Source of the DNA: Eledone cirrhosa
Taxonomy: Eukaryota
Length of the DNA stretch: 64,000 nucleotides
Assembly: GCA_964016885.1 (NCBI GenBank)
Contig: OZ024740.1
Span: 216,132,001 to 216,196,000, forward strand
Direction: 5' to 3'
A program made the position numbers and the translations under genes. The notes under the pieces were generated by a model. The model had not been told where the DNA came from. It saw only the letters and a program-made list of their open reading frames with translations, and made no database searches. Within the stretch, counting starts at the first letter, position 1, and every line of letters begins with the position of its first letter. This document shows, in pieces, positions 1 to 64,000 of the stretch.

Positions 1-428
<428 letters not shown>

Positions 429-845
429 AAATTGAACAATGAAAACAAATGGCAAAGATTGGTGCTTAATCAGTTTATACTAACAATGTTGATGGCTCCA
501 CCATAAACAAGTAGATACCAGTATATATATATATGTATACACACACACAACATCATCATAAGTTGCTATATTCCCACACTAATCATTAAAGATCAGGATG
601 GAAGTATTTATATCACACAATATACTTGTCTGACTAGCCATCTCTGTTGGTATATTTAATTAGGGATAAATGATTTAGCTTAATTATTGATATAAACAAA
701 TAAGAGAAATACTGTATAGCTTTGAAATTTCAAAGTTACTGTCAATTTTTTTTTACATTCTAGCCACATGTATTGAGTGCTCATTCAGTTCCAATGTTTT
801 AAGTACTATGCATCTGTACACACACACACACATATATATATATAT

Positions 846-1085
846 TATCATCATTTAACGTCTATCTTCCATGCTAGCATGAGTTAGATGGGTTTGTCCC
901 ATTTAGTGGCAATTTGGGTCGGGTGACTGTGTCTCACTCATACAGGACTGTTTCTGGCTGGTTTTCTATGGCTGCATGCTCTTCCTAGCGCCAACCACAT
1001 TTACAGAGCGTGCTGGGTGCTTTTTGCCATGTCCTTTACATGACCACTTTACAGTGTGGGCGGGGTACTTTTTGTCATGACACCT
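846..1085 (-). mobile_element. RTE-LINE 3'UTR / SINE-tail fragment
   Basis: Reverse complement ends CATGCTAGCATGGAAGATAGACGTTAAATGATGATA, matching the 3' end of RTE copies at 20300-20500 and 30622-30800. A similar fragment lies at 1560-1740. Confidence 0.75.
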
Positions 1086-2089
1086 TATATATATATATAG
1101 ATATATAAGGTGTCCCCCACCCCCCACCCCACTTTCAAGCATGAAACTAATATTAACATTTTGTACAGCCTCTTCGCTTCCACGTTGTTTTTGATTTTTG
1201 TTTACTGTCTCAACTATAATATATATATATACATATATACGGAAAATGATTTTAAAAAAAAAAGGTTTGAAAAGCGCACCTAGTAAAAAGGATCTTTATA
1301 ACATTTATAAAAGAATTGATGTTAGCAAAGCCTGCTTCCTCCGTTTTGAATCTTTAAAACATTTGTTATTAGGTTAAATTGTTTTTTTCGTTAAAACGTC
1401 TGCATGCTGATTTTTTACCACATATATGCTGATGGGCTTGAACGTTCAATTCCACACAGTGACTCATCAGTTTCATTTGTGAATGAGATACTCAATATAC
1501 GCTCTACATATGTATTGAGTTCTCTCTTTTCTAGAGATAGCCAACTCTGGTATCATATATATCATCATCATCACTGTTTAACATCCATTTTTCCATGCTA
1601 GTATTGGTTCAATGAGTTGTCCTGTTGGAAGGCAAGCCAGATCAGAATTCCATATCTTGCTCGTACAGAACTGATTTTGGCTTGGTTTCTGTGGCTAGAT
1701 GCCCTTCCTAATGCCAACCACATTTACAGTGTGGACTGGGTATATATATATATATATACACACACATGTACATAGTGTGTGTGAATGCAGTAAAGAAGTT
1801 CATCTCGCAAGGACGTGGTTTAAGGTGTGATAATACTTAGCAGAACCTTGTCTTTTATTGTAGCCTGAAGTTAACCAATGCGTACTGGATTAGGAGAGAG
1901 GGAGAATTTGATTAATAGAAACTATGTGGAAGCCCATATTATATATATTTATATCTGTAACCATGTCTAAGTTTATGTTGTGTCTCTTTGCATCACATAA
2001 AAATCAATGAAGCACAGACCAGATAAGTACTGGTGTTGATTTGATTAGCATGGCCATAGTTTAATGAGTGAAACCAGTAAATTAATAAA

Positions 2090-2358
2090 TCATCATCATC
2101 ATCGTTTTGGCGTCTGTTTTTCCTTACATGGGTTGGGCAGGTCCTTTTAAGCATCTTTCCACACACAGTGTTCCTTCATTATCACTTCTGCGAATCTCAG
2201 CAATTTGAGATCAGCTCTCGCCACCTCCACCCAGGTCTTTCTTGGTCTACCTCTGCTGCAGCTCCCTTCTACTGGGATTTCCTGGCATTTCTTCACCCAG
2301 TGATCATCCATGCACATCATATGCCCATACCAGTGCAGTCTTCTCTCTTGCACACTGA

Positions 2359-2360
<2 letters not shown>
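2090..2360 (-). mobile_element. RTE-LINE (subfamily A) 3' fragment
   Basis: Translates VQERRLHWYGHMM..WVKKCQEIPVEGSCSRGRPRKTW, as in the 11308-11646 copy; (GAT)n tail. Confidence 0.85.
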
Positions 2361-2389
<29 letters not shown>

Positions 2390-3074
2390 GAGGTGAGTAA
2401 TATTGTAGAACAATAAAACTATGCATATATCAGATAAGTAGCATTCAACAGTTGGTAGAACTGGAGTATATATTAAATAAGAAATTAAAAGATGGTTAAA
2501 AAAGTTCATATATTTTATTATGCGCATTTTGAAAACAACATCATCCTGGGACAAAAATTGTGTTCTCATCAGATAAAATAAGGTAACATGATATGAGGCC
2601 TAAAAACACTTGTCAACAAGAAAGTGTCCAGTCTACATATATATGAAACCAGTAAAAGAATATGTGTATATGTGTATGTATGTATATATATATATGTGAG
2701 TGTATGTATGTATCTATATATGTTAATAGATAAATAAACTATTCTAGGGACAGTTTCAAATATCAGTAACTCAGTTATTAACTATAATTCTCACTATATT
2801 CTCAGTATATTTGAGTCACTTCTCCAATAAGTATCTATAAGTATCATAAAAGCCACAATATTCTGTGGCTTTTATGGTTTCAAGGTAAATATGTCAACAT
2901 ACATATTGTCAACACATGTGCATCTGTACATACACATGTATATACATGTGTATATGTGTATGTATGTGCATGTGTATATATGTATGCCTAGAATTCAACA
3001 CCATAACATATTTGCTTAATTAAAAGATTATGGGGCAAATAAACAGTCTATGACCGAATATTCAAAATTAGAAA

Positions 3075-3335
3075 GAGGAACACTCTACATAGAGCCGCTA
3101 CTTCTCCGATACTATGGGCATGTGGTTAGAATGTCTCAGGAAAGAATAGCTGAACAGATTTTATGGGCAAAACATCCCACAAGAAACCCAGGAGTAAACC
3201 CCAAGCAAGATGGTTAGGTAACATCCATGAACTTGGCTGGTATCGCTTGGGGATCCAGCTGGAACAATTGGGGATGGTTGCTTCTCACAGGTCACGCTGG
3301 AAGGAATGTTTGGGGATTCTGCCCCCACAACCCAT
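3075..3335 (+). mobile_element. RTE-LINE (subfamily D) C-terminal fragment
   Basis: LLRYYGHVVRMSQERIA..ILW motif; homologous to 25785-25980, 50880-51200 and 52275-52600. Confidence 0.7.
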
Positions 3336-3498
3336 TTTCCACTCTAGCATGGGTTAGACCATTGTGAAAAAACTCAGATCAGATGACCATGTCTTGTTTA
3401 CACAATAGTTTTTTGTAATTGCAACATATGTTGTTGCAATTACAACTCACCCCTTCCTAGGTTTAGCAGTACAAATGTTGCCTCCTATACAAGGTTTC

Positions 3499-3882
3499 TT
3501 GTGTGTTTTACTGATAGGGACCCACAGGCCTTGTATGTTTTACTGATGGGGGCTCACAGGCCTTCTGTGTTTTACTGATAGGGGCCCGCAGGCCTTGTGT
3601 ATTTTACTGATGGGGGCCCGCAGGCCTTGTGTGTTTTACTGATAGAGGCCCACAGGCTTTGTGTGTTTTACTGATAGAGGCCCACAGGCTTTGTGTGTTT
3701 TACTGATAGGGGCCCACAGGTTTTGTGTGTTTTACTGATAGGGGCCCACAGGCCCTGTGTGTTTTACTGATAGGGGCCCACAGGCCCTGTGCGTTTTACT
3801 GATAGGGGCCCACAGGCCTTGTGTATTTTACTGATAGGGCCCCGCAGGCCTTGTGTGTTTTACTGATAGGGGTCCACAGGCC
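3499..3882. repeat. Minisatellite, 12 x 32 bp (TTGTGTGTTTTACTGATAGGGGCCCACAGGCC)
   Basis: Head-to-tail units counted at 32-bp period, no spacers. Confidence 0.95.
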
Positions 3883-4546
3883 CATTATTATACGTTTATT
3901 ATGATCCACATGATCCATATGAGAATGTGGGTTCAAATTGTACTTAGCTATTTCTATGTTCAAAGAATGTGTGCATGCATATACATACTTTAGTGTGTAT
4001 GTATGTGTGTGTTTGCATGCATGTGTCAGTGTGTATGTGTTTGTGTCTGTGTGTGTGTGTGTGTGTGTGTACATGGGTAAGTGAGGTGGGGAGGGAGCAG
4101 TATTCTATGAAGTTCTTTTTACAGTGCTTCTTCAAACAGCAGTCAACAAGGGACATACAAATAATTTAGTCAGCCAAACTATATAGAACAATAGAGAAGC
4201 AAGTTGAGCACAATAAATAGCAACAGACACAATACCCACTAAAAACAAAGAAAGCACACAGAGAAAGTGTATGACATGAACCAAATGTACCTTGGTTGAT
4301 GAACACAGTTCAAAACAACTGATCAAACACAACAGACATTCCACAAAACCATAAACTAACATAAATAATAGATTACAAAAATTACCAACAGAAAGAACTC
4401 TAAAAACAATATATGAGAAAGTCTGACTCATCTAATTTACAAATCTCTTTATGTAAACATATTATTTTGAAACTATTTACATTGGTCACACATGTATAAA
4501 ATATTCTTGTTGGCCGACCATGCACCTACAACACATACTATACACC

Positions 4547-5040
4547 ACATTGGCCTCACATGTATAACATGGAGCCACTGTAATACATCATATACAGTAC
4601 AACACATTGGCTTCACATGTATAACATGGTTATGTTGACTGACCATACATGTATAACATGGAGCCACTGTAATATATGATATTATACAGTACAACACATT
4701 GGCCTCACATGTATAACATGGTTATGTTGACTGACCATAGATGTATAACATGGAGCCACTGTAATACATGATATTATACAGTACAATACATTGGCTTCAC
4801 ATGTATAACATGGTTATGTTGACTGACTATACATGTATAACATGGAGCCACTGTAATATATGATATTATACAGTACAACACATTGGCCTCACATGTATAA
4901 CATGGTTATGTTGACTGACCATATATGTATAACATGGAGCCACTGTAATACATGATATTATATAGTACAACACATTGGCTTCACATGTATAACATGGTTA
5001 TGTTGACTGACCATACATATATAACATGGAGCCACTGTAA
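4547..5040. repeat. Tandem repeat, 92-bp unit, ~5 copies
   Basis: ACATTGGC recurs in units starting 4603, 4695, 4787, 4879, 4971; each unit has two CATGTATAACATGG subunits. Confidence 0.9.
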
Positions 5041-5240
5041 CAATTTTAGGGGATGGAGAAAGTTGATTATATTGACAGTTGTACTAAACTGGTAGTTTAT
5101 TTTACTGACCCTGGAAGGATGAAAAATAGTTGACCTTGGTAGGATTTGAACACAGAACAGAAAATCATAATTACAATTTGTTAAATGTGATTGAATGAAT
5201 TCATTTAGCATTCTCAATTTACTGGACAAATAGTTAATCA

Positions 5241-5468
5241 TTAACCCTTTAGGATTTAAACCAGCTATATCTGGCTAGAATTCTCTCACCTCTAGCTGTT
5301 CAAACTGGCCTTAACTGGCTGCTCATACTGATGTTAAGGCATTGTTCTCAAAATAAATAATATCAAAATGTCATAGATTCGATATTATGTGAGATATTTA
5401 TGTGAGGTAAAACCTTTACCAAGAAAATACAACAGTATATATAGAATAATGTAAATGCTAAGGGTTAA
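5241..5468 (+). mobile_element. TTAA-flanked MITE (piggyBac-like), family copy 1
   Basis: TTAA-CCCTTTAGGATTTA ... TAAATGCTAAGGG-TTAA termini; five further copies in the window. Confidence 0.8.
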
Positions 5469-5894
5469 ATGGTGAAGCCCAGCAGTGTCTTGGGTTTTCT
5501 CTACATCATTAAGGACACTTTCTGAAATATCCAGGTACCAGTTATTGGACACTTGATATCAATATTTCTAGCACATTGACCATTAAAGGTATATATAGAC
5601 CTTGTTGTGTCTTCTTTTATACACCTTTTGCACAAGTATTTTGCATGTGCTCACTATGAGGGTGACACGTTCTGTATTCTATAGTAATGACACTTAACAC
5701 TGTCAACATGATTATATATACTGTTAATCACTGACTTAATACTGAAAGTTTAAGTCTTGGTTGATATTAACAGTGCTTCAGTCACCCTTTATGAAACAGA
5801 GAAAATTATTTGAGGTATTTAGTTATGATTAGGTGGCGGATACATGTTCAGACATCACACATATACACACATACCCAACCCCTTATATTGTTCA

Positions 5895-6054
5895 TTAACC
5901 CCTTACATAATATCAAATCTATGACATTTTGATGTTATTTATTTTGAGAACAATACCTAAATGTTGCTCTGAGTGGCTGGTTATGGCCGGTTTATACTAA
6001 AAAAAGTGAGAGAATTCTGACCAGATGTGGCCAGTTTAAATGTTAAAGGGTTAA
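5895..6054 (-). mobile_element. TTAA MITE copy (internally deleted)
   Basis: TTAACCCC...AAATGTTAAAGGGTTAA; reverse-complement homology to 5241-5468. Confidence 0.7.
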
Positions 6055-6277
6055 AAGTACAGCAGACCCGAACACAACAGACCTAATATTGTAGTTATGT
6101 TCAGAAATTGGTGTGAAGGTCAGATTATTGATACTATCATGTCAGGAGATCAAAAGATAGCCTCAAAAGAATTTGAAAATTTAGTGAAATATACAGGATG
6201 TATCAAAAAGAATCAACTGATTTCAAAAGACTATATATTTGATACAAATGACCATACCTGTGGACTTCCATCTCTTC

Positions 6278-7181
6278 TCTAAGATGGTATCAAAATGTTT
6301 CCAGACTAGTTTTGAAGCACACCAACAGATGGTAACAGATGGTTGCACGTGCAGTGAGAGCTAGCAGTGACCTTCATGTGTCCATGTGCCAAGTGACATC
6401 ACAGTGTTCACTTCACAAGTTGTGAAACTTGTGTTTTTGTGATCATGTGTATGCTGTAGTCCACAATTTTATCATGAACAGGAAGTTGGAACAAAGAGCC
6501 AACGTGAAATTTTGTGTTCAATTTGAGAAATTTGCTACAGAGAGATCGAGCATGCTTCGGCAATGGGTCATATGCAATGTTTCAAGTGACACAGGCGCTT
6601 TAAAAGTGGAAGAGCATCCCTGGAAGATGACAAGCGATCTGGAAGATCCGCCACAAGTGTCACCCCAGGAGATATGGAGAAAATCAGCTTGTGCATGAGG
6701 ATCATCAGAGAACAATTAATGATAATGCTGATGCTTTGAGGTATTTAAGGGAAGATGTTTGGCAAAAGAAACGAATCTGTGAAGCAGAAGAATTGGATTC
6801 TTCACAATGACAATGCACCCTGTCACCGAACTCTCCGAACTCATGAGTTTCTCGCCAAAAACAACATTGTATTACTTTCACACTGGCCCTATGTGCGAGA
6901 TTTAGCACCTGCAGACTTTCATCTCTTCTCCAAGCTTAAAATGCAGTTCAAAGGTTGCCATTTTAACACTGTTGCCGAGATCCAGAGTGAATCACAGAAG
7001 GTCCTTAACTCGCTTACAGAAAACAAGTTCCAGGCCAGATTCCAAAAGTGGCAGGAACACTGGGACCGCTGTATTGCTGTGCAAGGTGACTATTTTAAAG
7101 GAGATTATGTTAAAACTTAAGAAAATATATTAGTTTTTTGTTAACATATCTAGCCCAGAAACTTTTTGATACCCCCTCGTA
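6278..7181 (+). mobile_element. Mariner DNA transposon, internally deleted
   Basis: Degenerate TIRs GGTATCAAAATGTTTCCAGACTAG / CTAGCCCAGAAACTTTTTGATACC(CCCTCGTA); transposase fragments inside. Confidence 0.85.
6474..7120 (+). pseudogene. Mariner transposase pseudogene
   Basis: N-terminal EQRANVKFC; C-terminal WILHNDNAPCH and HWPYVRDLAPADFHLF (mariner HDNA..H and YSPDLAP motifs); frameshifted with the middle deleted. Confidence 0.85.
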
Positions 7182-7210
7182 TATGTGTGTGCATGTGTAT
7201 GCATGTGTGT

Positions 7211-7246
<36 letters not shown>

Positions 7247-7556
7247 ACTAATAATCACAGCAGTCAATATTCTTTAATAGACATTGAACTTAAATCATAT
7301 GCTGCACCCTGGAGTATCTGCTGAATTATAACAATTGTGATTCTGTGATTATAACCAAAGTCTGGAGACAGGGAGATGTGTGAGTTGGTTATCTAATTCA
7401 CTCTTTTCCATACTATTTTCCACAAAACAAAAAAAAAACAAAAAAATGGGGTGGGGTTATAAGATATAGTGTCTTTTAATAAAACTTAATAAAACCTTTG
7501 GCAGTATACTTATTTGGCAAGTGACTTGATATGAGACTATGTTGAAACTAAACCAA

Positions 7557-7724
7557 TTACATCATAAAAAAGTCATTTTAGCCATTCAAAAAAACACACA
7601 AAACTGTTAGATTCACTTTACTCTTATCTATTTCACGGTGTCAAAATAAATGATAAATGTAAAGTGATTTTTACAGTTTTTCTGTGTTTTTTTGAATGGC
7701 TAAAATATCTTTTTCATGATGTAA
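7557..7724. repeat. Imperfect palindrome / foldback (~70-bp arms)
   Basis: TTACATCAT..TTTAGCCATTCAAAAAAACAC pairs with GTGTTTTTTTGAATGGCTAAA..ATGATGTAA. Confidence 0.8.
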
Positions 7725-8839
7725 CTGCTAATAAAAATATATATTATGAATTTTTATATGAATAAATTCTCTCTCTAAAACAATTTTAGTTTCATTTAAT
7801 ATCTCATTAAAATTAGGGTGATGGGGACTGTCAATAAAATATAAGTATCGCCTCTGAGTTTTTTCAGAAAATAACTTTGAAAACTGCATGTACCTTGCCC
7901 TTTTTTGTTACTATAACTTATACCATCATCATGAAAGGGTGATGATGATGATGGTACATGAAATGTATTTCTATCTGGTATGGTTATACCTGTTAACCCT
8001 GTTTATGATAAATGTCATTTAGTAGCAGTAATATATTGGAGCTTATTTTAATGAAAGGTATGCACAAATGAGAACATCCATCAAAAGATAAAATAACAAA
8101 GTAAATGAAACGATAATGATCTGTGAACAGGCTAGTATTCTTTTTGTAAGTCATGGTTGTTGGGTATACCGGTAATGAAGATATTAGCTGCTTAAATATG
8201 TTTTCAGTCATGCCAGAGCAACTTTGAAATTTAGGACTATAAACATTTGTGGTATGGAGAAGGGAGACAGATAAGCATGGGTGACTTCTGGTCTTTCAGA
8301 AACAACCTTGCCCAGACTTGTGCCTAGGAGGCGAATTTTCTAGGTGCAAATCCTGTGGTCATTCATGACTGAAGGGGATCTTTACCCTTACCTTTTATAT
8401 ACATTGGGCAGAAAAAAAAATGGAATCACCATGACTGGAATGTCTTTAATCATTACTATGACATGTTTAAATTATGATATAATAGAGTACTAAAAACAGT
8501 AGAGTAATATTTATAAGAGATAAGTTGATAAACGGGTATTATACAAATTTTATAAGAAATATCTAAATTTTCAATTACATTAAAATAATAAAGTATTTAA
8601 TAGTGAAACATAAAAAAAAAAGAAAGTAACATTGCAAAATACTATAAATGAGAGGAAAAGGAGAGAAAGGGTGAGGGTTATTAAACAATGAAAGAAAATG
8701 GGAAGGTGGAGAGGGTGACAGACTACACTTAAGTCAGAATGGTGTTTCAGTTGAGCTCTGTAACACCTGCTGCAACAGCCACCCCACCTTGCAGGGCTAC
8801 TTCCTCAGATGGGCTGCTGTAAGTTTTGTATGATGTCAT

Positions 8840-9240
8840 TTATGACTAATGTTAGGCTGATAGATTATGACATGTCTATATTATGAGTGATATCAAGTTG
8901 ACAGGCTATGACATGTCTATATTAAGATAGAAGTACGGTATGATATTTATGACTGATGTCAAGTTGACAGACTATGACATGACTACATTATGATTGGTGT
9001 CAAGTTGACAGACTGTGACATGTCTACATTATCACTGATGTCAAGTTGACAGACTGTGACATGTCTACATTATGATTGGTGTCAAGTTGACAGACTGTGA
9101 CATATCTACATCATCACTGATGTCAAGTTGACAGACTGTGACATGTCTACATTATGATTGGTGTCACATTGACAGACTGTGACATGTCTACATTATCACT
9201 GATGTCAAGTTGACAGACTGTGACATGTCTACATTATGAT
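8840..9240. repeat. 41-bp minisatellite with alternating 82-bp higher-order unit
   Basis: GTCAAGTTGACAGACTGTGACATGTCTACATTAT core; junctions alternate GATTGGT / CACTGAT from 8954 on. Confidence 0.9.
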
Positions 9241-9689
9241 AAAAGTGTATTTATAATTGATGTATAGTTTTTAATTTAATTTATATTATATCATCAAATC
9301 TTAACCATTTATATTATAGTTCTACATTTTTATGCTGAGATCATTTCTGACATAAAAATTGAGGAATTTCAGTATGATACATGTCTATGGTAGTCATTAT
9401 TGGAGGGAGGAGGAGGAGGAACTGCCTACTGTTTGATTAAGTGGTTACAAAACTACTTATGATTCCCATGAGAGATCAAGGGAGGTAAACAATGATAGCT
9501 TGTCCAGATAGACATTTATAAGTGGGCATTTAATGATTTATGTCGTTCAAAGGTACTTCAGTGTTATTGGTATTGTGGTATTCTTGTGTCTGAGAGATAT
9601 GTGGTTTAATTCCTAATTAAAAAGAGTAATCACTTTTAGACTAGGGTGACCAAGAATTAAAGAAATGGTGGGAGTAGGGAAGGAGACAC

Positions 9690-11667
9690 ATCCGCTAGGA
9701 GAGAAGCTAGACGTCAGGTGTACTTAGCATGCAGGGAAGCTGAGAGTAGGAGGTTTGCCAATGTTCTGCGACGGGAAGATCAGAGATGTGCGGTGTTCCG
9801 CATTGCAAGGCAGTGTGTCAGTGCAAATCAGGATGTTGTTGGAGATAAGTGTGTCCGGAATGATGCCGGTGTACTTAGTGTCACGAATGATCAAAAAAAG
9901 GAGGCCTGGAAATGTCACTATGAGAGACTGATGAATGTGGAGAATGAATGGGACAGAGAGAAATTACCCCCAGTAGACTCAACAGAGGGACCAGTTATTG
10001 AGATTGATGAATATAGGGTACAAGAGGCAATTAAAGAAATGAAGAATGGTAAGGCTGCTGGACCCTCGGGGATAGTTGCTGCAGGCATCAGGTGAAGTAG
10101 GCATTAAACTGGTTGCACGCATCATCAATCAAGTTATATATGGTGATGTCATACCCAAAGACTGGTGCAGCATTATTCTCATAAATTGCTACAAAGGTAA
10201 AGGGGATGCTCTAGAGAGGAGCAATTATAGCAGCATAAAGCTGATGGATCAGGTTATGAAAGTGGCAGAGAGAATATTAGTGCAACTGATTAGAGAAAGG
10301 GTCAAATTAGATGAGATGCAGTTTGGTTTTGTGCCTCGGAAAAGTACAATAGATGCCCTCTTCTTAGTGAGGCAACTACAAGAGAAGTTCTTAGAGAAGA
10401 ATAAGTCACTATACTTAGCTTTTGTTGACCTAGAGAGGGCCTTTGATAGGGTACCCCGATATGTCATCTGATGGTCCCTAAGGAAACTAGGTGTAGAGGA
10501 ATGGCTTGTGAGGGCAGTGCATGCTATGTACAGGGGTGCTGTCAGTAAAGTGAGAGTAGGTATGGAGTTTAGTGGGGAATTCCAGATACATGTAGGTGTA
10601 CATCAGGGTTCGGTCATCAGCCTGCTCTTGTTCATTATAGTCCTCCAAGCCATAACAGAGGAGTTTAAAACTGGATGCCCATGGGAACTTCTCTATGCTG
10701 ATGATCTGGTTCTAATAGCAGAATCAGTAGAGGAGCTAGAGAATAAATTCTGGCTATGGAAACAGCAGTTGGAATCAAGAGGACTGAGAGTGAACGTAGC
10801 TAAGACAAAAGAGTTGATAAGTAGAATCGAGGACAATACTCCGATTCCATCAGGGAAATGGCCATGTTCAATATGTAGGAAAGGAACTGGCATAAATTCC
10901 ATAAAATGTATGCAATATAGATCTTGGGTACACAAGAGATGTAGTGGGGTAGCAGGCAAACTAACAGGTAGGGAAAACTACGTATGCAGTAGATGTACAG
11001 GGAAAGTTGGCAGTAGTAATCGCAGTGATAGACACATTTTTCCAATGCAGGTGGGTTCTATAGAAGTGGTTGATAGCTTCCGGTACCTAGGTGATCCGAA
11101 GCCATAGTGTCGAGAATAAGGACGGGTTGGAAGAAGTTTAGGGAGCTGCTTCCTTTGTTGACAAAGAAGGGTTTCTTCCTGCATTCGAAAGGACGGTTAT
11201 ATGGTACCTGTGTGAGATGGGCGATGCTACATGGTAGTGAGACATGGGCAGCAACTGCAGAGGATGTGCGACGGCTGGAGTGAAATGAAGCAAGTATACT
11301 CCGTTGGATGTGCAATGTCAATGTGCGTGAACAACCAAGCATAGACGAGTTGAGAGAGAAAATGGGTATAAGAGGGATAAGTTGTGGTGTGCAGGAGAGA
11401 AGGCTGAGATGGTATGGATATGTAATGCGCATGGAGGATGACTGCTGGGTAAAGAAGTGCCAAGAAATCCCAGTAGAAGGAAGACGCAGTAGAGGTAGAC
11501 CACGTAAAACATGGACAGAGGTGGTAAGAACAAACCTCAGATCGTTGAAACTCACCGAGGAGATGACGAAGGACCGTGACAAGTGGAAAGATTCTGTGCT
11601 GAATAGGACCCGTCCAACCCTTGCAAGCAGGGAAAAGCGGACGTAAAATGATGATGATGATGATGAT
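9690..11667 (+). mobile_element. RTE-LINE subfamily A, 5'-truncated, frameshifted (RT + PHD-like + C-terminus)
   Basis: ORF pieces 9718-10095, 10076-10471, 10508-11107, 11308-11646 with QFGF, AFVDLERAFD, GVHQGSV, LLYADD, WYGYVMR..RGRPRKTW; (GAT)n tail right after the stop. Confidence 0.95.
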
Positions 11668-11675
11668 AGGGTAAT

Positions 11676-11805
11676 CTCTCCATTTTCTGATGAAGGACTT
11701 CCACTGAAAATGCCAAACCCTCCTCCATTTCCTCCGAAGTGTGATACTAATAAGACTTTGTGTTTTTGCATCCTTGTGTTTGTTTTGTTTTATTCGTTCA
11801 ACTAT
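11676..11805 (+). mobile_element. Penelope-like pLTR remnant with degenerate hammerhead core
   Basis: CTGATGAAGGA..TGAAAATGCC; reverse-complement homologue at 27902-28030. Confidence 0.5.
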
Positions 11806-11810
11806 ATAGA

Positions 11811-11860
11811 CTTGTAACTCTGGAGTTTCGCTTGCTTCTCACAGTGTCATCAGACATGAA
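11811..11860 (-). ncRNA. Degenerate type-I hammerhead ribozyme motif
   Basis: Minus strand UGU-CUGAUGA-cacugugagaagcaagc-GAAA-CUC-ca-GAG-UU-ACA; stems I and III pair, stem II decayed. Confidence 0.4.
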
Positions 11861-12759
11861 CCGGATGTGTTTGTGTGTGTGCATATGTGTGTTTGTGTGC
11901 GTGCATGTGTATATATGAATCCTATGGATATGCTCTAGAAATTAAATAGACTCATTCCTAGCAACAAGGAACTCTATTGAACCCAATCTCTGATTAGATC
12001 TTCATCAGTGAAGAGAATACAGCCTGACAAAATCCAAAAAGTTTCTCTACATCAGAAAATAGAAGTGTTTAGAAATCTTCAAAAAACCCAGCAGCTGGTT
12101 TGAAAGTAGTGAATGTTATTGAATTTATGTAAACCTTTATAATGCTATAGTAATGTGATATGGGAGGCACCGACTAATATCTGCCCAGCATGATGGTTAA
12201 ACAAACAAACATAAGATAGAATATGTATATTTATGCATCATAGAAATATCATAGGGAAACATTCTTTATAGTTTTCTGTATATTTTGAGCTCGTTATTTC
12301 ATAACAATTTTTTTAAAAGAGTTATTTCAGTATCATTTCAATATTAGGTTAGTAAATGTTAGGGGCCAGTCAGTGAAACGTTAATATGCAATATGATTCT
12401 GCGAACAGGAACAGATCTAGCTGAGTTGAAACTAATTAAAGATTTAAACAACAAATAATATATGCACGCACACACACAAACACACATACACACACACACA
12501 CATACATATATCATCATCCTCATCATCATCGTCGTCGTTTAACATCTCTGTTCCATATGGTGGGTTAGACAGGTTGAACCATTTGAGACAACGCAGGTCA
12601 GGTGACTATGTCATGCTCATACAGAACTGTTTTTTTGGTTTGGTTTCTATTGCTGGATGCCCTTCCTAACACTTCAGTACTGACTTGGTCTATGCAGACC
12701 CATCCAACCCTTACTAGCAGGGAAAACGGACGTTAAAATGATGAAGGTGATTTATATAT

Positions 12760-13848
12760 ATCATCATCATCATTATCACCGTTTTACGTCTGTTCTTCCA
12801 CACTAACATGAGTTAGATGGGTTGTCTTATTTTGGGCAGTATCCAGTCGGCTGACCTTGTCTTGCTCATACGGGAACTGATTCTGGCTTGATTTCTACAG
12901 CTGGATGGCCTTCCTGACACCAACCTCATTTGCAGTGAGTGCTGGGTGCTTTTTTTGCCGTGGCACCTCCACGACCACTTTGCAGTGGGAGGGGTGGGGG
13001 CATATTGTTTATATGCTTCAGCTTCGGCTTGTGCCCATGGAAAGTCAGGTCTTCTGTATTACTGCGTGATGCCAGAGGTCACGCTCAAGAGGTGCAATTG
13101 GGTAAGGTTGGCTTTTATCACATCATCCCAGGTCTTCTTGGGTCTCCCCACCCCGCGGTTTCCATTGACTACTAGTGCTCTGCACCTTTGTATGCAGCTC
13201 TCATCCTTCATACGCATCACATGTCCATACCAACACAACCACCTCTCCTGCACGCAGCATTTGATTCCTCTTATGCTCAGTCTCTCTCTCAATTCGTTTA
13301 TGATTTGCCGTTAGTGTTTATTACTATTACACATCCATCGGAGCATGCAAGCTCCACTTCTTTCTAATCTACGCGAGTACAGGCAGCGCTCAGGTCTCAC
13401 TACCATGTAACATTGCTGTTCATATACACGCATCATACAGTCTGCCTTTCATTTTGAGGTAAAAGCATTTTGCAGCTAGCAGTGGCTCCCTGAACTTCTT
13501 CCATCCTGTTCTTACCCTAGTTACTGTACTTTCCGAACACCCACCTCTACTACTAATTCGGTCACCTAGGTAGCAGAAGCTGTCTACTGTTTCTACAGAG
13601 CCCTCCCAGAGTTTGGTGGTGCTTGTTTCCTGTGGCCGTTTGCTGCTTGCTGTCCCAGCGCAGCTGCTACATATGAAGCCTACATTCTTAGTTAAGCTTC
13701 CTGGGATCCCACTACAGCTCTTGTGTACCCATTGTTTGCATTTGAGGCAGAGGATGGAGTTCCTACCTACACCTTTCCTACATACTGAGCAAGGCCATTT
13801 CCCTGAGGGGATCTGGGTTCTGTTTTCTCATCTACTGACAAGGACCTT
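12760..13848 (-). mobile_element. RTE-LINE subfamily C, 3' part with 3'UTR
   Basis: PSGKWPC-type PHD region, WYGHVMR..GRPKKTW (ORF 13059-13292), 3'UTR and (GAT)n tail. Confidence 0.9.
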
Positions 13849-14737
13849 ATATATATATATATATTGTCTACTAAGTAGCTGAGATATATATTAAATTTAT
13901 ATCTGTCGATATCAAGTATAGAGTTTAACTGAGACTGCATAAATATGGATATAAATATATATATAGGATATGCATGCAAGGTCTCGTAACGCCTGAGATG
14001 TCGTAAATGCACTGTATTGACATAAAGCATTTCGAGGGAATTTTTAAACCTGATAGAGTCCATCTCCTCTCCAGGTTTGAATGCAGCATATTTCTTCTAG
14101 AGAAGGTTAGAGAGAGTGAGAGAATGGCAGTGAGAAAGAGATATAGAGGAAGAATCAACACCAGTACATGACTGGTACTTTTTTTATTGACCTCAAATGG
14201 ATGAAAGGCAAAGTTGACCACAGCAGAGAGCCAGAATGAATACTACAAAACACTCTATCCAACATTCTTATGACTGCCGGTTCACTGCCTACACACAGGG
14301 TTAACAGACATGTAAATATATCTGATTTACATAATTGATTTACATATGTGAATTGAATTAAATGATAAACATTTTGAATTGATTTTTTTTTTTTTGTTAC
14401 CCTAAATAGTGTCACATCAAACAACATCAAACAACCACAAATATGTAAATTAGTATGTCCTTTGATGATTTATGAAATAGATCCAGGAAAACATAGGATG
14501 ATGTGTTGAAAGCTGACCCCACAAACGTGAACCTCATGAAGGTGATGACACAAGATATGTAAACTGGGGATTATAGGGTAGGTTCGACTTCCCACATGAG
14601 TGGAATGAAATGAGCATAGGGAACTATGGTAATAAAGAAACAGAGAGATGTAAAGACATTTAGGTAACCCCCCCCCCCCCCTCACTACATCCAGTCTTCC
14701 TGTTTGGGCACTTCATCTCCCTCGTCTATCTAAGTAT

Positions 14738-14955
14738 AATAATAATAATTGTTTCTACTTTTGGCACAAGGTCAGCAATTATCCCAGTGTATTACTGGTA
14801 TTTATTTTATCGACCCCCATAAGGATGAAAGGCAAAGTCAACCTCGGCGGGATTTGAACTCAGATCGTAAAGGGACGTAACTATGCTGGAAAGTATGGCG
14901 TCCGACCCTCTACCGATACTGCCAATCCACCGACCCTCTACCGATACTGCCAATC
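14738..14955 (-). mobile_element. SINE family 2 (Meta-core-like)
   Basis: Reverse complement of GGCAGTATCGGTAGAGGG..GAGTTCAAATCC..GCCTTTCATCCTT.GGGGTCGATAAAATAA.TACCAG; B-box present. Confidence 0.8.
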
Positions 14956-14959
14956 CATA

Positions 14960-15295
14960 ATAATGATAATGAAATTATTGTGTAGTGCTCAGGTGCACTA
15001 CAACTCATCAAAGGTACATGCTTAATACATAGAATAATATACAAATGTCAGGAAAGTGAACAGGGTATGAGTCATCATATACATGTGTGCGTGTGTATAA
15101 AGGAGGAATATTAGGTGTAGTGTTGACAAATTTCAGGAAGCATGGAGGTTTTAAAGGATGCAGTGTCCTGGCAGCTAACAACTAATGCAGGTAGTTTGTT
15201 CCAGGCTTCAGCAACTCTGAGCAGGAAAAAATGTCTCCGAAAGTCATGGAAGCTGTGCTGTTTTCTGACTTTGTAGGCATGCTCACATCCCTGAT
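14960..15295 (-). mobile_element. CR1-type LINE 3' end
   Basis: FFLLRVAEAWNKLP..VV..TASFK C-terminal motif; 3' stem-loop GTAGTGC-ACCTGA-GCACTAC and (ATT)n tail; second copy at 57970-58348. Confidence 0.8.
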
Positions 15296-15839
15296 TGCTC
15301 ATTCACTCACTCCCTTCAAGACCACACCTATGACCCAACACTTACTACACCCCCACCACCATCTCACATTCTTGATTCCTCCTTCCCCAATCAACCATAC
15401 CAACTGGTAGAAAGCTGGGTGCCCCCAACAATGTATTGATAGATGTCACTTACTTTAACGGCAACCTCCACGACTGAACCCTTTTGATGACACCACCCAT
15501 TGTGGGATGACCACCTTCCTCAGCAAGCAATATGTAGCTAGACACCTCATTCCACACTTATCACTGCCTTCCCAGTCAGGCTCATGGCAAAATGAACAAC
15601 AATATAATGCCCCTAGCCTGGTAGTGGTGGTGTCATGAAATAGGAGATAGTGCTACTGCTACAACAAAATGCACCCAGTACATGCTGTAAAGTAGTTGAT
15701 ATTTGGAAGGGTATCAGGTTGTAGAAACCCTGCTAAAGTGGAACATATGAGTGAAATGCAGTCACCTGATCTGTTCAGCCCACTAAAAGGACAACCTGTC
15801 TAACCCATGCTAGCATGGAAAATATATATAAAACTGTGA

Positions 15840-15899
<60 letters not shown>

Positions 15900-15903
<4 letters not shown>

Positions 15904-16070
15904 CAAAGAAAGTGTGGTAAGAAACCAGGTGGACCATAACGCACCAGAGTACTCGATACTTAGGGTAGTAGAGAGGGTAATAGGAAAAGAGTCAGGACGC
16001 CGATGGCTGAGCTTCGGCCGTTTTGAAACAGCTGGAGCTCAGCCACAGGGGTCCTCACTCTTTTCCTATA
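15900..16070 (+). mobile_element. Short hairpin-bearing element inserted in (TA)n
   Basis: Terminal IR TAGGAAAAGAGT..GGCTGAGCT / AGCTCAGCC..ACTCTTTTCCTA; homologues at 46037-46230 (-) and 45664-45850. Confidence 0.6.
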
Positions 16071-16449
16071 TATATAAATATATATACTTCAAGATATACT
16101 TTTCTTTATCTATCTCTTTATATATTGTCTTTATAAAAATACACACACTCACACACTTTATATATATATATTGCTTATATATACATATATATTACATAGA
16201 TACAAACATGAAGGCATTTCTGACTGATATACATTTAATATTTTTGTTATTTGGCACTTTTATTTTATTTTTGCTGTTTTCTTTATATATGTTTTATTTT
16301 ACAAAATATATATTTATATGTAACAAATTCAAACAGAATTGCCCTGGGGAAATTAACATCAATAAATGTAATTTATTGAATAGAAAATACCAAAAAGAAT
16401 TCATTCATATATATATATATGTAATTACCAAAAATAGTTCATCTATATG

Positions 16450-16499
<50 letters not shown>

Positions 16500-16500
<1 letters not shown>

Positions 16501-16840
16501 GAGGCACATGGCTCATGGCTTAGTGGTTAGAGCATTGGCCTTTCAATCGAAAGGTTGTGAGTTCAATTCTCAGACCGGGTGATGTGTTGTTTCCTTGAGC
16601 AAGGCACTTTATTTCATATTGCTCCAGTTTACTCAGCTGTAGAAATGAGATGATAGGACTGGGGTCCCTATCATTACACTGTAAAGTGGTCGTGGAGGTG
16701 CCACGGCAAAAAAGCACCCAGCACTCACTGTAAATGAGGTTGGTGTTAGGAAGGGCATCCAGCTGTAGAAATCAAGCCAGAATCAGTTCCCGTCTCACCC
16801 TTGCAAACAGGGAAAAGCGGACGTAAAATGAAATGATGAT
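16500..16840 (+). mobile_element. tRNA-derived SINE family 1 with RTE-derived tail
   Basis: A-box TGGCTTAGTGG, B-box GAGTTCAATTC, central CCTTGAGCAAGGCACTT, tail ..GGGAAAAGCGGACGTAAAATGA. Confidence 0.92.
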
Positions 16841-17224
16841 ATATATGTATATATATAACAAAACAAATATATTCCAAAAAGAATTTATATATATATATAG
16901 AGGTGGGTTTGTATTTGTGTGGGTGTGTGTACGTTTTTTTTTCTTTTGCAAATAATTGAAAAGAAAAGAAAAAGAAAGAACTAATTCCATTACAAATAGT
17001 GAATGTTGTAACTATTGAAAAGAGAAAGATGCATTTACTCTCAGTTTCACTTCAAACACCAATAATCTAATCAACAATAAAGTTTTTCATTAAAATCTAG
17101 TAAATATTTTATTTACTACATTTGAAGTCAATTTCATGTCATGTTGAATACAACAACAACAACATAGAAGCAGTACCTATGTTATATATTTAAATACATT
17201 GTAATACATATTATGTTTTATAAA

Positions 17225-17646
<422 letters not shown>

Positions 17647-17973
17647 GGAGGTACATGGCTTAGTGGTTAGAGCATTGGGCTTGCAATTCAAAGGTTGTGA
17701 GTTCAATTCTCACACTGGGTGATGTGTTGTTTCCTTGAGCAAGACACTTTATTTCACATTGCTCCAGTTTACTCAGCTGTAGAAATGAGATGATAGGGAC
17801 TGGGGTCTCTATCATTCCACTGCAAAGTGGTCATGGAGGTGCCACGGCAAAAAAGCACCCAGCACTCACTGTAAATGAGGTTGGTGTTACGAATGGCATC
17901 CAGCTGTAGAAATCAAGCCAGAATCAGTTCCACCCTTGCAAGCAGGGAAAAGCGGACGTAAAATGATGATGAT
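17647..17973 (+). mobile_element. SINE family 1 copy
   Basis: Near-identical to 16500-16840. Confidence 0.92.
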
Positions 17974-18074
17974 ACCTCCAATTTACCACAGCGGTATGGG
18001 AAAGAAGGTATGGTTAGGGAATTTCTCTTTAAGTGTGTGTAGGAGGAATAGGCCGACTAAATCACACACGTCAG

Positions 18075-20502
18075 CAGACCTATTGGCAGGAGGAGAGTAA
18101 CTTGGTGGTGGAACAGTAAGGTGGAAGAGTCAATCAAGGCCAAAAAGCAGGCTTGGAAAGTATGGCAGGATGGGGGAAGTAGAGAGCACTATCAAGTGGC
18201 CAGGAGAGAAGCTAGGAGACAACTGTACCTTGCAAAAAGGGTAGCAGAGGATAGAAAGTTCAAGCATGTTCTACAACGTGAGGACCAAAAATGTGAGGTG
18301 TTCAGGATTGCTAGACAATGTGTCAAGGAAAACCGTGATATTGTCGGGGAGAAGTGTGTCCGTAATGATAATGGTGTACTTGCGCTCACTGATACTGATA
18401 AGAAGATAGCCTGGAAGTGTCACTATGAGAGACTATTAAATGAGGAAAATAAATGGGAAAAAGATTCAATAGAAGGATCAGCGGTGCAAGTTAAAGGTAG
18501 TATAATAAGTAAAGCAATCAAAGATATGAAGACAGGCAAGGCAGCTGGGTCTTCGGAGATAGTTGCTGAGATGTTGAAGGCATCTGGTATGGTGGGACAC
18601 ACTATGGTCACCCGTATAGTTAACCAAGTAATACAGAATGGGGTCATACCGAAAGACTGGCGTAGCAGCATCATCATTAACTGCTACAAGGGTAAAGGGG
18701 ATGCTCTAGATAGGAGAAACTATAGAGGCATTAAGTTAGTTGACCAGGTCATGAAGGTCACAGAAAGAGTTATAGCACAACTAATCAGAGAGCGAATTGA
18801 TCTAGATGAAATGCAATTTGGGTTTGTGTCAGGTAAAAGTACCACATATGCTCTTTTCCTTGTACGACAACTACAAGAGAAGTACCTAGCAAAAAGTAAA
18901 CCCCTCTACTTAGCTTTTGTAGACCTGGAGAAAGCTTTTGACAGAGTCCCTTACTCCATTATCTGGTGGGCTCTTAGAAAACTAGGTGTAGATGAATGGC
19001 TTGTGAGAGCGATACAAGCTATGTATAATGAAATAGTCAGTAAGGTTAGAATTAACAATGAATATTGTGAAGAATTTAGTGTAAAAGTTGGCGTTCATCA
19101 AGGCTCTGTCCTTAGCCCCCTCATAATTATTATTGCCCTTCAGGCTATAACAGAGGAGTTCATGGTAACTCCTATACGTAGATGATCTAACGATCATAGC
19201 TGAATCAATGGCTGAACTAGAGAAGAAATTCCAAACATGGAAGCATTGCCTAGAATCAAAAGGCTTTAAAGTTAACTTGTCTAAGACTAAAGTTCTAGTT
19301 TGTAGAAAGGAAAATAGGGCACAGGTGCCCTCAGGGAAATGGCCATGCTCAGTGTGTAGGAAAGGAGTAGGCAGAAATTCCATTTTATGTCCCAAATGCA
19401 AAGTATGGGTACATAAAGATGTAGTGGGATCACAGGTAAACTATCTAAGAACGTAGACTTTATATGTGGCCAATGCTCAGGTGCAATAAGTAGCAAATGT
19501 CCAAAGGATACTAGCTCCTTCTATTGCCCAGATGGTTCTATAGAAATAGTAGACACTTTCCATTACCTGGGTGACAAAATCAGTAGTGGTGGAGGGTGTT
19601 CTGAAAGTACAGTAGCCAGAGTCAGAACGGGATGGAAAAACGTTCAGAGAGCTTTTACCGCTGTTGACCACAAAAGGTTTCTCTCTAAAAATGAAAGACA
19701 GATTGTATGATGCCTGCATACAAACAGCAATGCTACATGGCAGTGAGACATGGGCATTACGTGCAGAGGACCTGCGTAGACTGGAAAGGAACGAAGCATG
19801 CATGCTCCGTTGGACGTGTAATAGTAATATATGGGAACAGCAAAGCACAAATGAACTAAGTGAGAAATTAGAAATAAGAGGGATCAGATGCTGTTTACTT
19901 GAGAGAAAACTACGTTGTTATGGTCACATGATGCACATGAAAGACGACAGCTGCATAAAAAAAGTGAAGGGCGATCAAAATTGATGGTAGTTACGGAGTA
20001 GGTAGACCCAGAAAAACCTGGGATGATCCGATAAATTCCGACCTTACACACTTACATCTCTCTAACACAATGTCTCTGGAACGAGATCTTTGGTGCTACG
20101 CAGTAATACAGAAGACCCGCCTTGCCTATGTGCAAAGCGAAACCTACAGTCAGTAGGCACCTCTTAACCAAATATACACCCCAATCCACTAACCCTACCC
20201 TACCCACCCACTCCGACCAACAGCACGTGATAATGAGATCGAGATTGTGTAGGTGTCACGACAAAAAACACACACAGTCCACGCTGTAATGTGGCCGTGT
20301 AGGTAACACGGTAAAAATTTCCCAGTTCCACACTATAAATGTGGTTGGTGTTAGGAAGGGCATCCAGCCGTAGAAAACCTGCCAGATAGTCCTATATGAG
20401 CCAGACACGGTCACCCGACCAGCCTTGCCTCAAGTGGGACAACTCCTGTCTAACCCATGCTAGCATGGAAAATGGACGTTAAACGAAGATGATGATGATG
20501 AT
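18075..20502 (+). mobile_element. RTE-LINE subfamily B, 5'-truncated, with 3'UTR
   Basis: ORF 18121-19185 (RT) plus frameshifted PHD and C-terminal pieces; 3'UTR ends CCCATGCTAGCATGGAAAATGGACGTTAAACG..(GAT)n; close homologue of 30622-34397. Confidence 0.95.
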
Positions 20503-20523
20503 ATATACATATATATATATACA

Positions 20524-20556
<33 letters not shown>

Positions 20557-20557
20557 G

Positions 20558-20620
<63 letters not shown>

Positions 20621-20621
20621 C

Positions 20622-20654
<33 letters not shown>

Positions 20655-20799
20655 CATATATATACACATATATATATATACACATATATATACATATATA
20701 TATACATATATATATATATATATGTATATCCATATATATAAACATATACATATATATATATATACATATCCATATATATATATACATATATATGTATAT

Positions 20800-21142
20800 G
20801 GAGGCACATGGCTTAGTGGTTAGAGCATTGGCCTTGCAATCGAAAGGTTGCGAGTTCAATTCTCAGACCATGCGATGTGTTGTTTCCTTGAACAAGGCAC
20901 TTTATTTCACATTGCTTCAGTTTACTCAGCTGTAGAAATGAGATGATAGGGACTGGGTCCCTATCATTCCACTGCAAAATGGTCGTGGAGGTGCCACGGC
21001 AAAAAAGCACCTAGCACTCACTGTAAATGAGGTTGGTGTTAGGAAGGGCATCCAGCTGTAGAAATCAAGCCAGAATCAGTTCCTGTCCCACCCTTGCAAG
21101 CAGGGAAAAGTGGACGTAAAATAAAATGAATGAAATGATGAT
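20800..21142 (+). mobile_element. SINE family 1 copy
   Basis: Near-identical to 16500-16840. Confidence 0.92.
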
Positions 21143-21994
21143 ATACATATATATATATATACATATATATATATACATATCAATGTGTATATATATATAC
21201 ATATAAAAATATATATATATGTATATAATATTAAGGATACTATTTATGGTTATGTATATACTAAAATTTTTATAGTTATATATATTTTAAACCCTAAACA
21301 GTGAAGGTCAGTATTTTATTACTACTTTATTACCAGTAAGATAAATAGCTCAATGTAATAACATTAGTTGTTCTACAGAGCAGTTATATAGAATTCACAA
21401 GAATCAAAGCTATGTTCAAAGCATTTATTCACTTACAATTGTTTCATCCAAACCTAGGCTTGGAGTCTTCGGAGCATTTTTCAATGTTTGTACACATAAT
21501 TGACCTCCTTTCCAACGCAAGAGATATACAGATACATATGTATATATTGATGTACAGTGGCGTGACATATATTATATTATATTATTTCTGTATAGCAATT
21601 CAAATTCAAAATCAAAATTAAAATTAAAACAAAATTAAAACAAAATTAAAATACATTCGGCAGTTAACATAGATAATGCAAGAGGATAGTTTGTTAGTCT
21701 GATGTAGTAGTTATTGTATGCGTTAGTTACACGTGGGGCATGCACGTGTGTTTCATTTATATATGATTATTGTGTGGCAGGGTGTTACATGTAATACAAG
21801 CACTTTAAGCGGGTAAGTAAGAGTATTATGGAGGTTGTAGTGGTAAGGTATTTTTTGTATATAATAAAAAAGTATGTGTGCAGAAAAATAAAAATAAAAA
21901 GGGGAAGCAAAAGAAAGTTCTGGTTTTCGTATCCACCACCATTTTCACATTCAGGAAATGTAATATATTCCTGAATGTGAAAATGGTGGTGGAT

Positions 21995-22790
21995 AGAGGG
22001 GGGGGGTTACGTTAGCCATCCGCGGCCGAAATAAAGAGGAGGAGTCCTTGCATTCTCGTCTGGCAGCATGAGGTGAATTTGTCTTTATCTTTGGCATTGT
22101 GTCCAGATTTTTTTTCTTTTCAAACTCCCCAGAATTCCGTAGTCCATCCATCATATCGAAAGGCAACCAGGTCTAAACTTAAGTGATAGCATAGGCCGCT
22201 GACTTATAATTGGCCCACGTAATAAAGGTGGCGAGTGGGGGCGGGTGGGAGGGATATGGGGTAGTTAACGAGAAGGTTTAAATAAATAAAATCCTTGAAT
22301 TTTGGGCATAATTTAACAAGCATAAAAAATACAAGAAGATTGTTTTGAAAAATACGATAGAATTATTGAATAGAAAAAGCAAAGATTGGATTCTGGGCGA
22401 AATGATACAGTTAGATGAATGGACCAGGGAATAAAAAATGGAGAGAAGACTGAAGAAATAGCAATTAGTACGTTACATTTCACCGTGCGAGCAGCCTAGC
22501 CTGAAAAGGGGTAAACGAATTCTGGGGTAGACGAATTCTGAGTTTCGTACTTGCAAAGGATTTATTTTATATTTGGAGAGAGAGGAAGGGATTGAGGGCG
22601 AACCAGCATGATATAGAAGGGGGGGGGGTGAAGAATAGGAGGGAGAAGAGAAGGTTTAAATAAATAAAATCCTCGAATTTTGGGCATAATTTAACAAGCA
22701 TAAAAAATACAAGAAGATTGTTTTGAAAAATACGATAGAATTATCGAATAGAAAAAGCAAAGATTGGATTCTGGGCGAAATGATACAGAT
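21995..22790 (-). mobile_element. RTE-LINE subfamily B-like 5' end (5'UTR + ORF start)
   Basis: MDGLRNSGE..MPKIKTNSP..SSLFRPRMAN matches the start of the 34230 ORF; 5'UTR holds a 141-bp direct duplication. Confidence 0.85.
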
Positions 22791-22837
22791 ATGTATGTAT
22801 ATATATATATATACATATAAATATATATATATATAGG

Positions 22838-23150
22838 GAGGGTTCTATAGAAATAGTGGACAGCTTCCGTTACCTGGGTGACAAAATCAGCAGTGGGGGA
22901 GGGTGCTCTGAAAGTACAGTAGCTAGAGTCAGAACTGGATGGAAAAAGTTCAGAGAGCTTATACCACTATTAGCCGCTAAAGGGTTCTCCCTAAAAATGA
23001 AAGGCAGGTTGTATGATGCTTGCATACGAACAACAATGTTGCATGGCAGTGAGACCTGGGCATTGTGTGCAGAGGATATACGCAGACTAGAAAGGAACGA
23101 AGCTTGCATGCTCCGCTGGATGTGTAATAGTAATATACGCGAACGGCGAC
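22838..23150 (+). mobile_element. RTE-LINE subfamily B internal fragment
   Basis: DSFRYLGDKISSGGGCSESTVARVRTGWKKFREL, near-identical to 31300-31595 (-). Confidence 0.9.
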
Positions 23151-23159
23151 TTGAAAACT

Positions 23160-23653
23160 CTGGTACAAACACTACACTTGCGACAATTATTGACACACAG
23201 TGCTGGGCCCATGGTACCATGTGACGACAAGTGCAGAGAGATCTCCAGATATAAAGCAATGCCTGTGCCATGAAGCTTTTATAGTGAGCAAAGGCACTGC
23301 ACAAAGCCAGTCCCACTCTCTTAACCAAGATGATATTTACCAAAAAGAAGAACATGTCAACATCATTGGATACCATCAGAGTTGTAGGTGTTATATCAGA
23401 GTTTTCCTTCTCCTAGAATTCTGCCTTGACAAAGGCTAAGGGGTCATCTCTCCCGGTGATTTTGGATGGCCATTGACTCTTAAGAGCTCCTTTGCTCTTT
23501 GACAGGTTTTGTTTTTAGTCCTGCAGGATGTCCAAAGTCACCCTCCTCACCAAGAAATCTTGGTGGGGTTGCCAGTTTAGTTGCCAACGACCCGACCATG
23601 AGACAGGTTGTACTGGGATACATGTTACCAGTAGCACCAACTGGTGACCTGAC
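23160..23653 (-). mobile_element. 5' region of another RTE-type element
   Basis: Homologous to 28534-28990 (+) and 45500-45620 (-); contains CTAGGAGAAGGAAAACTC, typical of RTE 5'UTRs. Confidence 0.55.
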
Positions 23654-23675
23654 ATATATATACATATATATATAT

Positions 23676-23719
<44 letters not shown>

Positions 23720-24253
23720 CTATATATATACATATGAATGTATAAACATTTTAATGTGTTGCATAACGTTATATATAGATATATTTAAATGCATTGAAAT
23801 TTGCTGTAAAAGATGGGTATCCATTAATAAAATACTGATATATATTTTGGATGTATTGTTTACTAAACAGCAATAGTGGTTTATCTAACAGTAAATATAC
23901 ATTTATGTACTCTCTTATATGTTTAATGAAATAACTTTTAAAAATAGTACTAGTGTTACATAAATAATTTTGTTTTTAATATTTCAATAAAATCCAGGTG
24001 GGGTGGGGGTGGGGGGGAAGCTAGCTAAAATATATCATCTAATCTAACCCTTTTTATATCAAACTCCCCAAGAGACAACCCATAGCTCTACAATGTAATC
24101 ATTTGCCCTTTGAACCGGCTTTTTGAAAATTATTGTTCTTTTATTACAATTTTTTTTCTTTTGAAGTATTTATATTTATCTAAAAACCTTCACTCATGAT
24201 TGTATGCAAATTTATGTAAGAAAATTTATTATCTTATACTCCAAACACTAGCA

Positions 24254-24484
24254 TTAATCCTTTAGCATTTAAACCAGCTGTATCTGACCAGAATTCTCTC
24301 ACCTCTTTCTGTTCAAACTGGCCATAACCGGCTGCTCATATTTATGTTACGGTATTGTTCTCAACATAAATAATATCAAAATCTTGAAAATTTGATATTA
24401 TGTGAGATAATTATGTGAAATAAAGTGTTTACCATGAAAATACAATAGTATATATATAGAGTATTGTAAATGTTAAAGGATTAA
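24254..24484 (+). mobile_element. TTAA MITE copy
   Basis: TTAATCCTTTAGCATTTA...TAAATGTTAAAGGATTAA. Confidence 0.8.
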
Positions 24485-24684
24485 TAACAAAAAGATTAGT
24501 CATATTTCTAAATCCCTCTATATTCTTCATTACTTTTAAAATTACTTCAATATCCAAGGCAGTGTCATTAGAAATATCGTATTGAAATGGTGAAATTGAA
24601 TTATATGTGTGAAATATGGAAAAAACTTATTCCATAATTTCTTCACTAAGAACAATATAAAAGTTATTGTTATATATATTAGGG

Positions 24685-25450
24685 CAGTGATTTGGCTTAA
24701 TTGATAAAGTGTCAAACAACATTCTTTACGATATATAGTTATGGCCCTTTACGTTCAGAGTTAAAATACTGCCGATGTTAGCTTTGCCTTTCATTCATAC
24801 GGTGTTGATAAAATAAAATACCAGTAACACACTGGGGTTAATTTAATCGACTTTGCCCTACCACAAAATTGTTGGTCTTGTGCTTAAATCAGAAACCATT
24901 ATTATCATTATTTACAAGTGTGGTAGATTAACAGAATCGGTAGAGTGTTGGACAACATGCTTTGTAGCATATAGTTATGTCTCTTTATGTTCTGAGTCCA
25001 AATCCCAACAAAGGTTAGCTTTGTCATTCATCCTTACAGGGTGGATAAAAGGAAATATCAGTAATGCACTGGGATCAATTTAACCTCTTTAGTACTACTG
25101 TAGACGAGATAACTTGTCCAAACATGTATACATTCCAGTGTCACAGATTAGATAACTCATCCTAACATGTTTGAGCTCTTTTCCAACAGTTCATAACTTC
25201 CAAGTTATGAAATCATTTCCAACAGTTCATAACTTCAAAGCTAGATGGGGTTATTAGTTTATTGATGTGACGCTTGTCAATCATTCAGATATATGTTGTT
25301 AATAAAAGTTTGGTGAAAGAAATAGTCATTTTACTGGAAAAAAAACCCAGCACAGTAACTGTAGCTGTGTAAAATATACACGACAGTCAACAGGTTAATT
25401 GACTTGCCTCTTCCCCAAAAATTGTTGGCCTTGTCCTATAGCAGAAAACA
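24685..25450 (+). mobile_element. Two old SINE family 2 copies, the second split by a TTAA element at 25080-25398
   Basis: GCCTTTCATTC..GATAAAATAAA.TACCAG core; SINE sequence resumes after the duplicated TTAA. Confidence 0.65.
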
Positions 25451-25784
25451 GTAAATATGAGATTTAATCATGGCAGCAACACCAGAAAGTTTGTTCTGTC
25501 CCCAGCAGAACTAAAGAATTTTGTCTACTCTATGTCTCCATTCAAGGAAACATGATTGAAAGGGTCAATATAAAAGAAAGTAATGAAAATGAGATCCAGT
25601 ATAAGGTGACGGGGAGGGGGGGGGGGTATTAATGGGAGAAAGACAATGATCATGACGTACGACAGGTACTTGTTTCATTGATTCCTTGAAAGGTGAAATG
25701 TAAAGTTGTCTCTGATGAGATTCAAACTGGCATCATTTAAGGGAATTAACCAAATACTTTAAGATATTTTACCAGCCACTCCTA

Positions 25785-26068
25785 ATGGCATGTGGTTAGA
25801 ATGTCTCAGGAAAGAATCGCTTGACAGATTTTACTGGCAAAACCAACTGGCAGGAGACCCAGAGGTAGACCCTGAGCAAGATGGTTGGACAACACCCATG
25901 AGCTTGGTTCGTTTCACTTGGGGATCCAGCTGGATCAGTTGGAGTGTTTGAGGACTTTGTCCCCACGACAAGGAGAAGGAGGAGGAGGAGGAGGAGGAGG
26001 AGGAGGAGGAGGAGGAGGAGGAGGAGGAGGAGGAGAAGAAGAAGAAGAAGAAGAAGAAGAAGAAGAAA
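25785..26068 (+). mobile_element. RTE subfamily D 3' end with expanded (GGA)n(GAA)n tail
   Basis: GHVVRMSQE..GRPRGRP homology to 52275-52520 (-); tail expanded into a microsatellite. Confidence 0.75.
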
Positions 26069-26607
26069 AGAACTCATACAATACCATCAATCTCCAAATT
26101 CTTGCTATCAACAACAAAACTGATGTAAGAGAAAGAAACCTAGAATTATATTTCATCAATGGAATATAAATGATGTGAGCTTTTCATGATGAGATATGGA
26201 TATTTCAAACAGAGGTCATGACCTTTACATACACTATGGATTGGTACTATTTAACCCTAGGCTCAGGGAGAATCTACATTGTTAGATCAATTTTTAACAT
26301 TTGAACGCCTTTTCCAAATGACAAACTAGCTTTCTTGATAATTAAGATTATCTGGGTATTAGCCAACAGAGAGAGACACAGATAGATCCGCCATTAATCT
26401 TCGTAGATTGAGTGTCTATTTCCCCATCAGCAATCCATACCCAATGTTAACAAGTCATTTAGTAATTAATTATTTCTAGTCATCATTAGTTAGTGATAAA
26501 CTCTTGTCAGAATAGAAAATATTTTCTTTCTTCAATAATACATTTAACAAAAGAATATATTCCACTGTATCCACACAGACAGACATACATCTCCCTCTCT
26601 CTCTCAT

Positions 26608-26975
26608 ATCATCATCATCATCATCACCGTTTTACGTCCGTTCTTCCATGCTAGCATGGGTTAGACGGATTGTCCTGTTGTGGGCAGTGTCTGGTCGGCT
26701 GACCATGCCTTGCTCATACAGGAACTGATTTTGGCTTGGTTTCTACAGCTAGATGCCCTTCCTAACACCAACCTCATTTACAGTGAGTGCTGGGTGATTT
26801 TTTTCCATGGCACCTACACGTCCACTATACAGTGTGGGCTGGGTGCTTTTTTGCCGTGGCACCTCCACGACCACTTTGCAGTGGGAGGGTGTGGGGGCAT
26901 ATTGTCTATATGCTTCAGCTTGTACCCATGGGAGGTCGGGTACTCTGTATTACTGTGTGACGCCAGAGGTCACGG
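26608..26975 (-). mobile_element. RTE subfamily C 3' end / 3'UTR
   Basis: Homologous to 12760-13085. Confidence 0.85.
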
Positions 26976-27084
26976 TCTCTCTCATATATATATATATCAG
27001 GATTATACTGTCTGGGATTCATTGTCAAAATGGCAAGAGCTCAGCCATCAGGCTCTGACTCTCTACTATATATATATGTAGATG

Positions 27085-27390
27085 GGGGATCTGCATCGTT
27101 TCTGTTGGTGAGTGCTCCAGTTTATTCAATCATCTGAACTGCTTCTTGTGAAATAAATGTGCAAGTGACCCAGCATTTCACAGACACATGCACCCTGAAT
27201 GTAATTCTTGAGTAGATTCAGCATAACACAAGGCGTGACAAGGCTGGTACCTTGAATTACAGGTACAACTAATTTTGCCAGCTGAGTTGGGTGGAGCAAA
27301 GTGAAATAAAGTGTCCTGTTCAAGGACTTATCTTGCTGCTCAGTCTGGGAATCAAACTCTAGAGTCTAGACCATACAATCATGATCTGAA
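27085..27390 (-). mobile_element. Old tRNA-SINE variant
   Basis: Reverse complement has GTTTGATTCC B-box and CCTTGAACAGGACACTTTATTTCAC core shared with SINE family 1; different tail. Confidence 0.6.
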
Positions 27391-27599
27391 CACTATATAT
27401 ATACACACTTCTTGCCCTCTTCCTCTTTCTATCTTTTCTATATTCATCTGCCTGTCAACCACCTCATGGCTTGACTCTCTGTCGACCACTGGCCGCTAGT
27501 CTCTGTCCTCTGAGGCATTTTTGCCCATCATTGTCTTTCACAGCATTTGGTTGTTTTAATGGCATTTCTAGCGATGAGTTTTCTTATTTTTATATGTAT

Positions 27600-27803
27600 T
27601 TAACCCATTAGCATTTATATTACTCTACATTTACTATTGTATTTTTGCAACAAAGGCTTTACCTCACATAATTATCTCACATAATATTGAATCTATGAGA
27701 TTTTGATATTATTTATTTTGAGAACAATACCTTAATGTTGGTAAACACAAAGAGGTGAGAGAATTCTGGCCGGATATGGCCAGTTTAAATGCTAAAGGGT
27801 TAA
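27600..27803 (-). mobile_element. TTAA MITE copy
   Basis: TTAACCCATTAGCATTTA...TAAATGCTAAAGGGTTAA. Confidence 0.8.
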
Positions 27804-27901
27804 ATACACCCTCGCTTTGTGAATTAGTATATTTCTTCATTGTACTGTGTTGCTTGCTTTGTTATTTCTGTTTGCATTTTACATACATATATATATGCAT
27901 G

Positions 27902-28030
27902 TATAGTTCAAGAAATAACAAGACAAACACAGAAATACTAAAACACAAAGTCTTATTAGTATCACGCTTATGAGGACATAGAAGAATGTTTGACATTTCA
28001 GACATAAATCCTTCTTCAGGAAATGGAGAG
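27902..28030 (-). mobile_element. Penelope-like pLTR remnant with hammerhead-like core
   Basis: Minus strand CUGAAGAAGGAuuuaugUCUGAAAUGUC; homologous to 11676-11805. Confidence 0.5.
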
Positions 28031-28533
28031 TTCAGAGAGAAAAAGAAAAAGTTGGGACATCAGAGTTTGGTAAAAAAAAAAAAAGAATTTAAGAAGGCTT
28101 AGGGTGGCAGGTGAGTAGACTGGGGGCTGAGGTGGTGAGTCCAGGTGTATCATGGGAGTTGTCATGTGTGTATCCAGATGGAATGCATTTCATGGGTGTA
28201 TCATTGATGGAAGTGCATGTGCATGTGTCTGAAATTTTTTTTGTGTATGTGCATGTAAGTTTTCTTTATGAGTATGTGTGTGTACACAGTCTCATCCTTG
28301 CAAGCAGGGAAAAGCGGACGTAAAATGATGATGATGGTGATGATGATGCCACATGTGGGTCTGTGTGCTTTTTGTATTGTTTGTGTGTGCACGTTTACAT
28401 GTATGTGTCTGTGAATCCTGTGTTTTATTATATGTGCATGTGTGTTCACGTACGTATATGTGTGTATGTTTGTGTGGAATTTTTGAGATTTTGAGGAGTG
28501 TGTGTATGTATGCATGTGTGTGTATGTATGTAT

Positions 28534-28990
28534 GTCACTCTTGAGTGCTACTGGTAACATGTAACCCAGTACAACCTGGCGGCGACTAAACTGGCAACCT
28601 CACCAAGTTTACTTGGTGTGGAGGGTGATTTTGGACACCCTGCAGGACAAGAAAAAAAACCTGAGAAAGGGCGGAAGAACTCATAAGAGTCAACGGTAAT
28701 CCAAAAGTGTGTAAATATGTATATACACATGTACATATCTATGTATATGTATATATACATGGGTGCATGTGTATGTATATGCGCAGGGACATAGAAATAG
28801 TCGGGCTGGGCACCCGATCGTGCGGTTAAACCACTGGGAGTGAAGGACCTCTAGCCTTTGTCAGGGCATTCTTCTAGGAGAAGGAAACTCAGGAAACTGG
28901 GATAACTCCGATATAAAACCTGCGGCTCAGTAGTTACCAATAATGTTGATCTTTTCTTCTTTTCGGGGTATAGCTAATGTTGTTCAGAGA
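28534..28990 (+). mobile_element. 5' region of RTE-type element (same family as 23160-23653)
   Basis: Shared GTGCTACTGGTAACATGTA.CCCAGTACAACCTG..CTAAACTGGCAACC and CTAGGAGAAGGAAACTC. Confidence 0.55.
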
Positions 28991-29074
28991 GTGGGATTGG
29001 CACAGTGCACAGTCTTTCCTCACTTTAAAAAATATCTTCACGCACAGGCATTGCACGATAGAATTAATAATTAT

Positions 29075-29260
29075 TTGGCAGTATCGGTAAAGGGTCGGAC
29101 ACCATGTTTTCCAGCATAGTTACGTCCCTTTACGGTCTGAGTTCAAATCCCGTTGAGGTTAACTTTACCTTTCATCCTTACCGGGTCGATAAAATAAAGT
29201 ACCAGCAATGAACTGGGTAATTGCTGGCCTTGTGCCAAAAGTAGAAACAATTATTAATAA
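29075..29260 (+). mobile_element. SINE family 2 copy
   Basis: GGCAGTATCGGT...GCCTTGTGCCAAAAGTAGAAACAATTATTA. Confidence 0.85.
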
Positions 29261-29311
29261 TGTTATATCGTGCAATGGCCATACTCGATAACGAGGGGGC
29301 AGCCATCATCT

Positions 29312-29385
<74 letters not shown>

Positions 29386-30192
29386 ATATTGAAGACTTAA
29401 CTATGTTTAAGTTCAGTAATTTTTATTTCTAATTTTTCATATTTGCTTATTAGGTCTTTAATGTTTAGTTTGGAAGAAATCTTTTATGACCATCCTGATC
29501 ATCTGAAGGAACTGATAACATTTGGGTACTGTTGATACATTTTGCAGTCAGCAGCAAGGGTCCATAAGAATAACTTAGAAAAATCATCACTGCCAGAGTT
29601 AAAATTATTTACCAATTAATTTCTAATAACTTGGCTGTGTTTACTTTACATGTGCTGTAGCTGTATGTTGACTTGATGTTTACATTCTGATATAAGAAGG
29701 GCTTTCAGAGTTAATCTTCTTAGTTTTCTAAGAAATTCTTTAAAATAAACACTAAGTCTCTCCTTTCCAACACAAACTGACACCTTATTGTGTCTGCCAA
29801 CTTATTAAAAGGAAACAATGATAAACAAAATTTAAATGTTGTATTAAATATAGAAAATGTATGACACGAGATAATCCATTGTTAATAAGTGGTCAAGATA
29901 TGTGTATATATCTGAAGTATTTCATTAATTTGGTTATTGTTTCTTTATGAGTATTAATGTGTTGTTTACATCCCCCCCCCCCACACACACATGCACACAA
30001 CGTACATGTGTACATATAGATATATATATATATATAGATATGTATATCTGTCTATATGTGTATAAATGGATGTCTCACTCCCTCTTTCCCTACACACACA
30101 CACGCATATATATCATCATCATCATCCACTTTTCCATATTATATATATATATATATATATATAAGTGGTTACACAACAGTTAGTTCACCATA

Positions 30193-30233
30193 CCGAGAAC
30201 AATTGTTTCACCTTAGCGGATCTTCAGCCCAGG
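30193..30233 (-). ncRNA. Minimal type-I hammerhead ribozyme (left arm)
   Basis: CUGGG-CUGAAGA-UCCgcuaaGGU-GAA-ACAAUUGU-U-CUCGG. Confidence 0.6.
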
Positions 30234-30446
30234 ATGTGTATGGTTATAGGAACAGGAAGGACAACCATACAAACGCGCATGCACAGAAACTCGGTCACTT
30301 CACACAGGCAATACTAGACTGCAATACACAGGCAATACTAGACTACACCTCCCGCACGCAGTCTAGTATTGCCTGTGTGAAGTGACCGAGTTTCTGTGCA
30401 TGCGCGTTTGTATGGTTGTCCTTCCTGTTCCTATAACCATACACAT

Positions 30447-30487
30447 CCTGAGCTGAAGATCCGCGAAGGTGAAACAATTGTTCTCGG
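30447..30487 (+). ncRNA. Minimal type-I hammerhead ribozyme (right arm)
   Basis: CUGAG-CUGAAGA-UCCgcgaaGGU-GAA-ACAAUUGU-U-CUCGG: intact core, 5-bp stem I, palindromic stem III. Confidence 0.65.
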
Positions 30488-30581
30488 TATGGTGAACTAA
30501 CTGTTGTGTAACCACTTCTACCTAACTCGTCCCTTGGACTGAGTGCTCTACCACTATGGATATTACCTTCCAGTGTTCCAC

Positions 30582-30621
<40 letters not shown>

Positions 30622-30623
<2 letters not shown>

Positions 30624-33600
30624 TCATCAACGTTTAACGTCCGTGTTCCATGCTTGCATGGGTTTGGACGGGGTTTTCCTACTTGAGGCAAGAGTGATTA
30701 TCTTGCTTGCATAGGACTATCTGGCGGGTTTTCTACAGCTGGATGCCCTTCCTAACACCAACCACATTTACAGTGTGGGTCTGGGAGGTTTTTACCGTGT
30801 TGCCTACACGGCCACATTACAGCGTGAACTGTGTGTTTTTTGACGTGACACCTACATGATCTCATTTGTTTCGGCCTGGATGTTGTGGCACCAACATAAC
30901 TTTACATTGAAAGAGGCGGTGTGGATGCGGTGGGGGTGGTGGGACGGGGGTGTATTTTGTTAGAGATGCCTACTGACTGTAGTAGGTTTTACTTTGTATT
31001 TAGGTAAGGCGGCTCTTCTCTATTACTGAGTACCGCCAAAGGTCTCGGTCCAGTGACATTGTCTTGGTGAGGTGTAAGTGTGTGAAGTCGGAATTTATCA
31101 GCTCGTCCCAGGTTTTTCTGCGTCTGCCTATTCCGTGGCTACCGTCTATCTTTATTGCCCTGCACTTTGTTATACAGCTATCGTCCTTCATGCGCATCAC
31201 GTGACCATACCAACATAGCCTTCTCTCGAATAAACAACATCTGATCCCTCTTATTTCTAATTTTTTCCTTAGTTCGTTTATGCTTTGCCGTTCACGTATA
31301 TTACTGTTACACATCCAGCGGAGCATGCAAGCTTCGTTTCTCTCTAGTCTGCGTATATCCTCTGCACACAATGCCCAGGTCTCACTGCCATGCAACATTG
31401 CTGTTTGTATGCAGGCATCATACAACCTGCCTTTCATTTTTAGGGAGAACCCTTTAGCGGCTAATAGTGGTATAAGCTCTCTGAACTTTTTCCATCCAGT
31501 TCTGACTCTAGCTACTGTACTTTCAGTGCACCCTCTCCCACTGCTGATTTTGTCACCCAGGTAACGGAAGCTGTCCACTATTTCTATAGAACCCTCTGCG
31601 CAGTTGAAAGAGCTAGTATTTTGTGGGCACTTGCTGCTACTTATTGCACTAGAGCACCGGCCACATGTAAAATCTATGTTCTTAGTTAGCTTACCTGTGA
31701 TCCCACTACATCTTTTATGCACCCATACTTTGCATTTGGGACACAAAATGGAGTTTCTACCTACGCCTTTCCTACACACTGCGCATGGCCACTTCCCGGA
31801 AGGGACCGCTGCCTTATTTTCTTTCTTACAAACTAGAACTTTGGTCTTAGCCAGGTTAATTTTAAGGCCTTTTGATTCTAGGCCGTGCTTCCATGTTTGG
31901 AATTTCTTCTCTAGCTCGGCCATTGATTCAGCTATGAGTGTTAGGTCATCTGCGTATAGGAGTTCCCATGGGCAACCGGTCTTGAACTCCTCTGTTATAG
32001 CCTGAAGGGCAATAATAAATAGTAGGGGGCTGAGAACAGAGCCCTGATGGATGCCAACTTTTACGCTAAACTCTTCACTATATTCGTTGTTAATTCTAAC
32101 CTTGCTGACTGTTTCTTTATACATGGCTTGTATAGCTCTCACAAGCCATTCGTCAACACCTAGTTTTCTAAGAGCCCACCAGATAATGGAACGGGGGACT
32201 CTGTCGAAGGCTTTCTCCAAGTCGACAAAAGCTAGGTATAGGGGTTTACTTTTAGCTAGGTACTTCTCCTGTAGTTGTCGTACAATGAAAAGAGCGTCTG
32301 TGGTACTTTTGCCTGACACAAACCCGAACTGCATTTCATCTAGATCAATTCTCTCTCTGATTAGTTGCGCTATTACTTTTTCCGTGACCTTCATGACCTG
32401 GTCGATTAATTTAATGCCTCTATAGTTACTCCTATCTAGGGCATCTCCTTTACCCTTATAACAGTTAACGATGATGCTGCTACGCCAGTCCTTCGGAACA
32501 ACCCCATTCTGTACGACTTGGTTAACTATCCGGGTGACCATGGTGTGTCCCACCGTACCAGATGCCTTCAGCATCTCGGCAACTATTTCCGAAGGCCCAG
32601 CCGCCTTACCCGTCTTCATATCTTTGATTGCCTTACTTATTATACTACCCTCGACTAACACTGCTGGTCCCTGTATTGGGTCGATGTGGGGGAGACTGTC
32701 TTTCTCCCATTTATTCTCCTCATTTAGTAGCCTTTCATAGTGACACTTCCAAGCTACCTTCTTATCAGCGTCGGTGATGGCAAGTATGCCATCATCATTA
32801 AGTACTCACTTCTCCCCGACAATATCACGGTTTTCCTTGACACATTGCCTAGCAATCCTGAACACCTCACGTTTTTGGTCCTCGCGTTGTAGAACATGCT
32901 TGAACTTTCTTTCCTCTGCTTCCCTTCTTGCGAAGTACACTTGTCTCCTAGCTTCCCTCCTGGCCACTTGATAGTCTTCTCTGCTTCCCCCATCCCGCCA
33001 TACTTTCCAAGCCTGCTTTTTGGCCTTAATTGACCCCTCCACCTTACTGTTCCACCACCATGTTACTCTCCTCCTGCCTACAGGCCTGCTCCAGCCACAG
33101 ACTTCGTCTGCCGCCATCAGCAGGTTTGCTTTCAGGAATTCCCACTGCTCCTCTATATTGTACGACTCTAATTGCTCTTCCTTACTGTCGAAAGCATCAA
33201 GTAGTATACTTTTGAATTTATTTCTGGCTATGGAGTCCTTTAGCTTCCATATTTTTCTCCTGAGGATAGTCCTCTTCTGCTGTCTAGTACGTCTCGTCCT
33301 GACTATTAGGTCGCTAACTATGAGTCTATGTTGGGAGGTGCATTCTTCATGGGGGAGGCATTTAGTGTTTACAACAGACACTCTGTCACGTCTTCTGGTA
33401 AGGATATAATCTACCTGGCTTGTGTGTTCCCCCGATCTATAGGTGATCAGGTGATTGTCACGTTTTTTGAAGTTAGTGTTACAGATAGTTAGGTTATTTG
33501 CGTCACAGAATTCCAGGATTCTGGAGCCTTCCTCATTTCTAGTACCAAACCCGTAGCCTCCATGGATTTCGTCGTAGCCGTCACAATGTTGTCCAACGTG

Positions 33601-34392
33601 ACCATTTAGGTCGCCTGCAATAATTATATAGTCACTGTCGGTTATTTGGGAGGTAGCGAGCATCAGTGTCTCATAGAATCTGTCTTTTATAGTGCCGGGC
33701 AGTCCGGATTGGGGTGCGTACGCAGATATTACTGTCACCGTAGTTCTATTGAGGACAAGTCTTATTTTAATTATTCTGTCGTTCACTCTATTTACGTCTA
33801 TTATCTTATCTGCCCACTTTTCTGCTACCATGATTCCTACTCCACCCAGCCCATTGTCATTTCCCACCCACAAAAGCTTATAGCATCGTTTTTTACCCAC
33901 AATGAATCTAGCAGACCCACCCCTCCACCTGGTCTCTTGAATACAACAAACATCGACCTCCTTACGTCCAAGCATTTCTACAACCTTGTTAGAGCGACCC
34001 TTTAAGGTGCCTACATTCATGGTACCAACTCTGAAGTTTTGGATTGCGTTTGGAGGGTGGGAGCGGTGGGGATCGGGGGGAGATGGGATTATGTTAGCCA
34101 TCCGCGGCCGAAACAAAGAGGAATGCTCGCATTCTCGTCCACGAGGTGAATTTGTCTTTATCTTTGGCATTGTCGCTGAGCGTCCAGATTTTTCTCTCTT
34201 CAACTCTCCAGAATTCCGTAGTCCATCCATCCGTCATATCGAAGGCGACCAGGTAAGCGATAGTATAGGCCTCTGGCTTATGATTGGTCCACGTAATAAT
34301 AATGGTGGTGCGTGGGGGCGGGCGGGAGGGGTGTTGAGTTGTTAGCGAGAAGAATAGGTTTAAGTAAGATCCTCGTATTTAACAAGCGATAA

Positions 34393-34397
<5 letters not shown>
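30622..34397 (-). mobile_element. Near-full-length RTE-LINE subfamily B
   Basis: 5'UTR, single long ORF, ~380-bp 3'UTR ending GGACGTTAAACGTTGATGATGA; (TA)n on both flanks. Confidence 0.97.
31000..34230 (-). pseudogene. RTE polyprotein (APE endonuclease + reverse transcriptase + PHD finger), one premature TGA at 32806-32808
   Basis: APE motifs TMNVGTL, CCIQETRW, AGDLNGHVG, VDYIL, SQHRL; RT motifs QFGF, FVDLEKAFD, QGSVLSP, LYADD. The two predicted ORFs are in frame (144 nt apart) and the gap has no further stop. Confidence 0.93.
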
Positions 34398-34463
<66 letters not shown>

Positions 34464-35617
34464 CATAAATTAATTATATATATATATATATATATTTAAA
34501 ATTCAAGTTACATCAACACATTCATAGTAAGACAGCCACAGACATATTTCCCTAAAGACAAAATATGAAGAATCAAAGAGAAGAACGAAACACGGCAGTG
34601 TAGAAGTCAAAGCTAGAATCACTTTAGTGTTACCAATACTTAATCACCATGGAGATTGGCTTTTGTCAGACAAACCTCAAATCTGTATTCACATTGATTT
34701 CTAAGACTACTTCCAGAAAATTACCATATATATATATATACATATATGTATATATATATATATAGAGAGAGAGAGAAAGAGAGGGAGAGAATTAGAGAAA
34801 GATATAGATATAAGTTGATAATAATGAGAGCAGGCAAAAGCTGCTAACTGAATAATGAAATGTTTCTCTGGTGGCTAATACATTGAAATTATGTATTTAT
34901 TTCCATACATTTTAATACTAAATACAACTTTATAAATAACTGAAATGTTGGAGAAAAACTGTCGTGAGGATAGCGCCAGTAAATTATTAGAGACACCTGA
35001 TGTAACAATAAGAGTAATTTGGTATATGGACAGTTCTATTGAGGTTAACGAGATCTTTTAACAAATGATTACACAGCTAATATCTTGTAACTGATGATTG
35101 GTAGACAATTCCTGCCTTAAAATACCAATCTCTATTATAATATAGCTAGAGCAGGGTTATAGATTGGTAGCATTACTACAATATCACATAGAAGGCCTTG
35201 TGGTATTTAGTTACAGCCCTTTCCATTCTGAGTTCAAACCCTGCTGGTGTTAGCTTTGTCTTTCATCCATCCAGAATTGGTAAAATAACCTAACAGTCAA
35301 GTACTAAGTTCAATGAAATATAATTGAACCCCAACCCTTCAAATTGTTTATTTTGTGTTTAACCCTTTAGTTATGAACCCGACCAAAACCTGCTCAAGTT
35401 CCATGAAATAGTACCACTCATTTTAAAGGTTTCCAATTTAAATTAAAATCTTCCAACATAATTTTATATAAGAACCTTACATTAAGTTACTATCTGATGA
35501 ATGAAATAATTAATAATTTTAGAAAATCTTTCAAAATTCTTCATTAATTAATTAAAACAGAGTGTATTTCATTAGAAATGTTATCATGAAAGAGTTGAAT
35601 TAGAACCCATTATAATA

Positions 35618-35800
35618 TGGCAGTATCGGTAGAGAGTTAGGCGCCATGCTTTCCTGCATAATTACGTCCCTTTACGGTCCAAGTTCAAATCCTGCCGAGG
35701 TTAACTTTGCCTTTCATCGTTACAGGGGTCGATAAAATAAAGTACCAGTAATGTACTGGGAAATTGCTGGCCTTGTGCCAAAAGTAGAAACAATTATAAT
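35618..35800 (+). mobile_element. SINE family 2 copy
   Basis: Homology to 29075-29260; older copy at 35150-35355. Confidence 0.85.
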
Positions 35801-36012
35801 ATAACTATAGGAAACATGCCATCGAGTTAAGTCTAGGAGCTAGATTCAGTTCCCTAAGGAAGCCAATATATTCCACGTCATTTAATGCTTTCAGTATCAG
35901 GGGGATATTTTACTAATCTCGGCCTGAATTACACATTAAAAATTGCCTTTTTCAAAAAAATTGGTAAAATGAAATAAAAGGGGACATTGCAAGATTTTGT
36001 CGTTCTTATGAA

Positions 36013-36190
36013 TATAAAGGGGTCGGCTGAAAGGTTCATAGGCTGACCAAGGTTCTCTCATGGAATGATCAAATGAGGTTTATTTTTCTACATAGTCCTT
36101 GGAAAGAAACAATGCAGTTATTAATAAGAAGAGGTGAAATGAACACATGCAAAATTTCACAGCTCTAGCATCACTCCTCCATAGTCATCC
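36013..36190 (+). mobile_element. Mariner-derived MITE (partial)
   Basis: GGGTCGGCTGAAAGGTTCATAGGCTGACC; homologous to 59751-60006. Confidence 0.7.
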
Positions 36191-36435
36191 TACACTAACT
36201 AGGAAAGACATGTTTACGGTTACAGAAGGTGGGTAAAGAGTGAAGTTTAACATCGCAATGTTTCTCTTTAATATATCAAAGAGTGTTAAGAACTAATTCA
36301 ACATTTCTCATTTAAACTGGTATTGTCTCTTTATTATGAACATTCTTCTGAATTAGTTGAGTAAACAAGTGCTTGAGGAGGGTTTCTTCTCTGAAGAACT
36401 TCTGCTGTCCAACTCTCCTAAAAGTTTTTTACCAC

Positions 36436-36503
<68 letters not shown>

Positions 36504-36842
36504 GAGGTTATATTTAATTTGTTGGGATTCAACAAGCTTAACATTTTTTATAACTGATATAAAGCACTCAACAATTTAGTGGAGTAAATATACAATATAT
36601 TAATAAATGGAAACTATATTTATAAAACCATATTTATTTTATTATATATATTTCAAGGGCGACCAAGGAAAATTATGGTGCACTTTCATCAGATAAAATA
36701 TAGATTTGTTTTATAAATAAAAAAGACAACCTTAACGGTTGGAGCTTCCTGGATAGTTTCCTGGAAATATTTACATATATATTTATATATATATAAATAT
36801 ATATTATATATATATATTATTTATATATATATATATATATAT

Positions 36843-37100
36843 ATGTGTCAAAAAGTGACACAGAGGAGACTGAGGTTGGCTGGACATGCTCACCGACATC
36901 CAGAGTTGACATTGCACTCAGTGCTCCTTTGGGAGCCCCTACATGGACACACTAGAAGAGGAAGACCAAGGTTAACATATGTTGATGCCCTAAGGACAGA
37001 CACTGGTCTGTTGGAGATGCAGGATATGGCAGCGATAATGAGGGACAGAGACCGCTGGAGAGAACTCGTCCATGGATCTCGGGAATTTTACCCGCCTTAG
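36843..37100 (+). mobile_element. RTE-type LINE C-terminal fragment (distinct family) in (TA)n
   Basis: RRLRLAGHAHR..LLWEP..RRGRPRLTYVDAL..DTG..DRDRWR. Confidence 0.8.
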
Positions 37101-37111
37101 ATATATATATG

Positions 37112-37178
<67 letters not shown>

Positions 37179-37486
37179 TATATATATATATATATATATA
37201 GATAGATAAATATACACGGGTGTGTATGATTGTGTATAGAAGATTATATTAATAAGAGGAATTCCAACTTTGTCTGATTTACTCGTTTTATTTACAATCC
37301 TTTAAAATTTATAATGGTATTATAATGAAATAGTATGATAAAATATTAAATTCTAAGTGTTAATTGAACAAGTACTTTCATGCTTTCACAATCTTCATAA
37401 TATGTGGTGACAGTCAAGTTTGCAATTTTGACAGTTGAAAATTGCAAACTTGACTGTCACTACATATTATGAACCTGAAGATTGTG

Positions 37487-37822
37487 AAAGTTTAACTAGA
37501 ACTTCAAATATAGATACCTTTTCAAAATGAACTCGGCTGCTATTTCTAGCTGTCGATAATCCTATTCACGCCACTGGGATGACGCTGGTACGATGTGTGT
37601 ATTTTAAAAAAAATGCAACACGTGCTTTTCGAGTCATTCACAGATTTGCATTTGCTGTGTAAACACAGATAGTTAAATCATCTCCTTTGATGAAAACCCG
37701 GGATTTGACTACTGTGATTTACCAATTGATGGTGAAATATATTTCTTTATTTAATGAAATATATACAAAGAAGATTAATCATTTTGAAAAGGTATCTATA
37801 TTTGAAGTTCTAGTTAAACTTT
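37487..37822. mobile_element. MITE-like element with perfect 44-bp terminal inverted repeats
   Basis: 37487-37530 is the exact reverse complement of 37779-37822. Confidence 0.75.
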
Positions 37823-37882
37823 AATTAGTTATCTACCTAGCTGTGTGTGCTTACACACTTTACAAATTATTCCCTGTGATTG

Positions 37883-37920
<38 letters not shown>

Positions 37921-37924
<4 letters not shown>

Positions 37925-39611
37925 AACAGCACAGTAGATAAGGCCATTAGAGACAAAAGACTAGCATGGAAGGCTTGGAAAAAGGGTGGGAGTAGCGAAG
38001 GATATACAGCCGCTAAGAGAGAAGCTAGACGTCAGGTGTACTTAGCACGCAGGGAGGCTGAGAGTAGGAGGTTTGCCAATGTTCTGCGAAGGGAAGATCA
38101 GAGGTGTGCAGGGTTCCGCATTTCAAGGCAGTGTGTCAATGCATATCAGGATGTTGTTGGAGATAAATGTGTCCGGAATGATGCTGGTGTACTTAGTGTC
38201 ACGAATGATCAGAAAAAGGAGGCCTGGAAATGTCATTATGAGAAATTGATGAATGTGGAGAACGAATGGGAGAAAGAGAAATTACCCTCAGTAGATCCGA
38301 CGAACAGATGCCCTCTTCTTGGTGAGACAATTGCAAGAGAGGTTCTTAGAGAAAAATAAGCCACTATATTTAGCCTTTGTTGACCTAGGGAAGGCCTTTG
38401 ATAGGGTACCCCAATCTGTCATCTGGTCCCTAAGGAAGCTAGGTGTTGAGGAATGGTTTGCAAACTTTGTACAGAGGTACTCTCAGTAAAGTCAAGGTAG
38501 GAATGGAATTTAGTGAGGAATTCCAGATACAAGTAGGAGTACATCAAGGTTCGGTCCTCAGCCTGCTCTTGTTCATTATAGTCCTCCAAGCCATAACAGA
38601 GGAGTTTAAGACTGGCTGTCCATGGGAACTTCTCTATGCTGACGATCTGGTTCTTATAGCAGAATCAGTAGAGGAGCTAGAGAATAAATTCTGGCTATGG
38701 AAACAGGAGTTGGAAGCAAGAGGACTGAGAGTGAACCTAGCTAAGACAAAAGTGTTGATGAGTAGATTCAATCAGGGAAATAGCCATGTTCGATATGCAG
38801 AAAAGGAACTGGCACAAATTCTATACAATGCAGATCCTGGGTACACAAGAGATGTAGTGGGATAGCAGGCAAACTAACAGGTAGGGAGAAATATGTATGC
38901 AGTAGATGTACAGGGAAATTAGACAGTAGAAGTCGCATTGATGGACACATTTTTCAAATGCAGGAGGGTGCTATAGAAGTGGTGGATAGCTTCCGATACC
39001 TAGAAGATCAGATTAGCATGGGAGGGGGGGGTGTTCCGAGGCCATAGTATCTAGAATAAGGACGGATTGGAAGAAGTTTAGGGAGCTGCTTCCTCTGCTG
39101 ACGAAAAAGGGTTTCTCCCTGCGTACGAAAGGCCGGTTATATGATGCCTGTGTGAGGAGCGCGATGCTGCATGGTAGTGAAACATGAGCAGCAACTGCAG
39201 AGGATATGCGACGGCTGGAGAGAAATGAGGCAAGCATGCTCCGTTGGATGTGCAGTGTAAATGTTGCATGAACGCCCCAGCATGAATGTGTTGAGAGAGA
39301 AACTGTGTCTGAGAGGGATAGAATGTAGTGTACGGGAGAGGAGACTGAGGTGGTATGGACATGTGATGCGCATGGAGGATGACCGATGGATGAAGAAGTA
39401 CCAGGAAATGCCAGTTGAAGGAAGACGTGGTAGAAGTAGACCATGAAAAACATGAGCGGAGGTGGTGAGAACAGACCTCAGATCATTGAAGCTCACGGTG
39501 GAGATGACGAAGGACCGTGACGAGTGGAGAGATGTTGTGCTGAATAAGACCCGTCCAACCCTTGCAAGCAGGGAAGAGCGGACGTAAAATGATGATGATG
39601 ATGATGATGAT
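37921..39611 (+). mobile_element. RTE-LINE subfamily A, truncated and internally deleted
   Basis: High similarity to 9690-11667; LLYADD; (GAT)n tail. Confidence 0.93.
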
Positions 39612-40032
39612 AAACTAGACCTGAAAAATGCGCAAGCTCAAAAGAGCCACAGAATCTTATAATAAACCTTCAAAAGGTAATCATTATCTATCGTACACTC
39701 TGTGGCATCCTTTTATAAAAAAAGAGACCCATAACGAACTCAAGACGACACGATAATTATTTAAGCTAATATTCAATATCTCATATTAGATGTTTAGTAA
39801 TGATAAATACGAAATGTACTTAAACCGAATTCTATATTATAAATTCACTTAAATAATTAACGTGTCGTCTTAAGTTCGTTATGAGTCTCTATTTTATAAA
39901 ATGATGCCACAGAGTGTATGATAGATAATGATTACAATATTTTTGAGCAACAACTCTAGTCCCTCACTTTTGAAGGTTTATTATAACATTCTGTGGTTCT
40001 TTTGAGCTTGTGCATTATTCAGGTCTAGTTTA
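39611..40032. repeat. Long imperfect palindrome (~150-180-bp arms)
   Basis: TAAACTAGACCTGAA..CACTCTGTGGCATC.. pairs with ..GATGCCACAGAGTG..TTCAGGTCTAGTTTA. Confidence 0.85.
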
Positions 40033-40353
40033 ACATTTTTTTAAGGCAACGCTTGTAATAACTCTAGTTAAACGTGATATATATTAATAATAAATTATCG
40101 TAATGTAATTAGATTATATAATTGTTATTTTATAAATGATCTTATAAATATTATTGTAAGATGTATAAAAATATTTTCAGACTTTTAATATAAACAACTA
40201 CAAAAAACCACTGGTAAATGAAATAATTATCTTATGTTGTTTATTACATAACTAATAAGCTCTGTGGCCTATATAGAGCACTCTTTTTTTCTGTACCTTT
40301 CCGATGGAAATACTTCATTTATATATTTATTTATATATATATATATATATACT

Positions 40354-40404
<51 letters not shown>

Positions 40405-40433
40405 TTATATATATATATATATATATATATACT

Positions 40434-40468
<35 letters not shown>

Positions 40469-40707
40469 ATACATTTATATATATATATATATTTATATAA
40501 ATATATATATATATATAATAATAATAATGATAATAATAAACAAAAGAGAGTTGCTTTAGTCCATCCCTATTTATTTTATTATACATATTATACTGCATAT
40601 ATATAATATGTAGATTCATGAGTTGTGTCGATAACCACAGATAACCACAGAAATTCCTGATGGTTTCATGCAAATTAAACACTTCCAGCCTTGTAGAAGT
40701 CATTTAT

Positions 40708-41075
40708 ATATCATCATCATCATCTTCGTTTAACGTCCATCTTCCACGCTAGCATGGGTTAGACGGGAGTTGTCCCACTTGAGGCAAGGTTGATCGGGTG
40801 ACCGTGTCTCGCTCATATAGGACTATCTGGCAGGTTTTCTATGGCTGGATGCCCTTCCTAATACCAACCACATTTACAGTGTGGAACTGGGAACTTTTTA
40901 CCATGTTACCTACACGACCACATTACAGCGTGGACTGTGTGTGTTTTTTGTCGTGACACCTACACGATCTCGATCTCATTATCTCATTATCTCATTTATT
41001 TGGACTGGATGTTGTGATACCAACTTTACAGAGAGTGGATGGTGTTAGTGGGAGGATAGGGTAGGGGTAGTGGTA
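40708..41075 (-). mobile_element. RTE subfamily B 3'UTR
   Basis: Reverse-complement match to 20190-20500. Confidence 0.88.
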
Positions 41076-41149
41076 TATATATATATATATTTTCCCTGTG
41101 TGGTCCCTATTTAGAATTTATATCCTAATGACTTAGTCATGCAGGTATT

Positions 41150-41505
41150 TTAGGAAACTATGTCTGAGATGGATAGAATGAAACTGTGTCTGAGAAGGAT
41201 AGAATGTAGTGTGCGAGAGAGGAGACTGAGGTGCTATGGACATGTGATGCGCATGGAGGATGACCGATGGGTGAAAAAGTGCCAGGAAATGCCAGTTGAA
41301 GGAAGACGTAGTAGAGGTAGACCACGAAAAACATGAGTGGAGGTGGTAAGAACAGACCTCAGATCGCTGAAGTTCACGGTGGAGATGACGAAGGACCGTG
41401 ACAAGTGGAGAGATGCTGTGCTGAATAAGATCCGTTCCACCCTTGCAAGCAGGGAAAAGCAGACGTAAAATGATGATGATGATGATGATGATGATAATGA
41501 TGATA
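41150..41505 (+). mobile_element. RTE subfamily A 3' end
   Basis: Matches 39300-39610; (GAT)n tail. Confidence 0.9.
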
Positions 41506-41824
41506 TCACATAATAGACATCACACCGCCCGGTCTGATTCCTTATTCTCCCTTCTTACCTTTTCTATGCCTTAGTATCCTTCTTTGCATATTGGACACCA
41601 GTCCTTTCTCTTCTGCTTTACTATTTCTCTCTTTTCTATATATCATTCTCCTTTCACACTCTATATTTGTGTGATTTGCCTAAAGCCATAACTTGTCTCT
41701 ACCTGTTTTGTTATGTCTCAATGTGCACTGGAATGAATTGTATCGACCTTAATGCACTGAAACCATAGTGATTTCCAGAGGTTGACTGTTTTTTCCATTG
41801 TCTTTGTCCTGTGCAGTCCCTATT

Positions 41825-41860
<36 letters not shown>

Positions 41861-41932
41861 GAAAATAAAATTAATGTAAGCAAAATGCCAACAATAATTC
41901 AGGTATATAAGTGACTATACCATCAAGACGAT

Positions 41933-41965
<33 letters not shown>

Positions 41966-42537
41966 TGTCTTACAGATATGAGACACCCTGATTACCCACT
42001 AGTAATTATTTGGAACACTGGAGTCTGTGATGATGTCTTCATTGAACCTGAAACTAGTTCACTTCTGCTCCTCATACAGAATGGATCAATGACATGTCTC
42101 ATAACTCCTTCATTCTCATCAATGTGACAGTTAATGATGGCTATATATATGGTGCATGTCTGTCCTCCTTCAATAGATTATTGCCACAGTGCAGCTGACA
42201 CACACTTATGTATACGCGCACACACCCAGATGTACACATGCACAGACACAAACACAAACGTAGACATGCACACAGACACAGATGCACACACACACACAGA
42301 CACAGATGTACACACTGACACAGACACACACCTACACACAGACAGAGACAGACTTACACGGATGCAGTTTCCATCTACCAACTCTCCCTCACAAGACATA
42401 GGTCAACCTAAGGCTACAACAGAATATACATGACCAATAGGCAGCTGGATTGAACCCAAAACTATGTGGTTGTGAAGTGGACATTTTAATGACAGATAAG
42501 CCCTTATAAGGAACATCCTCCTCCTCATCATCATCCT

Positions 42538-42765
42538 TTAACTCTTTAGCATATAAACCGGCCATATCCAGACAGAATTTTCTCCCCTTTTCTGTTTAAA
42601 ATAGTCATAATCGGCTGCTCATACTTATGTTAAGGTATTGTTCTCAAAATAAATAGTATCAAAATCTCATATTTTCAATATTATGTGAGATAACTATGTA
42701 AGGTAAAGCCTTTTCTGTGAAAATACAATAGTGAATATAGAGTAATGTGAATGCTAAAAGGTTAA
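42538..42765 (+). mobile_element. TTAA MITE copy inserted into an RTE/SINE tail
   Basis: Removing it restores CATCATCCTTTAACGTCCATTTTCC, so the TTAA is duplicated. Confidence 0.85.
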
Positions 42766-43604
42766 CGTCCATTTTCCGTGAGCAAGGGTTGGACATCATC
42801 ATCATCATCATCAACATCATTGTTTAACATTATTTTCTATGCTAGCATGGGTTATAGGGGTTGTCCTATCAGAGGCAAGTTGAGGTCAGATGACAGTGTC
42901 TTGCTCATAGAGAACCAATTTTGGCTTGGTTTCTACAGCTGGATGCTCTTCTTAACACCAACTAACAATAACAATAAATGTAGGTAGAACTGGTTCTGTT
43001 CTGAAATCAATGTTTACCGTAGAGCTTTGGGGATATCCACAAACTTGAACTGATCTAGCAGTGTTCTGCTAACAGATATTTCACCAGACAATTACAATGA
43101 TATCTGTAAACTGTGATTGAACTAATTCTTGCTCTGATGTTTGACAGTTCACCTCTGGGTTATGCTGACATCCTGTATGATGGATACTTCACCAGATAAT
43201 GACATGACTGATAGAAGAGATAGCAAAAGGACTTTTTTTGTATCTGTAAACAACTGTGTGCTTCGTTGACATGAATCAAATCAAAACATCTTGAGGAGAA
43301 CAGAGAACGGGAGATAGGAAGGACAGGTGTTGGTAGGATTGACAGCAGAATATACAGAAAACAGCTACAGTGGCCCACAGATGGTGTTCAATGCTGAAAA
43401 TATGGTCAACAAAATCTGATGCTAGTCAAAATAACCATACAAACTCTGGTGCACATTCTATACACATGCACACATTCATACATGTATATGTTATATACAT
43501 ACACACATGTATATACAGATGTGTACACACATACATATATATAATTAAATACACACTATATATATATAAACACACACACACTATATATGTGTGTGTGTGT
43601 GTTT

Positions 43605-43873
43605 GTATATAAAAACACACACTCTCTCTTTATATATGGAGTGTGTGTATAAAAACACACTCTCTCTTTATATATGGAGTGTGTGTATAAAAACACACTC
43701 TCTCTTTATATATGGAGTGTGTGTATAAAAACACACTCTCTCTTTATATATGGAGTGTGTGTATAAAAACACACACTCTCTCTTTATATATGGAGTGTGT
43801 GTATAAAAACACACTCTCTCTTTATATATGGAGTGTGTGTATAAAAACACACTCTCTCTCTTTATATATGGAG
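43605..43873. repeat. 38-40-bp minisatellite, ~7 copies, fused to a SINE 5' end
   Basis: TATAAAAACACACTCTCTCTTTATATATGGAGTGTGTG units. Confidence 0.9.
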
Positions 43874-44209
43874 GCACATGGCTTAGTGGTTAGAACATTG
43901 GCCTTGCAATCGAAAGGTTGTGAGTTCAATTCTCAGACCGGGTGATGTGTTGTTTCCTTGAGCAAGACACTTTATTTCACATTGCTCCAATTTACTCAGC
44001 TGTAGAAATGAGATGATAGGGACTGGGGTCCCTATCATTCCACTGCAAAGTGGTTGTGGAGGTGCCACGGCAAAAAAACACCCAGCACTCACTGTAAATG
44101 AGGTTGGTTTAAGGAAGGGCATCCAGCTGTAGAAATCAAGCCAGAATCAGTTCCCGTCCCATCCTTGCAAGCAGGGAAAATTGGACGTAAAATGAAATGA
44201 TGATCATGA

Positions 44210-44213
<4 letters not shown>
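43870..44213 (+). mobile_element. SINE family 1 copy
   Basis: Near-identical to 16500-16840. Confidence 0.92.
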
Positions 44214-44270
<57 letters not shown>

Positions 44271-44553
44271 AGGATTTGGCAGAGTTGTTAAGATGTCAAA
44301 TTAAATACCTTAATATTTTCCCACCGTGTGCTCTGAATTCAAATCTTGCCTCCTTGTTACAAGAGAAGAGATAAATCAAGTCAGGTGATCACATCTTGCT
44401 CATACGGAACTGTAATTTCGCTTCATTTCTATGGCTGGATTTCCTAACGTTACATTGTGAATTGTGAATTGGGTGCTTTTTTTTCATGGCACCAGCATTG
44501 TGGGAGATCTGGTGGGTAGTATGTACAGCTTTGAGAGAGAGAGAGAGGGAATC

Positions 44554-44589
<36 letters not shown>

Positions 44590-44638
44590 ATATTTATATA
44601 TATATTTATATATATTATATATATTTATATATATATAT

Positions 44639-44748
44639 ATTTATTAAAATAACAGATTAAAGTTTAAGCAAAGAATCGCTGCTTTCACCCATGACGGGAT
44701 GAAAGCAGCGATTCTTTGCTTAAACTTTAATCTATTATTTTAATAAAT
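44639..44748. repeat. Near-perfect hairpin (~50-bp arms)
   Basis: AGATTAAAGTTTAAGCAAAGAATCGCTGCTTTCA / TGAAAGCAGCGATTCTTTGCTTAAACTTTAATCT. Confidence 0.85.
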
Positions 44749-44874
44749 GTTTGCTCTAGGGTTCTTATATATTTGATATATATTTATCCTTATCGAGCCA
44801 TCTTTGGATTTTAATCTTCACATTTATTATTATTACTATATATCTCTTGGTTGTCCATCGTAAATGATGATAAC

Positions 44875-45473
44875 ATCTTCTTCATTGTTGTTCCCATCTG
44901 CCGTGGGCGCGAAGGTGGCTGTGGAGGCCGATCCTTGACTTGCAGGTCCATCTCCGCAGGGCTTTGGGAGTGCACGCTAAATAAGAAACCTGTGCGGGAA
45001 AGGTTTATAGTGGGAGGGCCAGTGCACAATGGCGGTCCCACTCACTCAGCCACAGAAGCCAGAATCCGGTGGTAAAGAGGACTGTCACGACCAGGGACTT
45101 CCTTGGCTGCAGTGGATGACCATGTCTGTAGTGCCTTGCCGTGCCCTAGCGCTTCATACCACTTGCTGTCGCCGCCTTTGTGACCGTTGGGATAATATTG
45201 TCCTCCTCCACTCACTCCGCAGGGTCCATTCTTCGCATGCAGGAGCAGGCATACCCTATCTAACTCACCAGGGGGTTTCAGACACGTCCGGCAACCTGGT
45301 TCGGCCTGCCAGCCAAGGCGGTTTACCGGGGTGTGGCCGCTGTCACATGCTACAGCTTCTTGGGGCCACAGGTGAGAGCTGAGTGTCAGGTGGGACCCAA
45401 TGCAGGACGAGCTGTCCTGAAAAGGGCATGGCTAGCCCATCCTACAGAGGTACATGCCCCTCCCTAACACCCC
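44875..45473 (-). mobile_element. GC-rich non-autonomous RTE-derived element (5'UTR-like body, short GAA tail)
   Basis: Sharp GC-rich island, no coherent ORF, minus strand ends ..GGGAACAACAATGAAGAAGA; HDV-like fold starts at its first nucleotide. Confidence 0.65.
45294..45473 (-). ncRNA. Candidate HDV-like self-cleaving ribozyme
   Basis: P1 GGGGUG/CACCCC, P2 ACCUG/CAGGU, P3 UGGC/GCCA, P1.1 CC/GG, P4 CCGCC/GGC-A-GG, J4/2 CCGAAC, in the correct nested order. Confidence 0.6.
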
Positions 45474-45617
45474 AGGTATATATACACGCATATACATACA
45501 CATACATATTTACACATTTTTGGATTGCCGTTGACTCTTATGAGTTCTTCCGCCCTTTGTCAGGTCTTGATTTTTGGGCTGCAGGGTGTCCAAAATCACC
45601 CTCCTCACCAAGTAAAC

Positions 45618-45663
<46 letters not shown>

Positions 45664-45666
<3 letters not shown>

Positions 45667-45850
45667 GTTTGAAACTGGTTAGACAATACTCAGCAAAGTA
45701 CTTGATACTTGGGATAGTAGAGTATGGATATATTATAAAGGATTGAGACCTGACAGCTGAGCTCTTGCCATTTCAATAGACAGCCAGTTCCAGACTGGAA
45801 GTAGATGTTGAAATGGCAAGAACTCAGCTGTCGGGTCCTAACTCTTTATA
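45664..45850 (+). mobile_element. Hairpin element related to 15900-16070
   Basis: AGTACTTGATACTTGGGATAGTAGAG then IR GACAGCTGAGCTCTTGCCATTTCAA / TTGAAATGGCAAGAACTCAGCTGTC. Confidence 0.6.
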
Positions 45851-45860
45851 TGTGTATATA

Positions 45861-46030
45861 TAATGGGATGCTGAAAAGTTCCTGGAAGAGCTGTTACCTT
45901 TACATGGGAGGTCAGACCACTGCAATAAGTGTGTGAATCTGAGAGGGGAATATGTTGAATAAAATCATAATTAACTGATCCTCCTGTATTTTCTTTTACG
46001 CAAAACCAGGAACTTTTCAACCCCTCAGTA
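45861..46030. mobile_element. Mariner-derived MITE (second family)
   Basis: TIR GCTGAAAAGTTCCTGG / CCAGGAACTTTTCAAC, TA flanks. Confidence 0.7.
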
Positions 46031-46036
46031 TATATA

Positions 46037-46230
46037 TAGGAAGATAGTCAGGACCCCAACGGCTGAGCTCCAGCCGTTTCGACAGCTATATCCGATCTAG
46101 CTGTCGAGATGGCCGGAGCTCAGCCATTGGGGTCCTGAATCTTTTTCTATTACCCATTCTACTACCCTAAGTATTGAGTACTCTGGTGCGTTATGGTCCA
46201 CCTGGTATCTTACCACACCCTCTTTGTTAT
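46037..46230 (-). mobile_element. Hairpin element (copy of 15900-16070)
   Basis: Reverse-complement homology including ACCAGGTGGACCATAACGCACCAGAGTACTC. Confidence 0.7.
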
Positions 46231-46654
46231 ATATATATATATATATATATAGAAAGAGAGAGAAAACTATATATATATATATGCATGTATACATGTATGT
46301 AGATGTAGGTATGTGTACATTTAAATCTACACCTGAAAATTTGTATAGTTTCTCATGAAATGAAGCATCTTTTCCCACAGAGTGCACTGAGAGGTGAGAG
46401 TAGAACTGCCTGCAAATAATTCCTCATTCTGCTCTCCAGTAATATGCTCTTTAACCAACCTTCATCATCCCACACCACCTCTATTTCTGTTTTCCTTCCA
46501 ACTCCTCCACCTACAACTCATCTCCTACCTCTCTTTTACTTCCTCCTCCCCCACACGCTCGTTCTCTCTCTTTCTTTCCTGTCCCAGTTGCTTTATTTGG
46601 GAAGTCAATGTTTGTAATAAGCAACATTCTACATCCCCCTCCCGTCCCAATATG

Positions 46655-46906
46655 CCAACAACAACAAAACCACCACCGCCGCCACTACTACCACCACCAA
46701 CAACAATACTTCCACCACCAACACCACCACCACCATTATTGTGGCTGCCATTACTACCACCACTACCAACACCACTCCAGCTACGATCACCACCACTACC
46801 ACGACTGCCAACACCCTCCACCATTGGCACCACCACCACCACCATTACCTCCACCACCACCACTACTGCCAACACCCTCCTCAATTACTACCACCACCAC
46901 CAACAC

Positions 46907-46994
<88 letters not shown>

Positions 46995-47135
46995 ACCACC
47001 ACCACCACCACCACCACCACCACCACCACCACCACCACCCAAACCCTCTACAATTACTACCACCACCACCGCCACCACTACTGCCAAAACCCTCTACAAT
47101 TACTACCACCACCACCACTGCAACCACCAGTACCA
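46655..47135. repeat. (ACC)n/(GCC)n compound trinucleotide repeat
   Basis: Directly visible; source of the poly-P/H/R/T/A ORFs. Confidence 0.9.
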
Positions 47136-47399
47136 AATAACACACAAAATCAAGCAGCAATGTCACAGCTATTGTTGTTGTTTTAATTGGTTTTATTTAT
47201 TAATCACCAGTCTGATATATGTAAGCACGCACACACACACACGCATACACACATAAACACATACCATACATATATACACACATATACATACACACAGTGC
47301 ACATTTTCCCATGCATTAACTCAACTACACACACAGATATAGAGTATGGTGCAAATAAATCCAGAATTTTTACGTGGCAACAGTGCCATGACGTCACAA

Positions 47400-47865
47400 T
47401 GTAGTGAGGCTTTGAGAGCGCCATTAGAAAGTACTACACCTCAGTAGCTCTCTGGCCATAGCTGCACAAGATGCTTAGTAAACGTCTTCAGAATATGATC
47501 GTCGAGTTGCTGCTGTGGGGAGCCTTCAGGCCGGCCACAAAGCCGAGGAAATCATTGAATGGTTTAAATACCTTAAAATCATGATATGGGGCCTCAGACA
47601 ACAAGGACAATTTCAGGCCAGAACCCAAACCTCACAAGAATGCTCTGGCACCACCAGGATGCCCAGTTCACCACTGACATTGCCGATGTTGTCAAGGAGG
47701 AGCGCAGCAAAAGCATGAGGAAAATCACCAAGGAAATGGGCACTAGCATGTGAACAATCAGGCGTATTGTCAAGGAGGACTAAAATTATAAATCTTGTGT
47801 GCTCAAGAGGCCCACAAATCAGGACCACCCAGGCCTAACTGTATTCCTCTCGACTATTTTGTGAA
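47400..47865 (+). pseudogene. Tc1/mariner (maT/rosa-like) transposase remnant
   Basis: SLQAGHKAEEIIEWFK HTH-like segment, KSMRKITKEMGTSM*TIRRIVKED*NYKS, and PNCIPLDYFV (cf. SPDLNPLDYF); stops and deletions. Confidence 0.6.
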
Positions 47866-48119
47866 ACAGAACCCAAGACCATGTGATTGTGAAGTGAACT
47901 TCTTAACCACACAGCTATGCCTATATATATAGTTGTTATATACTAAGGTTTATTATTGGTTGTGTCAGACATTTCAATAAATTTTTGTGAGCAATATTAA
48001 GTTCTCCACACTTTTGTATATCTCCAATTCCATTTATGGGAACAGCTAGATGATATATATATATATATATAAATAAATAATTAGAATTTACCTTTGACAT
48101 GGCTATATACAAATATGTA

Positions 48120-48416
48120 TGTGAATTTTGTATATCTAAAGATATACAGTATGTTCAATAAGCAAACATTTTAAAAGCCACAGCTATGAATAGAAGACTG
48201 GCGATCAGCACTGCTGAGCAGTGTCCAGCAGAAGCAACGGGAATAAAAGTCTATGTATTTCGAACTTAAATGGTTCTCATCAGGATAATGCATCCCTCTT
48301 CCTACAACTGGACTTTGAAACAGGCAAAAATATATTGTTTCTTCATCTATAGCTGTGGCTTTCAAAATGTTTATTTATTAAACATACCGTATATCTTTAG
48401 ATATACAAAATTCACA
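48120..48416. repeat. Inverted repeat (~75-bp arms) enclosing a hammerhead-like core
   Basis: TGTGAATTTTGTATATCTAAAGATATAC / GTATATCTTTAGATATACAAAATTCACA. Confidence 0.8.
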
Positions 48417-48825
48417 CACATATATATATATACACAAAATGTGCATAACAGGCCGATAAACAATAAATATTTTTCATATGTGAATGAAAGTTCCGCGATT
48501 TTTTCTATTACATACATTCTGCCTGTGCATAGAGTGCTTGATTTGGTACCTACACCACTATTTCACCGTACTACCCACACTATATAAATATATATATATA
48601 TATATATATACAAAAACAAGATGGCATAGGACAGAACAAAGGGGAGACACAAAATAAAAACCCAGTCACTGAGGAGGTCACAGAATGCGTGACGAAAGAG
48701 CTTTGACAATATATAAACAACCATCTGGTTGTTGAACCAACCAGCCAACCGGAAATTTATAATAAATTGAAGAGAAAACCAACAGGTGCATGTGTTTTAA
48801 TTGGCAGCATGACTCTCCCAAAGTA

Positions 48826-49823
48826 TAACAATATATATATATAGTGTTTCATTAAAAATATATATATATATAGTGTTTCATTATAACAATATATATATAT
48901 ATAGTGTTTCATTATAACAATATATATATATATATAGTGTTTCATTATAACAATATATATATATATAGTGTTTCATTATAACAATATATATATATATAGT
49001 GTTTCATTATAACAATATATATATATATAGTGTTTCATTATAACAATATATATATATATATAGTGTTTCATTATAACAATATATATATATATAGTGTTTC
49101 ATTATAACAATATATATATATATAGTGTTTCATTATAAAAATATATATATATATAGTGTTTCATTATAACAATATATATATATATAGTGTTTCATTATAA
49201 CAATATATATATATATAGTGTTTCATTATAACAATATATATATATATAGTGTTTCATTATAAAAATATATATATATATAGTGTTTCATTATAACAATATA
49301 TATATATATAGTGTTTCATTATAACAATATATATATATATAGTGTTTCATTATAACAATATATATATTTATAGTGTTTCATTATAACAATATATATATAT
49401 ATAGTGTTTCATTATAACAATATATATATATATAGTGTTTCATTATAACAATATATATATATATAGTGTTTCATTATAACAATATATATATATATAGTGT
49501 TTCATTATAAAAATATATATATATATAGTGTTTCATTATAACAATATATATATATATATAGTGTTTCATTATAACAATATATATATATATAGTGTTTCAT
49601 TATAACAATATATATATATATAGTGTTTCATTATAACAATATATATATTTATAGTGTTTCATTATAACAATATATATATATATAGTGTTTCATTATAACA
49701 ATATATATATATATAGTGTTTCATTATAACAATATATATATATATAGTGTTTCATTATAACAATATATATATATATAGTGTTTCATTATAACAATATATA
49801 TATTTATAGTGTTTCATTAAAAA
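48826..49823. repeat. ~31-bp minisatellite, ~32 copies (GTGTTTCATTATAACAA(TA)n)
   Basis: Directly visible; unit length varies with TA number. Confidence 0.95.
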
Positions 49824-50032
49824 TAAATCATCATGAAACAGTTTTAGTCCTACAGAAACCATTTCTATATTGAACATAATATATATATGTTATTATGTGA
49901 GTAACTTGTGGTTACTGGCGGTGACTCTGGTCAAAGCACTTAATGCTGTTATGGGGGCCGTCTCTTGTTGGGTTGTGCTCCAGGTTTAAGGTGGATGTAG
50001 TTTCCAGAGTGTATATATATATATATATATAG

Positions 50033-50295
50033 TGACAATAAGAAGTCAGATTTGCAGCTTGTTATGAAATTTTATTGCATATCACAACTGTTTCGGTATC
50101 GATCAGTTCGGGTTTCAGGCGATCGGATCCCGACTCTTTATCGATACTTCTTCAGATATGTGAGTTTATCTGAAGAAGTGTTGATTAAGAGTCTGGATCC
50201 GATCGTCTGATCAAACCCGAACTGATCGATACCAAAACAATTGTAATATGCAATAAAGTTTCATAAAAAGCTGCAAATCTGACTTCTTATTGTCA
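50033..50295. mobile_element. Penelope-like head-to-head palindrome with hammerhead motifs
   Basis: ~125-bp arms, each with CUGAAGA..(G/A)AAAC core followed by AATAAA. Confidence 0.7.
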
Positions 50296-50324
50296 TTATG
50301 ATGATGATATATACATATATATAT

Positions 50325-50391
<67 letters not shown>

Positions 50392-50877
50392 CTGACAAAT
50401 ACATATGGACAAATGCAAACCTATGTATTAAAGAAATTTTAATAAGTTGTTCCAGACAGCACCTGTTCTCTGAAAATGTTTCAAGATTGCAAGAAGTCAG
50501 GTTTCTATTTTAACGGTCAGCTGAGACTCAAATATATATTTTCTAATATCAGTTAGAAGTGAACCAAACTAACAAATAATCTCTCTCTCCAGACAAAAAC
50601 CACCTTCGGTATCAGCAATCAATTTACCAACTTTGGAAATTTTATACATATGTGTCAAAAGATGGTGAGATTCTTTGTGTTTGACAATTCAACATTTGTA
50701 ATAATTACTTAAGAGACACTACCAGAGTTACATATGAGCTAAATAGGCTACAATCCAGCGCCACATAGTCCAGGGCCTCATAGTCCAGGAGGTTCAGTCC
50801 CTTTTTCAATATGTATAAAAACATAGTTATGAAACACAATATAGATGTCATGATTTAGGATATTTTAATTGTTTTTC

Positions 50878-52150
50878 TTCTTTGGTCACTTAATCCGGAA
50901 AGGCTCATGGGAACAGACTCCTCAAGAACTCCTTCCAGCAGGTCCTGCCAGAAGCAACAGTCGCCAACTAATCCGGTTGGATCCCCAAGCAAGACCAGCC
51001 AAGCTCATGGATGTTATCTTGCTTGGGGTTTACACTTGGGTCTCCTGCTGGCTGGTTTAACCTGTAAAATCTGTCCAGTGATTCTTTCCTGAGACATTCT
51101 AACCACATGCCCATAGTATCGGAGCGGTGATCTCTCAATTTGTAAAAGTGGTGGCTCTAACTGGAGTGACTATCTGATCTCTGAGCTACACGCTCTATCA
51201 AACAATGTTACTCCAGAGACTATTCATTGGAACCCCATTTCAGCCACTTGTATTCGCGATCGTATTCTTTCGGTCATTACCCAAGTTTCATGGACATAGG
51301 TAAGGGTTGGCACGGATACCAAACTGAAGATAGGGAGTTTGGTTTTTTCACCTACCTTCCTTAATTTGATTACTGAATGCTGAAGCTGGCGTATTACTGC
51401 ACCAGCTCTTGCAATTCTTGCACTTAATTCAGCCTCCTGCCTTCCATCACCCATGAACATGGCCCCAAGACACTTGAACTTCTCCACCTGCTTGCTTCAG
51501 TGGAACTCTATTCACATGTAGAGTGCACTGTGCAGGCTTCCTTGAGAGGACGAGTGTCTCAGTTTTCACATCACTGATTTTTATTCCAGACATGCAGCAT
51601 TTCTGAGCTGAACAATCTCCACCCTGTCTCAATGTCCTCAATTTGCTCAGGGAGTTCTCTGAATTTGGATGCAATAGTATCTGCATACCTGGTCCTGACT
51701 TCCTTATTCACCAACACTTTCCACTTTATCCTGTAGGTTGCCCTGGCCCTGTCAGTATTGTGTGCTTCTTTGACTTTAGTTAGTCTCAAGTTGCAGATAA
51801 CTAGATGGTGATCAGTTGACAGCTCAGCCCCTCTCTTAACATGAACATCCAGCACAGAATCAAAGAGATCAGAATCAATAACAGAATCAATTATTGATCC
51901 CTGTCCCTGATTCCCCTTATACCATGTATATTTATGGATGTCTCTGTGCTGGAAGAAGGTGTTCATAATAAAGAGTCCATTGCTAGAACAGAAATCTAAT
52001 AAGGCCTCACCATTTGTATTTAGATCGGGGTTGCCATTCCTTCCAATCACTCCTTCCCATGTCAGGTGGTCAGTGCCAACACGTGCATTGAAATTTCCCA
52101 TCAGGATATATGACTCAGTCTTAACTACATCTAACGCTGTAGCTATTAAA
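50878..52150 (-). mobile_element. RTE subfamily D, internally deleted (APE endonuclease + C-terminus)
   Basis: GNFNARVG, NGEALLDFC, NTFFQH..YTW, STDHHLV; EKFKCLG..PTLTY.HETW. Confidence 0.88.
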
Positions 52151-52272
52151 TAAACTAGCAGAAAAACCGCCCTTCGAGCAGTTTTCTACTAGCATATATA
52201 GTGTGCATATTGGTATTATACGCAAATATATATGCTTATATATATATGTAAATTGAAAAGTAAATTAACAAT

Positions 52273-52900
52273 ATCTTCTTCTTCACCCACTTATTTCTGA
52301 GAGGGGCGTGGGGGCAGAGTCCTTCTCAAACAGTCCTTCCAGCAAGTTTGTCAGTAGCAAACATCTCTAACTGATCCAGCTGGATCCCAAAGCGTGACCA
52401 GCCAAGCTCATGGATGTTATCCAACTATCCTTGTCAGGGTCTACCTCTGGGTCTCTTGCCGGTTGGTTTTGCCTGTAAAATGTGTCCAGTGATTCTTTAC
52501 TGAGACATTCTAGCCACATGCTCATAATATCGGAGTTCTGATCTCTCAATTCGGAGAAGTAGCGGCTCTACCAGGAGTGACTCTCTGGTCCATGAGCTAT
52601 GCACTTTATCGAGTAACGTTACTCCAAAGACCCTACGGAGGAATCCCATTTCTGCCACTTTTATTTGAAATTGTATTCTTTTGGTCATTACTCAAGGTTC
52701 ATAATCCTTGGTAAGAGTTAGCAGGAATACCAACACCTACCCCGCTTCATCTGATTGCTGAATTCTGAGGCTGGCGCATTACTGCATCAGCTTTTGCAAT
52801 TCTTGCACTAAATTCAGCCTCCAGCATTCCATCACTCATGAACACAGCTCCAAGATACTTGAACTTCTCTAACTGCTTCAGTAGAACTCCATTCACATGT
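52273..52900 (-). mobile_element. RTE subfamily D 3' end
   Basis: EKFKYLG, AEMGFLRRV, LRYYEHVARM; (GAA)n tail. Confidence 0.85.
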
Positions 52901-53099
52901 ATATAAATTTGAGGGACTTCTGTCCACCCGTCCATCACGCAATGTGTATGTGTGTTTGTGTGAATGTATGTGTGTAAAAGGAAGGAAAGGGATACACACA
53001 TATATATATGTCTAACTTAAAAACAGTGACACACACACACGTCTCCAATTTAAGAATGCCGACAAACTCGCGCGCACACATACACACACTGTCCTATTA

Positions 53100-53530
53100 C
53101 TACTTAAGAGCTTTGGCCATGGCAAACATCCCCTAAATTTTGGAACCATCTGGGTTGTCCTGAATTGATAGGAAAAGACTTGACGGTCTTACTCTGTGCT
53201 CGTGGTCAAGAGGCAGGTGCCTTACCTGGGACATCACAGTTAGTGACTCTTTTGCTTCTTCCCACATTCTGGATGCAGAGGTAAGGGCGAGAGCTACAGC
53301 ATCTGCAGCTGAACGGAACAAAATCCTAAAATACCGTGTTCTGTCAGCTAACTAAATTATCCAGCCTGTGGCGTTCAAACGTTTGGGGGAGTCGGGCTAC
53401 CGACAGCGAGATTCTTATCTTCACTAGTGGCTCGCCAAACAGAGGTAACTGGTGATGGTTGTGAGGGCACTTTGTTGTTCCAGCACCTCAGCGTTGGCAT
53501 CACCCAGGTAATGCTGCGAGCGTGCTGGCC
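53100..53530 (+). pseudogene. CRE-clade non-LTR retrotransposon restriction-like endonuclease remnant
   Basis: Translation EPSGLS*IDRKRLDGLTLCSWSRGRCLTWDITVSDS..AAERNKILKY..QPVAF and LFQHLSVGI, matching the CRE RLE signature (KRPDG..W..G..L.WD.T; AE..K..KY; QRLS..IQRGNA). Confidence 0.65.
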
Positions 53531-53686
53531 TGCCTCAAACATTATTAGAGAGGTTCCCCAGTGTTCCTCGTTTCCACTCTTTCGCCTGCATTTTGTTCTA
53601 TGTGGTCTAAGATGTGTGTATTACGTGCTTGTGTATTTTTTCTCTTTCATTTTTTCCTTTCCCTTTCCTTTGTATATATTATATTG

Positions 53687-54066
53687 AATTGGCAGTATCG
53701 GTAAAGGGTCGGACGCCATGCTTTCCAGCATAGTTACATCCCTTTATGGTCTGAGTTCAAATTTCGTTGATGTTAACTTTGCCTTTCATCCTTACGGGGT
53801 TGATAAAATAAAGTACCAGTAATGCACTGGGATAATTGCTGGCCTTGTGCCAAAAGTAGAAACAATTATTAAAAGGGTAGTGGGTTGGCAGTATCGGTAG
53901 AGGGTTGGATGCCATGCTTTGCAGCATAGAGTATGGACCTTTACGATCTTAGTTCAAATCCCACCGAGGTTAACTTTGCCTTTCATCCTTACGGGGTCGA
54001 TAAAATAAAGTACCAGTAATACACTGGATAATTGCTGGCCTTGTGCCAAAAGTAGAAACAATTATA
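53687..54066 (+). mobile_element. Tandem pair of SINE family 2 copies
   Basis: Two consecutive GGCAGTATCGGT...GTAGAAACAATTA units; 3' halves also at 55038-55140 (+) and 61905-61990 (-). Confidence 0.88.
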
Positions 54067-55647
54067 TTTGTTAGTGTTTTCGTTCTGCAACCATTAAATG
54101 AGATTTAAAAAAAAAGAGTTAATAAATAAATAAAGAGTTAATGAATAAATAAAACGTTATACTTGTTTTACCCTCCCATTTCCAATTCACTGAACACTGC
54201 TATCATGACTTTATGTGTGTGTTTGTGTAAATGTATATGTGTGAATGTATTACATTAAAATATATGATAAACACAAAACGTGTTTGCATTGTAACAGACA
54301 AAGTTAGCTATTAATGAAATAAACTAATTAAAGTGAATACAATTTGTCTGTCTCGATATAAGTCAATAAAGACAAGCTTATATTGGCAAAGGTCATGGTT
54401 CCTGGACAAATTTAAATTTCAAAATCCAAACCTGCTCCGTAGATGAATTTGAACCTCGAAACCTAAATCCGTTTCGCAACGGTGGTACATGAATTGAAAA
54501 ATAAAGAGAATCGAAATGAAATAAAAAGTGAAATATCCAAATCTTCTGTGCTTATCAACAGGAACCCAGTAAAATTAGTATATTTCACATCAAAAATCTA
54601 GCAGGTCTGACTACACGTGTGCAGCCAGGCCAAATTATGTGTGAATGTATGTATGTTTGGGTGAAAGTATGTGTGAATGTATGCGTGAATGTATGTGTAT
54701 TTATCTGAATGTATGTCCGTGAGTGTCTATTTTTATAAGTTTATGTTTGCACGATTATAGTTATATACTCATAATAGCCATATACTCATACACATAGATG
54801 TATGCATGTGGACACTCATACACGTCAGCGTGTAGAAAATCATAATCTCTCTATCTCTCTCATTACACACTCTCTCTTTCTATATATATGGTAGTTGAAG
54901 TGGTGGTGGTGGCGACGATATACCGGAAGTGCAGAAATGTGAATGAAACTTTGAAGAGAAGTCAATTTATTTCAAATTATTAATGTTTATGAAATTTAGT
55001 ACATAAATTATGTAATAGTCATTCATTATTTATTCAAAGGTTAACTTTGCCTTTCATCATTACCGGGTCGATAAAATAAAGTACCAGTAATACACTGGGA
55101 TAATTGCTGGCCTTGTGCCAAAAGTAGAAACAATTATTTATTCAAAGTAATCCAACTTATTTTACTAAAAGAAATAAACCATACGCAGTCTCACAGTCCT
55201 TACTTTATTATAGTTTAGATTTCTTTTTACTGGTGGATGTTGGAGTATCACTTCTGTTTTAGCAGCTGGCATGGATCAAGGTGAGACTCATGCCATCATT
55301 CTCTGTCTACAACTATATTCATGTACTTTAAATTTTCATTCTTGTGAGAAGGTCTTTAAGGCCTCAAATGTTTTTTAGCCCAGAGGGGCCCCTAGTTGCA
55401 TATATCTTGCTCTGAGTATGGGCATAAGCATGGCTGAGTGATTAAGAAGTCTGCTTCACAAAAGTGATACCCTAGTGTGGTATCTTGGAAAAGTTTTTGT
55501 ATTAAAACTTGTTCATTGTTAGTATTTACTTGGTTAACATCAAATATGCCTAATTAACAGGTGAGAGTAGTCAGCAGTAAAAATACTTCCTTCAATAACA
55601 TAAAGATCTAACAGGCACACTAAGCATATATATATATATCATCATCA

Positions 55648-55687
<40 letters not shown>

Positions 55688-55690
<3 letters not shown>

Positions 55691-55830
55691 CTGGTTACAC
55701 AACAGTTAGTTCACCATACCGAGAACAATTGATTCACCTTAGCGGATCCTTAGCTCGTAATGGACATGGTTATACGGAACAGGAAGGAAAACCGTACCAC
55801 TATGGATATTACCTTCCGGTGTTCTATCAC
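55688..55830 (-). mobile_element. Single-arm copy of the 30163 Penelope-like element
   Basis: GGTTACACAACAGTTAGTTCACCATACCGAGAACAATTG and ACCACTATGGATATTACCTTCC shared; hammerhead core mutated. Confidence 0.75.
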
Positions 55831-56794
55831 TATATATAAATTTATGCTTAGAGTGCCTAATAGAACATTTATAGAATATATATATCATTATCTGTAAAAG
55901 GCAGATTGTTGTTGTGTGTGTGCATGTTCCATGTTTATACATGTACACAATTTCAAACCGATTCGATTCAACGTCTGTAAGAATGTTGTAAATGGTCGAA
56001 CTTAGGTCAACGACTATTTATTTCATTCAAACTCACCCACAATTACGGAAAGAATCGATAAAACTAAATACATGACGCTTTACCCCTCTAATACAATCTG
56101 ATCTCCTCTCTCTACTCCCCTTAAAATTCGATAAAACTACATACATGCTGCAACTTTCTCTTATATACGCTTAAAGTTACAAACTTCCTTTAGGAACGCC
56201 GAAGAGAGTGAGAGGGAGAGAGAGAGAACGTTTTTTTTTGAGTTTGGAATGGTCAAACATTTATTTACTTCAATGACAAAGAGAACTTATTACATTTCAT
56301 ACGAAACAACAATTATTCAAAAGCAACAGATAAATTTTTTCAACAACAACAAAAATAGCGATAAATCTTTTTTAAAACATCTCTCAACGAACGTGGAAGA
56401 AAGAAGTAGCAGTTTATTTACTATACACACTAATATCCTCTATGAGGTCACTAAACCTGCTAGAAACAGCAGCTAACTCTCCCCCATATCACACCCCTCC
56501 CTACTGTCTTAAATTTAGAAAACACACATTAGACAACCATGCAGAACAACTCCATCGCAGCTCTGTTGTTCGGCTGGCATCGTCTACGTGCGTGTTGCGC
56601 AAGTACTGTGAAACAATAAATTTCAACACTTCTTTGCACAGAGATAATATCCATAGGTGAAATTACAATTGTCACTACTGACGCAGCTCCTGCTTCGGCA
56701 GTCCAGGTCTGCAATTCATTCACCCAGTGCCTGGCAGACAAAAAAGTGCTGCCATAAAATGGGTGGTGCAACCTAACTTTGGTAACTTACTGAC

Positions 56795-56821
56795 CCCGAG
56801 CAACGCCGGGCTTTAATGCTA

Positions 56822-56823
<2 letters not shown>
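56795..56823 (+). mobile_element. Possible Helitron 3' terminus
   Basis: Hairpin CCCG-AGCAACGC-CGGG followed 8 nt later by CTAG|T; 5' end not identified. Confidence 0.4.
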
Positions 56824-56869
<46 letters not shown>

Positions 56870-57159
56870 TTAGATTTGTTGGGTGGCCGACCGAAGTAGA
56901 AGCTGCTAAATAGTCGGTCGTCCTCTTGTATCTGATTTTCAGCCCCATGGATTTTATCTGCTATATTCCTTTGTTATATTTTGAAAACCTGATTTTGTCA
57001 CCGGATTCATACTGAACCCGGTCATTGAAATGATCATGGTATAATAAACCTTTCAAGGATTTACACCAGCCCAGCCTCCTCTTATTTTATAATATATATC
57101 ATCATCATCATTTTACATCTGCTTTTCCCTGCTTGCAGGAGTGGGACATATATATATAT

Positions 57160-57174
57160 AGATATAAATGTGCG

Positions 57175-57260
<86 letters not shown>

Positions 57261-57275
57261 CGCACATTTATATCT
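57160..57275. repeat. Palindrome built around (CT)n/(GA)n
   Basis: AGATATAAATGTGCGTAT(CT)n..(GA)nTACGCACATTTATATCT. Confidence 0.9.
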
Positions 57276-57559
57276 TTGTGTTAAGATGTTTATATTTGTT
57301 TTGTCTTTGTGCACGCTTGAATATCAATACACACATATTATCACATATATTCAACAATATCAACACACACAAAAACATATGCAACAATATAAACACACAC
57401 ACAACACTATCACATATACACAACAATATCAGTATCAAAATGTTTGAAACAAGTGTTAAAGCTTTGATATTTTCTCAGTTATATTGTTATAAAAATTTAT
57501 ATTAAAAACAAACAATAAAAAAACAGAATATATTGTCCAAAAGATATGTATTGTATTGT

Positions 57560-57593
<34 letters not shown>

Positions 57594-57597
57594 TGTT

Positions 57598-57719
<122 letters not shown>

Positions 57720-57969
57720 AACAAATGTGAAATTTATATAGTAGAATATTGAATAACTTGTTCATATATTGGTTGTAGTAGAAAATAATTTTATTTTTAT
57801 TTGCTAGTGCTATTAAAACTATTGTTTTAGATAAAATATAACTGAAGCCATACCCTCTCCTTGTCATCTCTCACCTTCAACTAACTCTCTCAGTTACCTT
57901 GAAAGAATGGACAGCTCTGTTTAGTGTTGCAATAGACAAGACAATCTCTTCAGTGCTGGTGCCCAGGGC

Positions 57970-58348
57970 CAGATTTAATGGCAACAACAACCCTGAGTAC
58001 CTTTTTGATTTCCATGTGTCTAACACACGTGGGGCATGCCCACAAAGTCAGAAAACAGCACAGTTCCCATGACTTTTGGAAACATTTTTTCACGCTCAGA
58101 GTTGCTGAAGCATGGAACAAACTACCTGCATCAGTTGTTAGCTGTCGAGACACTGCATCCTTTAAAACCTCCATGCTTCCCGAGATTCGCCAACACTACA
58201 CCTAATGTTCCCCCTCCATACACATACACACATGTATATCATGACTCATACACTATTCACTTCCCTGACATTTGTATATTATTCTATGCACCTTTGATGA
58301 GTTGTAGTGCACCTGAGCACTTTACACAATAATTTCATTGTTATTATA
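57970..58348 (+). mobile_element. CR1-type LINE 3' end
   Basis: GHAHKV..FFTLRVAEAWNKLPASVV..SFK; homologous to 14960-15295. Confidence 0.82.
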
Positions 58349-59750
58349 GATAGATAGATAGATAAATAGACAGATAGATGGAATGAGAGAGTGTTGTAGT
58401 TGTAAGGTAAAATACACTAATTTTGAAATCCTTACAAATTATTTTGATAAACTGAATCCCTAATTAAGATTTAGGAGTGAAGTAAATATGGAAAAAAAAA
58501 AGATATCAAACAATAACAAAATAAACATATAAAAGCCTTGCTGTATCAGCACTGCACCCTCCCTCTCTTCGCCCCAGTTCATTGCTCACTCCCCACCCCA
58601 GAACCTTTTTTAAAAACCACAGTACAATGTAAGCAAAACTTTAATAACTTTTACTTCAGTTGGAAACTCATATGTAAACTTACAATAGTAACATTACTAT
58701 CTCTCTCTCCCACTCTTTCTCTCTCTTTACCCTCTCTCTGTCTCTGACATTTTTTTTCACCATTCTGCAATCATTTTTTTTCATTTATAAATCCATGCTG
58801 CCATTTTATCATATCTTGTTTTTGTTTTGTTTGTTTCTTGAATATTTATACAATCATCAACAATACGTTTTATAATAAAAAAAAAACATTTTACGAAATA
58901 AAATTAAGATAAAAAATTCTTTTATTTTGTTTTTTTCTTTTTACAAATAATTTGTAACCTTTCAGAATTATCAAATTGATTACTAAAGTAAAATGAAAAA
59001 AATAAAATAACAAAATAAAAGAATTTAAAAAAAAAACTAAATTTCAGCAGAATATCATCATCATCATCATCATCATCATATTATTATTATTATTATTATT
59101 TAGAAAAAGAAAATCACAGTAGATATTGCTGGCAGTAATGAAAATTGTCATTTTTTTCTCTGCTGCTATAAAGAATTTTTCTTAGAAAGTTTGTCGTGGA
59201 ATGAGGAAAGAAATTTGTCCTCAACCAAAAGGAAAAAAAAAGATTTGAAAATATTTGGGAAGTTAAAGAATATGAAAGTAAAAATACAAAATTACTCACT
59301 ATAGCTTTAATTAATATCTATTAGTAAGTTAATAAGAAATCTAATTATAAAAGAAAATTAATTCAAATTAATTAAAGACAGAATATATTTTTTCATGTGA
59401 GAAAGAAAAAATAACTAAAGGATAAAATAAAAAGTTGACTATAAGTAGAAATTTATAAATTAACGGATTTAATTTCAATTATTTTTAATTTCACTGAAAG
59501 AAGGGAGAGGGTAAAAAGTTATAATTTGAGATATATATATTTTTCAAGATTTAAAAAAAAAACTATACAAAACTTATTAGATTTAAAAAAATAAGATGTA
59601 ATGAGCTTTGTATAGTTTTGTTTTTCTATTTTTTTCTGAGAAATATGAAGTCTTTTATATCATACTATTTTTTATTCACTGTTTGTTGAGATTTGCAGAG
59701 ACGGCAATGTCAGTTCAAATCCATAGTGAGATTGAATAATAGTTTACACA

Positions 59751-60006
59751 TACGAGGGTCAGCTGAAAAGTTCATAGGCTGACCAAGATACTCTCATGGA
59801 ATGACCAAATGAGGTTTTTTTTTCCACATAGTCCCTAGAAAGAAACAATGCAGTTATTAATAAGACAAGTTGAAATTAATGCATGTAAGATTTCACAGCT
59901 GTAGCATCAATCCTTCATAGTCAGTCGGAAGAGTTGAAATTAATGCATGCAAGATTGCACAGCTCTAGCATCACCCCTTCATACAAACTTTTCAGCGACC
60001 GTCGTA
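59751..60006 (+). mobile_element. Mariner-derived MITE
   Basis: TA-CGAGGGTCAGCTGAAAAGTT ... AACTTTTCAGCGACCGTCG-TA; internal ~45-bp duplication. Confidence 0.8.
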
Positions 60007-60564
60007 GATATTTTACCAGATTTTTATCTCAAATTTATTACACTTTTCAAACATATACTAAAAAAAGAATAAGGCATACAAGAAAAAAAGCAAACCCCAC
60101 ATTGTTGGTTGAAAAGCATGTTTCAGCTGCACCCCAAACAGATGAAGGGAAAAGCCCTGCAATGAAGACCAGCCAATGATAACCACTACATCAGCCATTT
60201 CCCTTCACAGGCCACCTTCCACAAACGCGATAACCTTATTCTAATTTGACAAAGGAAAGTGGCAATACCAATTGTATTTTCTTATTCAGATCAACAGAAT
60301 TATAACTATCAAAAGCTGGATAAATATAGAGTTTTTGGATAGTAGGGAAAGGGTTAATTTCTATAATTTCTTATACAAAAATATCAGCCCTGCTAATTTT
60401 TAGGAGATGAGTTTCATAAGCTAATGGCCCGTTGAAATCAGGAAATCTCTGACATGTCAACCAAGCACACCACATCAATGGATTGCTATGAATCAGACAA
60501 CACTCCTGTTGGTTACTTTATCTATCTTACAAATATTTATAACTTTGTTTATTATGAGTGGTCT

Positions 60565-60852
60565 AAGTCTAAAGTCTGTCTCAAGCTAGGAGGCTCGTCA
60601 GCCCGGTGCTTATCCCAGTTTCATGGCATGAAGCGACTGAGAGTACAAGACTTCCCCCTGGACAAGATGTCAGTCCATCACAGAGTTAAACTCCCAGCTA
60701 TTGCTGGTACTCATTTTCAGTTGAGTATACTGAAGCAACATGAAATGAAGTGTTTTGATCTAGAACACAACACACAACCCAGCCCATGAATCAAACCAAT
60801 GACATTATGATCGTAAGTCCAACACCCTTACCACTAAGCCATGCACCTCCAC
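60565..60852 (-). mobile_element. tRNA-derived SINE (third tail type)
   Basis: Minus strand GGAGGTGCATGGCTTAGTGGTAAGG..GGTTTGATTC head and related core. Confidence 0.7.
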
Positions 60853-61276
60853 ACATTATGAGTGGTACATTTTGATATTCAGCCAACACTTGGATTATGT
60901 GTTTCTTTGGAAATATGGTAACAAAAGGGTTAAACATGTAATTGAACAGACTATTATGGTACCAGTTCCATGTCACAGTGTTTAATTCTCACCACTGTAT
61001 ACAGGTCTTGCCAAAACATTATGTTGTCTCCCCCTCCCTCCCATGATGCTTTGATTCCCTTCTATATATTGAGTTTCACTTTACAGAATTTCCTGTCATT
61101 TAAAGATGGATTTTTAAATTGTTCTTAAACAGCCAGAAATTAAAAACTGTTTCTGATACTTTACCTATCAGGTGGAATAGTTTTACCTGGCAAACAGCTA
61201 ATAATTCAGTGACTGATACAATATAAGAAACACAACTGTGAGGGTTAGGCTATACAAGTTAAGATATATAATATAT

Positions 61277-61611
61277 GGAGGCACATGGCTTACTGGTTAG
61301 GGCATTGGCTTTGCAATCGAAAGGTTGTGAGTTCAATTCTCATACCGGGTGATGTGTTGTTTCCTTGAGCAAGACACTTTATTTCACATTGCTCCAGTTT
61401 ACTCAGCTGTAGAAATGAGATGATAGGGACTGGGGTCCCTATCATTCCACTGCAAAGTGGTCGTGGAGGTGCCACGGCAAAAAAGCACCCAGCACTCACT
61501 GTAAATGAGGTTGGTGTTAGGAAGGGCATCCAGCTGTAGAAATCAAGCCAGAATCAGTTCCCGTCCCACCCTTGCAAGCAGGGAAAAGCGGACATAAAAT
61601 GATGATGATGA
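61277..61611 (+). mobile_element. SINE family 1 copy
   Basis: Near-identical to 16500-16840. Confidence 0.92.
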
Positions 61612-61620
61612 GTCTTAATC

Positions 61621-61822
61621 TGCAAGGGTAGGCTGAAAAGTTCATAGGCTGACTATGAATGAATTATGCTAGAGCTGTGAAATCTTGCATGCATTAATTT
61701 CAACTCTTCTTATTAATAACTGCATTGTTTCTTTCCAGGGACTATGTTGTAACATAAACCTCATTTGGTCATTCCATGAAAGTATCTTGGTCAGCCTATG
61801 AACCTTTTATCTGACCCTTGAA
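61621..61822 (-). mobile_element. Mariner-derived MITE copy
   Basis: GGCTGAAAAGTTCATAGGCTGAC / GTCAGCCTATGAACCTTTT TIRs. Confidence 0.8.
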
Positions 61823-63083
61823 TGAAGTTAGGATATGTCTTATATGGATCCTATTGTATACATTTAGGCTATATAATATAACTTTACTGTATAAATTAAA
61901 ATATATAATTGTTTCTACTTTTGCAACAAGGCGAGCAATTACCCAGTGCCTTACTGGTACTTTATTTTATCGACCCCATAAGAATGAAATGCTATATGAG
62001 TGTTACTGTATAAATTTAGGCTATATAATATAGATGTTGCTACATAAGGTGAGGATATATAAGAAAGGTTTTGCTATAAGAAGTCAATAATTCGTTAGAT
62101 ATGAAACAGGAATTTAATTGACACCATAATTTTAACTATAATTAGATTTTAACATCTAGACTAGTGGGGTGATAGAAGCATCTCCCAAAGCAAAGACCTC
62201 GTCTGAAGACTTGCAACAGAGTGGACACTGTTAAAGTCGTCCATGGGTTGGGTAGTCGTATTAAACTGGATGATTCTATAATTGAAGTAGGCCATTTTGT
62301 CCTATCTTCTAACAATTTTGCCACTGACTAAATACTGTATATACTCAAATATAAGCAGACCTGCCCACTACTATATGTCTGAGACATAGGCAAAAATCCA
62401 AACCCCAGTTAATCAACACATTGTTTAGATGGCATATATAAGCTGACCCCTTTCCCCTAATATACCATCAATATTTTGGTCACATATTCCTTGGATTATA
62501 TTCAAGTATTTATGGTAATTACCAAACTAAAATATTTGATTTAAACTACTACCATTGGATTGGAATTTTTTTTAGTAAGTCCCTAATTTTTCTTCTCTTA
62601 TCACCCAGAAAAGATTCCATACATGACCATCAGGGCTAAGACAATGAGTAATGTAACATTCACATCGAAAACTGAATATTATACCCAGTACTCTGTGTAA
62701 AGGGGTTGGTAATAAGAAGGACAATCAGTCCAGCCATAGAAACCATGACCCCCAAAAATGTGTAGAGAGGACTCAGTCATGTCAAGGAGATGACAACTTC
62801 CTGAGTGTTGGTTCTACAATAAAATGCAGCAAGGACACTCACTAAAGAGGTTGGCAATGAGACGACCATTCAATTGTAGAAACCATACAAAAAAATCAAC
62901 GAAAATGGGGGAAAAGAGAGGACTCTCTTCAGCCATGTCAGAGACAAGAACAGGGGTAGAAAGAGGACCCTCTTCAGCCATGTCAACTGTTAAGAAAGAT
63001 ATCCAGTCATAGAAACCATGTCAAAAAGAACATATTGAATGAAATGTCATTCCATAACCCATCTAAGAGCAAAGTAGCTCTGA

Positions 63084-63310
63084 TTAACCCTTTAATATTT
63101 ACATTACTCTCTATATACTATTATATTTTCATAGTAAAGGCTTTACCTCATAATTATCTCACATAATATCGAATCTATAAGATTTTGATATTATTTATTT
63201 TGAGAACAATACCTTAACATTAGTATAAGCAGCCAGTTACAGCCAGTTTGAACAGAAAGAGGTGAGAAAATTCTGGTCGGATACGACCAGTTTAAATGCT
63301 AATGGGTTAA
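63084..63310 (-). mobile_element. TTAA MITE copy
   Basis: TTAACCCTTTAATATTTA...TAAATGCTAATGGGTTAA. Confidence 0.8.
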
Positions 63311-63779
63311 GTATGACTTGGAAAGTAATGACCCATCCAACTTATGCCAGCATGAAATAACAGACGTAAAATGGTGATGAAGACTTTTTATAGACAAAAA
63401 TGAAAAATAATAAACAAAACTAAAACAAAAGTAATCAATAATAAACAAAAAAAAAAGACAATAACTAAATACAGAGTAATTAGATTATGATGAAGTGAAT
63501 GTAGAAAATTGTAATGACATATTATATAAGATGTTCTCACAATAGCATCACAACACATGTTAAATTGAGTTAGATTAGGGAGGAGGAGAAATTGATGGAT
63601 GTTAACATCACTTTAGATACATTTTTATGCAGATGATGATGATGATGATTTCAACATTGTTTTATAGGTTTTCTTGTTTGACTCGTTTATTTATTGATAT
63701 GGAGATGAAATAAAATACAAAAATGAAAATAATTAAAAACAAAAACATGAAAAACTAAGATAATGACTAGTATTTAAAA

Positions 63780-63975
63780 TACAAAGGTTGGTTGAAAAAT
63801 TCATAGGCTGACTATGAAGGAGGGATGCTAGAGCTGTGAAATCTTGCATGCATTAATTTCAACTCTTCTTCTTAATAACTGCATTGTTTTGTTCCAAGGA
63901 CTATATTGAAAAAAATAAACCTCATTTGGTCTTTTCATGAGAGTATCTTGGTCAGTAGATGAACTTTTAATCTGG
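63780..63975 (-). mobile_element. Mariner-derived MITE copy
   Basis: Homologous to 61621-61822. Confidence 0.75.
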
Positions 63976-64000
63976 CTGGAATGGCAATGAAAGCCTTTTA

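Follow-up and report, generated by a model that had tools for sequence, protein, structure and literature searches.

A palindrome with 160-bp arms in Eledone cirrhosa as a truncated, two-ended insertion of a Hydra-clade Penelope-like element, with a likely origin in two-site priming

An inverted pair of arms between (TA)n tracts

We analyzed a 64,000-nucleotide stretch of Eledone cirrhosa DNA (hereafter the window), in which an inverted pair of arms lies between two (TA)n target tracts that are readable in the sequence, one on the left (30140–30162) and one on the right (30586–30621). The arms, 30163–30322 and 30358–30517, pair over 160 bp with mismatches only at 30229/30451 and 30215/30465, and the palindrome with about two differences described in the first-pass annotation is real. 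A further mismatch, 30162/30518, is the edge of the arms and falls inside TA microhomology. With a natural monomer of the parent element (L173:2480-5056) as the ruler for arm positions, BLAST assigned the left part of the insertion, 30160–30322 on the − strand, to ruler 2350–2512 in inverted orientation (window 30322–30160) and the right part, 30344–30585 on the + strand, to ruler 2336–2577. Both parts are the 3’ end of a Hydra element; the left one finishes at a tail-less terminus (end A), and the right one at a tailed terminus (end B), 65 nt further. Full-length copies delimit these 65 nt (30521–30585, +) as a tail between ends A and B, and the tail, previously taken to be unique, turned out to be common to the family. 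At the palindrome, the tailed arm exceeds the tail-less arm by 14 nt. The 35-nt spacer is composed of 14 nt of true element sequence (30344–30357) and a templated insert of ~21 nt (30323–30343), which re-copies the arm end, is unique in the genome, and contains most of the 19-nt repeat that had been noticed in the spacer and that we verified (30302–30320 = 30326–30344). The central junction of the palindrome occurs once in the 3.0-Gb genome with one mismatch allowed. Since both flanks are (TA)n, any target-site duplication would be unreadable.

A palindrome of this kind might be an artefact of assembly or of long-read fold-back, and in four read runs over 30290–30584 no record crosses the junction bin 30330–30339, as an artefact would have it; such a hole proves nothing. 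Against this explanation, the arms differ at two sites, end exactly at the family termini and enclose a templated insert, and 67 other loci obey the same rule for their ends (described below). Raw short reads of another sample contain opposite-strand joints within the family as well as loose ends into TA at both termini, showing that inversions of the family and both of its ends exist outside the assembly. We regard an artefact as extremely improbable.

Another two-ended insertion of this family, independent of the first, lies in the window at 55686–55831 and was recognized by comparison with the ruler. It had been described as a one-arm relative (55688–55830); in fact an inverted A arm (55686–55797, −) meets a 37-bp B arm (55795–55831, +) with a 3-nt overlap at the joint. 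The hammerhead core of its A arm is broken at two positions (CUAAGGA, GAAU). Outside the element, the right TA tract abuts the 3’ end of a non-LTR retrotransposon with an APE endonuclease and a reverse transcriptase (RT) at 30622–34233 (−), which is near-intact, with a PHD-like finger and a single in-frame stop at about 32805; fragments related to it lie at about 10.5, 18.1 and 37.9 kb. Elsewhere in the window, a perfect (CT)n-(AG)n palindrome of about 84 bp occupies 57176–57259, and partial tRNA-like matches at 16516–16573, 17656–17713 and 61286–61343 are probably the heads of tRNA-derived SINEs. A long imperfect GC-rich hairpin at 46036–46150, unrelated to the palindrome family and matching a miRNA model by chance, is probably another repeat, and similar sequence flanks some of the fetched loci.

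The parent element and its hammerhead motifs

With the right arm and its tail as the query, the 3.0-Gb genome yielded 3015 candidates, 40 of which were scored (96–100% identity). Many of the 30 fetched loci extend upstream into a T-rich UTR and then into an ORF, and the longer copies encode, in this single ORF, an RT with YRDD followed by a C-terminal GIY-YIG endonuclease (AVIY..SYVG). In full-length copies a pLTR precedes the body to form a partial tandem with a monomer of 2577 bp, and the 65-nt tail continues into the 5’ end of the next monomer. The ORF carries RLRWR (RWR for RWK), LSDKTN (DKT in place of DKG), a CxCx5C linker (CSCRKPEAC) and, in the endonuclease, CGLC..E..LN..CPH, i.e., CxxC and CxH around conserved E and N; CCHH is absent and there are no cysteines between the GIY- and YIG-like motifs. 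These motifs are kept in an alignment with 10 of the 120 homologues listed from a search with 1080 matches. Searches of Pfam with five proteins and of the PDB by sequence gave no match for the family ORF, and only one homologue (P0006) matched GIY-YIG. No wholly intact ORF was found in 20 fetched copies or among at least 71 protein matches, and we therefore consider the family recent, which does not imply activity. The claim of a young family inserted in (TA)n is borne out, the family being fairly young; the far flank is TA-like in 64 of 70 two-ended insertions, the anchored end having been chosen for TATA.

A length below 3 kb, a hammerhead near the 3’ end and a (TA)n target are the marks of the Hydra clade, which includes the (TA)n-targeting Hydra-1_Obim of Octopus bimaculoides (Craig et al. 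2021, PMC8557442). The Eledone family further shares with the clade, as described there, a single ORF, an RWK-type motif, DKT, CxCx5C, the lack of CCHH, CxxC/CxH, the form of the hammerhead and partial tandems. Its protein resembles that of Hydra-1_Obim in a comparison by eye, while the hammerhead differs, and three diagnostic strings are absent from the PMC8557442 supplement. The assignment to the Hydra clade is drawn from motifs and this by-eye comparison. Naiad was considered and rejected as an identity, given the C-terminal endonuclease, DKT instead of DKA and the presence of a hammerhead; Naiad elements have an N-terminal endonuclease and DKA, and the canonical hammerhead is absent (PMC8557442). 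Both arms of the palindrome are almost certainly the truncated 3’ UTR/pLTR of a protein-coding, ~2.6-kb Hydra-clade element, and what is left in the palindrome, without any protein, comes from an ordinary Penelope-like element (PLE) of a separate family, as a truncated product of a known kind.

Each arm carries a minimal type-I hammerhead motif, complete at 30448–30487 (+) in the right arm (predicted cut between 30482 and 30483) and at 30193–30232 (−) in the left arm (predicted cut between 30198 and 30197), in agreement with the earlier proposal of one intact motif on each strand. The right copy reads CUGAG / CUGAAGA U CC GCGAA GG U GAAA CAAUUG UU / CUCGG, with a stem II of 2 bp and a 5-nt loop, flanked by U and U. 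In each copy the self-complementary ACAAUUGU (stem III), whose self-duplex is computed at −6.4 kcal/mol, is followed by a GUU site. Stem I had been given as CUGAG/CUCGG for each arm; this holds for the right arm, and the left arm has CUGGG/CUCGG instead, together with the loop-2 variant U. As expected for minimal hammerheads of PLEs, the core is intact and both an NUH site and a palindromic stem III are present. The 35-nt core has 1123 exact copies in the genome vs 0 for the reversed control. An Rfam scan of the whole window and of the locus, which had been named as a check, gave no match to a hammerhead model, only chance matches of hairpins and simple repeats, and the folding energy of the monomer was no better than that of shuffles for either hammerhead (z 0.07 and 0.82). 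The hammerhead call therefore rests on the motif, the published Hydra layout and the 1123 copies. At 39098 (+), a CUGAnGA...GAAA motif outside the palindrome family has a possible stem (CTGACGA ... GAAA GGCCGGTT), and eight more loose matches to the hammerhead core lie elsewhere in the window.

The layout bears out the earlier claim that an inverted pLTR holds a minimal type-I hammerhead of the Penelope-like sort, its stem III being palindromic. In metazoan PLEs, minimal hammerheads occur as dual motifs 100–700 bp apart on opposite strands, dispersed motifs have been ascribed to truncated PLEs, and these hammerheads showed no cleavage as monomers and low cleavage as dimers (Cervera and de la Pena 2014, PMC4209133). 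The Eledone hammerhead resembles them in its type-I core, short stem I, palindromic stem III and predicted dimer, and differs from them in having U and U at positions 10.1/11.1 instead of G-C and in its shorter stem II. A stem II of 2 bp also differs from the 3–7 bp tabulated in PMC8557442. Several Hydra families in File S2 of the same paper have the form CUGAnGA-U...U-GAAAC-palindrome-GUH, some with U at the cut site. Our literature search on octopus PLE hammerheads returned nothing beyond the papers cited here and unrelated ones.

Two fixed ends and their pairing

Exact matches in the genome number 1881 for end A plus TATA and 1037 for end B plus TATA, and a third, ACCACT-type end in the middle of the tail is rarely used (28 exact matches). 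An ACCACT motif precedes end A, end B and the mid-tail end (window 30511–30520, 30579–30586 and 30549–30554, respectively), and is a candidate for the start signal of reverse transcription. A search for twin hairpins after the two ends found a small one following A and none matching or significant after B (z −0.48, 0.80, 0.98).

To describe the pairing of the ends, we took the first 70 exact A ends and the first 70 exact B ends, all on contig C1. These 140 anchors comprise 40 A-to-B and 39 B-to-A cases, no A/A, no B/B, 44 without an adjoining inverted arm and 17 unresolved. The number of unique two-ended insertions is 70, or 67 after dropping the duplicated L108, L254 and L255, the flanks of which are duplicated too, and all 67 independent insertions have one tail-less end A and one 65-nt-tailed end B. 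At even odds per pair, 70 of 70 A+B insertions would have a probability of about 1e-21. Among 20 fetched full-length loci, A pairs with B in all nine that could be resolved. Three cases stand outside the automated count: L136, possibly B/B, whose arms are 169 bp apart across simple repeats; L102/L134, an A/B pair separated by a gap of 208 bp; and L189, which is complex. Near the window, contig C1 carries an identical two-armed insertion three times, at about 217.38, 217.49 and 217.59 Mb, and another one three times, at 211.67, 212.09 and 212.92 Mb, both of which represent segmental duplications. In the openly readable papers that our literature search covered, there was no counted A/B pairing rule and no twin priming in PLEs.

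Compared at 77 diagnostic columns, the arms of one insertion match in 449 of 460 subfamily comparisons vs 272 expected and disagree in 11, and the distance from arm to arm is 0.061 vs 0.090 from an arm to others (48 pairs, p 5e-8). This agreement fits copying from one RNA, and also fits two RNAs of one source or period, or later conversion. Across the sampled pairs, shared changes stand to unshared ones as 38 to 378. The arms of the palindrome have only two unshared changes and have four CpG C>T changes in common (30397, 30409, 30413 and 30449, with the mirror sites in the left arm), which are rare in the family and are found nowhere else all together; in a search for a source copy, only one other locus had two of the four, and it lacked the remaining two. 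The shared CpG changes suggest arm-to-arm conversion in a short-spacer palindrome, or a decayed source copy. The G/T difference between the arms at 30215/30465 lies at a subfamily-diagnostic site in loop 2, and such G/T discordance was seen in none of the 47 sampled pairs that cover this site.

The 63 simple pairs divide into 10 whose tail-less arm extends >30 nt beyond its partner in the 5’ direction, 16 whose tailed arm does so, and 37 that break within 30 nt of each other. At L216, for example, the A arm starts from 521 and the B arm from 1911, i.e., the tail-less arm is longer. The 63 simple junctions comprise 35 overlaps of 1–16 nt, 3 flush joints and 25 with 1–49 extra nt. The 5’ breakpoints differ between loci except where the flanks are duplicated, and 47 of the 70 unique two-ended insertions are only 84–266 bp long. 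The breakpoints pile up at and upstream of the hammerhead core: of 195 arms, 55 break in ruler 2430–2454 (2.2 per nt) and 24 in 2400–2429, vs 4 in 2330–2399 (0.06 per nt), where ruler 2400–2454 is equivalent to about 30408–30462 of the window. This pile-up may mark where a pLTR-initiated RNA starts, or a stop of the RT.

The same arms bear on the use of the hammerhead. Most of them (162 of 195) read through the predicted cleavage site, and the templates were therefore mostly uncut, in line with the in vitro result for PAc Poseidon (PMC11167929). In the bin of the predicted cut (2474–2476), nine breakpoints were called automatically, of which about four appeared real by eye, two of these via stem I complementarity. 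The core is intact in 108 of the 144 arms that cover it, and on both arms in 21 of the 67 two-ended insertions. Within copies the core mutates (0.026) like its flanks (0.027 and 0.033), so that intact cores reflect youth. By lineage, only N7 and one loop-2 base vary among the 35 columns of the hammerhead, compared with 16 of 199 columns in the upstream UTR and 2 of 98 on the downstream side, which is modest evidence that the source lineage has kept an intact core. The hammerheads travel as passengers with the pLTR.

Proposed routes of integration and predicted transcripts of the palindrome

We propose that the palindrome is a 5’-truncated Hydra-clade insertion that likely arose from both nicked target strands priming at two sites, and give this account as a whole a probability of roughly 0.8. 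The GIY-YIG enzyme would nick both strands of the (TA)n target; reverse transcription would start at site B from one 3’ end and at site A from the other, on uncleaved RNA and, in this scheme, probably on one molecule; both cDNAs would break off early, at 242 and 163 nt in this copy, and end joining would link them, at the palindrome with a short templated insert. That both nicked strands start reverse transcription on the element RNA is, in our judgement, probable. That a single RNA molecule serves both primers is put more cautiously, at a little under an even chance; it is the simplest reason why A/A and B/B insertions are absent. In vitro, PAc Poseidon cuts and extends both strands at an AT-rich target, two internal RT start sites bound its tail, and hammerhead cleavage is dispensable (Frangieh et al. 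2024, PMC11167929). In the Eledone family the start codon is far downstream of the hammerhead and of both ends, unlike in PAc Poseidon and Pen2a_Av (PMC11167929, PMC3846280).

Fold-back offers another route, in which a single cDNA primes itself or switches template and the endonuclease, in resolving an intermediate, fixes the position of the tail-less end. Self-priming has been proposed from junction palindromes (PMC3846280) and endonuclease-mediated resolution of the tail has been proposed as well (PMC8557442), and several of our observations agree with such a route: the tailed arm of the palindrome is the longer one by 14 nt, simple junctions often overlap (35/63, by 1–16 nt), 37/63 pairs break within 30 nt, and the private changes shared by the palindrome arms fit one arm having been copied from the other. 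The 10 of 63 pairs in which the tail-less arm is longer, such as L216, are hard to obtain by fold-back because a cDNA begun at A has no tail to copy, unless it spans more than one unit, and the in vitro reaction extends both strands, with two start sites flanking the tail (PMC11167929). We consider fold-back unlikely. Priming of both strands might, on the other hand, use two RNAs held by an asymmetric protein dimer, one half of which always takes A and the other B. Two templates most simply account for both arms having copied one and the same stretch, a dimer of the Poseidon protein has been predicted (PMC11167929), and subfamily agreement is expected if one source was active. This version needs an extra asymmetry to exclude A/A and B/B (0/67), and the arms disagree at only 11 of 460 diagnostic sites; we find it rather doubtful.

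Returning to double priming on one RNA, we tentatively extend it to a rule, with odds slightly short of even: priming at two sites may be obligatory in PLEs, with one uncleaved RNA, ACCACT-containing sites 65 nt apart, and a second enzyme trailing the first. If so, this two-site rule alone would yield inverted arms, a one-sided tail and matching arm haplotypes, and the RNA would begin where the short arms accumulate, just 5’ of the hammerhead. Several points speak against the account proposed above. The Poseidon paper saw no difference in start site between the strands, pairing being outside its scope (PMC11167929). Subfamily agreement might equally reflect two RNAs of one source or period, or conversion between arms, and the arms of the palindrome share four private CpG changes and disagree at one subfamily site. 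The possible B/B case (L136) and the complex L189 also count here.

The first-pass annotation had viewed the palindrome as part of a non-autonomous, retrozyme-like family whose transcript from either strand could be ribozyme or dsRNA, spreading as a unit and switching between the two. The short length of most insertions (47/70 at 84–266 bp), the 21/67 with an intact core on both arms, and the clustering of breakpoints just upstream of the core, which makes a short template RNA possible, accord with this view. The single-copy junction, breakpoints that vary save in duplicated flanks, the absence of a tandem array and a core that mutates like its flanks argue against it. Moreover, the arms continue upstream elsewhere into the RT and GIY-YIG ORF, and therefore do not belong to a non-autonomous retrozyme family. 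Metazoan non-LTR retrozymes are head-to-tail tandem units with at least two hammerheads on the same strand (bioRxiv 10.64898/2026.07.22.740005). The palindrome resembles them in its type-I hammerhead, in being non-coding and in its derivation from a PLE pLTR, and differs from them as a single inverted pair with a unique junction that does not spread as a unit of its own. We judge the retrozyme view very improbable.

The switch itself finds little support. The hairpin of the palindrome is computed at −325 and −337 kcal/mol on the two strands, with the whole core paired. On either strand the antisense arm would be transcribed first, so that the core would be paired as soon as it is made, and the two hammerheads cannot form a cis dimer because they are on opposite strands. 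From these computations, read-through RNA is predicted to form a 160-bp hairpin that masks the hammerhead and does not free it. The retrotransposon at 30622–34233 (−) is a possible source of such read-through. A footprint of ADAR is absent from the paired arms (A>G at 18 of 3333 A vs T>C at 73 of 3730), which also counts against the retrozyme view. Among unshared changes, T>C and A>G are imbalanced, 37 against 15, in the direction opposite to that of ADAR.

As for what was known, inverted truncated copies with a one-sided tail have already been published (PMC8557442, PMC3846280). The Eledone insertions resemble those of EN+ PLEs in that one copy is inverted and truncated and the tail is confined to one end (PMC8557442), as the inverted pLTRs of Pen2a_Av have a tail on one side (PMC3846280); their tail is 65 nt vs the 30–40 bp stated for PLEs (PMC8557442). 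The inverted layout, the pairs of hammerheads on opposite strands and the one-sided tail are thus known, and the counted A/B pairing and the agreement of the arms are added here; neither a count of end pairing nor a link between inversion and double priming appears in the accessible parts of PMC11167929 and PMC3846280.

The palindrome locus is debris of an ordinary sort, and both cores are likewise intact in about a third (21/67) of the sampled two-ended insertions. For the family, the core appears to be kept in the source lineage though inserted copies mostly come from uncut RNA. The value of these insertions is as a sample of PLE integration, the later steps of which are stated to be unvalidated (PMC11167929), and the strict A/B pairing together with the matching arm haplotypes would provide a sharp prediction for a two-template test in vitro.

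Follow-up and report, generated by a model that had tools for sequence, protein, structure and literature searches.

An HDV-like ribozyme fold with a hairpin in L3 lies inside a bipartite RTE LINE of Eledone cirrhosa

Introduction

HDV-like ribozymes occur in the non-LTR retrotransposons R2, RTE, Baggins and L1Tc (PMC4908430, PMC6765202, PMC3774820). In the natural examples described, loop L3 of these ribozymes is short and helps to build the HDV active site. A first-pass annotation of a 64,000-nt stretch of Eledone cirrhosa DNA (hereafter the window) read a minus-strand island at 44875-45473 as a SINE-like parasite that begins at such a ribozyme and carries an additional stem-loop in L3. The locus raises the question of whether an L3-expanded HDV-like fold exists here, and whether it makes its host element's 5' end.

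Results

The element is a retrotransposed copy of a bipartite RTE LINE

The island belongs to a longer unit with the following parts, listed from 5' to 3' on the minus strand.

44844..45618 (-): whole element, an internally deleted, non-autonomous RTE LINE copy truncated at its 5' end, delimited by the ends of homology among copies and by the target-site duplication
45619..45627 (-): 5' copy of the 9-bp target-site duplication, where a TA run ends
45520..45618 (-): 3' half of the head B module, common to other RTE-derived families of the genome
45474..45519 (-): AT-rich spacer within the element, likely an old insertion site; also in a sister family without the HDV-like fold
44950..45293 (-): remaining RTE 5' UTR up to the internal deletion, from alignment to the full-length copy L032
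44882..44949 (-): last RTE ORF codons (C2H2 remnant) and stop, from translation and comparison with a full-length copy
44844..44881 (-): short 3' UTR and (AAG)n-type end
44835..44843 (-): 3' copy of the target-site duplication

Sequence shared among copies exceeds the originally proposed limits on both sides. The 3' end lies at 44844, where CCAAGA(G) is followed by the target-site duplication, about 30 nt beyond the GAA tail at 44875 that had been taken as the terminus. The body of the island had been called non-coding, but 44949-44882 codes for what remains of the RTE ORF's C-terminal C2H2 part (CKSRIGLHSHLRAH). The fold region has 544 similar candidates in the 3.0-Gb genome, 40 of which were scored; the complete non-autonomous unit measures about 975 nt, and the window copy is without its first ~97 nt. 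Copies differ from the column majority by a median of 4.2% (116 copies). One common deletion junction recurs in 51 of 127 records, the deletion of the window copy being larger, and non-simple target-site duplications of at least 7 nt flank 5 of the 12 copies tested, the others having short duplications, none, or TA repeats.

A partner with coding capacity is present in the same genome. The same 5' UTR is followed by an endonuclease (APE) ORF in L014, L015 and L027, and the 4.3-kb copy L032 gives Pfam matches to Exo_endo_phos (scored on L031) and RVT_1; in both long copies read (L031 and L032) the ORF is interrupted by stops and frameshifts. The 5' part and the 3' end of the non-autonomous unit match the autonomous LINE with its middle deleted, and the partner comprises an APE endonuclease, RT and a short repeat tail within about 4 kb. 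Its endonuclease has 925 relatives at E<=1e-20, the named ones coming from snail, sea urchin, coelacanth, lizard, fishes and shrimps. The assignment to the RTE clade is based on element anatomy and on motifs.

The locus is a retrotransposed bipartite RTE LINE copy (5' UTR plus the last ORF codons), of a kind already known. The proposal of a non-autonomous retroelement stands in this form, but that of a SINE-like unit beginning at P1 gives way to a LINE with an upstream head. No Rfam match to a tRNA, 5S or 7SL head was found in the element or in the head of the full copy L010. Carriage of the fold by a DNA transposon is ruled out by the target-site duplications at the outer ends and by the ORF-bearing partners.

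Further features of the copies and their surroundings were recorded. Directly behind the fold, the 5' UTR of both full-length copies contains a frame of 96 codons without a stop (L031:799-1086 and the matching frame of L032), which may be due to chance. The 5' part is inverted in L013, L050, L084 and L086, which is typical of twin priming. Two long near-perfect hairpins, possibly MITE remnants, flank the element (window 44651-44736 and 46036-46150), and a long low-complexity tract of CCA/CCG trinucleotides occupies window 46630-47130.

Anatomy of the HDV-like fold

The fold was assigned with a relaxed HDV descriptor, and its parts are as follows.

45467..45473 (-): P1 5' strand, from the descriptor; predicted cleavage 5' of G45473; 45472-45463 alternatively pairs as P1.2
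45374..45466 (-): J1/2, a structured domain closed by helix P1.2, whose 3' strand is 45390-45381
45369..45373 (-): P2 5' strand; compensatory change in L122
45365..45367 (-): P3 5' strand; invariant in 4 of 4 aligned sequences
45338..45364 (-): expanded L3, 27 nt; position 20 is C45364 (U in relatives), CC at 45363-45362 (P1.1), G45359 at the G25 position
45339..45356 (-): additional 5-bp hairpin within L3, an insert located 3' of the G25 position and retained by L109 and L122
45328..45337 (-): P3 3' strand (45337-45335) and P1 3' strand (45334-45328); compensatory changes of P1 in L109 and L122
45305..45327 (-): P1.1 GG, J1.1/4 and the P4 hairpin, with a single C-A mismatch in the window copy; 3 of 5 P4 pairs vary on both sides
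45299..45304 (-): J4/2 of C-Y-R-A-A type; C45304, at a position conserved among relatives, is the candidate catalytic C
45294..45298 (-): P2 3' strand, from pair comparison among relatives

Each strand named by the first-pass annotation was recovered at its minus-strand coordinates, and J1/2, which it put at ~95 nt, measures 94 nt. The order of the helices held, but a different register fits better, with P1 of 7 bp (45473-45467 / 45334-45328) and P3 of 3 bp (45367-45365 / 45337-45335). By descriptor the nested double-pseudoknot order is present (P1 of 6-7 bp, P2, P3 of 3 bp, P1.1 and P4), as had been proposed, and both this arrangement and the stem-loop in L3 recur in relatives.

The active-site positions give a mixed picture. 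The proposed C in J4/2 is there, and the conserved C and A residues of this segment take the form C-Y-R-A-A in the window, L109, L122, L166, L195 and L105. L3 starts with C, however, whereas U20 is invariant in HDV-like ribozymes (PMC3386971); the U20-G25 pair of L3 is absent from the window copy and present in L109 and L122. The loop also departs from the usual length of about 7 nt, measuring 27 nt with its hairpin.

Across both strands of the 64-kb window, the relaxed descriptor found the fold site and one unrelated site, and it was satisfied by 12 of 500 dinucleotide-shuffled versions of 44875-45473. Taken by itself, the window fold is only modestly above chance; it is judged real because it is conserved in relatives. 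The expectation that standard models would miss it was borne out, since no Rfam HDV family matched the window region or one full copy at E<=10, where the only matches were low-complexity ones of miRNA type.

The L3 hairpin loop (window 45351-45344) and a hairpin loop of head B have in common, in most families, a U-A-R-C-A-U-G pattern with a self-complementary core, from which L145 and L122 deviate; it could be a protein site or a kissing loop. Twister, twister-sister, hammerhead, pistol and hairpin ribozymes fitted neither the HDV-like fold nor head B when compared by eye with consensus features and PMC11620745.

Conservation of the fold and its L3 hairpin in relatives

A protein-led scan yielded 80 metagenome and 8 genome-bin loci, and 65 upstream regions were screened for the fold. 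Two metagenome RTE LINEs, L109 and L122, satisfy the same descriptor including the L3 hairpin, with J1/2 of 100 and 94 nt, respectively. Their P1 strands differ and are still complementary, and they lie beside AT-rich flank, which suggests, from single copies, that the 5' boundary of both elements is at P1. Both retain U20, C21-C22, G25, the P1.1 GG and the J4/2 C, with the L3 insert 3' of G25. The whole L3-hairpin fold is found in three independent families only (the window family, L109 and L122), all with a C-U mismatch at the base of P2. In L122 and L109, where U20 is kept and the P1 strand is free, the L3-hairpin form is predicted from sequence to be an active ribozyme.

Among four aligned sequences, 4 of 19 fold pairs vary on both sides and 98.7% of 76 cells pair, counts that cover few, related sequences and are not a significance test. 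The covariation called for by the first-pass annotation is seen as compensatory changes in P1 (L109, L122), P2 (L122) and P4 (three of five pairs double-sided), but not in every helix: P3 and P1.1 are invariant, with no double-sided change, and the L3 hairpin shows one single-sided and zero double-sided changes in L109 and L122.

Canonical HDV folds with a 7-nt L3 occur in the 5' regions of other relatives, by descriptor in L105, L153, L148 and L160 and by eye in L137 and L166. Their presence in related RTE 5' UTRs identifies the L3-hairpin form as a variant within the ordinary RTE ribozyme lineage. L153 has the identical G-rich P1 strand at its start, directly after a microsatellite, and L105 and L166 have the J1.1/4 pattern and C-Y-R-A-A J4/2 of the L3-hairpin form. 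Because of this identical pattern, the idea that J1.1/4 and J4/2 had decayed in the window family was dropped. P4 is nearly missing from the canonical fold of L137. Relaxed-descriptor matches in L110, L137 and L160 were discounted as fortuitous or out of register.

The sole Rfam match of L109 is to RF02682 (HDV family) over J1.1/4-P4-J4/2, and it is weak (12.3 bits, E 6.1, cut-off 44). A covariance model of the fold, run against 89 sources, recovered beyond its training set only L195 (E 1.2e-5) and, weakly, L108, L145 and L166. L195 has an inverted duplication in place of the L3 region; L108 has, by eye, an A-U-closed variant of the L3 hairpin without the rest of the fold. Pattern scans of viral contigs and prokaryote genomes gave 0 matches to the L3-hairpin fold or head B, and a protein scan of viral contigs gave none. 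Within the window's own genome, a pattern search found 0 instances of a second L109-like family, and L109 used as a DNA query returned only the window family.

Position 20 and P1 pairing in the window family

Position 20 is C in 102 of 120 records of the window family and U in 14. The C/G combination that matches positions 20-25 here is among the inactive ones in antigenomic HDV (PMC3386971). P1 is also predicted to compete with P1.2, a rival helix of 10 bp against 7 bp. In a pseudoknot-free model the predicted pairing of the window copy is 0.17 for P1 and 0.90 for P1.2; the medians over 35 copies are 0.18 and 0.87, and P1 is favoured in 10 of the 35. In L122 and L109, P1 and the P1.2 that closes J1/2 each have a G-rich strand of their own, whereas the window family has a single one. 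Pairing of P1 and P1.2 is predicted at 0.84 and 1.0 in L122; in L109, P1 falls from 0.81 to 0.03 once 15 upstream bases are added to the same pseudoknot-free model. In drz-Agam-2, P1.2 is a rate-enhancing element (PMC4908430). Within the buried copy family the stems are intact, which could reflect recent burial or another function. The buried fold is probably muted in the window family, as position 20 and these pairing models suggest.

Most copies start upstream of the fold

The first-pass annotation had placed the scissile G at the element boundary and had the ribozyme set the 5' end. Shared sequence continues upstream of this G, however, for 145 nt in the window copy and for some 260 nt in full copies; in about 95% of copies the 5' end does not coincide with P1. 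Positions are given here in full-copy numbering, in which G1 of P1 (G45473) is at 262. Exact matches to a 28-mer from within J1/2 number 143 in the genome; among the 70 examined, 46 copies have their 5' end at 1-12, about 260 nt upstream of G1. In 120 records, a set with at least one duplicate and with top similarity matches, which favour copies carrying upstream sequence, 5' ends lie at 1-12 in 76, at 150-161 in 18 and, on inspection, at P1 in 2. The pile at 150-161 (window 45560; one copy counted twice) has unrelated flanks.

A minority of copies begin exactly at the fold. Among 165 copies genome-wide with the P1 20-mer, 8 have foreign sequence directly 5' of P1 and themselves start at G1 or G2; two have common flanks, leaving 7 independent events, and G1 is kept in 7 of the 8. 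Control 20-mers 60-75 nt downstream were compared by start counts; the 28-mer between them has 143 matches. One gave 0 true starts (4 matches, all 1-nt deletions) and the other 1, at an inversion junction assigned by place to L086. G1 is a genuine but minor 5' end. The deletion junction of the head-B master is found in 6 of the 8 G1 starters, with one in the next bin and one without a 3' part nearby, which argues against a separate older lineage. The pile at 150-161 exceeds the G1 excess, and no ribozyme is predicted there. G1 also lies at the foot of the stable P1.2 domain, and exonuclease stalling at this point could be a source of G1 ends.

Head B is a separate conserved module

The first ~197 nt of full copies also head other families of the genome that have no HDV-like fold. 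L210, L219, L220 and L224 have the head and the AT-rich spacer in common and then diverge. Over its first 90 nt, head B folds into a conserved three-way junction and an H-type pseudoknot, a structure that recurs at or close to the 5' ends of five metagenome RTE loci and in which 5 of 23 pairs vary on both sides (8 sequences). The pseudoknot ends in a C-U-A-A-A motif of the same type as J4/2 of the fold. The ~97 nt that the window copy is without include the three-way junction and pseudoknot. Instances of the module are as follows.

L220:1457-1545 (+): head B, full-length family 5' end
L145:1733-1823, L136:128-220, L139:212-306, L178:4-79 and L110:186-260: head B relatives
23656-23568 (-) and 28527-28598 (+) of the window: two further head-B elements, of other families

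A head B 26-mer has 299 exact matches in the genome, and Rfam gave no match to the module. Reading head B as an HDV fold was rejected, since its P1 5' strand would fall outside the element. Our best guess is that it is an internal Pol II start signal. At one locus only (L231/L232, G000:C17:23974139-23974290), four tandem head-B monomers of ~112 nt front one element; the arrangement resembles the promoter monomers known from LINE 5' UTRs and suits a promoter more than a self-cleaving RNA.

Discussion

Based on these data, we hold with moderate confidence that a formerly terminal, L3-expanded ribozyme was buried by 5' capture and is now leaky at most, within a bipartite RTE LINE. The ancestor would have begun at the L3-hairpin ribozyme, with P1 as its front end, and would have inserted into an AT-rich stretch behind the head B of another family, thereby capturing that head. 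A shared head and spacer followed by divergence in other families fits head capture by an element once starting at P1. The chimera would have spread whole because the buried ribozyme had weakened, through the change of U20 to C and a single G-rich strand that prefers P1.2. The 5' end would now be set by head B, probably in the role of an internal Pol II start signal, and the ORF protein of the partner would use target-primed reverse transcription to copy full and deleted RNAs alike. The fold, read from its sequence, likely cuts only a small share of transcripts, and occasional cleavage at G45473 would give the roughly 5% of copies starting there.

The minor G1 end could instead arise around a catalytically dead fold, by nuclease stalling at the base of P1.2, as a truncation hot spot, or through an older lineage. 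C at position 20 in 102 of 120 records, a state inactive in HDV, would suit this, as would the prevalence of P1.2 in pairing prediction and the larger hot spot at 150-161. We nevertheless consider it unlikely: G1 is kept exactly in 7 of 8 starts, against 0 and 1 at the controls, U20 is retained in 14 of 120 copies, and the master's deletion junction in six of the eight speaks against an older lineage. A ribozyme-headed SINE-like element with its 5' end made by cleavage at G45473, as first proposed, would draw on a real fold, on the 8 of 165 copies that start there and on precedents in other systems. The 5'-end counts contradict it for the family as a whole, most copies starting at head B and about 95%, with the window copy, extending upstream of G1; the body, moreover, is RTE UTR and ORF end, and we regard this origin as very improbable.

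The remaining alternatives concern the L3-hairpin form in general. It might be HDV-derived and non-catalytic in all families, kept as a protein-binding or translation-start structure. L3 belongs to the active site (PMC4908430), retroelement HDV-like folds have been proposed to be IRES-like (PMC6765202), and similar elements occur apart from the fold, namely the hairpin of L108 and the loop of head B. Against these stand the retention of U20, C21-C22, G25, the P1.1 GG and the J4/2 C in L109 and L122, the position of the insert 3' of G25, and the covariation of P1 with a strand beside AT-rich flank, so that we think universal loss of catalysis quite unlikely. At the other extreme, the RTE LINEs of many animals might carry an active L3-expanded HDV subclass that models miss, displaced here by head B as a new self-cleaving class that processes the 5' end, with competition between P1 and P1.2 acting as a switch between long and short RNA; this, too, we find rather doubtful.

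Burial and muting of a terminal ribozyme behind a captured head would make the window family a testable case of 5'-end swapping in LINEs. A hairpin behind G25 that is kept across distant RTE families would, if true, mean that the rules of the HDV fold are wider. An L3-hairpin ribozyme would likewise offer a new engineering handle and mean that ribozymes are undercounted genome-wide. As a conserved RNA structure in its own right, head B merits separate study; the bipartite RTE element itself is ordinary. Neither an HDV-like ribozyme with a hairpin in L3 nor head B was found described in the full-text literature searched, a scope that leaves out most subscription journals and Repbase.

Compared with known ribozymes, the fold has the P1-J1/2-P2-P3-L3-P1.1-P4-J4/2 order of the drz-Agam-2 type, and like that type a large structured J1/2 closed by P1.2. 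It resembles Rfam RF02682 (HDV-F-prausnitzii) in the J1.1/4-P4-J4/2 of L109, at a score far below the cut-off and with window family copies unmatched. With the retrotransposon HDV-like ribozymes it shares the J4/2 C and a location in an RTE 5' UTR. It differs from them in that L3 of the L3-hairpin form has 26-28 nt rather than about 7 nt, that the window family mostly has C for U20, and that its fold lies ~260 nt inside the element instead of at the 5' terminus.

The element itself follows the pattern of the bipartite RTE elements Bov-A, RTESINE1/2, WALLSI3 and MAR4_MD, in which the 5' UTR is joined to the LINE 3' end by internal deletion, there is no Pol III head and an autonomous partner exists (PMC5786205). 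Unlike these, the window family has a composite 5' UTR, with a captured head that several families have in common and with a ribozyme fold that is buried. R2 SIDEs (PMC3414825) and the trypanosomatid NARTc/RIME/SIDER (PMC4035085) are likewise internally deleted, non-autonomous elements with an HDV-like ribozyme, and SIDER2 carries two 5' hallmarks in tandem (PMC4035085). In R2 SIDEs and NARTc/RIME/SIDER, however, the ribozyme is terminal and its cleavage has been shown, whereas the window fold is a predicted one, internal to the element and behind an unrelated structure.
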